DNA of 64,000 bases, from the NCBI GenBank assembly GCA_049999805.1, contig JBNGIO010006255.1, positions 341,821-405,820 of the forward strand, read 5' to 3'. The notes under the pieces were generated by a model, which was not told the origin of the DNA, searched no databases, and was given only the letters and a program-made list of their open reading frames with translations. A program made the translations under genes and the position numbers. Numbering within the stretch: position 1 is the stretch's first letter; every line of letters begins with the position of its first letter. Positions 1-64,000 of this stretch are shown here, in pieces. This DNA is from Folioceros fuciformis (Eukaryota).

Positions 1-304
1 CCTCTGAGTGGTGGCGCTATCGGCGTCCGCGAGGCGGGAGCCCTGTACGCGGTTCTTGTGAATGTCATCGCTCTTGGACTGTCGTTGCTGCTCGTCTGAA
101 TTCAGCACCTCCGACCTGCAGCTCGTAGCTCGTCTACGCCCCGTTCTATGACCAGCTCTTCATTAAATTGCGCGGTGTTGCTGCTGAAGCTAGTTCGTTC
201 TGCTCAACAAGTTCCACGCTCCTTCCTGCGTATTCAGTGTTGCGGGTGATGCACATCGTCACATACCGCTTGTACCTTCCTTGATCTTCCCCAACGTCGT
301 CCAT
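1..304 (-). CDS. Possible 5' part of an unknown multi-exon gene running off the left edge
   Basis: ATG at 304 gives MDDVGEDQGRYKR. A GT donor near 266 and a TGCAG acceptor near 116 join it in phase to an open exon SEVLNSDEQQRQSKSDDIHKNR... No domain recognised. Confidence 0.3.
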
Positions 305-2318
305 ACATACTTAGCTTCCAGGAGAAGCTACTGCTTAGATAAGAAGAGCTTTGTGCCATTCGCGGGGGTGAGGATATGTAGATGCCTGCCATGTCCTGTG
401 GGTCATGTACTTCCCAATTCCTCATCACATACATATGTATGAACATGTGTGGTGCTCCAGTGCCGCACATTGTGCAGATTTCTTGTCGGTTGTACTGTCG
501 AAGAATGAACACCTGGAGCCCGTGCACAGAGCTCATGCTTTGCCTACAACGGGTAGGTACGATCAGCGAGGCCGAAGAGGCTTAGCCACGACCTACCCGA
601 CGGCTTGAATGATTCGTTGCATCAGCCCACCAGCACCTGTTCCCTGCACACACCGTACCAAGCCATGGCTATCTTATTTTCAAGTGTTGGCGGTTTCCTG
701 GAGACTGGATCACTTTAAATACATGCGGCAGACCAAGATGAGGATAACATATCTCCTCTGAAGTGAGGGAGATGAGGTGAGATCCAATAGAACGGCTGCC
801 ACTGTGGCAGGCTCTGCGATGTCAGTCTTCATCCTAAGCTACCACGACCTGGAGAGTCGACCAACTCTGGGTGGCATAGCAGTGCGAACACTTTTGTCAG
901 ACGTCTCGGATTACTTCACTTTGATCCAGCGACTTCTGCAGGGTCCTCAGACTCCTGGGCTCCGTACATGTACCTATTGTTGGGAAAATCAATTGTTTAT
1001 TCGATACTCCGGTTGCTCTGATTCAGTTAGCATGTCGGCGTGTCCTCTAAAGAAGAACATGCCATGTCGGCACCCACCTGCTGGACAGCTGTGAGAGAAG
1101 TGACTTTAGGTGGTTGTTACGCTACGAGACAGTTTTACACGGCAATTTCCATATACACAAAGGCCTGGAAACCTTCAAGAGCCACAATGTAATCCTGTTC
1201 ACCAAAGCGAGGTGTGGAGAAACGGGACTGTGAAACTCGCAGAACATCTGGTGATAGAAGCAAGTTTAGGCTCCGCCAGAAGACGTCTCTCCTGGATCGG
1301 ATTGCAACAATCTCTTAAGATATGCTCCCTTTTCGTTTCTCCTGTTTGTTGGAGACGGTGAGAACTTCTCCCACATGTGCTATACAGGAGTGCATTTGCA
1401 CTCCGACTAAACTGATCTACCTGCTTGGCATAATGGCACATACCAGCGTCAGAGTGAAGACTTGACATGAGAGATGTTGCTAAAGATAAATTGCTACAGA
1501 CAGACCAGGCTGCAAGCCACAGTGTATTATACTTGTTAGTGTGAAGACAAACATCTTGCTGAATGCCTCCAGGACAGAGAGAAAAGTTGCCTCATGGGCA
1601 ATCACTGTCTTCCAAAATGTGGGCAAGGAGCCGCACAGCCTTTTCTCCTTTACCCTGCTGGGGGATAAGCTTGCAATGGTGGCAGTTCCCCAAACCCATC
1701 AGGCACGCTGAGCCCAATGTGGCCAAACACCTGTACTTCTGCGTCCCTTGCTACTGTGTAACACAAGTGCTACTCACAAACACAGCCATTCGACACTCAT
1801 GTTTGCAGCTTCAGCATGTACTTCCTTTCCCCTTCGGAGTGACTGCTCTTTCACATCCTGTCCATCCACTTGTGCAACTTTCTCCTCTTCTGCCATCACA
1901 CAACAAGCTTCCACAGCACCATAATACAAGTGTCCGGCAACGTTTTCAGCCGGAGCCAAGGGGGTCTCCATTGCTGCCGTGTCTAGTTGTCAGCAAATAC
2001 GACAGCTTACGAGGAGCCAGAGTGGAGGGAAACGATGACGCAAGGCTGCTCCGTATCCTCTAGCTGTAACTTCCGCTTCGACTACTAGGATGCCGGGGCC
2101 CTGCTTTCTGTACACCTCCTAGACAGTTCGTAGCCCATGTCGAAACTTCCTTCCTTCAGACCAAGCGCCTGCTTCCACTGACAGGTGAGGCACGGCGGAG
2201 TCCCCTCCATACGCCGTGCGCTTCCACAAGGCTCGAAGTGAGTCCCATTCACATCCTTTGGATGCATACCTTCAGCACCTTCTGAAGCTGCAGGATTTGA
2301 GTTCCTCCCATCCAGACT

Positions 2319-3298
<980 letters not shown>

Positions 3299-5363
3299 GT
3301 GAACCTCAACTTGTGTGCTCAGTCTCTACTCTCCACCCATGTGGCGCCCCGCCATTGCCCGACCTTGCCCCGGTTCGACCTCACAACAGAGCCCTAAACA
3401 CGTGCGAGCATGCGGCAGGCTTCCATGGCACCACGCCCACATGCAGCAGCCAGCCTGATGCCCAACGCAGCCTCGAATTCTCCAGGACGGTTTTTTGGCA
3501 TCACAAGTCATTACCCGTGTTGTGAATAATATGAAATTGGAAGAGCCAACGAGGAAGAGTGCCGGTACTTTTCCCGTAGCCGGTGGCACGCCGGGCGAAT
3601 GGTAAGCATTTTGTGACAGCGTCGTGCGCATCGTGACCGGCGCTCGGACCTGCTCACCTGCTGCGTGTCACATGCCCGACTATTTTTAGACCCCCCCGCC
3701 TGCCACTCGGCGTCTCATAATAAAAACTTGTGGAAAACGCGTTACCAAAGTCCGGCCCGATCCTGCCCGTTCTGCCCAAGCCTACATGAAAATATTTGCT
3801 CACAACATGGGTTTATTTCAATAAAAACATTTTCTGTCCTCCTATAAGGTTTGTGCATATATATAAACTAGTCTCTCAAAAGTCGGATGTGTGTTTTTTT
3901 TTCTTTTAGAGTAAACCTATATATGATACTGTTTATCTAAACATATGTAAATATATCCTGGTGTAAAAATCTTTTGGTCATTCCTAATCATGACTTTTTT
4001 TTTGGGGCGAGGGGTAGTTATGAAAGTGGTTTTATCCGTCCTTGGATTTTGTCCTCTTCATGTTTGGAGTAGACGAGATTTCCATCTCTTCTTTTGATAA
4101 AATGTTCAGCACAAAAGATTATAGTTGTTCATATAGATGACCTTGTTACTTTTTGACTAGCTTTAAATTTGGTTAGAAACATGAGTTCACCCATTCAATG
4201 CTTTTGAAACAAAGGATGTAAGGAATCTAAATGTACTTCCAAGCTTTGAGAATGGTGGGGAATAGACTTCCACACTTTGAGAATGATGCTAGAGTTTTGT
4301 GTTTAGAAAGCTTGAACTGCATAGAATATGTTGAAGAATGGGAGCATAAGAGAGGAGGAAGAAGAATAATCTTAAGGTGTGAGATGTGTTGGAGTCTTGG
4401 GTGGCGGGATAAGGCCTAGGTTGTGGATGGGCTGGCTTGGTGTTGTTGTAGAGTGAAAAAATTGAAGTAGTTCTATATTGAGTTGCTTCAAAGTAAGCAC
4501 TCTATAAGTAGTTCTAAACAAAGTTTCGACATAACCCCTAACAGCATGCAGTTTTTTTTTAGGGAGAAAAAAAATTAAATCCTATTTATAAGTAGGTTTA
4601 AAAAAATTGGTAAAAAAGAAAAAAAATCCCATTGAGGGAATTATGAGTGAGAAAAATGTTAAGTTTGAAAAAAAGTCCTAATTACCATTCAGGGAGGGCT
4701 TCCATTTAGACAATTTTTTAATGGATAGAAATTATTTGGGAGTACGTCCGGTGTCTGATTTAGGGAGGGTTCCATTTTGTAAGATCTTATCAGACAGTAG
4801 AATAAGCAGGAGGGGAAGAAACGCATAAATGGCGGGGCTCTGGCCAGATGGTATGAACCTCTCTACCTCCTCTTGGCCTTTGACGCCAACACTCACCAGG
4901 CACACGCAGGCATAGGCACAGGCGCAGGCACAGGCGACTGCCCATCTTTCATCTTCCTCTTCTTCTTCTTCTTCCTGCTTGGTCCCTTCACTTTCCCTTC
5001 CCTTCCGCTTACCTTCCCGTACCGTCTCGTCTCGTCTCATCCCGTCCGGGCCCGGCCCGGCCCTGTCGTCTCGAACGCTCTGCTGCGCGGGGCCTGCTGG
5101 GTCGAAGAAATTTCTGTGGAGTGGTCTGTATGTGTCTCAATTCTCCCGGCCTGGAAGGTATTTCTTGTGCAGGGACGGGCGCAATGTGCGTGTAGCCAAG
5201 GGGCGGAATTGGAGGCAGGGCGCGGATCCACCGCATTACTGCTCGGGGGCTCCGATCTGTGTGCGGCCCAGGTGGCTGGGGAGGGACGAGTGGGACGGTG
5301 TGAGGACTTGGGTGGAGGCGCCGGATCTGGGGCGGGGCGAGGGGGCTTGGAAGGATCGCAGCC

Positions 5364-7288
5364 ATGCTGGCCCCAGTGGGGAGCGCGTCGTCGTGTGGGA
5401 GAGCTCAGGTGCTGGGCGGAGGACGGGTGTCCAGTGTGGTGATAGATGCGCAGGTCTTCGACAGGCACCACCATGTGATGGAGAGAGCCTTGTCGCCCAC
5501 GGGGCTGTTCCGGCCCGCAGGGTTTGGGAAGTGCGCGGCGGATTACGTTTGGAATGTCTTCTGCGACGCCTTGGGGCAGAGGAAGCCGTCGAGCAGCTGT
5601 AAGAGCAGGGCGCAGAGCTCGTCGATGGCGGGGGATGAGGAGAGGTTTCTGTTGCAGGGTACGGGGATGGCGTCCGCCAGGCTGGAGCCCAAGAAGGTGG
5701 ATGTAGGGCTGGGAATCAGGAGCGAAGCGGGAAATTTCGGGGCCGGCGGTGGCCGTCACACTCCCCTCGGGCCCAGGGTCTGGGCCCAGCAGCAACAGAG
5801 GAAGATTGCCAAGTTGAAGAAACTGAGGATGGATCTTGAGCCTCCCTCCACGCCCAGCATTGTGGTGGAGGGGGAGAAGATAGCTATGGAGTCCAGATTG
5901 TGGGCCAGCGCCGAGTCTCAGTTGGAGGCCGAGAGCGTCAATGTGTCCAATCAGTCGTCTTTGCCAGGTCTGCTTGCTCTTCGCCACCCCTTTCCACTTC
6001 TGGCCCCCTCTTGGCGGCGGACTCCAAGGTGCTGATGGGCTCTCTTCTCTTCTCCTCTCCTCTCGTCTCCTCTCCTCTCGTTGCATCTTGCAGGGATCAT
6101 TTTCCCACCTCTCAGCACCGTGGGCAAGTCCACCAACATCGTGTGGCACGAGTGTATGGTGAAGCGCGAGGAAAGAGAGGCCATGCTTGGTCAGCGGGGC
6201 TGTGTGATCTGGATGACGGGGCTCAGTGGGTCAGGTATGCTGGCATCCCTCGTCGAATGCATCCCTTTTACCTCTTGTTTGAATGAGACCAGTGCTATAC
6301 AATGCTGCATCTTATCCGGATATGACACCTGACGGTGGATCTTGTCCTGCCCTGGGGCTCAGGTAAGAGCACACTGGCGTGCACTTTAGATCATGCCCTG
6401 TTGCAGCGAGGGAAGCTATGCTACGTCTTGGATGGGGACAACATGCGACATGGCCTGAACAAGAATCTGGGTTTCAGTGCTGAAGACAGATCGGAAAACA
6501 TCCGTCGGGTTGGTAAGATGCCTGACAACGATCCACCCATTCTCCATTCTGCTCCCCACAACTCGGCTTAAGACTGCCCTGGAAGCACCACACTTGATGG
6601 ATTGACGCAGACGTATTTGACTTGTTCTCATGGCTCTGTACTCTTGTAGGTGAGGTTGCCAAACTTTTTGCAGATGCTGGAATTATCTGTATAGCAAGTT
6701 TCATATCTCCATACAAGAAAGACCGTGAAGCGTGCAGGGAGCTTGTATCGCCTGGGGATTTTATAGAGGTACAATCTGCCTTCCATGCATCTGGGGCCAA
6801 TGATAGCTCCTCTTATCAACCGCGTCAGCAGCGGTTCACGGTGAAGTGTATCTGGACGTTTTTTCGCAGGTCTTCATGAACTTTCCTTTGACCGTTTGCG
6901 AGCAGAGGGACCCCAAGGGGCTGTACAAGCTAGCCCGCGCCGGCAAGATTAAATGTAAGGGCTAATATTAGCACATGAGCTTCCTCTGACCGAGAGTCTC
7001 TTGAACCCGAAGAGTGCTAATCCTTCATTTTCATAAACAGGTTTTACAGGAATCGACGATCCTTACGAGGAACCTGTGCACTCTGAGGTAAGACAATTGG
7101 ATGCGTAAGCTTGGATTGGAAGCAGGAAGCACTTTAAACGTGCGATGGGAGATTGTAACTGGTGATGCATGGGAAAACAGATCGTGATGGAGCCCGTGGA
7201 TGGTGTATGTCCTACTCCTGAAGTCATGGCTGCCAAGATCATCTCTTACCTAGAGGGAAGGGGAATATTGCAGTCTCGCAGCGTGTGA
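5364..7288 (+). CDS. APK: Adenylyl-sulfate (APS) kinase with long N-terminal extension; start codon uncertain (5364, 5478 or 5626)
   Basis: Exons give [24 protein letters not shown] (P-loop), [60 protein letters not shown]; stop TGA 7286-7288. Both Cys of the plant APK regulatory disulfide motifs (WHEC, STLAC) are present. Confidence 0.92.
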
Positions 7289-9928
7289 AGCTGACGCTGA
7301 AGTCTAACATCGGGAGTGGATTAGTTTGATAGTGGCCACGTCTGCAAGGAGTTTGGGAAAGGAGATGGAGACAGATCTGCTGCTGGCAGCTTCACAGCGC
7401 TGGCCGGATGGCCTGAGGAAGAAGATGTACATAGGTGGGAGGTGAAAAAAATAATTTAATGCGGCCATGCAATTGGATGCAATTGGGCGCCCAATTCTTT
7501 TGTTCGAAGATTTCCCTGAAATCTTGAGGCAATAAATCAATGTTTGAAGGACCCCACCGGTGGTCAATGCTCTGTGAAACGTTTGTTGTGTGGATGCCAC
7601 GTACCTCGAAAGCCATCGATGGAGAGGGCGGCGAAGGTGCACGCCACATATCTAGTGACAGAGGTTCTGTAGTTGGAACACTACATCATTGCAACTCCCA
7701 GCGTGATGACAAGGCCAGCAGGCCAAAAGAAACGAAACCCTGAAACGAAACACAGAGGCACAAGACAGAAACCCCCTCCCTACCAAGTCACCTCCTGCAC
7801 GCATGCGAGGGGAGGAAGCAGAATGGAAGAGGCAAGTTTCACAGCCCTCAGCCCAACGTAGACATCGTTCATGAAACCCTCGACAACCGCACGCACGACA
7901 TAACCGGCAACGAACAAGAGGCATGGTGCATCAGAGAGATTCCCATAGAATACGTCATCAGAGCCCCAAAAGGCAATAAGATGTCCCTATTCTTGCTTCG
8001 CATCACTTGCACAACCCCTGTGCCCGCACGTACGCTGTTTCAGCAACGCAAACCCAAGCCACACCAAGAAGCCAGCGACATCCCTCACCCGACCAATACC
8101 AGACAGCACCATTCCGTCGAGCGACATCCCGCCACAGAAGGAAGCCGGCGAGCACCTCGCTAGACCGACACGCTACAACCTAGAGCGGACACCAAACCAA
8201 TGAAGCAGGCATCCTACACCAGTGAAGGAAAGCCGGCCTTCACGACACAGGCGAGGGGATAGCCGGCGGTAGTGCAAGAGAGAAAAGAAGCGTGACGAGG
8301 CACACGTATGTATTGCTGTGAGGGAGGAAGGGCACGAAGCCCTAGTTTTGTAGAATGGAGGTTCAATTTTAGGGTTTCCGGCCGTAAAGTGAAATATGTA
8401 TGTACAGTGTGCAGTTAGTTCTTGTTTCACACGGCGCAAAGAGACGCGTTGTCAGGAATTTAATATTAGTAATTGAGCTGCTACTTACCTTACCAGTGAA
8501 CGTAATTTGTTGGGTACCACGGTTTTGTGGACCCAGGAAACAGCGATGCTGCCAACCGAAAAAATAAACTCTCCGTGGTTGTTCAAAAAGACCCTTTCCC
8601 TGGCACAGAGAGAATCAAGTGAGGGAATCCCCAATTACACTACCTCAGAAAGGAGAAGGGGGAATCGTTGTGCAACAATCTAGGGGGGCCTGGAATCCTG
8701 GCCAGGAATTCACAGATGCCAACAAGGAGCGACTAACTCTGCTTTCAGACATTCTCAGGCTAGCTAGCCTTTGACTTGTACATCCCGATGACACAGACGA
8801 GGAAGCCGATTGTGTTGTGATTGGGATGAAGTCTCTAGTCCTCAGAGGTGGGATATGCTGTAGGATCAGGAAAGTTGGTACAATCAACTGTTCCAGCTCA
8901 CGGTGCCCGATTCATTCCGGCTTCGTACCAGCAGCAGATTAGTTAAAATCTGCATCCCCCCAGCTAGATGTAACTGCAAGTTGGGTGCGGCGACGGGGTG
9001 CCAACTGCCCGAGTTAGCGGCAGCAACATGGATTGCCTGATGGCAAAAGCTATGTCCCGATGGACAGACTTTCCGTGAGGTTGAACCAATCACTCGGATT
9101 CGATGCATTGACAGGCCCTAGGCGCCCAGTAGGCCAGCAAATGTGGGTGGGGGTGGTTCACAAAAATGGCAGCAACGAAGTGGTGGGAATTGGGATCAAC
9201 ACCCCACTCCACTGCACTCCACCGTGGAGCCCAGACGCCCAGGTGGCCGCAAAATCTGCAGTTGGAGGACCGGTGTCGGTCCACACGTATGGGCTGTTAG
9301 TTGAGAAGTGTGGATCGTCTCAACTACCGGAGAGACGAAATTTCGGGGCACCTGGCCTGGGGAGTGGGAGTTATGGGCAGACGGAGACGAGGACTTGAGG
9401 ATGCAAAGACATGTGAATGCTGCCGGCCGAGCGGGCGGGCGGGCACGCGGGGTGGAGTGTGAAACTGGGTGAAGCTTTGCTGTGTGTGCTTTGCCTTCGA
9501 TGGGGCAACGACGTGGCAGGATCGAAATCCAGTGTGTCATGGGTTGCTGGGAAGATGGCCAAATTGTGGAGCGCAGTGGCCTGCCTGCCCTGCGCTGCGC
9601 TGCTCGCTGCTAAATCTACGTGCCGTTGGCAGAAGAAAACAACAAAGGATTTTCCTTGAACGCCGGTACCCATGTCTGGCAGGACGGACACGGAAATCAA
9701 GCCCAGCTTTTGCGCAACACAGATATCACGCACGCCTTACAGGCCCGGCATACGTGAGCAACGGTAATGAAATAGTGACAAGGAGGAGTTTTTTAATGGC
9801 CAGGGTGACGAGCTCTGCAAATGGAGATTCCACAACGGGGAATTGGAGATTCCAGGGCCTACAAAACAGCGTTAGAGGGCAGGAGGGAGGGATGTGGAAT
9901 CGGATGAATCCCGGGTGCATCCATGGGA

Positions 9929-9930
<2 letters not shown>

Positions 9931-9960
<30 letters not shown>

Positions 9961-9977
9961 CCCGTCCCCGTCCCCGT
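9931..9977. repeat. Hexamer microsatellite (CGCGTC)n/(CCCGTC)n
   Basis: About 8 tandem units seen directly. Confidence 0.9.
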
Positions 9978-10085
9978 TCCGATCGCGGAGACAAGATAGA
10001 TATTTTCTGTGGCCTCCCTCGGGCTCGACCGAGGCCTCAGGCTAGCAGCGTCGAGTTTGCTCACCACGGCCGGGGCCTCGTCCAC

Positions 10086-10119
10086 GGCCCCGGCCCCGGC
10101 CCCGGCCCCGGCCCCGGCC
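10086..10119. repeat. Hexamer microsatellite (GGCCCC)n
   Basis: 5-6 tandem units seen directly. Confidence 0.9.
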
Positions 10120-10858
10120 CACGGCCCACGCTACAGAGCAGAGCAGACAGGACACGACAACTCCAACCGTTTGAATTTGCCCTTCGCGAACAGCACCAAT
10201 GCGTGGTGGGATGTGCGGGAGAGCGGGCCAATCAGGCTCTTTCTTGCTGTCAGGAGTTCACAGACTACCTACCGCGGCAGGGAAGTTTAGTGCACGGTGA
10301 GATGGAATCATCTCGGTGTGATGGAATCATCTAGGTTAGGGCTGGAAGGCTTTGCTTTCCAAGGCAGGCAGGTATGTGTTTAATGTTAAGGTGATTGGAG
10401 CACGCTGAGAGGCACCCACACCCACACACACGCTGGCCTACCAGCGGCTACCCGCTGAGGGGCCCAGAAGATTCAGTCCACTGTGGGGAACACAAGCTGT
10501 CCTGCTGAGGCAGGCAAGGCAGCCCTGGGAAGCGTGGGTTCTGTGACGGCCGGGCCTGCCTCACTCCTCTTGCTTTCCTTTCCGGGTCCCCCGTTTTCTC
10601 GAATCCCTCCACTTCCCCTTAAGCTTCTCGCTTGCTTTTGTACTGCGCCCAGGACACACATGTATTTTTCCCTTCCCCACGCCGTGCCTCTGCTGCCGCC
10701 TCTGCTCCTGCCCCTGCCCCTGCCTTTCCCTCTCCCTCTCCCTCTCCCGCCCATACCTCCATCTCTCTCATGCCAGCTGCAGCCGGGCCAGGGACCCGGC
10801 GTGGATGTCGCTCATGGCCGCTGGGAGCAGGAAAGGGACCGCTCCAGAGCCGGCCGTT

Positions 10859-10866
10859 TATAAAAG
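10859..10866 (+). promoter_or_regulatory. TATA box, candidate PHO1 core promoter ahead of a long leader
   Basis: TATAAAAG in GC-rich context after a pyrimidine tract; next + strand gene is PHO1 at 12650. Confidence 0.45.
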
Positions 10867-12563
10867 CCCTCGCTGCTCTTGCTGCTCTGCCATTGCCGGC
10901 CAGCGGGCACGAAATTCGGCAATCGCAGCTCCGGAGCGTACGCCCAATGCTGCTCTGCAGGTAGCGCTTTCTTTCATGCTGGGGCGGTGTATCTTGTACC
11001 TTTAGCTGGAAAGCGAGCAGCGACCAGCGACCAGAGTGCTGTGGCAGCCAGACCTCTGTGCTGTGCTGTGCGCTGCGCTGTGCTCAGTGCCGTGCAGTGG
11101 TGTGCTGCCTGTCTTGTGTGTGTGGTGCTGTCTTTCTCTCTTCCGCTTCTCCTCTGGGAACGAGTTGCTGCTCTGCTGCTGCAACAAGGAATGCCCGCCG
11201 GTAGGCTGGAGGCTGGAGGCTGGAGTCTGGAGTCTAGAGTCTTTGAGTTTGTCTTTCCTTCTGCAAGTCTATCTGTCCTGCAGCAGCCAGTGAGCGCTAA
11301 CTTGTAGCCAATTTGACGACTGGGAGTGTGTTCCTGCGGCCTGGGCCGGCGGCCGCACGGCTTCTGGAAAGTTCCGCATCCACATGCAGGTTGCATTGAA
11401 AACAAGTCTGGCTGCCCTGAGGACTGTGTAGTCCTCTGTTTCATTGATCAGCGTCGCCCTAGGCGGGCACGAGCTGCATTGCCCGCATGTGCGAGCCGGG
11501 CTTAGTCTCCGGGACCTTTCTCGATCAGCGTATGCAAATCGATTATCGTTTTGAAGAACTCCCTGGTTTTGGCGGGCTCCCCTCTGCCCGTGGACTTGCA
11601 AGCGTTTGAACAATCCTGAGCCACAGAATGCTGTGCTCGGTCGCAGTCTCAGATTCTTCATGCTTTGTGGGATTGCCATCCTCAAAATCGTGGGTGACAC
11701 CTGAATTGGGTCAATGACCGGCAAAGTGTTTGGGGATGTCGGGCGTATTTGAGTTCAAGTGCGCATGTGATGTAAGGGTCCGGTCCGGAAGCTAGAATGC
11801 TGAAATATCTGGGCTTGAGTTGGAGAGAGGAGATGACGCAGGAGTTGTGGCGCCGCTTGATTGCCCTCCTGAATTTTGGATGCAGGAAATCTGTGGGCTC
11901 CCGATGTCGTCCACGTATGCTCGGTTTCCGGCTGTGCAGGTGAGGGGCAGACCGCTGAGAGCAAGGCCGGGAGCTCGACTGGGAGCTTTGAAGCAGCGCA
12001 TCTGTTTAATCTCATCATCTCTTAGTACTGGGTTAGCCACGAGAAGCTTTTGGGAGACATCACTTGCAATTGGGAGAAAGGTGCAGCTTCAGAGCTGATT
12101 CGCCAGCCCTGTGGAACTGCTGCTGAGTGACAAAAGGAAACCAATTTTGCTGGCGCTACCGCACCGAAGATGGAATGATTGCCTGCGGGCCGGTGGTTGG
12201 AAGCTGACAAGAGAATCGTTCGTTTCCCGGCTCCGCGAAAGAATGATGTAAAAGATGGGCAGCCTGCAAACCACTCCCAGATATCCATCAATTTCCAACC
12301 CTCTGTGACTCTCTGGACCAGGCGGCGAAGAGAAATTTGTCAGGTCCTGGAGCACCTGCAGGGCCGGCGCCTCTGCTTCTGCTTCAGACTGCTTCGGCTG
12401 CAGCTTTGTACTAAAAGACGAGAGATAGACATGGTAATACAGCACTGACACCTCCAGTGGAAAAGCTGTCATGCCGTGTCCGGTTCCGTTTGATCATCAC
12501 AAGCCAGGGGCCTGCAGCGAGACTCAGTGTGGAAGATCATATTAAACTCGTTCATCAAGCTGA

Positions 12564-12656
12564 ATGCTAGCACGCATTACATGCCAAGCTGGTGCTGATC
12601 AGCACCTTGGCAGGGCCCCATCCGTCAACACACCAGCGCGTGGCACACGATGGTGA
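12564..12656 (+). promoter_or_regulatory. 30-codon uORF overlapping the PHO1 start codon
   Basis: ATG 12564 is open (MLARITCQAG...GTRW) to TGA 12654-12656 inside cgATGGTGA. Confidence 0.6.
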
Positions 12657-15600
12657 AGTTCAAAAAACAGCTGGCTCAGCAGCTTGTGCCGGAATGGACC
12701 GACGCCTACTGCAATTACAAGGTCCTCAAGCAGCAGATCAAGAGGATAAAGCAGCACCATCACCAGGGCATCAAGACCTCCGTGGTGGGCATAGCAGCTC
12801 TAGATCTGCGCTTGACCCTGGAGCCCCATTGTGGCAGTGGCGACGTCGAGGCCGGAAACACCAATTCCGCCACCGATCTGCCCCAGCAGCAGCACCAGGT
12901 TGTCATGAGGATTTTTGAAAGCCCCTTGGCAGCATTCACGGGGTTGGCTCGTCGCACCACTCACACGTTCAAGCCTTCGGCCTCCATCCCTTCCATCAAG
13001 GTTCGCGCTTAGTGATCCTTCTTGGATCGAATTTAAGATTTGTCTTAGAGCTTCAGAATTTGAAGAATTCCAGGGCTCATCCTCGTCCGTGATCAATGCG
13101 ATGTGGCAGGTACATCAGCGGCAGTCAGACGCACACGGTGGAGAGTACTACGAGACGGAAATCCTGGAGCCCTGCATTGCATCTGCGGAGCACGAGAGAA
13201 TTTTCTTCCAAAAGCTGGATGAACAGTTCAACATCGTCGACGGCTTCTACAGGAGGAAGGAGGGAGAGTTCATTATCAGGGCTCACCAATTGGAAACCCA
13301 GATGAAGACTCTGCTTGAAATGCAAAGGGCTCTGGCTCGTCGTCCGATTCGAGTTTCTCATCTGGACTCCCCTTCCGACAGTGACGGAAGCTCTGATGAT
13401 TCCGACCCCGACCTCCAAATTGTGGCATCAGCAGGTGACTACAGCCGCAAAATATCCACTACTGCTGCTACTTGAGTTTGCGCACAACAGCGCCTTTGCT
13501 TAGGAGGAGCTGGCTAACGCAGTTGGCATTTCAGGCAATTTAGGCAGCTACCCAGCAGAAGAGGCCAAGATCGTGAGCATAGCTGAGAAGAGCTTATTAG
13601 AGTATTTCTCATTCAACGTCGTGGATGTTAGCAACCGTGAGCTGCAGTCCAACCTAGGAGGCCAGGCTGCTCTGACGTTGCAGGCAAACACGCAATATGA
13701 TCTTCACCTGAACGATCATGTATGTTACACGGTAGGCGATGACAAAATGGAGTGCACATACCAGCACTGCAGCTTTGCAGCGTCCAAGGTTCAACTCACC
13801 TCGTCCCTTCCCCCCACCAGCCACATGGTAGTCCACATTCCTCTCCCAGGCCAGTCGCTTGAAGCGATTTCAGCCCTTTCTAGGATGCTGTGGGAGGAAA
13901 TGGCCGGCACCACAAAGAAGCTACAAGCACTGGAGGAAAAGGGTGGATACTCGCAAGAGGGCAAGCAAGAGTTTCACAGAACGATGAGCAAGAAAAAGGT
14001 TCAAGGTGCAGAGAAAATGCTACGGGCAGCATTCACAGAGTTCTACCGTGGGTTGACCTTGCTGGCCAGCTTTAGGTGCGTCCCTCTCTCGCTCTCAGCA
14101 CAATGCATTCGGGCTGGCCACGGACGCCAACTGACATATGCTTCGTCTGCTGGAACAGCTCTCTCAACAGGCAAGCCTTCGAGAAAATCCTCAAGAAGTA
14201 TGACAAGGTGAGGGAGGCAATCGCCCACAATTTGGAGTCGTACTCTAACTCAGCGATCGTGACTAATCGTGTGCAATCGTCGGCACCCAGGTGACAGGAC
14301 GACATACTTCAGACACGTACTTGAGGGCAATCGAAACTTCATACTTCGCCGGCTCTGACAAGGTACGATCATTCATGGACAATCGCTTGAATGTTCATTC
14401 AATTTCCATGCAGTTAGCGAGGCTGTTCCCGCGCCATAGGAGGCGACGGAACTTTCAGGCTGAAGGATTCGACATGTCGAGATTCATACAAAATCTGGCT
14501 CCTGTAATGGCGCTCAGGTGGTCAAGCTCATGGAAAGGGTGGAAGCCATCTTCACGGAGCACTTCACCAAAAAGAACCAGCGTCAAGCCATGGCGTATCT
14601 CAAGCCAACCAAGCAAAAAGCTTCACATAGCATAACCTTTCTGTCAGGCAAGTACACATCTCAAATTTTGGCCTCCGATGTACAACCCACATGTGTTCGA
14701 AATAGCACACAGGCGGGTCATCTGATGGTTTTCGTCGGTCTACAGGGATCTTCTCCGGCTGCTCCCTGGCCCTGTTTCTGGTGTACCTTGTGTTGCGGAA
14801 AGGGTATCATTTCAAGGACGACCAAGCCGTGTTTCCAATCTTCAGGTTTGTCTGCCAAAGCTACTACTCTCGATATTGCAGGATAGTGGGGAACAGCACA
14901 GAGCAGAACAAACGACTACATGCTGATTCTTTCGTCCTTCTTACTCTACAGCATCCTGGCGTTGATCCTATTGCACCTGTACCTGTATTGCTGCAATGTA
15001 TATCTCTGGCAAAGAGTCCGCATCAACTACGCGTTCATCTTTCAGTTTGCACCTGGCACGGAGCTGCGGTCTCGTGAAGTGTTACTGCTGAGCACAGTTC
15101 TCACGACAGTTTTGACTCTTGGCATGCTTTCCCATCTTCTTATAATGAACTCGGGGAACGAGGCGTTGGGTATCAAGAGTGTGAACATCCCACCACTGGT
15201 GACTATGGTAAGTTAGCTGTTTGACCGTTGTCCAGTCACTGCGAGGCTGTCTTGGTTCTTGCGCAGATGATCTTGTGCCCACGAATGTTGTGATCACGTG
15301 TGTGCTGTGTTGTGCACCACAGGTATTTCTGATGATTTTGTTCCTCCCTTTGAATCTCTTCTACAAGTCTTCGAGAATCGTCTTTCTCAAAAGCATGATG
15401 AAAGTCATCCTTGCTCCATTCTACAAGGTAGTGCAATTCAACCACCCCAGGCCTCCAAAGTTGGTCAGTCATCGATCGCTGCTCGCAGTGACACCTCACC
15501 CTTTTGCTCTTACATGGCAGGTCGTCCTGGTTGATTTCTTCCTAGCGGATCAGATCACAAGCCAGGTCAGATGCTTGGTTACCTTCGTGACTCCACCCCA

Positions 15601-16823
15601 CCATGTCACGATTCCCGACAAGTCACGCTTCTCCAATTCCGATTGTTGTGGGCATATGCAACCATCGCAACTCCCATTTCTTCTATGAACTGACAGTCGT
15701 CGTCCTGGGTGAACTTTCAGGTTACGGGTTTGAGAAGCCTCGAGTATGCTGCGTGCTACTGCATAGAATCAATGCATTCGACAGATAGCGGAGACATCTT
15801 CCAGCACTGCGTGGGTTCTAAACTGTTCTGGAGCTTCGAGTACATCGTGTCTATGCTACCGTACTGGTGGAGAATCATGCAGGTCGATTCCACAGCGCCT
15901 CTCTTCCCATGTGCTCATGCTCCCAATGATAAGCAATTGGTTATTCACTTCAAGAATCTCGTTCCATGTGCCTTGCTCCAAGCAGTGCTTAAGAAGGTGG
16001 ATTGACGAAGATCAAGACCCAGCACATGTAGCCAATATGGGGAAGTACTTATCAGCATTGATAGCTGTTGTGATGAGAGTGACATACACACGGAGCCACT
16101 CCCTGGTATGGAAGAGTTTGTTTATACTGTCGTCAATCGTAGCTACCATTTATCAACTCTACTGGGACATTGTGGTTGACTGGGGCCTGCTTCGGAAAAA
16201 GTCAGCAAATCCTTGGCTCCGGGATCAGCTCATCCTCAAAAGGAAGTACATATATTTCATCTCAATGGTAAGCGTCACACCTCCCCGTCTGCCGGCAGAG
16301 AATCATTTGCGGGTCGTGTAGGAAAAGAGAGTGGGCGTAGATGCTGCTGCTGCTGAATAGAACTTTCATAACCGCATCATAGCGCGACTCGCGCCAGCAT
16401 CGGCTGCAGGGGAGCTGGACGTGTTTGGATGTTTTCCAACTTGGACGGATGTTGCTTGACAGGCACTCAACTCTGTATTGCGACTAGCATGGATGTACAC
16501 GGCATTTCGTGCCCCACACTACGGTTTGACAAACAACATCCAAGACTTGACGTTTGCTGCCCTGGAAGTCATTCGGCGTGGGCAGTGGAATTTCTATCGG
16601 TTCGTTCCTCTATGCTTTTCACCGTCTTCGTGTGTTAGTCTGCTTCCTTGTTTCTGCTTCTCCGATAGATAGGCAAAGCCGATGAACGAAGAAACCCTCA
16701 AGACACTGTTCTATTCTTCTTGTTTGCAGCTTGGAGAACGAGCACCTGAACAACGTCGGAAAGTTCAGGGCTGTACATCAGGTACCACTGCCATTTAACG
16801 ACAGTGTACGGCACAGGTTGTAA
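12650..16823 (+). CDS. PHO1: Phosphate exporter PHO1 family (SPX + EXS domains), multi-exon
   Basis: [27 protein letters not shown] (SPX), [79 protein letters not shown]; stop TAA 16821-16823. Confidence 0.96.
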
Positions 16824-18007
16824 GAGAGATGTGAGCAGAGATTGTTGACAGAAAGGAAACTTTTGTTAGCTAGCCTAGATCAGAGTCCGATGTCAAGCCT
16901 TAGACTGCTGCATGTATAGAAGACCATTTGGAACGTGTACCAACCAATTTTCCAGACCATGACCAGTCCCTTTCCCAAATCCGGCAACAGTGGCTTGAAA
17001 ACGAGCAAGCCAACCAAAACCCAAATGAGGCTAACCCATTCATACCTAGAAACACCTCTCGGCTTCAAGAATTGGACTTGATGACGAGAGAATAACTCAA
17101 CTGGAGATCCCCCATAGCTGGACATTCTAGCAGGCTTGTCCATGAACAGTCTCCAAGGATAGCTCCGATCTGTGAATTATGCACTGTCACTTGAGAATGA
17201 AGCACAGTTGAAATGTCGGTTGATCAATCCGACCTTACCTGCTCGTTTCCAATAAATCCTACGTCTGGTGTACTTTTATCATTACGCGAATCCAAACTGC
17301 ACTGCAGATCCTATAGGGTTCAGACGAGAAGAGCTGCTGCAGATGATGTCGAAGACTGGATCCCTACAAGTTGCCAATGTTGTGGAACAACAGCAGCTGA
17401 TCCTTCCTGCCTTCCTCTGGAAGGCAGCACTCCTGGATCGCAATTCCACCTTGGAGACAATGACTCCATCCGTAGCAGCACAACGTCAGTCTCCGAGGAC
17501 TATGCTGCAGATACAGTCACATTTGACTCATCGCGTCTTATTGCCCTTAGCTGGATGGGAAGCAAGCGCCTCACGCCTGATTGTTTTAGTTTGGGCATGA
17601 GGTCATTCAATGAGTGACTCTGGCCAGCATGTGCCCAACCCCCACATACGTAGTTGGTAGTCGTAAACCCCCCATTTTACTTGTGGATCGGATCACTCCC
17701 ACAGAGAACAGAAGTGATGCCTACAAGAAACTCAGCAAGAAATCACACGAGAGGGAAAGGCTAGGCCTTCCATCCTCGTACAAGGGATTTTTCGATGCTA
17801 ATCTGTAGGCTCATGAACACAACATCCACCAACTTTGTTGGTGGAATGCAGACTGTGCAACCCGAGTTGCCCATTTTGTATGTTGGGCTATCTCTTTCAC
17901 GCAACTAAAGCATTGTGAGTTCCTTCAGGAAAAGGATTGACTAGGACACTCTTGCGGCGTCGCTAGTGATCTGAAGGCAAAAATGCAGAGAGCGGACGGG
18001 GATGGAT

Positions 18008-19513
18008 TCAGCTGACTCTCTCGAAGGCCTTAGCAGCCTGATGAGACCAGTCCGTCGTGAACGCTAGGCTGACATTCATCACAGATTGCAAGCCTACTCC
18101 TACCATGAGCCCCCACCACAGCCCCTGCAGGCCGTGCTCTGCCCAGAACGCAAGGTAGTAGCTGGTGGGCAGAGCCACCAGCCACAAGGTGACACCGTTC
18201 ACAATGGACCCCGCCAGCTGCTGCCCAGACCCCCTCAAAATGCCAGACATTACCGCACTCAGGGACAGTATGAACTGCGACGCCACAATCAAGGGCATGA
18301 GCAGGGCCACCAGGCCCACAACCTCCACCTCATCCGAAGTAGTAAATATCAAAGCCCAACGATGCCGAAACAACAGCAACACGACAGACAGCACTCCGCT
18401 CGCCATCACCGAGTTGAAAACAGCCGCAAGCACAGCCCTCCTGGCCCTGTCAGGCCTCTGAGCACCCAGCTCGTTGGACACCCGGACACTAGCAGCCGTG
18501 CTCAGCCCCAAATGGACCATGTAACACACCCCCGCCGTCTGGAAGGTGATGTTCATAGCCGTCAAGGTAATCTCCGGATCAGGCAAGAGCCCCGCGAAAA
18601 CCAGCAACACCTCGAAGAACCACCACTCGAAGCAATTCATGGCCATAGCAGGCACCGCCAGCTTCAAGAACGGAGCCCAGTCCCGAAACGCATCCCGACT
18701 CCACCCAGGCCACGCGCGCTCCAGAATCCCGCTCGTCTCAAACTGCAGAAACAGCAGCAGAAACGACAAATTGAAGATGGCGGACATGCTGTACGCAACC
18801 CCGGCCCCGAGAAACCCGAGGTCCAGCACGAAAATCCCGACGTAGTTCACGGGAAAGCTGAGCAGCAGCACGACACTGGAGCTGACGGCCATGGGCACCA
18901 TCACCCCCTGCACCTCCAGAAACTTCTGCACGGGGGACAAGCAGGCCGTCGCAAACAGTCCCGGCAGCAGCACCAGGACGTACTTCACCGCAAGCTCCAC
19001 AATCCCCGGGTCCTGCCTCAGTGCGAGCAGAATCGGGGAAGCCAGAGTGAACACGCCCGCAATGCCCACACAGGCCATGAGCAGCACGAAGATTCCCCTC
19101 TGCAGAACTACTCCCAGCAGCTTGAGCTGGCCGGCCCCGTGGGCCTGGCCCCCGAGCGTCTCCATCCCCGCGGACAGCCCGTCCAGGATGGCGTACCCGA
19201 ACACGTTGGAGAAGCTGGAGGCCATGGCCGCTGCCGCGAAATGCAGGGCCCCGAGGCGGCCCACGAAGGCCAGCGAAACGCCGAAGAGCGTGTACCCCAC
19301 GATGCCCATGAACGCCACGGGGAGCGCCAGCTCCGCGTTCTTCCAGGCCTCCTCCAGCAGACTCGTCGTCCCCCCATCGAACTCCACGTCGCGCGCCTCC
19401 AGGTCCAGCAGCGGAACCTGGAGGCCGCCCTCCTTGCCGTTGCTCTTCACATGCTCCGCGCAATCCGAGTCCATCGCGGGACTCCCTGCTGCGCAATCGC
19501 GGCTCTCCCGCAT
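18008..19513 (-). CDS. MATE/DTX efflux transporter, intronless (start 19513 or 19474)
   Basis: 501-aa hydrophobic ORF with GMETLGGQAHGA, CFEWWFFEVL, SVRVSNELGA, SGILRGSGQQ. Confidence 0.95.
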   Translation of the reverse strand: MRESRDCAAGSPAMDSDCAEHVKSNGKEGGLQVPLLDLEARDVEFDGGTTSLLEEAWKNAELALPVAFMGIVGYTLFGVSLAFVGRLGALHFAAAAMASSFSNVFGYAILDGLSAGMETLGGQAHGAGQLKLLGVVLQRGIFVLLMACVGIAGVFTLASPILLALRQDPGIVELAVKYVLVLLPGLFATACLSPVQKFLEVQGVMVPMAVSSSVVLLLSFPVNYVGIFVLDLGFLGAGVAYSMSAIFNLSFLLLFLQFETSGILERAWPGWSRDAFRDWAPFLKLAVPAMAMNCFEWWFFEVLLVFAGLLPDPEITLTAMNITFQTAGVCYMVHLGLSTAASVRVSNELGAQRPDRARRAVLAAVFNSVMASGVLSVVLLLFRHRWALIFTTSDEVEVVGLVALLMPLIVASQFILSLSAVMSGILRGSGQQLAGSIVNGVTLWLVALPTSYYLAFWAEHGLQGLWWGLMVGVGLQSVMNVSLAFTTDWSHQAAKAFERVS

Positions 19514-21449
19514 CGCAGCACCAGGTCTCAGCCCGGCCTGAACAACTCCCCGCCTCCCAGCCCGTTAAAACGTCCTCGCACCCTGGCCAGCTCCCAGCAG
19601 CAGGACCAGAAAGTGTGGAGCGCAAGGCAACTTTCCCCACCTCGACTTGAGGTGGAAGCTTCCGCGACGCCAGCGGACAGGACGAATACAGTTAGAAGCC
19701 CAACGACCCAGGCCGGATACCCTTCCCGAGGGTTTGTCTCCATTCCATAGTCCAAAGTCGACACGGACTGGGTATCCCTAACACGGGGTGAGCGATATCC
19801 ATCACCTCCGATGTGGTGGAGGCCTGGAGGCGGTGTCATTGGTGGGCCTGCTCCTTCACGCCCTAGATCATTGCATGCCATCCCATCTCCTGTTCGAGTA
19901 CAGTTTTGTCTGGGATTCCGAGAGGCTTGCTGCGGCAGCAGCTGGGAGGTTACAGGCTCCCTCCTCTGCTCGGCGGGCTCACCTTCTGCGCACTATCCCC
20001 GCCCCTTTCCTACCACCTCGCCTCAACGCATGGCTTGCAAGTCCCGGCTCGCAAGTCATCAGAACCGCGTCCCTTCATCGACTGGTCTCATCAGGCACTG
20101 CGACACATGCCCTTCCACCGAGTCACCTAAAAACCTTCCACCAGCACTTCCCTAGACTGTCTGCCAGGGATCCGCTCCACACAAGCCTCATGAGCATGCC
20201 GTATCCCTCCGCAGGCACTGCCCTTCCCCGGCCCCTCCTGCGGTTAGTTCCTCCTCCGGCTCCTTGTATGTCCTTCCGCCTCGGCTGCTCTAAGAAACAG
20301 ACGAGTACTTGCAGCTGACAGCCGCTGCGGGCCACCGACAGCGCACGACGAGAGACTGTGAGGTCAATTCCTCCAGGCCCTCCCCGCTCATACCATACCA
20401 GAAGGTACAACTGTTCCAGGGCCTGTGCACCTGTTGGAACCGACTGCACTCCCACACTCCTGCCAACTATGTCCAGAAACTCCAGCCTTCGCGACAAGAA
20501 AGTCTCCATCAACATTGCTCTGCGCCGCGGCCGGGGCGTCCTGCCCGGATGATCTCGCCGCAAGAGCTTCCACTTCCACCAGAGTCAGATGAGCTTACGA
20601 TTGAGCCGGACCAGCTCTCCGTGTGCTTAGCCACTAAGACTGCTCAAATGTATCGAATTCTTAAGAGTACGAGCCGCGTCTGAAGAAGTACTGCGCGGAC
20701 TCGATCACAAGTCTTCGGGATCTGTGTCGAATAGCTTCCCAAGCATATGCAAGAATCTCTGACGTGCGTAAGGTAGCTCGCTTGAAAGGACGTCTGTCAT
20801 GGTTATATACATTTTTTTATAATATAATTATCATATTTCAATCCCAGACTCCAAAAACAAAACCCTTCGTGGACAGACTGCAATAAAGTTCTTCAAACTG
20901 GGTCGATCACTTATTGAAACGTACGCGTTTACCCAGGTATCTCAGGATTGAAAATGGTTTTCACCGCAGATCCTTTTTCACCCCGGCCACTCCTTGAGAC
21001 CCTTTTTATTACGGCCACTCCTTTGTGTTGTGTAGAACTGGAGGCCGTATTGTTTTTGTTTTCCACTTTTCTCGACCTGGCCATGAGACACACGCAGAAG
21101 CTGCCCACGATGCCACGACACTGGGCGGGCAGTCAGAGCTCGCTCGCGGCCAGTCCAAACTGCCGGGATGCAGGCCCAATTCCCAGTCCGGATAAGATCC
21201 CTTCTGCGGCCAGAGCTGGGAGTGGAGGAGAAAGAAGTTTGGTCGGCGGGGTGACGAGGAATTCTGGAGCTAGTGCGGTGTGAGTAGTGAAGAACGGTGG
21301 TTAAGGAAGGAAGTGAGGTGTTGGTTGGGATTTGGGGAGTGGGAGTAGGGAGGTGGGAGTTCCTCCAATTGTCCGCGGGACGTGCCCTAGAGTGAGTTGT
21401 GTATCCATCTTTGCGTCCGTCCAGGTAGCGGAGGGATCTGGGGTGGAAG

Positions 21450-23155
21450 ATGACCTCCGCGTTGTGGGATAAATGGCCTGTCTTCTCCTGCCTCCTGGTT
21501 GTGCTTGGCTTCTTAGTGTCTAGCTTCATTGTTGCCTTCAAGTACGAGGGGCGTGCCAGAGGTGGCAAGGTGCGTGCTCGTGGGAGGCCTGTAGCTCTCT
21601 CTGTCATTGCGGCGGATGGGACTGTGTTTTCGGATGAGGTGTGGACTGCAGGGGGTGGTTGGATTCATCCGGGCTGGCTCCTTGCCTTTCGTGCATTCGC
21701 GTTTCTCTACTTAGTGCCCATTCAGCTGTACGATTTGATTCGCTTGGGGCCCAGTGAGACTTACTATTACTACACACAGTAAGGGATGTGTTGCACTTCT
21801 TGGACGATCTGCGAGTCTTGAGCCTGGGGACGTCCATGAGTGACGTTTGTTCCTGGCGTGGCGGTTTTGCAGATGGACGTTCTCGCTGCTGACTGTTTAC
21901 TTCGGGGTGAGTGCTCTCCATGGAACCTTGTCTTGGGAGGGTTGGTGGTAGGGCTCTGGCTGCTGATGAGTGGTCTGGTACCAGCCTGGGGCACCGGCTC
22001 TGTGTTCTGACTCTGCCGTGTGCAGCTGGCAGCGGGCACCAGCGCCGTGAACGTTCTGCTGCGGATACCTGAGACCAAAGTTGCTCCCGAGGCCAAGGCG
22101 CTGAACCTGGGAGAGGTTGATTCCCTTTTACCGGGGAAGGAGGTGGGGAAGGCGAGCACTCGAGATGCCATCCAGGAAGCTCATCGCTGGTGTGGTGTGC
22201 CTGATGCCGGTACCCGAACCCGCGGAGGTTTCTGGAGCTATGCTCTGCAAGTGCTGTTCCAGGTCTCAATGTTTTGGAAGGCTCCAGATGCTTTACTTTC
22301 GCAGCTTGTGAATGCGAACGGACGGATGACTCTTGCCATTGTTTCCAGGTCCTGGGCCCAGCCGTGCTGCTGACTGACAGCGTGTACTGGCTTCTGCTGG
22401 TTCCCTTCGTCCTTCCAGCTGATTTCGAACATGATTTTGTAAGTGCTTTTGTAACATCACAGTCCGAACCCTTCTCGTGACTTTGGATCATGTTTCACAA
22501 ACTTCCTGTTTGAAATTGGATGTGCAGGTGGACATAAACATGCATGCCATGAATGCCTTGTTTTTTGTCATCGAACTCTTCCTGAACGACATGGTAACTC
22601 TGAGACCCGTGTCTTAATATTCACATTCCTTACGGAGCTCCTTGATAAGCACCTAGAGCATCGTGATACTGATCAAGCATATTCATAATCTCACCGTCCA
22701 GCGCTTCCCATGGTTCCGTGGAGCGTATCTGGTCATGTGGAGTGTTTCATACATTTCCTTTCAGTGGTTTCTCCATTTTTCGGGCTCCGCCGCAGGGTAA
22801 GCTGACCACCCTTGTCCCAACTTTGGAACTGATCGGTTGTCCATCTTCCCATGCTCAGCTCATATGGGGGTGGTGTCGACTTGACTACAGGTGGCCCTAT
22901 CCATTTCTCAGTCTGTCAACACCCTATGCCCCCGCCTGGTAAGTTCTTGTTGCTGTGCACATTCTTCCATAACTTTTTCTGCAACAGGCTCTCATGTCGT
23001 CTGAGCCACTTGGGCATGCCGCCATCTTGCTCTTCTGCTGCAGGTATTTAGCGCTCTCTCTGTTCCATTTGATATGTTTCATTATTTGCCTCCTGCTTGC
23101 AAAAGTTAAACAAAACTTGCAAGAGAGGTTGAATCTGGTTAGGACCTTTACTTGA
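21450..23155 (+). CDS. Rolling-stone-like multi-pass membrane protein, multi-exon
   Basis: Spliced: WLLAFRAFAF, YYYTQWTFSLLTVYFG, AVLLTDSVYW, NMHAMNALF, FPWFRGAY, WPYPFLSLSTPYAPAWY; stop TGA 23153-23155. Confidence 0.8.
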
Positions 23156-23392
23156 AGGCCATGTAATGTGAAAGGTCCGAAGGCTATTTGTTGCCGAACT
23201 GTACCATGACGGTCACAAGCGGCATGATGTACGCCAGCACCGTTAGGAATGCGGTCTGTCTTGTAACCATGACAATTTTTTATTCAAAGTCAAATGCAAT
23301 TCTCAACATAAATAATTTTATGCCCTGGTGACAATCTGGTTGTAACAACACGGCGCTTTCTGTACCTAGGCCGAATCCGAAAAAAGTTCATT

Positions 23393-25751
23393 TCAACTCC
23401 TTTTGGTTGGCGGCTTGAAACTGGCGGTACCGGTCACTTCCCTCCCGGTCACCAGCGAATTCACCTCGTACGTGCCTTCGTAGGTGTAAATGGGCTCCAG
23501 ATCGCAGAACGCCTGCAAGGGCCCAGCGTCACGATCCGATTAGGTGGGCAGGGGGAGCAGCATAGACAACAATCCTTGAACCTTCCAGAAGCATTCAAAT
23601 ACCTTGGCGACATGGAAGTCGGCAAGGATGCCATTCCCGCCCAGCAGCTCACGGCCTAGCGACACCGTTTCCCTGGCTCGGAGAGTGTTCCAGGCCTGAG
23701 GCAGTCCCACATCAGGGGACTCTCAAACAGGGAAAAACACACAGACGGGATTGCAGGCAGCAGGGCCACCCACCTTGGCCAGGCTAGCCTGCCCGGGAGT
23801 CATCTTCCCTTCCTCGTAGATCTTGCACAGACGCCAGCCCAGCAGCGTCATGGCCTGGATGTTGCCCAGCATGCGCACCAGCTTCTCCTGGGCTATCTGA
23901 AAGGATGCCAGAGGAGCTCCGAACTGTTTTCTCTCCTGCAGGTACCGGTGGCATACGTCGTACACACCCACACTCACTCCAATGGGCTGCCAAGCCACCA
24001 TAATGCGTGACACGGCAAGGACCTGCCACAAAAAACCTATCAGATTTTCTTCGGATGGGATGGACGTCAGGACGTGGGATGACGATGTGAGCACTGACTA
24101 TAGTACCTTGGCGGTGTCTTGAAATGCGTTGATTCCCGGGATGCGGTCGTGGTCTGGGACGAAGACACCCTTCAGCAGGATGTCCCCGTTCTGCACGATT
24201 CTTAATCCTATTTTGTTCTCGATCTTGGTGGCACGGTAGCCTGCTGTTCCCTTCTTCACAATGAATCTGCCAGGCATGATGAAGATGTCGGTGCTTGTGC
24301 TTCCAAGGAAGTGGAATGCGACAACATCGTTCTCAAGCCTGTGCATTGTCCCTACAGAGTTGTGGTCGCTCTCACCCGTTGATCTGGTTATTGGTAGTGT
24401 TTCGAGCAAAGACGACAGAGACGTCGGCAAAGGTGCTGTTTCCGATCCACCGCTTCTGCCCATTCAAGATCCAGCCTCCTATCACCTAAAGCAGTGAAAA
24501 GATGTAAATCGGTGAAGAGGGAGCAGATGAGGACATGGGGACGGCTATCACGTGGTTTGTTGTCTACCTTGGTTGCTGTAGTGCTGAGAGAGCTGGCATC
24601 ACTCCCGTAGTCAGGCTCCGTCAAAGCCTGCAAGAGAAGCACAAGAGGGGTTCACATGCGCAGGGAAGGAGGTTTGTGCTCCAAGAAAGAGGGGCCTCGT
24701 ACCCAGCACCCGATCTCTTCCAACCGTGCCATTGCTGGCAGATACTTTTGTTTCTGCTCCTCGCTTCCCAGCATCCCTGAAAGAGCCAAGACTTAGATTT
24801 CTTCCTTCCAAAGAACTGGTTTTGAAACAGGTGACGACTCTGATGACCGTACCTATAGTCAGCATGGCCAAGCATGTGTGCACCATGAGAAACGTCGAGC
24901 AGCTGGCATCAACTCTCGCCATCTCCATTACGACAACTGCACTTGCTACCACCGACAGGCCTGGACATCCATAGCCCTGAGTGGAAACAGGAGACCGTGC
25001 TGCTTAGTGCATGCTGTATCATGTGCATCACTTTGTCCACCAAGAAAGCCTGCTTGGTACACACCTGAATCGTTCCTCCAGCGACCTTGAGGGCAGCCAG
25101 TTTGGGGACGACCTCGAATGGAAACTCCGCCCGCTCCCAATACTGACAAGGGGAGAGCACCAGTTGAATGTTGAACAGTAGGAACGGACACTGCCACAAT
25201 TGTGGAAATGAACACGTACAAGGTGTGCGTGTATTGCAAACACCCGTGAGAAACAGAGCTTACCCCAGCCATGATTGGAGCTACGTCCTTCTCCATCACA
25301 GCCCTTACTCGTTTCCTCAGATCCTGTTCTTCCGGGGTCAGGAGGTCATCAAACGAAAAGTAATCCGCCGCTGCACAGTGGCGGTGAGGCATGAGCAAGG
25401 ATCCCACAAAGCTGTCACCAACGAGCTTTTGCAGGACATCAAATTCTTTACCCAAAGGAGGAAACTTGGATGCCGAAGTTGCCTGTGGGAATGCTAAGGC
25501 AACATCCAAGCCAGGCTGGCCGATGCTCAATGTTTGGTGCAATTGCAAACCAGAACCTGCAAAGATTGGAAACACCCGTCACATGTCCTTACCCTTCCAC
25601 AGACCCACATGCCACGCAACATATGCCACCTAAACAGCAGCGCTATCCATGCAACCCCGGCCTCACCCTGCTCAGACGGAGCTGCCTCTGGCTGCAGATG
25701 CTTGCCAATCCTAGCCAGCCGCTCCAAGCCCTTCACGTAATCGGACACCAT
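23393..25751 (-). CDS. ACX4: Short-chain acyl-CoA oxidase 4 (acyl-CoA dehydrogenase fold), multi-exon
   Basis: [89 protein letters not shown]; ends ...KPPTKRS*. Confidence 0.93.
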
Positions 25752-26469
25752 TTTCCCTTCCGCAACCCTGAATCTTCAGAGCGAGTCCCTTGCCTTAAGG
25801 CAACCCACAATCCGTCAGCGACAACAGGACACAGCTCAAAATCCCCCCCAGCACACCCGATGCAGTACGCGCAGATCCACTCTCCGAAAGGAAACACTGA
25901 GCAATCCTCCGGCTCAACCACCGCCTACAATCATGGTCAAGAACACCTCAATTCAGCCCACCTGAAACCAAACGACCAATTGCGATGCCTTCTTCGAAGG
26001 TGTGCCCTTGTCGAAAGAGGATGGCGCGACAAGTAAGGAACTCACTCAACAGATAGGACACCTCAGCAACTATGTAGAGAGAGGTGTGTATGTTGTTATT
26101 TTTAATTATTTAAAAAGCTCAGTCTCCTCCAAAGATAGAGAACAACCCTGAAGGCTATAAAGATACTTAGCCCCCTCTACCTCAATCATTAGAACTCGTT
26201 GCTCCCAAAATGTCCAGATGTGGAATAATAATAAAATTATTATTTTACATTAAAGTGTTGAAGAAGTTACTTGATTATTGTTGTTTTAAAAACATGTTGT
26301 GATCCGCGTCTGTTGTTATTCTAAAAATATATTATTGCTATACAAACTGAGTCAATCAATGCAGTTTGCAAAGCAATAGATATGTTATCAAAAGGAAACC
26401 ACCACACAAAAAGAGGAAGAGCCTCATTTATATTAATGCAATAGACCTTTGCACACATTTTTATTTATG

Positions 26470-26809
26470 GTTTAGGGTAAACCCTAAACCCTAAATGGAG
26501 AAGGGGAAGGGTTTAGCTATGGAGACTTTGCAATGGGTTTATGGTTTAGGGTTTAAAGTTTAGGGTAAACCCTAAACCCTAAATGGAGAAGGGGAAGGGT
26601 TTAGCAATCGAGACTTTGTAATGGATTTATGGTTTAGGGTTTAAAGTTTAGGGTAAACCCTAAACCCTAAATGGAGAAGGGAAAGGGTTTAGCAATCGAG
26701 ACTTTGCAGTGGGTTTAGGGTTTACCCTAAACCCTATATGGAGAAGGGGAAGGGTTTAGCAATCGAGACTTTGCAGTGGGTTTAGGGTTTAGGTTAAACC
26801 CTAAACCCT
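26470..26809. repeat. 88-bp minisatellite containing TTTAGGG/CCCTAAA telomere-like motifs
   Basis: TTTAGGGTAAACCCTAAACCCTAAATGGAGAAGG recurs at 26471, 26559 and 26647, followed by shorter variants. Confidence 0.9.
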
Positions 26810-26896
26810 TACGAAGTCCCTGCTATTGCACCATGGTCAAAAACCAAAGAGGATGGAAATATGCCATCTTGCAAAGGAGAATCACGCAACCATCTG

Positions 26897-27353
26897 TTGC
26901 TCATCCAAAGGATACTCGCAAATTAGATCCTAGTGTTATCCATAATAATCACATCGGTGACACAAACTTGTTCCCCTTCTCCATTGCTCATCCAAAGATG
27001 TTCACAAATTACATCCTAGTTATGCTCACTTGTTCCCCTTCTCCATTGCTCATCTGAAGATGCTCACAAATTAGATTTCTAGTGTCATCCATAACAATAA
27101 CATCAGCGACACAAACTTGTACCCCTCGTCTGCGTCTGCGGCTCACCCAAACAATGCTCACGAATTACATCCTAATTATACTTGTAAATTAGATATCTAA
27201 TATCATCTGTGACAATCACATGAGGGACACAAACTTGTTCCCCTCGGTTGCTCATCCAAAGATGCTCACAAATTACATCCTAATTATGCTCGCAAATTGG
27301 ATCTCTAATATCATCCATCACAATCACATCAGCTAAACAAACTTATTCCCCTC
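26897..27353. repeat. Degenerate tandem repeat, roughly 85-125 bp units
   Basis: Recurrent TGCTCATCCAAAGATGCTCACAAATTA(G/C)ATC...ATCCATAACAATCACATC...ACACAAACTTGTTCCCCT. Confidence 0.8.
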
Positions 27354-27920
27354 GTACAAAAATCAGCTCGCAAAATATCGCAAGTGTATACACGGTCTAT
27401 CTCCTCCATCCCGGGTTGATCCACATCGAATCAGTGACAACCAACTTCCTTTGTCACACTTTCAGCGACAGCGGATCAGTGACAGCCAATTTCGTTGTTA
27501 CACGTTTAGCGAAACACATCCCCGTCGGCCCGCTAGGCCGGGTTCATGGAACTGAATTCGCCCGGGATGATCCACAGCCCTAACGCCGGGAGAGGTTTTG
27601 GCGGGAAACGGGAGTGACACGCGGGTACGTTCTGTTTGATACGTGCCCTGCTGTGCGTACGCGAATCATGCGCAAGCAAGCGAATCCGCGGGCGAAGGCG
27701 CAAGGATGTGCATGCATGCTTGGAGGGAGGGGTGTGTTCCGTGCCCTCTGTGAGCTGTGGTGAAGCTCTGTCGGAAATGCATGAGAGGGGTGTCAGGAGC
27801 GGAATGTGGGGAAGCCACGGGGTTCTGCCACGGCTTCCTTGACAATTGTCTGCGGCCTTCCAGCTCGAGCCTTGCTCCCCTGCTGGGTCTCCGATTCCGG
27901 TGACTAATCAAGCGCTGGAA

Positions 27921-30900
27921 ATGGGAAAGCAGAGGAGCATTCAGTCCTTCTTTACGTTGAAGCATGCGGGAGCGGGGAGTGCCGCAGCGAAGCGGCCACG
28001 CGTAGATGAGGACGAGCCTGAAGGCGGCAGAGAGTTCAAGGCCGCATTGTTGGACTCGGGAAATGTAGAGAACGCACAGGCCATGTCTGTTGTCGCTGCT
28101 CCCGGCGAGAACGTCTCGCTTGGGGATGTCCAGCCTGCTGCCACTTGCACCGGTCGGAGGACGGGGAGGCGCGTCTCGGCCTTGCGGGCAGCTGCATGCC
28201 TGGCACAGATAGATGTTGAAGTTGTCCCTAATTGTTCCACACTTGGTGAAGGGCTGTCCAGTAGTGTCAGTGCACGTGATGGGGCTCCGCAGCTGAGAAT
28301 GGGAATTCAAGGCGTGGATGCGGAAACTATGTCTCCTAAACGGAGGAAGATTGTTGAAGCATCGCAGAAGCCAGGATTGCCGCCGGTGCCAAAGGTTCCG
28401 CGTTTTTTGGGTTTCGTTTGCAGTCGCTGGCAAGGCGTCATGTCCCCCTCGGCATTCGGCGTTATGCTCAAACTCCACCTTGTATCGTTTGCCAGGAATC
28501 CCCTCCCGCGAGTAGTTGCGGCGAAGCCCGTCGTAATGTGCTTCCCTCGTGTTCAGGTATGAATGCTTGTGTTTTTGTCCAGTATTAGGTGTGTCCATCG
28601 ACCCTCAAGTCAGTTTCTGTGAGTCAAGCGGTTTCCCCTCATGTTTCTCTTTCGACTGGGTGCAGAGAAGGTTCCTCGTGCGGAGCTTTCTGTAAGCCTT
28701 CAGGGTGATATTGCTGACCGGTTCGCTGGCCGTGAAGTGGAGAAGTTTCAGTTCCTTGGGAAGTAAGATCTAGACACTGAAGAGTGTATGAAAGCATTTT
28801 GTTGCAATCTTCCCGCTTCCGCACCTGATTGCGACCATCTCATGTCAGTTCTAGGCGGGATGCCGCTGGGAGGAAACCCGATCATCCGGCCTATGATCCC
28901 AGGACTCTACTGCTACCTCCTCAATTTCTCAAAGGGCTTCCTGCTGGTCAGGTAAATCTGGATTGCTACGTAGAAATTGAAATCTTGACGGCTCAGCCTG
29001 CATTTCTATACGTGAAGTTGCTGCTGCTAAACTGCATGTGCCTTTCAGCGCCAATGGTGGGAGATCAAGAGCATGCACATGGACAAGGTGCTTCTATTCA
29101 AGGTATCCTTCGTGGGAATGATCAGCATGCGATTTCGTCAAACTCTACCGTATTCCATTGCATGTATCTCCAGTCCTGGTGTGAAAGTGATGCGAATGTT
29201 CCCTCCTCCGTGACTTCTGTGATACAACTGTCACAGATGGGAAAATTTTATGAAATGTTTGAGGTTGACGCTCACATCGGAGCACAAGAACTTGATTTAC
29301 AATACATGAAGGTCTGCAGTCAAATCATTTTTCCAATCCTTATGGCATACACGTATCCTCCTTGCGTTGGTAGGATTGTTGGTGACAGTAAGTCCTCTCC
29401 AGAGGGATGATCTCACTGTTGTTGCTGACATGATTCATTCAGGGAGAACAACCCCATTGTGGTTTCCCAGAGAGGAATTACTTGGAGAATGTGACGAAAC
29501 TGGCACAGAAGGTGTGGTTTGGTTTTTGACCAATTGGCCTGTTTACTTCACCTGCTTAAACCTTTCTATATGATTTCTGCGTGGTGGTGTCTCTGGGTGT
29601 AGCTTTACCTTCATCGTTTTGTTGGCATGAATTGTAGGGCTACCGTGTTGTAGTTGTCGAACAAACAGAAACACCCGATCAGTTGGAACAGCGTAGGAAG
29701 GTGACAGGTGCTAAAGATAAGGTATGTGGGCCAAGTGTAGCATGTCACTTGTACCTGATCCTGCTTCAATTTGTGTTTCACCTCCTAAGCACCCATTTGG
29801 GATCTGGAACTGACCTGTACGCCGAGGTGTAACTTGGGATATCCCAGATTCGTGTGTTTCGTCTAGGTCTCCTCTTGAGACCCTGCAATAGACATCTTGG
29901 TGATCTCATGGAACTGAGCCAATGGTGTAGGTTGTTCGGCGAGAAATATGTGCCATAATCACCAAAGGAACCATGACAGAATCGTCAACTGTGTTGGAGA
30001 CATCTTATCTCATGAGTATCACGGAAAGCTCCTTAGAGTCTAACAATTCCAACATTGGAGTTTGTGTTGTGGACACTGCAACTGGTCGATTCCTGCTTGG
30101 CCAGGCAAGACTGTGACTCATCTCTATCATTTCCCCTGTTCACTGATCTTTTTGTGCATACCATTCATCACCTAATGCTTTGCGTGATAACAGTTTGCAG
30201 ACGATGAGACAAGGACACAGCTGAAATCACTTCTTGCAGACTTAAGGCCTGTTGAGCTGGTTAAACCTCATGGATTGCTTTCTGAAGCAACTGAGAGAGC
30301 TCTACGTGACCACACACGGAAACCTCTTATAAGTCTGTTGGTGCCCGGAACTGAGTTCTGGGATGCCAAGACGTGTGTACATAATCTAGTCTCAAAGTAT
30401 TCAGACATCTGGCAATCTAGGAAGGGAAACTGTGGTTCACCTAACATAGCTAGTGAAAATCTCCCAAGGAAGTATGCAGACATTGGCGTTTGTACAGACA
30501 GTCTGCAAGCTTTGCCCGATGTGCTGCTCCACCTGGTAACTTCTGGGACGGGTGGAGAAGCTGCTGTATCAGCTCTTGGGGGATGCTGCTTTTATTTGCA
30601 GCAGGCTCTGCTCGACAAGTATTTGTTAGCATCTGGACAGTTCAGTCTCCTTCCCTGTTCAGCGTTTAAAGGGTCTGGTATTGAGATGTCGGCACCTGAT
30701 ATGGCGCTTGATAGCGCTGCCCTAGACAGCCTTGAGCTCCTGGAGAACAGTTTAGACAGAGGCACATCAGGGTATGTTGTATGCCCATGTCATGTTTCAT
30801 AGAGATGGTTCTCCTGTGCCGCACTGGTCGGTTTTCTGCTGGGCATCTGTCATTGACCACGTTGTCTTCAGCAGGAGTTTGCTTGCCCTGTTGGACCACT

Positions 30901-33765
30901 GTGTGACATCCATGGGCCATAGGCTGCTGCGACAATGGCTGCTTCGGCCTCTAGTGGACGCTGTTTCAATCAAACAAAGACAGGTTGCCATTTCTGATCT
31001 GAAGGTAATAGAAATGACCATTATGTCGCTGGCCTTCTCAGGCTTGCTTAACATGGCCATGCCATCAGCTGAATAGCACTTGAGGGGTCTGGTCTCTATC
31101 TGATACGAACCTCCTGTCGCAGGGCCCTGCTACTGAGGGAGTGGCCCACTTCAGAGCTTCGTTGATTGGCTCACCTGACATGGAGAGATTGCTGGCACAG
31201 ATCAACCGAACCAGGTAAAGGGTGCTTCCACTGTGTGTTGTCTTTAGGCGGGTACCAGCTAGCTAGCGAGTATAATCACATTTGCAAGCTGGCAATCTGC
31301 AGATCTGTGCATGTAGTGAACTCCCAGAATGTGGTTGTGTACGAAGATAAATCCAAGAGGGAAGTACAAATGTTTACTAAGGCACTTCGTAGCTGCCAGA
31401 CAATAATTGAAGCTGTGCTATCCTTTCAAAGCTGCCTCCAGAGTCTGACTTCCTCGAGACTTGCGTATCTGCTAACGCCAGGTAAAATGCTGATGCTGCA
31501 TAGTTTTGAATTGCAGATTTCTGCTCCCATAAACCTGTCCTTGAAGCATAGATAAAACTGGTATGCAGGCGCAGGAATTCCGGATATGTCGTCAACCATC
31601 ACAGATTTCAAGGCAGCGTTTGATTGGGATGATGCGGACAAATCTGGACGTATCATGCCAAATGAAGGTGTGAATGAAGGTTTTGATGCTGCTAATTCAA
31701 GGATCTCTGATGTTGAGAAGGAATTTGGGAATTATCTGAAGGAGGTGTGCAAGAAGCTTGGGACATCGTCTGAGGTAAGCCAGTGCCAGCCTTGTAGGCA
31801 GTGCAAGTTAAAAAAGTTCAAATGTTGACGACCGACGTGGTAAGCATGGGCTAATGTCGTCTCTCCTCCGAATAGATATCATATACCACAGTGGGAAAGG
31901 AGTCCTACCAAATTGAAATTCCCGCTCATTTACATTTGAAAGTGCCGTCAACATTTGAGGTCAGGTCGTCCAGAAAGGTAAAAGCTACTCTTCTAGTGGT
32001 GTGTGGAAGCTGAGATATGTGTCTGCATGGGTTGCTAACAGCCTCTTCGCATTTGTTTTGATGGAAATGGAAATCAGGGGTTTCAACGGTACTGGACTCC
32101 CAGGATCAAGGAGCTACTAGTTGAACTTGCTGCTGCACGTGAGGAGCGTGAGGTAGCAATGAGTGGAATACTCGGAAGCCTAGTCAGTCAGTTCTTTGAG
32201 GCTCGTGATAAGTGGGAAGCCGTGCTGCAGGGAGTAGCAGGTATAGCCGTTTGTGATGCATTGAAGGTGACTAGTGTCAAGTCAAGGAACAGTCAGATTC
32301 TTAACTTTTGGACAGACATTGCATCCCATCTCGTCTGACTCATTTCTGTATCACTGAATGTCCGCAGAGCTGGATGCTCTAATAAGCCTCTCTGTCGCAA
32401 GCGACCACATGGAGAAACCTGTATGTACGCCAACTATTTTGTCAAGCAACGTCACCCCTGTATTCAAAGCACGAGGTTTGCGACATCCTACTCTGGGGGC
32501 TAATAAAACAGGATGTAGACCATTTGTACCAAATGATGTGGTCCTTGGGGGTGATAAGGCTATGTTTATGGTTCTCACTGGTCCTAATATGGGTGGAAAG
32601 TCAACTCTTCTCCGAGAAGTCTGTTTGACGGTTATAATGGCACAGGTAGCCTTCCTACTCTGGATCACGGGTATGTTATCAGTTGACAACCTGCCTGTCT
32701 TCCTGACGTTTACACTTTTCTGTGCAGGTGGGGGCAGATGTTCCAGCGAAGTCATTTGAACTTTCACCAGTTGACCAAATATTTGTCCGCATGGGTGCAT
32801 CCGATAACATCATGGCTGGGCAAAGCACTTTTCTCGTGGAGCTCCTGGAGACTGCCTCTATGCTGGTGACGATTTGTTTTCTCCTGTCCACGTTTTGTTC
32901 GACGAATTTTATGAATGACCTGAGCCATAGTTGCTCTGGTATGCGCAGAAAAGTGCAACAAGGAATTCCTTGGTTGCATTGGATGAAGTAGGCCGTGGCA
33001 CCTCAACTGCTGATGGTCAAGCTATTGCGTAAGTGGCTACCTGCGTGTTATTTATCTTGCCTCTCTGCTTGTGCGTTTTCGTTCCCCTCATTTTAAATGT
33101 TGTTGGCTGCCGGTAACTTGGTTGATTCTTTTTCAGGCACGCAGTGTTGCAACACCTAGCACATGGAACAGGCTGCAGAGGCATGTTTTCGACTCATTAT
33201 CATCGGCTTGCGTTCGACCATGCCAACGACCCTATGGTAAGTTGGATATAAGGACGTTGTGGTCGTCATTTTCATCCCGATCTGCATTACAAGCGTGGTG
33301 CGCCTGTCTGCAAACAGGTCGGCCTGTATCATATGGCTTGTAAAGTTGGAACCGACATTGGTGGACCGGAGGAGGTGACGTTTCTCTATAAGCTCGCCGC
33401 GGGGGCTTGTCCTCGAAGCTACGGCGTGAATGTCGCAAGGCTGGCAGGTAACATGCGTCGCGAATATACCTGGCCTTGCATCCAAGTATCCACACTTTGC
33501 CTAGCATCCCACTACTCACGACTCAATCATTGCAGGACTACCGGCAAGCGTTCTGAGCCGAGCAAGTACTTGCTCGACTGAAGCGGAGAATGAAGGTGCA
33601 GATGACGTGCCTGATATCGTGCAACACATGACTGTCGGCGATTGTCTATGGAGGGAATTATTAGCCATCCTACAGCAAGTATCACATGGATCGTTGAGCT
33701 TTGAGAGGACTTTACACCTGTGGGAGCGGGCGCGGACGATGGAATTCAGGGCAGTAGTAGACTAG
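27921..33765 (+). CDS. MSH6: DNA mismatch repair protein MSH6 (MutS-alpha subunit), about 20 exons
   Basis: PIP box [62 protein letters not shown] (Walker A), [27 protein letters not shown]; stop TAG 33763-33765. Confidence 0.94.
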
Positions 33766-34271
33766 AATTTATTTTTTGAAGAGGCCCGTACTCATGCTCA
33801 TTTCGTTTTCACTGTCGGCAACCAGTCAGTGTGTGTACGTACTCAGATACTCACGGACGTGCGGCAACTGTCTGGACGCGCAGAAGTGAGAGGTATTGAG
33901 AGTTGGTAAGGGGTGTGTGCATTCCACTCAAGTGTAGCTCAGCTACTTGCAGCCAACAACCCTCTGTCAACGAAGTACAAGCTTTACTACAGAGTGACAG
34001 TGGGAAATCCACGCATGGTACAAGTAAGCCGATTTACATTGTATACGACGGACAGCAATCAAGTACGTGCACTGGGCCTGCGAAACTCCCCTGCCCAGCC
34101 TCGCCATTTCTCCCCTCCCCTCCCCTCCCCTCCCCATAATGCAGGAGCTGCAGGACGTTGTTGATGAAACGTTACATCCCCGACAGCAAAAGGCATGACA
34201 GGAGGGCACGGAGTGCAGAACGGATGAAGCTCCCTTACCGGTGTCACATGAGGAGCGTGTGAAGGCCCCAC

Positions 34272-34388
34272 TCACTTGCCATGGTGGGGATGGTGCGGGG
34301 GATGAGGCTCCGGGTGAGGATGAGGCTTGGGGTGCGGCTCCGGATGGGGGTGATTGTACATCACCAGCGACAAGCTTGCGGACGCCAT
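34272..34388 (-). CDS. 38-aa His/Pro-rich micropeptide (HP1)
   Basis: MASASLSLVMYNHPHPEPHPKPHPHPEPHPPHHPHHGK*; ATG context caATGG; TATAAA on the - strand at 34494-34499. Confidence 0.55.
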   Translation of the reverse strand: MASASLSLVMYNHPHPEPHPKPHPHPEPHPPHHPHHGK

Positions 34389-35074
34389 TGAGTGAAGCAC
34401 AGTGCTCTGCTCACTACAAGAGAAGCTAGAACACAACAAAGCTGCGAGGAGGCGCAAGATGAAACTGACAAGCGAGGTAGCAAGATCTTGCGCTTTATAG
34501 CCGGTGCCTGCGCCGGTATAGGTGCCGGTGACGGTGCCCCTGCACCTGCCCCTAACCCTGGTCCCCTGCCCTGCCCTGCCGCGTCGTCAAAGATCTGGAG
34601 GCATCTTTGGAGGATTGATGAATGGGCAGCGTGGGTGGCTCTCGCACCAAGGGAGCAGACGTGCGTCTTTGTGGCTGCCTTTCCACCTACTCGCCATTGG
34701 ATGGGCTGCGACCTCGAGGCCCACCAGCAAAACACGACGGAAAGCAGGATTGTTTGTGTGGTGTCTCGGGCCTCGTCTCTGTCTCCTGGAGATTCTACAC
34801 CATACACATCCATTCGTACACAGGGACATTCATGTGTGCGTCATCGCAAGATGACAGACACGATTATCGCCGTTGTCGGCAAACCGTCCTTTGCTTTCAT
34901 TAAGCTGTTTCCCTCCCATACACGGGATCCGTGCCCCGGCCACTTGCCGGTTGCCGGGAAGCCCGTGACCATTTCGCCGCTTCCGTCGGTGGCCCAGACA
35001 CTGCCACTGCCCCAGGTGCTCTGAATATAACCACCCACCGCAACCCCGCATCCTCCTGCAGGGCCCCACCTACA

Positions 35075-35131
35075 ATGGCATATCCCACCATCTACTTCCA
35101 GTCTGGTTACCCTGGGGGGCCTGGTCCTTAA
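35075..35131 (+). CDS. 18-codon small ORF or uORF (MAYPTIYFQSGYPGGPGP)
   Basis: acaATGGCA context about 45 bp downstream of ATATAA at 35025-35030. Confidence 0.3.
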   Translation: MAYPTIYFQSGYPGGPGP

Positions 35132-35374
35132 CGTAACTTAACGTGAAGTGTGGAGTAACCCGTCACACGGTCCCTGATGACTAGTTTCCCACCCGGACAC
35201 GCAACGTAGGCAGTAGGGACACGCGTCACCGGCTTAGTCAGTACATACTGTCATTGTACGCGCCAGCTCGCGGCCATCAATCTTCACCTTCGCTGCCATC
35301 CGACTCACGACGCAGTCATTGTGACTCCTGTAGATTGTGAGCTCTCGCGCCTCCTGTTCCCGCCTTCTTCAACA

Positions 35375-35641
35375 ATGTGTCTGCCATGCTTCGGATGGGG
35401 AGGTGCCCGCCCTCACGGTGCTCCACACCATCCGCCTCCGCNNNNNNNNNNNNNNNNNNNNNNNNNNNNNNNNNNNNNNNNNNNNNNNNNNNNNNNNNNN
35501 NNNNNNNNNNNNNNNNNNNNNNNNNNNNNNNNNNNNNNNNNATGGGGAGGTGCCCGCCCTCACGGTGCTCCACACCATCCGCCTCCGCACCATCCGCATG
35601 GTGGCGGGCACGGCCACGGCGGCCCGCACCATGGCCGCTAA
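35375..35641 (+). CDS. His/Pro/Gly-rich micropeptide (HP2), 39 aa once the artefactual gap is collapsed
   Basis: aacaATG context; MCLPCFGWGGARPHGAPHHPPPHHPHGGGHGHGGPHHGR*. Confidence 0.55.
   Translation: MCLPCFGWGGARPHGAPHHPPPXXXXXXXXXXXXXXXXXXXXXXXXXXXXXXXXXXWGGARPHGAPHHPPPHHPHGGGHGHGGPHHGR
35442..35541. other. 100-N scaffold gap with a 47-bp duplicated flank
   Basis: 35395-35441 is identical to 35542-35588. Confidence 0.95.
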
Positions 35642-36511
35642 GCGTCGCTTGAGCTCATGGCGACGCTCCATTGTGCCTGCTGCAGGTGTGTTTCCTGTGT
35701 CGCCTCGCTGTCCCCGCTTCCTTTTTACTGATCCTGCATTGCCCGTCATTGGAAACCCTGAAGTGGTATGGTTGCCGGATTTCTGATCGCTTCTGTCCCT
35801 CTCGTGCTCACAGATTTTCCTGTTGTGCCTGTGCTGCAGCTGTGAATCTGTCTCGTGGTGGCTGAAGGGCCTCGATTGGCAGGGTCTCTTTGATCCAATG
35901 CGTCACACTCTTTTGGCTGGTCATTTTGCGCATGAAGACCAAGCTTCCCGTGTGTGGAAGCAAACCTAGGGTCTAGTTTGTCGGATGAACACAGCGCAGA
36001 ATAACAATGCCTCGTTGTCAGGGTCACGTGTTCGAGAGTTCTGTTTCCATAGGCGGCAGCTATCTAGCTATGGATACTCTACAATCCTGTGAGACTATCA
36101 GGTTCTAGTACATGTTTCAGGGTTTTGGTGACTCCGTAGGTGTAGTCTTCAATTCTATTCACGAGCATGTGTAAGTATTTCCTTCATAAACACATTTTGA
36201 ATACTTTAGTGCCTTAGCGTCGAAGGGTAAATTTCTATACCGCTACGAGGCACGCATAAACCGCGCTTCTACAGTCGTTTTCAATTAGTGTATCAGCATG
36301 CAGGGCTCTTCGACCGTTGTTTCTAATTATTATATCAATATGCAAGGAAACGTCAAATTGGAATTGTGCAAATGGACATTGTCTGGAAGGTAATTTTGTT
36401 GCAGTTGTACGTTTTTAATGAAATTGTCTTACTGTCTTCGTCGTGTGCACATTTGCGTAAATTTTTCTAAGATTCAACGGGGACAGAAGACGTTGTCAGT
36501 GTATAGCAAAA

Positions 36512-36585
36512 TGTCTGAACCCAGGTTCGAACTGGGGACCTCTAGTGTGTGAGACTAGCGTGATGACCAACTACACCATCCAGAC
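36512..36585 (-). tRNA. trnV-CAC: tRNA-Val(CAC)
   Basis: GTCTGGATGGTGTAGTTGGTCATCACGCTAGTCTCACACACTAGAGGTCCCCAGTTCGAACCTGGGTTCAGACA: anticodon arm CTAGT-CT CAC AC-ACTAG, GTTCGAA T-loop, followed by a TTTT Pol III terminator. Confidence 0.97.
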
Positions 36586-37067
36586 ATATGTGCACATACG
36601 TTACAGTCAGCTATATTTAAACTACATATTCTGTCCCATACTCCTCATCGGAAAAAATGTTCATCGTTAATGTATTTGAGTTCTCTAATGTGCATATATA
36701 TTCAAGAAAATTGCACAACACAAACCTTTTGTCATTTCCGTATACGACAATTCCCAGCCGGAAAGCTAACGAGATATCGAACATCACATTTCCATATATC
36801 TATGCCACGCTACTCGTCCAAACTAGCCTCCCACAGTCCTTCCACGAGTTCATATTCAGTGTGCCTATTTACAACCACATGCGACATCTTCAACACTCCC
36901 CCCTCCTTCGCTACCAGAGATAGTAGTACGCATTCTGCAAATTCACAGCATCCAGGTTAGAACACTTCAAATATACAATTGCCTGCGGATACACACTGCA
37001 AGCTCCATCACAAACCAGGAAATTAGACAACCGACTTCCTACACGCTTACCAGAAAGTTCCCGCTTC

Positions 37068-37328
37068 TCAGGCCACTGAGCGGAACCGGCGTGAGGAGGA
37101 AGCCTGAGGAGCTGCCCGGTGGTGAGGGCCGTGGTGGTGCGCATGCGGGTGGTGGTGGTGCGGGTGAGGCCCGGGGTGGTGAGGCGCAGGGTGGTGAGGC
37201 ACCGGGTGCGTAGGCACCGGCACCACCACGACTGGCGGGTGGGGAGCCGGATGCGGGTGGTGAGGAGCCGGGTGATGGTTGTGGTGCGGATGGTTGCGCA
37301 CCACCGAGTCGCATCCTCTTGGAGCCAT
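37068..37328 (-). CDS. 86-aa His/Pro-rich small protein (HP3)
   Basis: MAPRGCDSVVRNHPHHNHHPAPHHPHPAPHPPVVVVPVPTHPVPHH...; aacATGG context; TATAAA on the - strand at 37577-37582; likely 5'UTR intron ending GTTGCAG near 37365. Confidence 0.6.
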   Translation of the reverse strand: MAPRGCDSVVRNHPHHNHHPAPHHPHPAPHPPVVVVPVPTHPVPHHPAPHHPGPHPHHHHPHAHHHGPHHRAAPQASSSRRFRSVA

Positions 37329-37794
37329 GTTGAACAGATGAGCTTCAATTGGAGACACTAGATCTGCAACCACCACCAACACCAGACAAGACACTCCTCT
37401 CAGAAAGGCAGTCCTTGGCGCTCACAGTTGCTCTCCACGAGAGGAGGACAAGATAGCCACACCACAACAGCTCATTTGCGGACCTACCGCAGAGCAGACA
37501 CCGGGCAAAGTAAGAACAACAGTTGCGTGAGGCCTCGAACAACGTTACTGCGTCTAGGAGGGATGACGAGTCCGACTTTATATCCGGGGAAAAGACGCGT
37601 GGCCAGGTGAGGCAAGGAGCGGACGAGGAAAGTGGTTAACAATCCCGTATCGGGAGCTGGTTTAGCGTGTCAAGGACGTTAGGGTAACCGGCACGTGGCA
37701 GCCAGGTGCCGGAACACCGACGATTTGAGCGGTGACAGGGTTATCACAAATAGCACATATGACGCAGCCTTTTTCATTAAATATTTACATTAAT

Positions 37795-40226
37795 CTAAGC
37801 GTACAAGTCGAGGCGAGCTTGCTGTAACACTCGTGTCACTCTCTGGAAATATTCCGGCTCGTTCTTTTCGATGTCGGTCAGAGGGGTGAGCGAGTGGTCC
37901 TCCGCCTGCCATTCCCCCCATAGTGAGGTTGCGCAGGACTGAAATACAATCGCCTACAGTTGTGAGAATCTAACCTCTTGGAACGTGAGCAGCACCAGGT
38001 TGGCAATGGAGGGAGCCTTGTTGATGTCCCATCTGCCGACGTCGAGGCAAGCATGAGAATTTGGGAAGAGAGCACCGTGGGATTGGGGCTTGAGAGGTGA
38101 GGAGTGGGACCTTGTGAGAGTTAGGTTGTTCATGGAGCGCCACATCCCTCGTCCAACCTTCCCTCTGGACTGATCTCGAGCACTGCGTCCTTGCCACAGT
38201 TCCCGGACGATGTACGCAACTTCCTCCCTGTCCACCTTCACGAAGGCACATGGGTGTTACTTGAAATGAAGGAATGGGAGATGATGACGCATTGAGAAGG
38301 TGGACAGGGTGGGGTGCTGGAGCATACCTCTACGGCTGCTGCAGTTCCGAAGCATTCCTCCTCACGCTCGATGAGCCGCTGGTGCAGAGCGGCATAGTGA
38401 TCTTTATCGAGGTTCAGGACGGGTTCTGGCTGCACTGGCATGCCTGCGATCTGTGTGGCAACGTGCGAGGCCATGACCTGGCCAAATATAGCTGGAATGG
38501 TGCCAAGCACGGGTATGATCCGCACTCTGAAGCCTGGAACAACCTGATGACCGAAACAAGTTCGTGTTACGTTGAAGGGTTGAGGCACCCTGGCTGTGCG
38601 ACGTCTATTGAGCTTCAGAGTGAGGCTTACTTGATAGTCCAAGGGGTTTGCATCGTCTCCATTCGGAGCTTCGAATGGTAGCAGCTTTGCCTTCGGGCGT
38701 TCAGTCGAGAACACAACTGGCAGTCCTCCGTCTATGCCGTGCTCCCTTCTCAGCCTGTGCCTTACCTGCATGAGATGAAACATGCTCCCACAAGGTTACG
38801 ACGTCTACTCGTGCTTAGAAGTCCCTTCAACGACACACTCGGATTCCACGTACTGAGCGAGCCAGAGGATCAATTGATGACTCGTATAAGTCTGCCACCC
38901 GTATCCTAGTGGGATCTGCACGTGCACCAGCACCAGTAGCAGACACAACCTTCAGACCTCGATTCACGCATGCTGCCATCAGAAGCACCTGCAAAAAATA
39001 GGGTTCTTACGTGAGACGAGGTGTTTGGTCACGCACCAGTGCCTCCGGCATGAGGATGAGGAGTCCGCAGACCGCAAGCAAGGTCGATGAACATGGCCAA
39101 TGCAATGCACTCCAGAACAGAAGAAGCGTATCTCTCCACCACAGTTGTAGGGATGATGGCAAGGTACCTTCACCACAGCACATGGCCGGTCACGAGACAG
39201 GGACTCACCTTGGTGTGGATGTTGTCGATGCAGTCAAGCACAAAATCTGGTGAGCCTGAAAGAATCTCTTCTGCAGACGATGCATCAAACATCTGAACCT
39301 TGGCCTCCACTTCACACTCAGGAAAGATGTTGTGGAAGTGGTTCTTCAAGCAGATTGCCTTGGGCAACCCAACATCACCCCTGGTTGCCACTGCATGACG
39401 ATTGAGAGACGACAGGGACACCTGTCGGAAACCAGAAGCGTCACAGAAGAGCTTCCACAAACCCGACAGCATCAACTAGCACACACGCCGTTCTACAACG
39501 ACGAGGCTCTGCCATACCTGATCAAAATCTACCACCCGCATTTTTCCCACCCCTGATCGCAGGAGCATAGCAGCTGCATGGCTGCCCACGCCACCGAGTC
39601 CCACGACTACAACAAAGGAGCTATGAATTCTCAGTTGCCCTTCAGAACCAAAAAACTGCGTATTCCTGCACTAACCATCAACCGTGAAGAAACATCCATG
39701 GTACCCCAAACAACCACAGTTGGTTCAGACTCACAGCGAGCCTGACCAGAAACACATCAGTTCACATGTCCGTTGCCTACGGATAGAGACCTTGTGAAAT
39801 GTTCTGCCGTGATCTCGTCCTGCAAAAGATCCACTGAGGTGGCCTTGTTCATGACAGACGGTTTCACGTCCTCTCCCTGAAATCCAACTGCCATTCCAAA
39901 AAAACACAAGATCAGTGGACAACTAACTTCCAGACGTCTTTCCCTTAGCAATATGTCAGTCCGTCTGCCATACTCACAGGCCCTTGGAGACTCATCACCT
40001 CCACTCTTGTCAAACCTGTTGCAACAACATCCCAAGCCAGAGTTAGAAACCAAACTTGAAACTTGCTCGAACACATTACCACCAGCTGGGCTGTCCCAGT
40101 GCTCAAAGCCCTAGTAGCTTTGGAATACCTGGGCTTGTGGGAACTAAACTTGAGCACAGCGACCGTGACACAGGTGCCCAATAGGGCGCCCGCCCCAAAC
40201 ACAAGGAAATAGGTGGACCCCGGCAT
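37795..40226 (-). CDS. ThiF/E1-like tRNA threonylcarbamoyladenosine dehydratase (TcdA/TCD1-2 family) with N-terminal TM anchor
   Basis: VVVVGLGGVGSHAA, QVSLSSLNRHAVAT, FVLDCIDNI, GAGARADPTR, LPVVFSTE, PGFRVRIIPVLGTIPAIFG; ends ...QARLDLYA*. Confidence 0.9.
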
Positions 40227-40417
40227 CCTCGATTTGAGCCGCCACAAGATAGGAGTCCTTCTGGCCCTGGGGATATGCAGAGATCAGCGACCAACGGTCA
40301 GGACTTCGCTGCATGGCCCATGTACACTTCACGTGACCATGACCCGCCGGCTTCCCTGTTGGCCAGTCCTACTCCTAGAGGATCGCATGTCAGGAACAGA
40401 GTCTGTGTATGGTCTGC

Positions 40418-43400
40418 TCATTCGTTGGCATTACTAATTTGTACACGTCCAAGGTAAACAGAAATTTCTTTTAGCACCGCCAAGATTTTCGAAGTTTGCT
40501 GATGCACTCGGTCCCCGGCCACAAATAGATGGATCTCCTGCCCATGCTCGATCCAGCTTTGGCCAAGCTCTTTCCATGAGATTGCAGCTGCTTTCAATTC
40601 CAGCAGCTGGGATGTATCCTCCAACATGTCAGCGCAATTGTAAATATGGGACATGAGCACATAGGCAGCACTGTGGGCTGGTGCGAGACTCACAGCGTTG
40701 TGGAAGGAACGTCTGCCAACTTCTACGTTCACATACTTTCGGCATGCACTCAGCAAAGACATCCAGATTGCCAGGTCAGGCTGCATCGGCATCCTGGAGA
40801 TCAAGTTCTCTGCCTTGCCGAAGAGTCCCGCACGGCTTAGCAAGTCAACCAGAACAGCATAGTGCTGGATGGTTGCAGGGATGCCAAACTCCCTGCTCAT
40901 GGACCCGAAGTAATCCAAGCCTCTGTCTACCCACCCAGCGTGGCTGCATGCGGTGAGTAGAGGAATGAATGTGGTGGCATCTGGCTCTTCTCCCGCCTTT
41001 CGCATCTCGTCAAAACATTGCACGATCCTTGTGGACGCACCTTGGCGAGCGTAGCCTGCCATGAGGGCTGTCCATGAGACCACGTCAGGGTGGGACAGCG
41101 AGTCAAAGACACGTTGAGCTGCAAGCATGCTTCCACATTTTCCATATGCGTGGATGAGAGTGTTGGCTACGAGCATGCTGGAGTCTATCCTACCGAGAAG
41201 ACGGTGATGGATCTGCTGACAGACTTTAACAGCTCCAACACACGCACAGGCTTTCAGGATACATACAAAAGTGGCATCATCTGGTTCCAAACTACTCCCT
41301 AGTAATTGTCTAGACAGTTGCAACGCCTTCTGGCATTGCTCTTGCTTAGTATATCCTGAAACCATCGCCGTCCATGTGGCCAAACTAGGCTCGTCCAACC
41401 CTATGAACACTTGCTGAGCTTGCACCATACTCCCACATTTTGAGTATGCATGAACCAAAGCATTTCCGACTGTTGCATCAGATTCAAAATCCCATCTAAC
41501 GACCGCACCATGGATAGACTCCACCTTGCTCAGCGAATTTGGTGTCACTGACTGACCACCCACGACTGCCTCTTGTTCCCGAGCTGCCAGACTGCCACAT
41601 ACTTTCAGCAAGCTACCGATCGTTTTACAGTCAGGTTTCACACCATCCTCCTGCATTTTCAAATACACATTGAAGATTTGCTCGTCTTCCTCGTGCTGTG
41701 CATATCCTGCAAGCAGAGCATTCCACGCCATCAAATCCCGCTGGTGGAGAGAATCAAATGCTAGCTGTGCATCTGACATGCTCCCGCATCTTGAGTACAT
41801 GCTTATCAAAGCTGAACTGACATGTGGGTCTTCCTCATATCCACGGCTCACGACTGCTCCGTGAATCTTTTGACCAATTCCAAGAGACTGGGATTTCAGT
41901 GGTTGTCCATGGAGCAGAGTGTCTGTTTCCATGCCTGATAGGCTGCCACATGCTCTGAGTACACTGACAAAGGTATACCTGTTCGGTTGCACACCTTCGG
42001 CTTGCATCTCTGAATACAATTGAATAGCTTTGTTACCTTCCCCTTGCTCACAATAGCCTGCAATAAGGCAATTCCATGTCACCACATCCTTGTGCACCAA
42101 GTTCTTGAAGACATGTCTGGCCTGGGGCAGGGCCCCACATCGTGCATACATGTTGACTAGGGTATTCCCAATAAATTTGTCTGATACACAACCCAGTATA
42201 AGAGCCAGATTATGGACAACCTTACCCATCCTCAGGGGCCCCAGGTTCAACGTCTGACCATCAATACGAGTTTCTTTCTCCGCAGCCAGACTACTGCACG
42301 CTTTAAGCACACTGACCAAGGTCCATTTATCGGGCTCAACACCTTCATCTTGCATTTGTCTATACAGTTGCAGGGCTTCTTCACCCTGTTGTTGCTGGGC
42401 ATAGCTAGCAATGACCGCATTCCAGGACACCAGATCACGCTGAAGCAGTTTGTCGAACAGATGCCTGGCCTCCAATATACTCCCACATGTCGCATACATA
42501 TGCACCAGAGTGTTGGCAACAAATATATCAGACTCGTAGCCCCTTCTAGCACCTTCCGCGTGGATAATCTTGCCCCTCCATAATGACTCCAACTTCACAC
42601 CTCGTCCATGAATGAGAGTCTCTCCTTCCAGCGCTGCCAAGCCACTACACGCCTTGAGTGCACTGACAAAAGTCCATTTGTCTGACTGCACGCCCTGTTC
42701 TTGCATCAGAGAAAAAAAGTGCAGTGCAAGGTCACTCTGCTTATTTTGAGCATATCCTGCAATCATCGCATTCCATGACACAACGTTGGGCTGTTCCAAT
42801 TTGTCAAAGACGTCCCGGGCATCCTTCATGCTCCCGCACTTTGAATACATACTGATCAAAGCTGTGCCAACAAACAGGTTGAACGACCTCGAAGCTAAAA
42901 CTTCAGCGTGAATCTGCTTCCCTGCCTGAAGATCTGCTAAGCTCCTGCAGGCCTGCAGCATACTCACATAAGTATAGGAGTTGGGCTTGGCACCTTCCAC
43001 TTTCATCTGCCGGAAAGCTTTGAAAGCCTCTTCCACCCTCCCTTGCTCTGTGTAGCCTGAAATAAGCACCGTCCAAGAGAAAACGGTGCGTGTCGGCAAC
43101 CTGTTGAACACATCCAGTGCATCCTTCACACTCCCGCACTTGACAAACATGTTGACAGCCAAGTCACCTAGACACCCCTGCGATTGTAGCCCATTTTTTA
43201 CAATGTAAGCATATGCTAGCTTGGACTGGGACAGAGACTTTAGTTTGCTGCACCTCTGCAATAGAAACGAACAGGTTTCAATCGAGGCCACGATGCCCTT
43301 CTCCTCCATGATCTGCAGAGCCTCCAGTGCCTCACCCAGTCCTCCATCCGTACACAGCCCAGTCATCTGATTGGCGTTCTGGAAGGCAACAAGGACATCC

Positions 43401-43519
43401 CCCGTGCGGAATCTACTACCATCGCAGTCCGCGCGACGAGTTGGCAGCTTCGGATACGAGGTGGGCGATCCAAATCTACACAGACAATCCATAGGCCAGC
43501 CACGACGAGAGTGCAGCAT
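40418..43519 (-). CDS. PLS-class PPR protein, E/E+ type without DYW catalytic motifs, intronless
   Basis: 1033-aa ORF of P-L-S repeats, then HYAVLVDLLSRAG, E1/E2 and a PG-box-like ELGQSWIE...FVAGD; stops before HxE/CxxC. Confidence 0.95.
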   Translation of the reverse strand: MLHSRRGWPMDCLCRFGSPTSYPKLPTRRADCDGSRFRTGDVLVAFQNANQMTGLCTDGGLGEALEALQIMEEKGIVASIETCSFLLQRCSKLKSLSQSKLAYAYIVKNGLQSQGCLGDLAVNMFVKCGSVKDALDVFNRLPTRTVFSWTVLISGYTEQGRVEEAFKAFRQMKVEGAKPNSYTYVSMLQACRSLADLQAGKQIHAEVLASRSFNLFVGTALISMYSKCGSMKDARDVFDKLEQPNVVSWNAMIAGYAQNKQSDLALHFFSLMQEQGVQSDKWTFVSALKACSGLAALEGETLIHGRGVKLESLWRGKIIHAEGARRGYESDIFVANTLVHMYATCGSILEARHLFDKLLQRDLVSWNAVIASYAQQQQGEEALQLYRQMQDEGVEPDKWTLVSVLKACSSLAAEKETRIDGQTLNLGPLRMGKVVHNLALILGCVSDKFIGNTLVNMYARCGALPQARHVFKNLVHKDVVTWNCLIAGYCEQGEGNKAIQLYSEMQAEGVQPNRYTFVSVLRACGSLSGMETDTLLHGQPLKSQSLGIGQKIHGAVVSRGYEEDPHVSSALISMYSRCGSMSDAQLAFDSLHQRDLMAWNALLAGYAQHEEDEQIFNVYLKMQEDGVKPDCKTIGSLLKVCGSLAAREQEAVVGGQSVTPNSLSKVESIHGAVVRWDFESDATVGNALVHAYSKCGSMVQAQQVFIGLDEPSLATWTAMVSGYTKQEQCQKALQLSRQLLGSSLEPDDATFVCILKACACVGAVKVCQQIHHRLLGRIDSSMLVANTLIHAYGKCGSMLAAQRVFDSLSHPDVVSWTALMAGYARQGASTRIVQCFDEMRKAGEEPDATTFIPLLTACSHAGWVDRGLDYFGSMSREFGIPATIQHYAVLVDLLSRAGLFGKAENLISRMPMQPDLAIWMSLLSACRKYVNVEVGRRSFHNAVSLAPAHSAAYVLMSHIYNCADMLEDTSQLLELKAAAISWKELGQSWIEHGQEIHLFVAGDRVHQQTSKILAVLKEISVYLGRVQISNANE

Positions 43520-43670
43520 GCACTTGCATCACACCCAAATAGTCACAACACTTGTTTCGGACCTGTGAGTTGAAAGCCAAGACACAAATGCTCCTATCCA
43601 AAGGAGCTAACAGGCTGCTTTGACCAGGCAGTGCGTGATTGTGGGCGACTGAGACACCAATGTTGATCAC

Positions 43671-46208
43671 ATGGCGATGCAGCTGTTACTGCCGGATGGC
43701 GCACTCTGGGATTCGGCCAAGTTGGTGACGCAGCCACGCTCTGCGGTGTTCCATATGCCCAACTTGTTGTCACCTCACCCAAGCTCTTCTGGTGTGAAGG
43801 GCGGGTGCAGGTTCCGCAACCGCCCGGAGCAGTACGACGCAAGCACAGAGGGGATCACTGAGAAGCACCGGCAGGAGCTTCTATGGCGCCACTTCTTCTC
43901 GCATCCCTCAGAGTGGTGGGACGAGAGAGCTGATAAAGAAAGCCCTCGCCATCCTGACTTCAGGCACAAGACTTCCGACGAGCCCATATGGCTGAGCAAC
44001 TCTCAGAAGCCGCCATGGGTGGATTCTCAGCTGGCCGAGTGGGAACTTCAGATGAAGGGGTCTCGTGCCTCTATGGAGCACTCCATGGCTCAGACCTTGA
44101 GGAAACGTTGTCAAGAGGCAAACCTGAAGGAAGCTGTTGCAGCTTTGGATGCCCTGGTGCAGGGAGGAGGTCATGTCACCACCGGCGTCTTCTATGGCCT
44201 CCTGCAGAGGTGTATGGCGCACAAGAATCTAGCTTGTGGAAGGCTTGTCCATGCTCTCGCTCTCAAGTGTGGGTACGAAGGCAATGCTTTCTTAGCCACG
44301 CACATCATCAGGATGTATGCGTCTCTTGGGGAATTGGATGACGCAGGGCTGGTCTTCACGAAAGTGTCCAGACCCAACCTCCACATGTGGTCCTGCATCA
44401 TCTTGGCCCACGCTCGACAGGGACGGCCCGCACATGCCATCGACCTGTATCGGCAATTTCGAGAGACGGGTGTGGAACCAAACAACCACATCTTCGTGGC
44501 AGTTCTCAAGGCTTGTGCTTCTGCTCAGGACTTGGTTTCTGGGAAGGAGATTCATGGAGATGTCCAGGCTTGCGCGATGATGGACGATGTTTATATTGGC
44601 AACTGCCTGGTGAGTATGTATGCCAAGTGCGGGGGCTTGCGTGATGCTCGCAAAGTGTTCGACAGTCTGCCTTCGAAGAATGTGGTGACATGGACTGCCA
44701 TGATCGCAGGATACACCCAACATGGACTCGGGCAACAAGCCCTGGCCCTCTATGGAAGCATGCAGCAGGAGGGCATCAGTCCAGCTGATCATGTCACCTT
44801 TGTGTGCCTCCTGCGAGCATGCGCTAGTTCACGATCCCTGCAACAGGGCAAGCAGCTTCACTTGCAGCTTCGTGAACAAGGGCTCGAAGGTGATGCAGTC
44901 ATCGGTAACAGCCTGGTGAACATGTATGCCAAATGCGGGTGCTTGGAGGATGCTCGAAACATATTCGACCACTTGCCCACAAGAGATGTTGTGACATGGA
45001 ATTCCATGATCGCAGGATGCACCCAACAGGGGCTTTGGCGAGAGGCCCTCGATCTGTATGCTAGCATGCAGCATGAGGGCATAACTCCAGCTGATCATGT
45101 CACCTTTGTATGTCTTCTTCAAGCATGTGCCAACTTGGGAGCCTTGCAACAGGGGAGGGAACTTCACTCCAAGATCCGTGCGACAGGCTTGGAATCTCAC
45201 TCCTCCACAGGCAACGGCCTCGTCAACATGTATGCGAAGTGCGGACAATTGCAGGAAGCTCTTACCGTATTCCACAATCTGCCAACCAAGTGCGTGGTCA
45301 CATGGACAGCCTTGTTGAACGGATACGCTGAACATGGTGATGCCCAACTGGCCATCCAGTGCTTCCGGCAAATGCTCCAGCACGGCATCCAGCCCAACGA
45401 GACGACCTTCCTCTGCCTTCTGGTGGCATGCAGTCACGCCGGCATGGTGTATGAGGGCCAGGAGTATTTCAGAATCATGGTAGACGATTACAGCATCCCG
45501 GCCACCGATTCTCACTACAACTGCATGGTGGATCTTCTCGGCCGGTCAGGCCATCTGGCCGAAGCCGAGCACGTACTTCAAACTAGGTCGTCCGAGCAGG
45601 ACGAAGTGGGCTGGAAATCTCTCCTCACAGCATGCAGAAGCTACGGCGACGTGGAGCGCGGCCAGCGCTGCTTCGACCGGATCGTGAACCTGGCTCCTGA
45701 CCACGCCAGCTCGTACATTCTGCTGGAGAACATCTACGCCGACGCCGGCAGGTGGCACGACGTTGGCAAGATAGAAAGGCTCAGAAAATCGGCAAAGGCG
45801 GTGAAGAAGCCCGCCAAGGCTTGCATCGAAGTGCAGCTAACCCTGCACGAGTTTACCGTCGGGGAAACCAGGGCCGATCTCTCCCCCACGCTCACCACCG
45901 TCTACGGCAGGGTAAAGGAGGAAGGAGGCCACATCCCGCGAACAGACCTGGTCCTGAAGACCTTGGACGAGCGGGAGAAGGAGCGGGCTCTGTGTGGCCA
46001 TGCCGAGAAGCTAGCCCTAGCGTACGGCCTCCTCAACACTCCCCAGGGCAGCCCGCTCCTGGTTACCAAGAACCTTCGCATGTGCACGGACTGCCATAGC
46101 AGCACCAAGATCATGTCCCGCCTGGAGCAGAGGGAAATAATCGTTAGAGACGCTCACCGAGTTCATCGCTTTGTGGATGGCTCCTGTTCCTGCAGGGATC
46201 GACATTGA
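43671..46208 (+). CDS. PLS-class PPR protein with DYW:KP (DRH-type) domain and N-terminal OSB-like PDF motif
   Basis: 845 aa; KKPAKACIEV, HAEKLA, NLRMCTDCH, C-terminal CSCRDRH; N-terminal WWDER...HPDFRHK...IWL...PPWV. Confidence 0.95.
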   Translation: MAMQLLLPDGALWDSAKLVTQPRSAVFHMPNLLSPHPSSSGVKGGCRFRNRPEQYDASTEGITEKHRQELLWRHFFSHPSEWWDERADKESPRHPDFRHKTSDEPIWLSNSQKPPWVDSQLAEWELQMKGSRASMEHSMAQTLRKRCQEANLKEAVAALDALVQGGGHVTTGVFYGLLQRCMAHKNLACGRLVHALALKCGYEGNAFLATHIIRMYASLGELDDAGLVFTKVSRPNLHMWSCIILAHARQGRPAHAIDLYRQFRETGVEPNNHIFVAVLKACASAQDLVSGKEIHGDVQACAMMDDVYIGNCLVSMYAKCGGLRDARKVFDSLPSKNVVTWTAMIAGYTQHGLGQQALALYGSMQQEGISPADHVTFVCLLRACASSRSLQQGKQLHLQLREQGLEGDAVIGNSLVNMYAKCGCLEDARNIFDHLPTRDVVTWNSMIAGCTQQGLWREALDLYASMQHEGITPADHVTFVCLLQACANLGALQQGRELHSKIRATGLESHSSTGNGLVNMYAKCGQLQEALTVFHNLPTKCVVTWTALLNGYAEHGDAQLAIQCFRQMLQHGIQPNETTFLCLLVACSHAGMVYEGQEYFRIMVDDYSIPATDSHYNCMVDLLGRSGHLAEAEHVLQTRSSEQDEVGWKSLLTACRSYGDVERGQRCFDRIVNLAPDHASSYILLENIYADAGRWHDVGKIERLRKSAKAVKKPAKACIEVQLTLHEFTVGETRADLSPTLTTVYGRVKEEGGHIPRTDLVLKTLDEREKERALCGHAEKLALAYGLLNTPQGSPLLVTKNLRMCTDCHSSTKIMSRLEQREIIVRDAHRVHRFVDGSCSCRDRH

Positions 46209-46323
46209 TTGAATGATCCAATGAAGCCTTCCCGTGCCTCCAGCCTTCAGAACATCGGTAGCTTCCACCTTCTCCTTCACGTCTCGACGCCATGGAGTGG
46301 AGGTGTCTGTTGCCTAGTCAGTC

Positions 46324-46562
46324 GTGAATCGTGAGGGCGAGCGTGAATCGTGAGAGTGAGCGTGAATCGTGAGGGTGAGCGTGAATCGTGAGGGTGAGCG
46401 TGAATCGTGAGGGTGAGCGTGAATCGTGAGGGTGTGTGTGAATCGTGAGGGTATGTGTGCATCGTGATATTGTGTGTGAATCGTGATATTGTGTGTGAAT
46501 CGTGATATTGTGTGTGAATCGTGATATTGTGTGTGAATCGTGATGTGATATGTGAATGGTGA
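46324..46562. repeat. 19-bp minisatellite (GTGAATCGTGA core), about 12 copies
   Basis: GTGAATCGTGAGGGTGAGC units grade into GTGAATCGTGATATTGTGT. Confidence 0.95.
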
Positions 46563-47196
46563 AACCCCAACCGCACGAACAAGAAGCGTGTCGTCTCGTT
46601 ACCAGGCACAAGAAGAAGCGCGGGCGTCCAATCACACGATTCACGTCTGGGAAAGGGGGAGAAAAGGCCAAAATAGAAAAAAAGCGGCTGACAGACCCGG
46701 TAACCCGTGAGGCGCGAGGTCAGGGCCGGACACACACAGTGCAAGTGTTATAAGGGCGGGACCGGCGGAATCGGTGGTGCAACCTGGAAGCGGGCACCCT
46801 GAAGGAGGTGCCAGCTCAGCACCCATACACACAGAGTTTTAGGAGAGTTCTGACACCAAATCCGAACCTTATATATTTCAAGGGTCGTTTGGTCTCGTCA
46901 CTCGCAATCCTGATTCCTGTCCTGCGCTGCCGCCGCAGGCGAAGGGTGTACACCTGCTCTCCCTGGTCTCCCTCTGGGCCCTTCTGTCTCTCGGTCTTAC
47001 TCCTGCTCTTGCCGGCATTCATTCTCCGCGCTCCCCGCAGCCCGCGCGATCGTCCGCAAATGCGGAAACAGCCCGCTTCGCAATTGGTGCGGATCGCAGG
47101 TGCGGCTGGCGGGTACGGGCATGAGGCCGGGACGCTGCGGGGGTCTTGGAGGAGCGGCCTCGGCGCTGGCGGGGAGGTAGGTCCGTGAGGCAGGCC

Positions 47197-50100
47197 ATGG
47201 ATCCCCGGGGCTTGGTTCCCCCAGGGACTGCGCACCAGCAGATGCTGCAGCAGCAGGCGGCGCACCAGCAGGCGCTGCACAGGCAGGCGTTGTTGCAGCA
47301 TCAGCAGCAACAGCAGAATCTGTATGCGCAGCAGAGCGGGTACCAGCAGGGAGGGATGAGCCATGTGAACGGTGGGGCGGCAGGGTCTCAAGCGAAGCCC
47401 GGCGGTCTGCGCGCAAGCCGGGAGGGAGGTTTTGCCGACCTGAATGCGGAGCCGCCGGCCAGCGACGGTGAGGCGGATGGTCCGGTTCCCAGCGACAGCA
47501 CTCCCAGTGCGGCCACCATGCCGCACCAGGAAGGCAGCAGGTATTTCGCCGAGCCGTGTGTGGTTTTGGTGCTGAAAAGTGACGGGGAGGAGGGAATTGT
47601 TGATTCTGCTGCCACGTGTATTGAGATTCCGTCTTTTTCTTGTATCCTGCGCTGGTCAGGGCGTCCCCGCCTGAAGAGAAGAAGAAGAGGAAGAAAGGGA
47701 GTAAGGAAGGCCCGGTGGTGAAAGATGGACTAGAGGATTTGAGGAAGTCAGCCAAGCCAGCGAAGTCACGCGCAAAGCCTAAGAGCGAACACCTTGACAC
47801 GGGGCTGGACGGTGATACGGATTCGCAAGTAACGGGCGTTCCGACCACGAGAGAGGAGAAACTCAAAAGCTTGAAGGCGGTACGATGAATGAGGCCAAGC
47901 CAAAGCTTGGAGTGCGCTTTTTGCTCCTGCTCGTTTCACACCGAGGTTACTTATCGTTGTCCTACAATTTGTGCAGGGTCTCGTGCACGTTGCAAAGAAG
48001 CTCCCAAAAAACGCGCACGCGCAGTTTTTTCTGGGGCTCATGTTTCAGCGCTTGGGGCAGCCTGCTAAAGTGAGCATTTTCTTAGACACGGTCGTTTTCT
48101 GCGATGATGCAAGTTGAGCACTGTATTTTGAAAAATCTTCTACATAGCTGCAACTTCACATCATTGTCTCTATCCTGGCAGGCCGCCACATACTTCGAAA
48201 AGGCTGCCGAGATCCTTAAGCAGTCAGAGGAAGAGAGTGGGCAAAACCGAGCGCAGTTCCTTCAACTCGTTCAGATCCACCAGGCAGAGGTCGGGTGCTG
48301 TAGGATTTTGAGTTGTGGAAGGATATGTTCAGAGACTGCTCTTGACCTGAGGGGAAAGCTTACTGAATATCAAGATCTGAATCATGTTTTCGTAGATTCT
48401 TCTAATATAGCAACCGTTGGGAATGCAGTGTTTGTTGCACAGCAACCTCATGGTTCAACTGGGACATTCGGGGAAAGAGCTGAAAAGGGAGGAGTTGGAG
48501 GGCGTGATCAGTAAGGTCAGGGAAGGGGCACAAGAAGACAGTGGCCAAGCTTCGATTTGGAACACTTTGGGATTGCTGCTTTTCAGGACTGGGCGAGTAC
48601 AGGTGATCTTGCTTAACGCTGAATATCGTTGCTCTCAATCTCTCAATTTTATGCTCATGTCTTTGTTGTCTTTGGACAGAGTGCTGTGGCTGTTTTTTCT
48701 GCACTGTTGAGCATAGTTCCAGACTATCTGGATGCACTGGCCAACCTGGGTGTCGCTCATATGCAAAGGTAGTGTTATCAGATATACTACTTACGAAAGG
48801 TTGAGATTCCTATGTGGATGCCAAGGTCCTTAATGAGTAGGGGAACTTTTTCCATGGAGCTCCTAACAGTCGATTCTGAAATTGCAGTGGACATCTCTTG
48901 AATGCAATGCGTTGTTTTCAAGCTGTGCTGGAAAAGGAAAGAACTCACCCAGGTGCCTTAGTAAATTACGGGGCCCTTCTGATACATCAATATGGTTTCT
49001 CAGGTTTGCACCACCCATTCAAACACGTGTTGTGCATCGAATTGTACTTGTTTCCAATATTAAATTGTCTTTGTGAACTGTACGTTTAGGGACAGCAGCT
49101 AGATCTGGGGGGTACAACGGTGTTTACTCCTTGCAGCACACTGCGGCTGTCGCTGCTCAACAATATCTGCAGTCTGCCGTGAAGGATGATCCGAAGGCTG
49201 CTCATATATGGTCCAATCTTGCCGCAGCTTATGCAGCATCTGGCAGCATATGGGATGCAAATAAGTGCTTAGAACAGGTACGATATTTACACAGCTTCTA
49301 GGTTGAGTGAATGTCTTCCACTTGTGATTTGTTTCTTCTTGGGAAATGTTTATGGTATCTCGTATTTCAGCACTCTTGCCCCCTAAATCGTGTTACTTTT
49401 GGGTTCTTTGCAGGCAGCAAAATTGGAGCCGTATAGGATGTCAACTCGGTTTGCTGTCGCTGCTCATCGGTTACGGGATGTTGAGCGGCTGGATGGTTCC
49501 GCGGAACAGGCTGAGCAGCTCAACTGGGCAGCAAATGAAATGGCATCCCTTTTACGAGAAGGGGACTCTACCGTGCAGCCTCACCTGGCATGGGCAGGTT
49601 TAGCTATGGTTAATAGGGCGCAGCATGAGACTGTAGCTTCGTTTGAGGGAGGTGGATTGGACCTCAAAGAAGTAGAGGATCGGGCTATTCGAAGTCTTCA
49701 CCAGGTCAGCATACGGATATCCGGTCAAGTGAATTTGGCAAGAGGATGAAGTGTTGGTGCTGTTATTGTATTTCTAGCTTTTCTCACAGAAATCTGGGGT
49801 ACTTGCAGGCAATAGACGAAGATCCAAACAATGCTGTCCCGTGGCATCAGCTTGGATTACATACACTATGTACTTTACAATTTGGGGATGCACTCAAGTA
49901 CTTCAGAGCAGCAATTGCTAGACGGCATAACTGCCCAGTGTCATGGTCCAATTTAGGTGACGTTCGTGACCCCTTATTGATGCTTACGTACACAGGCCCT
50001 GCAGAGATTGAGCAGTTGCCGCTGTTCTTAACTAAAGGCAGAGAACAATGATAGGGTTACCGTCATGTGTGAAGAACATGACTGAAAACTGTTGACTGTC

Positions 50101-50863
50101 TCATGCAGGTATTGCTCTTCAGTTCTCGGACGACCCATCTAGTGCTGAAGCCGTGTATAAACAGGCCCTTGCTCTTGCTCGTCCAGAGCTAGTACACACT
50201 ATTCTTTCAAACCTGGGGAATCTTTACCGGCAAAAGAAGCGTTTCAGTGAGGCTCATGCTGTTTACCGGAAGGCGCTGGAGCTATGCCCCGACTACGCAC
50301 CAGCTTACAATAACCTGGGCCTCCTGCACATTGCAGAAGGGGATTGGGATCTTGCAATAGCGTCATTTGATAGGGCTTTGGCTGCAGATCCTTACTTTGA
50401 AGCGGCGAGGTCCAACAAGATGAAGGCAGAAGTGTTGGCACAAGTCGGTAAGAGCTCACTTTCCACTAAGCCAACCTCATCACAACCACCAAATGCTCCA
50501 GTTCTTCCAGTCCCAAGTCCTGCTTCTGATACCCAAGTGCTGCTTTCTTCAGATCACCCACTGAACCTAGCCTCAGCATCAGGGCAAGGTTCAGAAGTCG
50601 TCCACTCTTCAGAACCACCTCAACACAAAGCTCCACACCAATCCCATGACCTGCAGTCATCGCAGTCTGTACCATGTATACCGACAGTCCAAACCAGCCA
50701 GCTCCCTTTTGGTCCATCAGTCGTCAATTCTTTGCAAGTGCCGCAACTTGCTTCTTCTAACTCCATGGCTACTCTGTCTGTCCCCTCGCCTGTAGCTGCT
50801 AGAGCGTCGTCATCCCGTCAATCTCACCAGCGAGAGCCCTTTCCGCTGCCTTCAATTTCTTGA
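47197..50863 (+). CDS. TPR-repeat protein (resembles the At5g63200 family) with Gln-rich N-terminus and Ser/Pro-rich tail, multi-exon
   Basis: ADLNAEPP, REEKLKSLKAGLVHVAKKLPKNAHAQFFLGLMFQRLGQ, IWNTLGLLLFRTGR, SNLGNLYRQ, YAPAYNNLGL. Confidence 0.85.
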
Positions 50864-51480
50864 CGTGGGTGAATTTTGTTTAAACAAATAACATTTTATG
50901 CGCACGCCGCATGGCGGACGTCTCTTCTTTACGTGTTGGGCTGGGTCCGGACCAGAGATGGTTTCAATTTTAAATTGCGTTGTACATTAGTGTCGGTGTG
51001 AACATGTGGAAATGTGCAGTACAAGTAAAGAAAGTTACTCATTCCTCCATTCCGTTTTTTTAGCAAGATGTATATGCACGTAGAAGCACCGCAGGGCGGC
51101 GCTAACAAGCGGCCCTGTGGGCCTTTTTACGGGATGGAGTGTCTAAAGTCGCCTAGTACCCTATCGTACCATAGAATTTGGCTCGAGGATGCTTGTTTCC
51201 CAAGCTGCCCTCGCATAGCTCCCGCTCAAGGATGCTTAGCCATGGAAATTCAAATGGAATGGATCCCGTGTGACTATCACTTCTGCAGGCAGGGGATAGG
51301 TTTGGTTACCATTTCCTTCTTCTAGCCATGCCATGTAGAGGAAGTTCTTCAATTAGAATAATATTCAATAACTATAGGGGCTTCATCACCCACTCCAATG
51401 CTAGGTAGATCATTATCTGAATTACTTTATTACGTAATAAATAAATAAGAGTTTAGTTGGGTTTAGGGTTTAGTTGTGCA

Positions 51481-51692
51481 GCAAAGTGGAGGAGATGAAG
51501 CTATGTTGAGTGATCCGAACCTTTGTCGCATAGACTTTGTCTTCTCATCTCAACAATGGAGACTAAGCTTAGACCCAGTTCCTCTTTGTTGTTTAGGTAT
51601 GCAGCAAAGGGGAGGCGATGAACCCAGCAAAGGGGAGGCGATGAACCTATGTTGAGTGATCCGAATCTTTGTCGCATAGACTTTGTCTTCTC
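51481..51692. repeat. Local direct duplications (about 66 bp and 23 bp), probably a TE remnant
   Basis: 51481-51546 resembles 51627-51692; CAGCAAAGGGGAGGCGATGAACC is tandem at 51602 and 51625. Confidence 0.75.
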
Positions 51693-52350
51693 TCCTTCCT
51701 AGAATCTTGTACCCACACTTGACACACTACCCACTTGTCATTTGTACGTGTAAGCTGAAAAGAACACAACACAAGGCTTGAAGCTCCCGCTGAAAAGAAC
51801 TCATCACAAGGCTTAAAGCTCCCAGATATTGATTTTACTGCGCAGTAAGAGATGACAAGACTATACTTGTTCAAGAGCATTATCTCCTGCCCACACCTTA
51901 TCCCACGCAGGGCAAAGCCAATGTCCTCCCTTATAGTGTGGGAGAAGTGGGTTAAGGGGAGGGGGATCAATGCTGCCAAATGGAAGTGACGAATCCTGGA
52001 AGCCTTAAAACTGCCCATGCCTTAGACGCTGGGCGGCGAGGGAGCGTGAAGGAGAAATGGTGCACGCTTGTGCTGTCGCCTCGCCTAGCCAGGTTCAGTG
52101 CAACAGGCAACAGAGGGGAACCCGCGGGGGAGTCGCCCCAACCCTGGTTGAAGCGGGGGAGGGAATCCTGGCCCCCGATTGGTCCCTGCCGATTACTGTC
52201 AGTGCATGCACCTGGCCGCGCGCCCGGCCTGCCTTCCAAACATATTTATTGTGTGAGCAGGCTGATTTGTTGGACATCACGATCTCCAGCGCCAGCGAAG
52301 CCTCCCGTTCCACTTGGCCCCGTTCTTCCTGGTGGGAGGCAGCAAGAGCC

Positions 52351-53334
52351 ATGGCCGCCGTCTCGGCATGCATCAGCAGCGCCTCCTTCGCCGGGCAGGC
52401 CGTGCTGAAGGCGCCCTCTGAGCTCTCCAGGAAGGTGAACGGCGGTAAGGCTGTGGACGCCAGGGTCACCATGCGGAAGTCGCAGACCTCCAAGTCCGAT
52501 AGCATCTGGTACTGGATCGTGAATTTGTTACTGGCCCAGGGAGGGAATTGGGTGGGGGTGGGATGGAGGGTGAGACGGGGTTGAGTGGTGGATTGATTGA
52601 GTGAGTGAGTGATGGAATTGTTGTGGTGTTGGTGGTGTGATGTGACTTGACGCGACGTGACGTTAACGCTTTGGGTTTGCAGGTACGGGCCCGACAGGCC
52701 CAAGTACCTCGGCCCGCTCTCCGGGGAGCCCCCGAGCTACCTCAAGGGAGAGTTCCCGGGCGACTACGGGTGGGACACGGCAGGCCTGTCGTCGGACCCC
52801 GAGACGTTCGCCAGGAACCGGGAGTTGGAGGTGATCCACTCGCGGTGGGCGTTGCTGGGGACGCTCGGGATCGTGACTCCCGAGATTCTGGCCAAGTACG
52901 GGGTGCCTATCCAGGAGCCCGTGTGGTTCAAGGCCGGAGCGGTCATCTTTTCCGAGGAGGGGCTGAATTATCTGGGCAACCCGGCTCTCATCCACGCCAA
53001 GAGCATCCTGGCCGTGCTGGCCGTGCAGGTGATCTTGATCGGGGCGGTGGAGGGATACCGCATTGCGGGCGGGCCGCTGGGCGAGGTGACCGACCCGCTC
53101 TACCCCGGCGGGGCCTTTGACCCCCTCGGCCTCGCCGACGACCCCGACACCTTCGCCGAGCTCAAGGTGAAGGAGATCAAGAATGGAAGACTGGCCCAGT
53201 TTTCCGCCTTTGGCTTCTTTGTGCAGGCCATCGTCACCGGCAAGGGCCCCATCGAGAACCTCCTGGACCACCTGGCCGACCCCTCCAACAACAACGCCTG
53301 GGCCTACGCTACCAAATTTGTCCCCGGGAACTAG
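52351..53334 (+). CDS. LHCB: Major LHCII chlorophyll a/b-binding protein (Lhcb1/2-like), one intron 52509-52682; mature chain has no Met or Cys
   Basis: Transit peptide ...[14 protein letters not shown] trimerisation motif, [42 protein letters not shown]. Confidence 0.97.
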
Positions 53335-54052
53335 ATCATCCGTGAACGCGGTTCCGCTCCCGGGCCGTCAAGCTCGCCCGCTTGAAACCCAATTCGCTGA
53401 TGTCCTCCGCGGCTGGAACTTTTGCGTGATGCCGACTACAATGTCATCCCACTTGTGTACAACGTTTCTGTTTCTTTCGCTGCTGCTGCGACAGCATATC
53501 GCACTCCCCCGTCAGCAAGTTCGAGCAGTCCATTGCCAAATGTCGAATGTCTTGCACCTAGAAGCCGAATGTGGAGAACTTGGCCAGCATTCCACATCCG
53601 GAGCGCTGCGTCTGCACTCCTGCTGACGGTTGTGTAAACTTCTTCTCTCCTTCACGATGCTTTGTTTGTCTCATTTGCCTAATGAATGCAGTTTGTGTCG
53701 TTTTGATTCACATTGTCTACGGACAGCGTCTCAATTTGTGTACCTGCCATGCTCTCCTTCTCCGGCCTCCTCGCTGTCCTCTGCGCAATCCGCAGTCGCC
53801 CTGGTCACACCTGCTGGAAGGACCGTGTTTCACATTCAAACGAATCCGAGACGTATCACATTTGAATGGTTTGCTGCCCTAATCATGGACGAAAACTAGT
53901 CACAGTCGACTTTCTGCGATTCATGGAAACTGCGACTTTTGCGACTCGCTCGTTGATCCTGTCTTGATCGAAATGGGTCTGCTGGATTGACAAGAGGAGT
54001 AGCTGACAGCTGTTGCGCAGAGCAGGGGAACGTGCGGAATTGGATTGGGAGA

Positions 54053-55351
54053 ATGTTGCGGCACTGTGGTCCAAGGGTGTTACGGGGTTTGAATGCGGGT
54101 GCTCGACGAGGGTGGATTTTGGAAGCGGAATGCAGGTCTGGAGTGGCAGGGGCAGGGGGAGGTTGTGGGTTCAGCTCGCAGGCTGGAGGAGATCCTGGAA
54201 GGCCAGGTCTGAGGAGGAATTTCGGAAATGGGGCTGCTGCCCGGGCACATCCAGGGCAGAAGAATTCGCAGGGGACGCTCATGTACCTCACCGCCTTGGT
54301 TGTGGCTATGTTGGGATGTACGTACGCTTCCGTGCCACTGTATCGAAAGTTCTGTCAGGCTACTGGTTATGGGGGGACTGTGAAGCGGCGTGAGGTGAGC
54401 TGGTTGTGACATGAAGGATTTGCTGTACCCGTGGGTTTCCGGTCTTGTCGTGGCAGCGGAACTGGTTCATCGGCCCAGTGGCTGCTTGCAGACAGTGGAG
54501 GAAAAGATTGCAAGGCAGGCTGCTGAAGGCTCAGCCGCGCCGGTCAGGTGAATTATGCTCCTGCTGCTGCTTCTGCTGGCTTGGATGGTTTGCAGGGGAG
54601 TGAATTTGGGGGAGGGGAAGCCGCTGCATACCCTAATCGATAGGGTTTGTTAATGTGTCTTTCGGTAGGGAGCTGGTGGTGCAGTTTAATGCGGATGTCG
54701 CGGATGGTATGCCCTGGAAGTTCACGCCAACTCAACGGGAGGTATGGGCATTCGGAGTTCACCGTCTGGCTTTGTGGTTACGAGGGATGGTGGTGATCCA
54801 TGCTGGTCTTTTTTTCTTCCCATGTTTGGATTCGGATGTGTAGTTAAAGGTGAGGCCGGGGCAGAGCACTCTGGCTTTCTACACAGCAGAAAACACCAGC
54901 TCCAAGTCCATCACGGGAGTATCGACATACAATGTCACTCCTATGAGGGTACACAACGTCACTCTCAGAAGCCTGGTTCGAAGCAAGGTCAGAACCGGAA
55001 ATTGATCTGCCCTTTGGTGTGCCCATGCAGGCTGGAGCCTACTTCAACAAGATCCAGTGCTTTTGTTTCGAGGAGCAGCGGCTTCGTGCTGGAGAGAAGC
55101 TTGACATGCCTGTGAGTTGTGTTTCCTTGGAGCCTGTTATACTTCCCTCCTTGTGGTTGGGGTCCTCATCCACTACACAGGCCTGACCTGACAAGATGTC
55201 TCCTGGTTATGACTGTGGACCGCAGGTCTTCTTCTACATTGACCCAGAATTCGCCACGGATCCAAGGATGGATGGCGTCAACTCCTTAGTCTTGTCTTAC
55301 ACATTTTTCAAAGTAGAGGATGAGAAACAGGATGAAACATCCGAATCCTAG
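54053..55351 (+). CDS. COX11: Cytochrome c oxidase copper chaperone COX11, mitochondrial
   Basis: [49 protein letters not shown] (CFC Cu motif), [15 protein letters not shown]. Confidence 0.96.
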
Positions 55352-56067
55352 GAAAACTCAGACTTGCAGGCAGCAGGCAGGAGGCAGGCAGCACACCGTT
55401 TCCCAGACCTCTCAGCCACTATACATTGTCAACATCCAGGTACGGATCGCTTTGTGATAGTTCATTTCACGGTCCTTAACCACCTTCGAAGGTCTGCAGT
55501 GGGCTCACCGAACACGTCGTCTGTAGGTTTCCATCCCTGCGGAATCACAGCCGGAGGTGATGGGTACGAGGAATGACCAGTACGCCACCGCGTGAAAGGG
55601 GGCTGAAACCAGTCGGCTGCAGGCAGCTGAGCCACACTGTAGCAGGGAAGCCTAGCTACAGCCGAAATCTGAAAGGAATAAAAGCATCACGCGAGGCGCC
55701 AACATCGTGTTATCTCGTCAGTGAGTCTACCCTGTTGACTTTGATAGCGTAAATAATTGGCTCAGCGTGCACTGAAAAATAATTTGCACAACACGCACTG
55801 CATGTAGACGACTGAATTAGCTCAGCGCCTCGGATGGTCGCAGGGCTCCGAGTCAGGGGCTCACAAATGTTGGCGAGGTCGTGAGCCTTATGACGTGAAA
55901 CGCGTGTATCGGTTCCAGGAGCCGGCCGGCTACCTTTCGTACCACCTTCCTTGCACCTTCTCCCTTGAGTGGCACATTTCCTTCCACATCTGCTTGCCGC
56001 AGTACAATCCTTACGTTCCTCACTCCCCTCCGTCCCAGGCGTGGTGTTCCATTCCGGCTTTGCAACC

Positions 56068-57571
56068 ATGAAGATGCGTGTCGCCAATGCGGTGTCCAGA
56101 GCTCTGCGGGCTTCGGCGGCGGCTTCACGCCGCTCCCTCCACTCCGGTTTGTCCGCCTGCCTCTTTCGCTGTAGGGCTTGGAAGTGTGGATCCAGCTGCA
56201 NNNNNNNNNNNNNNNNNNNNNNNNNNNNNNNNNNNNNNNNNNNNNNNNNNNNNNNNNNNNNNNNNNNNNNNNNNNNNNNNNNNNNNNNNNNNNNNNNNNN
56301 CGCCTGCCTCTTTCGCTGTAGGGCTTGGAAGTGTGGATCCAGCTGCATGTGGCTTGATAAGCACTCGGGTCACGCGCGTCCATCGTAAGATCAGCTGGGA
56401 GCTTGACGCTTGTGCCGCTTTCAGCTGCGGCGGTGGCAGACGAATCTTCGAGATTCTGCTCATGATGTTGTCCCGGCAGCTGCCTGTGGTCAATCTGCAT
56501 GGAATTGGAGGAATGGAGTGAACGGGGAGTCAGGGTTGGTGGACTGTATGTTGGGGGGGAAGGGGCGAACGGTCTGAATTGGGAGCCATGGGAAGCTAAG
56601 GCACGCGGGAAGGGTGCGGCTTGATACTGAGCTGATTTGTGTCGCCTTGTTTGCAGAGGGGAGGACATTGGTGCCTGCCTTTGTGATCAAGGGCGGATCG
56701 GCAGCTTCTTCGCAAATCACCCGAGCCGCCGCGGAGGCGCAGGACAGCAGTGCTAGAGGATGGTTTCCGGCAGCTTTTTTCCTCTCAGCTGCAGGTGACA
56801 CCCTGTAGTCTTCCGTCGCTTGTCTCATGCATTATGCTCGGAAACTGTAAGGCATGTTCCAGTTCCTACAACAAAGTCTGGCCTGACCTGGTCACCCCTG
56901 TCACTCCAGCTGTGGTTGCCCAAGACCAGAACTTGGAGGCTGCCGAAGTAAGTTCCAAAGTTGGGGAAGTGTTCTGCTTTGTGAATTTGATGTGCTTACT
57001 GTAGCTTAGTTCACAATGGGTTTAATCGTTTTCGCACACAGGTCGAGCGGACGTTCATCGCAATCAAGCCCGACGGGGTGCAGCGAGGCTTGGTAAGACA
57101 TCCCTGCGTAGTCACAATCAGTTTGTTCTGTCCTTTTTTTTTTCAACATTTTCCTCACTGCGTTTGATGCAGATTTCTAAGATCATCGGGCGGTTCGAGA
57201 GGAAGGGGTACAAGCTGGTAGGAATCAAGCTGGTGACACCAAGCAAGGAATTCGCCGAGCGGCACTACGACGATCTCAAGGGGCGTTCCTTCTTCAACGG
57301 CCTCACCGACTTCCTCAGCTCCGGACCGGTGGTAGCCATGGTGTGGGAGGGGCAAGGTGTGATCAAGTATGGGCGGAAGTTGATTGGCCAAACCAGCCCG
57401 CAGGCCTCAGAGCCGGGCACTATCCGAGGGGACTATGCCATAGTGGTGGGAAGAAACATCATCCACGGGAGCGATGGTCCTGAAACGGCGGAGGCAGAAA
57501 TCAAGCTCTGGTTCTCTCCCGAGGAGCTCAACGACTATAACCTCTTCAGCGAGAAGTGGCTCTACGAGTGA
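56068..57571 (+). CDS. NDPK3: Nucleoside diphosphate kinase, organellar NDPK3/4 type
   Basis: Arg/Ala/Ser-rich presequence, [48 protein letters not shown]. Confidence 0.94.
56201..56300. other. 100-N scaffold gap with a 47-bp duplicated flank (NDPK intron 1)
   Basis: 56154-56200 is identical to 56301-56347. Confidence 0.95.
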
Positions 57572-57956
57572 CCATCGCTTGCAAACCCACCAAATTTTGT
57601 TGTGCTTTCTCCTCGGAAACCGGCCAGGTTGTAATCTATTCCGCGAACGGATGGAACCTCCTGTGCTGTACGCTTTAGTGAAATTGAATTATTTTCTGGT
57701 GGTTCGTGGGTTTACCACGGATCCTCAAAGCAAACTTTCATGCCTGGACATGCAGTCCTGCTGAGAAAGCAAAAGCCTTGATTATGGATATGATTGGCTT
57801 CTATTGTACATCTCTATAGACGGGAGACCAAAGCTTCGGAACATCTTTTAGCCAGCCCCCTACATGTTCATCCTCTTGGCTGGATTGTCTACATTGTTCT
57901 GAAAGCCGGAAACCCAAACTACCTAATTGAATAAAAATCGCACGCACCCACCACCA

Positions 57957-60017
57957 TCACGCGCGAGTAAAATCTAATGTTAGCAACGGAAGAGCCATAA
58001 TACTGGCAAAAATGGCTACTACAACAGCAACTAGCCACAACGGCAGCTTCTGCAGTCCCTTCGGCTGCCGACCGCCCTTTACATCTGCGTTTCTCACAAC
58101 ACCAGCCGCAGGCTGTTGCTCTGCCGGTGTGGAAGCTTGCTTCTCCTGTTTTTCTTCCACCACTTTCTGCGCCTGATCCAAAAGTCGTTGCTGCTCCGCA
58201 AGCTTCTCCACGTACTCTGGGAACATTTTGCGAAATATTGCACTAATAGACAGCAAGGAAACGGATTGTTAGTGTCCAGACACAAGCATATACACATTTG
58301 ACACACTGACATCGACAGAACCCGTTACAAGCAACGACCATCGGTAAGAGTGGACACACGAATTGATAACATACTTTTTACAATTGTAGGCAAGAGATGC
58401 TTGGGCCAATCGATGCTTATCCTCTGCTGACGTAGAAACACTTCCCGTGGTTGGAGTGTTATCCATCTGCATAAAAATGCATCAAGGTAACAAAATTGAT
58501 TCCGTGACAGAACGTTCAGCATTTCCTTGTCTCCAGCAACCCAAAAGGATTACACACAAATCAGTGACAAAAGCTGACAGCGTTAGGCAATTGGACACAG
58601 GCTATCCTCAGCTCCTCAAAGTTATCAAAATTGATCATTTTCTCAAGAACACGGATACATACCATGAAAGATAACAAACCCGTAAGTATGCTGCATACAG
58701 AATCACGAGGTTAGGCAACTTCTGTGATACGAAAACTTGGGTAATCAAAGAACGGACAAACAAAGGGCACATGACAACAATTCCAAAGCCCTTATCACAC
58801 ACCAAACAATGCTTGCAAAACAAGTATACACCAACTGGACGAACCAGTCAAGATACAGGAAGGGGGAAATACCTAGAAACGGACCACATAGGATTCCAGG
58901 TCTCTGGATGAACTGGATAGACATGAAAGCAGAGACAATCAATTTCCTTCGTGGTAAGCAAATAAGGAAGATTTAGAAGCGGCAGTATTCAAGCACAAGG
59001 AAAGGAATCCATTCAGATCTATACTCACAGTCACTCATAGACATGCAAATCCGCTTGTGAGTTGCAAATCGGCCATTTGGGGTGATCATACTATTAAATC
59101 CCACAAAAGTAGTCAGGAACAAGAGAGCCAAACTTTGAACTCAAATACAAAACTGTCACCCACAAAACGGGAACAAGGGACTCTACAACAACATACCTGA
59201 TGCCAGGCGGCTTAAAAGGGTATTCTGGGGGGAACTTGACCTTCCCATGGTAGACGCCACCTGAACGATGTCGGAGACCGTACCCCACATGAGCATGACG
59301 AGCAACAGCGCACAAGAGTTAAACAGCATGAACAAAGAAAGCCCAACCTTCAAAGGGAGTTCCCTCGCTACCCTCCAAAACGTAATCTGCGTGTACAAGA
59401 GACCACATAACAACAGGCACGGTCAGTAAGAGTGGCAATTACTCCCGCGGAAATATGCTTGCTTCACGCAAGTCATGGATGCGAGAGACGCTAAAAAAAC
59501 GCTCTCCAGGCACAATACAAAATTACTTACGCCATTCCAAAATGTCGGTAGGCGAAGGCCGCGCCAAAACGTGGGGCACTGGTTCCTGATACCATGCAGG
59601 AGGCTAAATTCAGGTATGGTATAACGAGGCAGAGGACAACGACAAAGACAGCACCCATAATTCCAGAACGCAAGACGCTCGTCATTTCTTCCAAGCTAGT
59701 TGAGAGAGCCAACACAAAGCTCATAACCACTGCCGTCAGACTGAGCTGCACAGGGAGAAGCTGAAGCCCAGAGGTCTGTAGGCATGAACGAACTGCCTCA
59801 GGACAAACACCGTACTCTACTCCATTGAGCACCAATCAGCCGCGACCTGTTCTACCAGGAGAACCAAATCACACCCCGGATATCATCACAAATCTCAAGC
59901 CCACACTACCAAGGACCATAATTGCGACGTAGACCTCGACACCTGTCGCCGGAAGCCTACCTTACAAAGAGCTCGAAACTCTTTCTGCAACCGCAGCACA
60001 CAGGCTTTGTCTGCCAT
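57957..60017 (-). CDS. Tail-anchored ubiquitin-conjugating E2 (Ubc6/UBC33-34 type)
   Basis: MADKACVLRLQKEFRALCK, YVLEGSEGTPF, GGVYHGKVKFPPEYPFKPPGI, TPNGRFATHKRICMSMSD, HPETWNPMWSVS, C-terminal TM segment. Confidence 0.93.
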
Positions 60018-60578
60018 ATCCTTCTCTCAACGCATACGTTGGAGGCCGCGAACCAGGCGCAATCCACAATCTAGGGTCACCAAGCAATATGGCTGCGCAT
60101 AGACCACGCCCCAGTTCCCACTCTTGAAAGGAAACAGCTAGATCGGCTCGGCCACAGTCTCGGTTGCCTAGCCCTGGCTAAGCAACGGCTGCCCGCCACG
60201 CTCCGTCAGTAATTTGAACTTGCCAAGGCAGACCGAGTCCCTCAGAGCTGAGTAGCCGTGCAAGCTTCCCGTCCAGCCTGATCATTCCGCGAATCCTCAC
60301 CTCAGGAAACAGAGCCCCACCATAGCAAAGCACAGACAGCGCTGCTGGAACGCAGGGAGGGCTCACCCCAAAAGACTTTCGTTAAGCATATTCTCTTGCG
60401 AATCTTAGCTCTGATCTACATATACCGAAACTTAGGGTTGGAACCTCGGAAACAATCGACTAACGTAAGAGTGATGGCAAAACGAGAAATAATGTGGAAA
60501 ACAGGTAAAATTAATTTAAATAGCGGCTTGGATAAACATCCAAGTGTCGATGCTTACGAACAAGAATTCTGTTAGAAT

Positions 60579-61760
60579 TCACTAAGGACGGATTTCGATC
60601 ATGGACTTCATACTTAATATTTTATATTATATAGGACTTTGATATTTTATATTTTATATTATTGAATGAAAAGAAGAAAATTTCCATTAGAGTCCACTAA
60701 GGATGGATTTTTGTCATGGGACTTAATAAACTTGTACCATGGTTTAGGTAGATTTATTAGATTCCATTAAGGACGGATTTGCATTGTTAGACTTAGTATT
60801 TAACAACTTGCATCATTGTATATCTCATACTTAATAACTTGCACCACGGCATACCATGGTGCAAGTTGAGTCCACTAAGGAAAGATTTCCATCATGGGAC
60901 TTGATACTTAATACTTTATATTGTGCTACACTTAGCCCCGCATGCTCCATAGGGCAATTGGTATGCCTAGCTACTTGCTCCAAAAAGGTGACTATATACC
61001 TAGCCACTTGCTCCAAAGGGTGATTGTATACCTAGCTTCTTACTCCAAAAGGCGACTATGTACCTAGCTACTTGCTCCAAAGGGTGATTATATACCTAGC
61101 TATTAACTCCAAAGGGCGACTCCACTAAGAAAGGATCTCCATCATGGGACTTGGTACTTAATACCCTATACAATGGTACTAGCCACTTGCTCCAAAGAGT
61201 GACCACAATAAGGATGGATGTCCATTATAGGATTTGGTACTTAACACCCTGGTATACCTAACTACTTGCTTTGTACTTAACACCTAATATCCTAGTATAC
61301 CTACCTACGTGCTTGGTACTTAACACCTTGTGCCCTAGTATACCTACCTACTTGCTTCGAAGGACATCTTTCCTTTAATATATTAGAGCCTATCAAGGAT
61401 GGATTTCCATGATGGGACTTTGTACTTAACAAGTTGTACCATGATGTTAAGGATGGATTTCCATCATAAACTTAGTACTTAACAACTTGTACAATAGTAT
61501 TAAGGACGAACTTTTGTCATGCGACTTAGCATTTAACAACTTGTACTATGATATTAAGCTCGAATTTCCATCATAGGACTTAGTACTTAACAAGTTATAC
61601 TATGGTATTAGAGTTGAATTTCCATCGTCACAAGATTGAATTTTGATCATGGGACTTAGTACTTAACAACCATAGTATTAAGAATGGATTTTTGTGATGG
61701 GACTTGGTACTTGACAACTTATACCATAGTATAGCTAGATTTTCTTACATTCCACTAAGG
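60579..61760. repeat. Nested tandem repeats (about 55-65 bp and 33 bp units)
   Basis: Recurrent AAGGATGGATTTCCATCATGGGACTTAGTACTTAACAACTTGTACCATG and TATACCTAGCTACTTGCTCCAAAAGGGTGA. Confidence 0.85.
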
Positions 61761-61789
61761 TAGGAATTCTTATTCACGGTTCTTAGTAT

Positions 61790-62130
61790 CTCAAGGGTTG
61801 TCCCCAAAGTTAAGGCCTAGAGGACCTTTGAATTTGAAATTTTGAATCGCATTGGGAATGTGGTTTCCAAACTACAATTGTCTAATTGGATATGCCTCAT
61901 GAAATGTTTCATGTCTCTTTGTTAAAATCATTCACAACTTCGAAAAACAATGAAGATATGAACAAGAAAGACTATGTCATCTTGGTTCAACTTAACCATA
62001 GTCTAGAGGAAATTTTTGAATTCCTTGTAAAGAGGAAAGTGTCTTCTGTCCATAGTAATGTACTATAGTATCTAATAAGGCTTGTGAGTTTGCAAAGTCT
62101 TTGTCCAGGTTTCACTTCAAAATGTGCAAC
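61790..62130 (+). mobile_element. Degenerate Ty3/Gypsy integrase C-terminal/chromodomain remnant
   Basis: GPFEF...RIGNVVSKLQL...HEMFHVSLLK matches the GPY/F and HxVFHVSxLK motifs; interrupted by stops. Confidence 0.6.
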
Positions 62131-62822
62131 AAGGATCATGATGATCTCACATTATACTAGAGGTCATTGAAGGCAATGATATCTAGAGCTATCTTGATGA
62201 ACATGCAAGTGTGCCTGCTTTATGTTGTCTTATGGAACAAGCTTGTGTTGTATGTTCCATGTTGAAACTCCTCAGAAGATGGAGTTGTAGCAACCACATC
62301 TAGTGCTTTGTAAGATGAGTGCTGTGTAATTACACAATAAGAATGCACAATTTGGGAATCCTATAAGGTTCCTGGATTTGATAGTAACTTAGCTATAGAG
62401 TATAAAGAACTAGGGTAGAAGCTTTGAGGACATGGAGAGAGAGAGAGAGTGATTGTCTCGAGCTTAGTTGTGAGCTCACTATGAAGAAATAATCGTGGAG
62501 GGCTTGAAGAGGCTAATCACGATACCCTGCTCAAGGAAGGGGTATTACTGTCCCTGCATTTGTGCCTCCTTATGTTGCATGCGTTTGCCCATCTCTATCC
62601 ATGATGATGTCTACTTCCAAAGTGACTAGCTTAGGGCCCAAAGTTGTCTAAAAAAACGATTGCAACACATAATAACATTATTTTAATTAAATTTAATATA
62701 TTTACTTTTGTCGGGGTCGTCTCTTGTGGCGACATCATGTACTGGTTCCCACGCTCCGATTGAGGAAGCAGGTACGTGAACAGAGGGTCATTTTGCTGAA
62801 GAAGTTCGGATGCAGCGTGTGG

Positions 62823-64000
62823 ATGCTGGGTGCAGTGGAAATGCATTGGGCCGTGACGGCAGAGACCGTCAGTAGACTGTGTCAGGAAGGGCACGTCGGA
62901 GAGGCTGTTGAGGCTCTGGGATGTCTGGTACACGCAGAGTGTGAGGCTTCTAAATCTCTCTTTTATGAAGTCATAAAAGGATGTGGGAAGGAGCTGTCTC
63001 TGGGTCGCCGTGTTCATGCTCTTGCACTGTGCAAGGGGTATGATTCGGATACGTTCTTGTGCAATCACATCCTGCGGATGTATGCTTCCCATGCCAGGTT
63101 GGAGGAAGCTATGGATGTGTTCAATATGGTTGCCAAACCAGATGCCTTCACATGGTCGGCTATCATCTCAGCTCATGTGAAGCACGGGCAAGATGTGCGT
63201 GCCATACAATTGTATCATGGAATGCGCGAGTCGGGGGTGAAGCCAGATTGCCATGTCTTTGTGGCAGCGCTTCAGGCTTGTTCGAGGGGAGGAGACTTGA
63301 AATCTGGGCAGCAGGTGCATGCGGATGTGTTGGCTAGTGGTGTAAAGCCTAACGCATTCGTTTCTAGTGGCTTGGTGGACATGTATGCTAAATGTGGCAG
63401 CCTGGAAGAAGCGCAAAGAGTGTTTGATGGGCTGCCCCAGAAAGATTTAGTGACTTGGAGTGCCATGATAGCAGGATACTCCCAGCAGGGCATGGGACAG
63501 GAGGCCCTTCATTTGTACAGGACCATGGAAGACGAGGGCATCGTTGAAATAGATTATGTAACGTTTTTGTGCCTCTTACAGGCATGTGCAAGTGTCGGCA
63601 CCCTGGCTTTGGAGAAGGGCAGGCAGCTTCATGGACAGATCAAAGAACGAGGACTTCAAGCTGACGTTTTTGTGGCCAGCAGTTTGGTCAACATGTACGC
63701 AAAGTGTGGCAGCCTAGAGGACGCTAGGGTCGTATTCGACGGACTTGGTGAGAAAAATGTGGTAACGTGGAATACCATGATAGCTGGGTACTCTCAGCAG
63801 GGCATGGGGGAGGATGCCGTTCTTGTGTTCAGGGCCATGCAAGAAGAAAGCATTGTTGCACCCAATGGCGTCACATTTGCAGGCCTCCTTCAGGCATGTG
63901 CAAGTCTGTCCTGTTTGGATCTGGGACAGCAAGTTCATGCACAAGTTAAAGAACAAGGGCTTCATGTCGATTTGCTTGTAGCCGGCAGTTTGATCAACAT
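62823..64000 (+). CDS. PLS-class PPR protein, partial (runs off the right edge; absent from the ORF track)
   Basis: Open frame RLCQEGHVGEAVEAL...GRRVHALALCKGYDSDTFLCNHILRMYAS...VDMYAKCGSLEEA...VTWSAMIAGY; resembles the N-terminal PPRs of 43671-46208. Confidence 0.9.
   Translation, partial: MLGAVEMHWAVTAETVSRLCQEGHVGEAVEALGCLVHAECEASKSLFYEVIKGCGKELSLGRRVHALALCKGYDSDTFLCNHILRMYASHARLEEAMDVFNMVAKPDAFTWSAIISAHVKHGQDVRAIQLYHGMRESGVKPDCHVFVAALQACSRGGDLKSGQQVHADVLASGVKPNAFVSSGLVDMYAKCGSLEEAQRVFDGLPQKDLVTWSAMIAGYSQQGMGQEALHLYRTMEDEGIVEIDYVTFLCLLQACASVGTLALEKGRQLHGQIKERGLQADVFVASSLVNMYAKCGSLEDARVVFDGLGEKNVVTWNTMIAGYSQQGMGEDAVLVFRAMQEESIVAPNGVTFAGLLQACASLSCLDLGQQVHAQVKEQGLHVDLLVAGSLIN

Follow-up and report, generated by a model that had tools for sequence, protein, structure and literature searches.

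Few proteins of a green cell are as abundant as LHCII. Antenna isoforms that spare sulfur are known from one green alga, whose LHCBM9 is partly depleted, and from cyanobacterial phycobiliproteins. Among the latter, a sulfur-starvation phycocyanin of Calothrix/Tolypothrix PCC 7601, the subject of work by Mazel and Marliere in 1989, is said to have had Met and Cys eradicated and to be used when sulfur is scarce. The LHCII precursor described here is encoded in a stretch of 64,000 nucleotides from the hornwort Folioceros fuciformis, referred to as the window. The two have in common the concept of an alternative light-harvesting protein devoid of Met and Cys, but the phycocyanin stems from a prokaryote and belongs to an unrelated family, the phycobiliproteins.

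Closer parallels have been described in green algae. Chlamydomonas LHCBM9 contains four sulfur atoms, compared with six to seven in the other LHCBMs, and its induction upon sulfur deprivation is attributed to this difference (PMC4344250). The authors, Natali and Croce, suggest that two conserved Met may be essential (PMC4344250). For LHCB1 of Parachlorella kessleri (1779_t), a homologue of LHCBM9, a second report gives a 2050- to 5106-fold increase without sulfur (PMC4724957). The window protein resembles LHCBM9 in that it is a paralog within major LHCII and low in sulfur, the property for which a sulfur-sparing rationale was proposed. It differs in that LHCBM9 keeps its four sulfur atoms while the window protein has none. 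Parachlorella is a trebouxiophyte, and other trebouxiophytes, Coccomyxa and Myrmecia, hold fully sulfur-free LHCII proteins (see below). A search of the openly searchable literature found no description of a bryophyte equivalent. The present work now places a complete version of the sulfur-sparing type in embryophytes, i.e., hornworts, liverworts and peat mosses, and in algal relatives. This brings direct tests of elemental economy, in the most abundant of membrane proteins, within reach of tractable bryophyte models.

Structure and transcription of the gene

The gene resides on the plus strand and comprises two exons, 52351..52508 and 52683..53334, which encode a precursor of 269 amino acids. 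According to the translation, exon 1 starts with the ATG at 52351 and specifies a transit peptide of 41 amino acids (52351..52473) followed by 12 residues of the mature protein. Cleavage is predicted between M41 and R42 on the basis of homology; codon 42, the Arg of RKS, begins at 52474. Exon 1 ends with the first two bases of a Trp codon, a boundary confirmed by a spliced contig from sequencing run X2, which also defines the intron of 174 nt (52509..52682). This intron has GT..AG ends, is in phase 2 and lies between the Trp and the Tyr of the motif WYGPDR. Exon 2 encodes the remaining 216 amino acids of mature LHCII (protein P0001) and closes with a TAG stop codon, the last base of which is 53334; the assignment is backed by the translation, by Pfam family PF00504 and by solved LHCII chains. 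The reading frame used in an earlier note on this DNA proved correct, although the intron was not mentioned there. At minimum, the 5' UTR extends over 52308..52350, where record 24 of the X2 contigs begins without a single difference, and inspection by eye revealed no ATG in 52308..52351 ahead of the start codon. The 3' UTR covers at least 53335..53700; here, X2 contig record 30 spans 53232..53700 with 0 differences, the compared stretch having stopped at 53700.

An X2 contig of 677 nt, derived from the same organism as DNA run X1, matches, without any difference, 52308..52507 joined to 52682..53156. The 174-nt GT..AG intron is left out exactly, with at least 200 letters of the contig on each side of the junction, while contigs of DNA run X1 (records 1 and 3) enter the intron from both ends. 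The intron-less contig shows that the gene is transcribed and spliced, in a set of runs none of which is recorded as RNA. For contigs that match the gene exactly, depth is 773-927 in X2 and 10-17 in X12; for those showing canonical-type differences in conserved bins it goes up to thousands or tens of thousands. Neither set of values can rank the genes.

The W|YGPDR phase-2 intron position is common to many LHCII genes. It was also seen in the sulfur-free metagenome loci L029, L030 and L034 but is not discriminating as a lineage marker: 29 of 74 examined loci have no continuous reading frame at this position, and most of these 29 are canonical.

LHCII features and sulfur-free composition

The chlorophyll a/b-binding domain (Pfam PF00504) was recognised with E=1.2e-47 over profile positions 1-162 of 162. 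In the PDB, the top match is 9vfj_2, a fused chain of 620 amino acids named LHCI-2, which was set aside; the best of the other matches are LHCII chains, namely 8c29_G (E=7e-122) and 1rwt_A and 2bhw_A (both E~7e-119). The latter two align without gaps, residues 1-215 of the exon-2 protein corresponding to 17-231 of the solved chains, and all site numbers given here derive from this alignment (for the ligand residues, P0001 numbering + 16). Over its full length, the protein is closer to solved major LHCII than to LHCI or the minor antennae. Canonical LHCII (Lhcb1/Lhcb2; 1rwt, 2bhw, 8c29) resembles the window protein closely, with an identity of 80-83% to angiosperm LHCII type 1. The N-terminal motif WYGPDR, which drives trimerisation of LHCII, is present and spans the exon junction, and YGPDR is invariant in the alignment of sulfur-free forms. 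The same is true for E65, H68, R70, G78, Q131, E139, E180, N183, R185, Q197 and H212, which are found unchanged in 9 of 9 sulfur-free rows. From crystal-structure papers, we take these 11 positions to be chlorophyll ligands of LHCII or partners in its helix ion pairs. The earlier statement that WYGPDR and the chlorophyll-ligand residues are intact is therefore borne out both by this invariance and by the ungapped match to solved chains. The best reading of these similarities is that the gene product is a functional major LHCII antenna protein of the Lhcb/LHCBM type.

The mature chain, counted from R42, contains 0 Met and 0 Cys in 228 amino acids according to the translation, in full agreement with what had been noticed before. 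Note that the transit peptide of 41 amino acids carries two Met and one Cys, three sulfur residues that count against sulfur economy as the purpose of the isoform. Canonical LHCII differs at five sulfur positions, 73, 79, 135, 188 and 191, which in the solved chain 8c29_G are occupied by Met, Cys, Met, Met and Met. In the window protein, all five are replaced by in-frame codons exactly as reported earlier: Leu for Met73 in helix B (TTG, 52852..52854), Ile for Cys79 (ATC, 52870..52872), Ile for Met135 in helix C (ATC, 53038..53040), and, in helix A, Gln for Met188 (CAG, 53197..53199) and Ala for Met191 (GCC, 53206..53208). A further difference is Asn instead of Asp at position 111 in a lumenal loop (52966..52968). 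Many canonical forms also have Cys at two additional positions, both of which are devoid of Cys in the window protein.

Relatives of the sulfur-free protein

Homologues were collected by searches with three queries, each retaining the best 120 of thousands of matches. Out of 256 proteins, 183 were full-length and were kept, while 73 were dropped (length above 330 aa or at least 10 gaps); because all three queries were themselves sulfur-free, the set is enriched for sulfur-free forms. An added profile search, in which fused gene models occupied the top ranks, gave few further sulfur-free forms. The canonical pattern Met-Cys-Met-Met-Met occupies the five sites in 125 of the 183 homologues. Over the exon-2 region, the sum of Met and Cys amounts to 5 to 7 in 125 rows and to 0 in 23 rows. 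When 25 low-sulfur rows were compared with 136 canonical rows, only columns 73, 79, 135 and 111 differed consistently. At position 73, Leu is found in 24/25 low-sulfur rows and Met in 134/136 canonical rows; at position 79, Ile (24/25) stands against Cys (128/136); at position 135, all 25 low-sulfur rows have Leu or Ile and all 136 canonical rows Met.

Among the matches listed, sulfur-free LHCII proteins come from the hornwort Nothoceros, the liverwort Calypogeia, Sphagnum, the zygnematophyte Mesotaenium and the trebouxiophytes Coccomyxa and Myrmecia. As judged by these sequences, the gene is not peculiar to the Folioceros fuciformis genome and is a member of a widespread set of sulfur-free LHCII genes. 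The sulfur-free Nothoceros protein P0012 shares 94% identity with the window protein in the exon-2 part. The substitutions are not shared by all Lhcb paralogs of the lineage, a possibility raised at the outset: Nothoceros also has the canonical P0174 with Met-Cys-Met-Met-Met and six Met and Cys, and in runs of the window's organism and of two others, contigs diverge into canonical-type sequence at the helix-A site. The two kinds of protein occur side by side in several taxa, with Met+Cys counts of 0 versus 6 in Nothoceros, 0 versus 8 in Calypogeia, 0 versus 5 in Sphagnum and 0 versus 5 in Coccomyxa viridis. Chlorophyte forms make up a graded series with one to three sulfur residues, and rows of the Chlamydomonadales type have two to three at the five sites. 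Among the matches listed (the best 120 of thousands per search), every row named after a vascular plant had at least three Met and Cys, which raises the question why no sulfur-free form from such a plant appeared.

After removal of the five site columns, a single clade of all 16 sulfur-free rows was rejected (lnL difference 122.9, p-AU 6.6e-6), so the sulfur-free state was gained or lost at least twice. A sulfur-free protein of metagenomic origin groups as sister to a canonical one (SH-aLRT 94-95), and rows of the Chlamydomonadales type are placed apart from the sulfur-free rows of streptophytes. The embryophyte sulfur-free rows lie on one side of a branch with a support of 75 and may share ancestry. 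Joining streptophyte and Coccomyxa-type sulfur-free rows was not rejected (p=0.158), and the tree accommodates the hornwort gene equally as an old paralog and as a recent offshoot of hornwort LHCII (p-AU 0.41).

Selection and possible benefits of a sulfur-free antenna

The gene appears neither silent nor relaxed, either of which would have spoken against a role of the isoform. In addition to the spliced contig, we refer here to a contig of the related organism B, which over 52898..53166 shows 21 differences, of which all 19 listed are synonymous (19/19, two in one codon combined). A second contig of organism B is identical over 53146..53261, including the codons for positions 188 and 191. Going by these codons, the gene is under purifying selection. 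Met and Cys are also avoided elsewhere in the chain: additional Met or Cys outside the five sites occurs in 0/23 sulfur-free rows and in 60/136 canonical rows (Fisher p=8.8e-6, for rows that are not phylogenetically independent). Within one lineage, the two kinds of paralog have lineage-specific residues in common, yet differ at the sulfur sites. The sulfur-free composition is kept in many lineages that do not form one clade, which argues for selection on sulfur content itself. Apparently, the sulfur-free state is maintained by selection and was reached more than once.

What would be gained is a separate matter. We favor the view that selection keeps the mature LHCII chain entirely free of Met and Cys most likely for the sake of sulfur economy, in a manner similar to LHCBM9 but complete, and assign it a probability of roughly 0.5. 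A paralog costing 0 instead of 5-7 sulfur atoms per monomer would allow the antenna to be kept or rebuilt when sulfate is scarce, and sulfur released from canonical LHCII could be redirected to proteins for which it is indispensable. A rationale of this kind has been put forward for Chlamydomonas LHCBM9 and for the cyanobacterial sulfur-starvation phycocyanin. Sulfur supply would then be the selective agent, and the gene would be expected to be up-regulated under sulfur limitation. The isoform is not strictly starvation-specific, since its transcript is present in a run without known sulfur limitation.

This presence of the transcript is also in line with an antenna resistant to oxidation, in which Met and Cys would have been removed as the residues most readily oxidised by singlet oxygen and peroxide around LHCII, and sulfur supply would be irrelevant. 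Such an isoform would serve poikilohydric organisms or those prone to high light or desiccation in that damage through Met sulfoxide and undesired thiol reactions would be avoided. The two residue types that are missing are precisely the most oxidisable ones, so the pattern fits resistance to oxidation as well. Sulfur-free or strongly depleted forms are held, in a biased sampling, by bryophytes and by the algae Coccomyxa, Myrmecia, Apatococcus, Symbiochloris, Mesotaenium and Sanguina, which we take to be mainly terrestrial, subaerial, lichen-forming or snow-living. However, the other oxidisable residues, Trp, Tyr and His, are not reduced, with counts of 4.1/8.9/3.0 in low-sulfur and 4.6/7.8/3.1 in canonical rows, and the nearest known analogues are documented to be regulated by sulfur deprivation. 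We consider this explanation less likely, but a serious rival. The earlier suggestion of an isoform that is either sulfur-sparing or oxidation-resistant holds insofar as the lack of Met and Cys is complete and is maintained in many lineages outside a single clade; it loses the support of a putative regulatory site (see below).

Quite improbable in our view is a functionally specialised LHCII, in which the substitutions in the helix core together with D111N tune pigment binding, quenching, trimer composition or docking to the photosystems, the loss of sulfur being a by-product. Apart from the sulfur sites, position 111 alone changes consistently along with the sulfur-free state: Asn is present in 24/25 low-sulfur rows, while canonical rows have Asp in 114/136. 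This co-occurrence hints at a functional change unrelated to sulfur. According to the helix assignment of the LHCII crystal structures, all five sulfur sites are located in or next to the three membrane helices. On the other hand, Asn111 also occurs in 22/136 canonical rows. At positions 188 (Gln or Leu) and 191 (Ala, Asn, Val or Thr) the replacements vary by lineage, such that the absence of sulfur is the only common feature, and tuning of individual sites would not require that all 23 sulfur-free rows also lack extra Met and Cys. For LHCBM9, Natali and Croce report a chlorophyll a/b ratio of 1.08, a little below that of other LHCBMs, and describe the reconstituted protein as similar to them in solution (PMC4344250).

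A composition without adaptive meaning, i.e., a neutral trait passed down in a single ancient paralog lineage, or drift under relaxed constraint where sites are tolerant, is very improbable: replacing Met and Cys by Leu and Ile is conservative and the embryophyte forms may share ancestry, but the rejected single clade, the paralogs of one lineage that differ at the sulfur sites, the complete avoidance of extra Met and Cys, the synonymous differences from the organism-B copy and the graded chlorophyte series all stand against it.

Sulfur economy can be given a historical form, which we propose tentatively and regard as possible at best. The complete sulfur-free major-LHCII paralog would be an old streptophyte invention that predates land plants and is possibly common to trebouxiophytes as well; the three bryophyte phyla and subaerial algae would all have retained it over hundreds of millions of years as one element of how they respond to a scarcity of sulfur, some chlorophytes would have re-invented it independently, and vascular plants would have lost it. 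If this is true, a working LHCII needs no Met or Cys, contrary to the suggestion of two essential Met, and the sulfur-free forms would provide a natural counter-example to the idea that LHCII depends on conserved Met residues.

A SLIM1/EIL-like site that had been pointed out upstream of the gene does not exceed chance level, as the window contains 15 matches to the motif, compared with 10.9 expected, and 12 of 100 shuffles reach 15. The site lies within a local direct repeat of 68 nt, the other copy of which is free of the motif. Ten open reading frames were scanned around the LHCII gene, and within about 9 kb upstream and about 4 kb downstream none belonged to sulfur metabolism. Six of the scanned frames could not be assigned to a family; the matches among the neighbors were a PPR-DYW protein, a TPR protein and NDK. 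An APK-like locus is situated about 47 kb away from the LHCII gene.

Structure, product and transcription of the gene

The LHCII gene at window positions 52351..53334 (+) consists of two exons and encodes a product of 269 aa. Exon 1 (52351..52508, +) and exon 2 (52683..53334, +, closing with a TAG stop codon), both delimited by translation, are separated by a 174-nt GT..AG intron in phase 2 (52509..52682, +), which interrupts the Trp codon of WYGPDR. The coding sequence has a GC3 of 0.90, compared with a GC content of 0.51 for the window. The 216-aa protein encoded by exon 2 (P0001) matches the chlorophyll a/b-binding family PF00504 end to end (E=1.2e-47), its residues 1-215 align with zero gaps to residues 17-231 of the solved LHCII chains 1rwt_A and 2bhw_A, and angiosperm 'LHCII type 1' proteins are 80-83% identical to the window protein. 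All sequence-level criteria place the product in the major LHCII family. No second LHC-like sequence was found elsewhere in the 64-kb window. Two 100-base N runs, i.e., assembly gaps, are located at 35442-35541 and 56201-56300 and leave the gene untouched.

The earlier note had described a mature chain devoid of methionine and cysteine, and this proved correct: the 228 aa from R42 (codon at 52474) onward contain 0 Met and 0 Cys, while the 41-aa transit peptide, whose cleavage site was placed by homology alone, contains 2 Met and 1 Cys. The five codons reported as replacing sulfur codons are all in frame and specify Leu, Ile, Ile, Gln and Ala. They correspond to positions 73, 79, 135, 188 and 191 of mature pea/spinach LHCII (offset from the structure alignment), where the solved chain 8c29_G carries Met, Cys, Met, Met and Met. 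The chlorophyll-ligand motifs are intact, as had been stated: E65, H68, R70, G78, Q131, E139, E180, N183, R185, Q197 and H212, which we take to bind chlorophyll or to form helix ion pairs, are all present and invariant in a nine-row alignment of sulfur-free proteins.

Contigs from four public sequencing runs were aligned to window positions 52200..53700. A 677-nt contig from run X2 corresponds to 52308..52507 plus 52682..53156 with 0 differences and skips 174 nt with GT..AG ends; a second X2 contig spans 53232..53700, again with 0 differences. Contigs from the DNA run X1 of the same organism enter the intron from either side. Taken together, these contigs show that spliced RNA of the gene exists. 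The transcript has untranslated regions of at least 43 nt (5') and at least 366 nt (3'). Purifying selection, a point raised in the earlier note, could be addressed with run X12 from a related organism. An X12 contig at 52898..53166 shows 21 differences, of which all 19 listed are synonymous (two changes within a single Leu codon being treated jointly), and a second one equals the window over 53146..53261, including the codons for 188 and 191. On these grounds, the copy in the related organism bears the signature of an orthologue under purifying selection and not of a decaying copy.

Distribution and phylogeny of sulfur-free LHCII

Searches with P0001, with a profile of nine sulfur-free rows and with Coccomyxa P0045, plus one cluster look-up, yielded 256 proteins, a sample rich in sulfur-free forms because of the choice of queries. 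After exclusion of 73 proteins (>330 aa or at least 10 gaps), 183 rows were aligned to P0001, and 23 of these have zero Met/Cys across the exon-2 region. The stretch from the presumed cleavage site to YGPDR is likewise free of both residues in those sulfur-free rows in which the N-terminus is present. Among the matches listed, the closest is a transcript from the hornwort Nothoceros aenigmaticus (P0012, named via EukProt; 95% by BLASTP, 94% over exon-2 columns), followed by proteins from the liverworts Calypogeia fissa (89%) and Riccia fluitans (88%), the latter retaining one Met. The window is probably nuclear DNA of a hornwort. Sulfur-free forms with a named source are found in the embryophytes Nothoceros, Calypogeia fissa, Sphagnum jensenii and S. 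troendelagicum and in the algae Coccomyxa viridis, Coccomyxa subellipsoidea C-169 and Mesen1 (three proteins), a portal code presumably denoting Mesotaenium endlicherianum. [Myrmecia] bisecta P0205 is also sulfur-free but belongs to the excluded long models outside the 183 rows. The paralog comparison suggested in the earlier note places canonical proteins with 5-8 Met+Cys each beside the sulfur-free forms in Nothoceros (P0174), Calypogeia (P0099), Sphagnum (P0075) and Coccomyxa (P0217). Chlorophyte LHCII proteins from Haematococcus, Apatococcus, Symbiochloris, Sanguina and Chlamydomonas moewusii (P0198, P0201, P0206, P0218, P0234, P0238, P0242, P0254 and others) hold 1-3 sulfur residues in a graded series, with 73 and 79 invariably the first positions to be replaced. 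Among the matches listed, no row with a vascular-plant name has fewer than three Met+Cys; as these are only the best 120 of 4,000-5,500 matches per query, absence from vascular plants is not proven. Two plant-type LHCII proteins filed under Salmonella enterica (P0096) and a Lachnospiraceae bacterium (P0101) most likely reflect plant contamination of those assemblies.

All trees were computed without the five site columns. In a 92-row IQ-TREE analysis, the window and Nothoceros proteins group together (SH-aLRT 97), join the liverwort sulfur-free forms (support 93) and fall with them outside a 33-row canonical streptophyte group (support 94) comprising canonical Nothoceros, Marchantia, Sphagnum, ferns, seed plants and Netrium. 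The seven embryophyte sulfur-free rows of a 45-row set fall on the same side of one branch (support 75); Mesotaenium can be added at no cost (p-AU 0.50), and the tests do not reject adding the Coccomyxa-type rows as well (p=0.158). Joining sulfur-free with canonical Coccomyxa is marginally rejected (p=0.018), and the data speak strongly against a single clade uniting all 16 sulfur-free rows, which is rejected with an lnL difference of 122.9 (p-AU 6.6e-6); the groups in these tests had been chosen after inspection of earlier trees. A clade of sulfur-free and canonical hornwort proteins is not rejected (p=0.41), which counts against the hornwort gene being ancient. The trees rest on a short, conserved protein, whose history gene conversion among paralogs could blur. 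We conclude from these trees that green plants have gained or lost the sulfur-free state more than once; one old sulfur-free lineage in streptophytes would fit the data.

The phase-2 intron between Trp and Tyr of WYGPDR was considered as a marker of the sulfur-free lineage and ruled out, because it is common to sulfur-free (metagenome loci L029, L030, L034) and many canonical LHCII genes. With a continuous frame absent at this point in 29 of 74 loci examined, the intron looks old.

Proposed sulfur sparing and rival explanations

Comparison of 25 rows with at most one Met/Cys with 136 rows in which 4-5 of the five sites bear sulfur revealed only four consistently different columns: 73 (Leu versus Met), 79 (Ile versus Cys), 135 (Leu/Ile versus Met) and 111 (Asn versus Asp). 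Replacements differ by lineage, with Gln or Leu at 188 and Ala, Asn, Val or Thr at 191. Within one lineage, a sulfur-free and a canonical paralog have lineage-specific residues in common when viewed side by side, and are still distinct at the sulfur sites. Additional Met/Cys beyond the five sites, mostly at two tolerant positions, is present in 60 of 136 canonical rows and in 0 of 23 sulfur-free rows (Fisher p=8.8e-6, which overstates the evidence because the rows are related). Counts of Trp, Tyr and His do not differ. The sequence evidence favours selection acting on sulfur as such, given that only sulfur-bearing residues are depleted, that their replacements vary among lineages, that no new Met/Cys has arisen and that separate lineages show the same state.

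The most economical reading of the mechanism is elemental sparing, in which an antenna paralog costing zero sulfur would be used under sulfate limitation, as in the proposal for the sulfur-poor Chlamydomonas isoform LHCBM9. Mazel and Marliere reportedly put forward the same idea for cyanobacterial phycocyanin in 1989. As the main rival, the antenna would be resistant to oxidation instead of economical in sulfur; no residues are more easily oxidised than Met and Cys, and the habitats of the holders would fit. A second rival is functional specialisation of LHCII, marked by D111N. Asn replaces this lumenal-loop Asp (codon 52966-52968) in 24 of 25 low-sulfur rows versus 22 of 136 canonical rows, the sole non-sulfur change accompanying the sulfur-free state. 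A neutral sulfur-free state seems unlikely.

With elemental sparing, the window protein would join an already known class, the sulfur-sparing light-harvesting isoforms. According to PMC4344250, sulfur sparing was earlier proposed for LHCBM9, which has 4 sulfur atoms versus 6-7 in other LHCBMs, and PMC4724957 gives a 2050- to 5106-fold induction without sulfur for its Parachlorella homologue. The window protein, with zero sulfur in its mature chain, goes further than LHCBM9. The two would be alike in their proposed working; they could be orthologues but need not be. The suggestion in PMC4344250 that two Met kept in LHCBM9 are possibly essential is contradicted, provided that the window protein is functional, as its conservation and expression indicate. 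In the searchable literature (subscription journals and supplements being outside its scope), we found no description of an LHCII lacking or depleted in sulfur, either from bryophytes or from streptophyte algae.

Upstream region and neighbouring genes

The SLIM1/EIL-like site to which the earlier note had drawn attention is present at 51641, about 710 bp upstream of the ATG, but the motif occurs at chance level, with 15 matches in the window versus 10.9 expected and 12 of 100 shuffles reaching 15. The site falls within a 68-nt direct repeat (51479-51546 and 51625-51692; 94% identity, 146 nt apart), being present in the second copy and missing from the first; a 35-nt tandem pair follows at 51754-51823. 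The gene is flanked by exon-sized open reading frames with TPR repeats (50096-50863, +) and a nucleoside diphosphate kinase domain (57026-57571, +), both unrelated to sulfur metabolism. Located 6 kb upstream of the LHCII gene, a single-exon gene (43653-46208, +) encodes in one 851-aa open reading frame a PPR protein that carries an E motif and a DYW deaminase domain, an organellar RNA-editing factor type.
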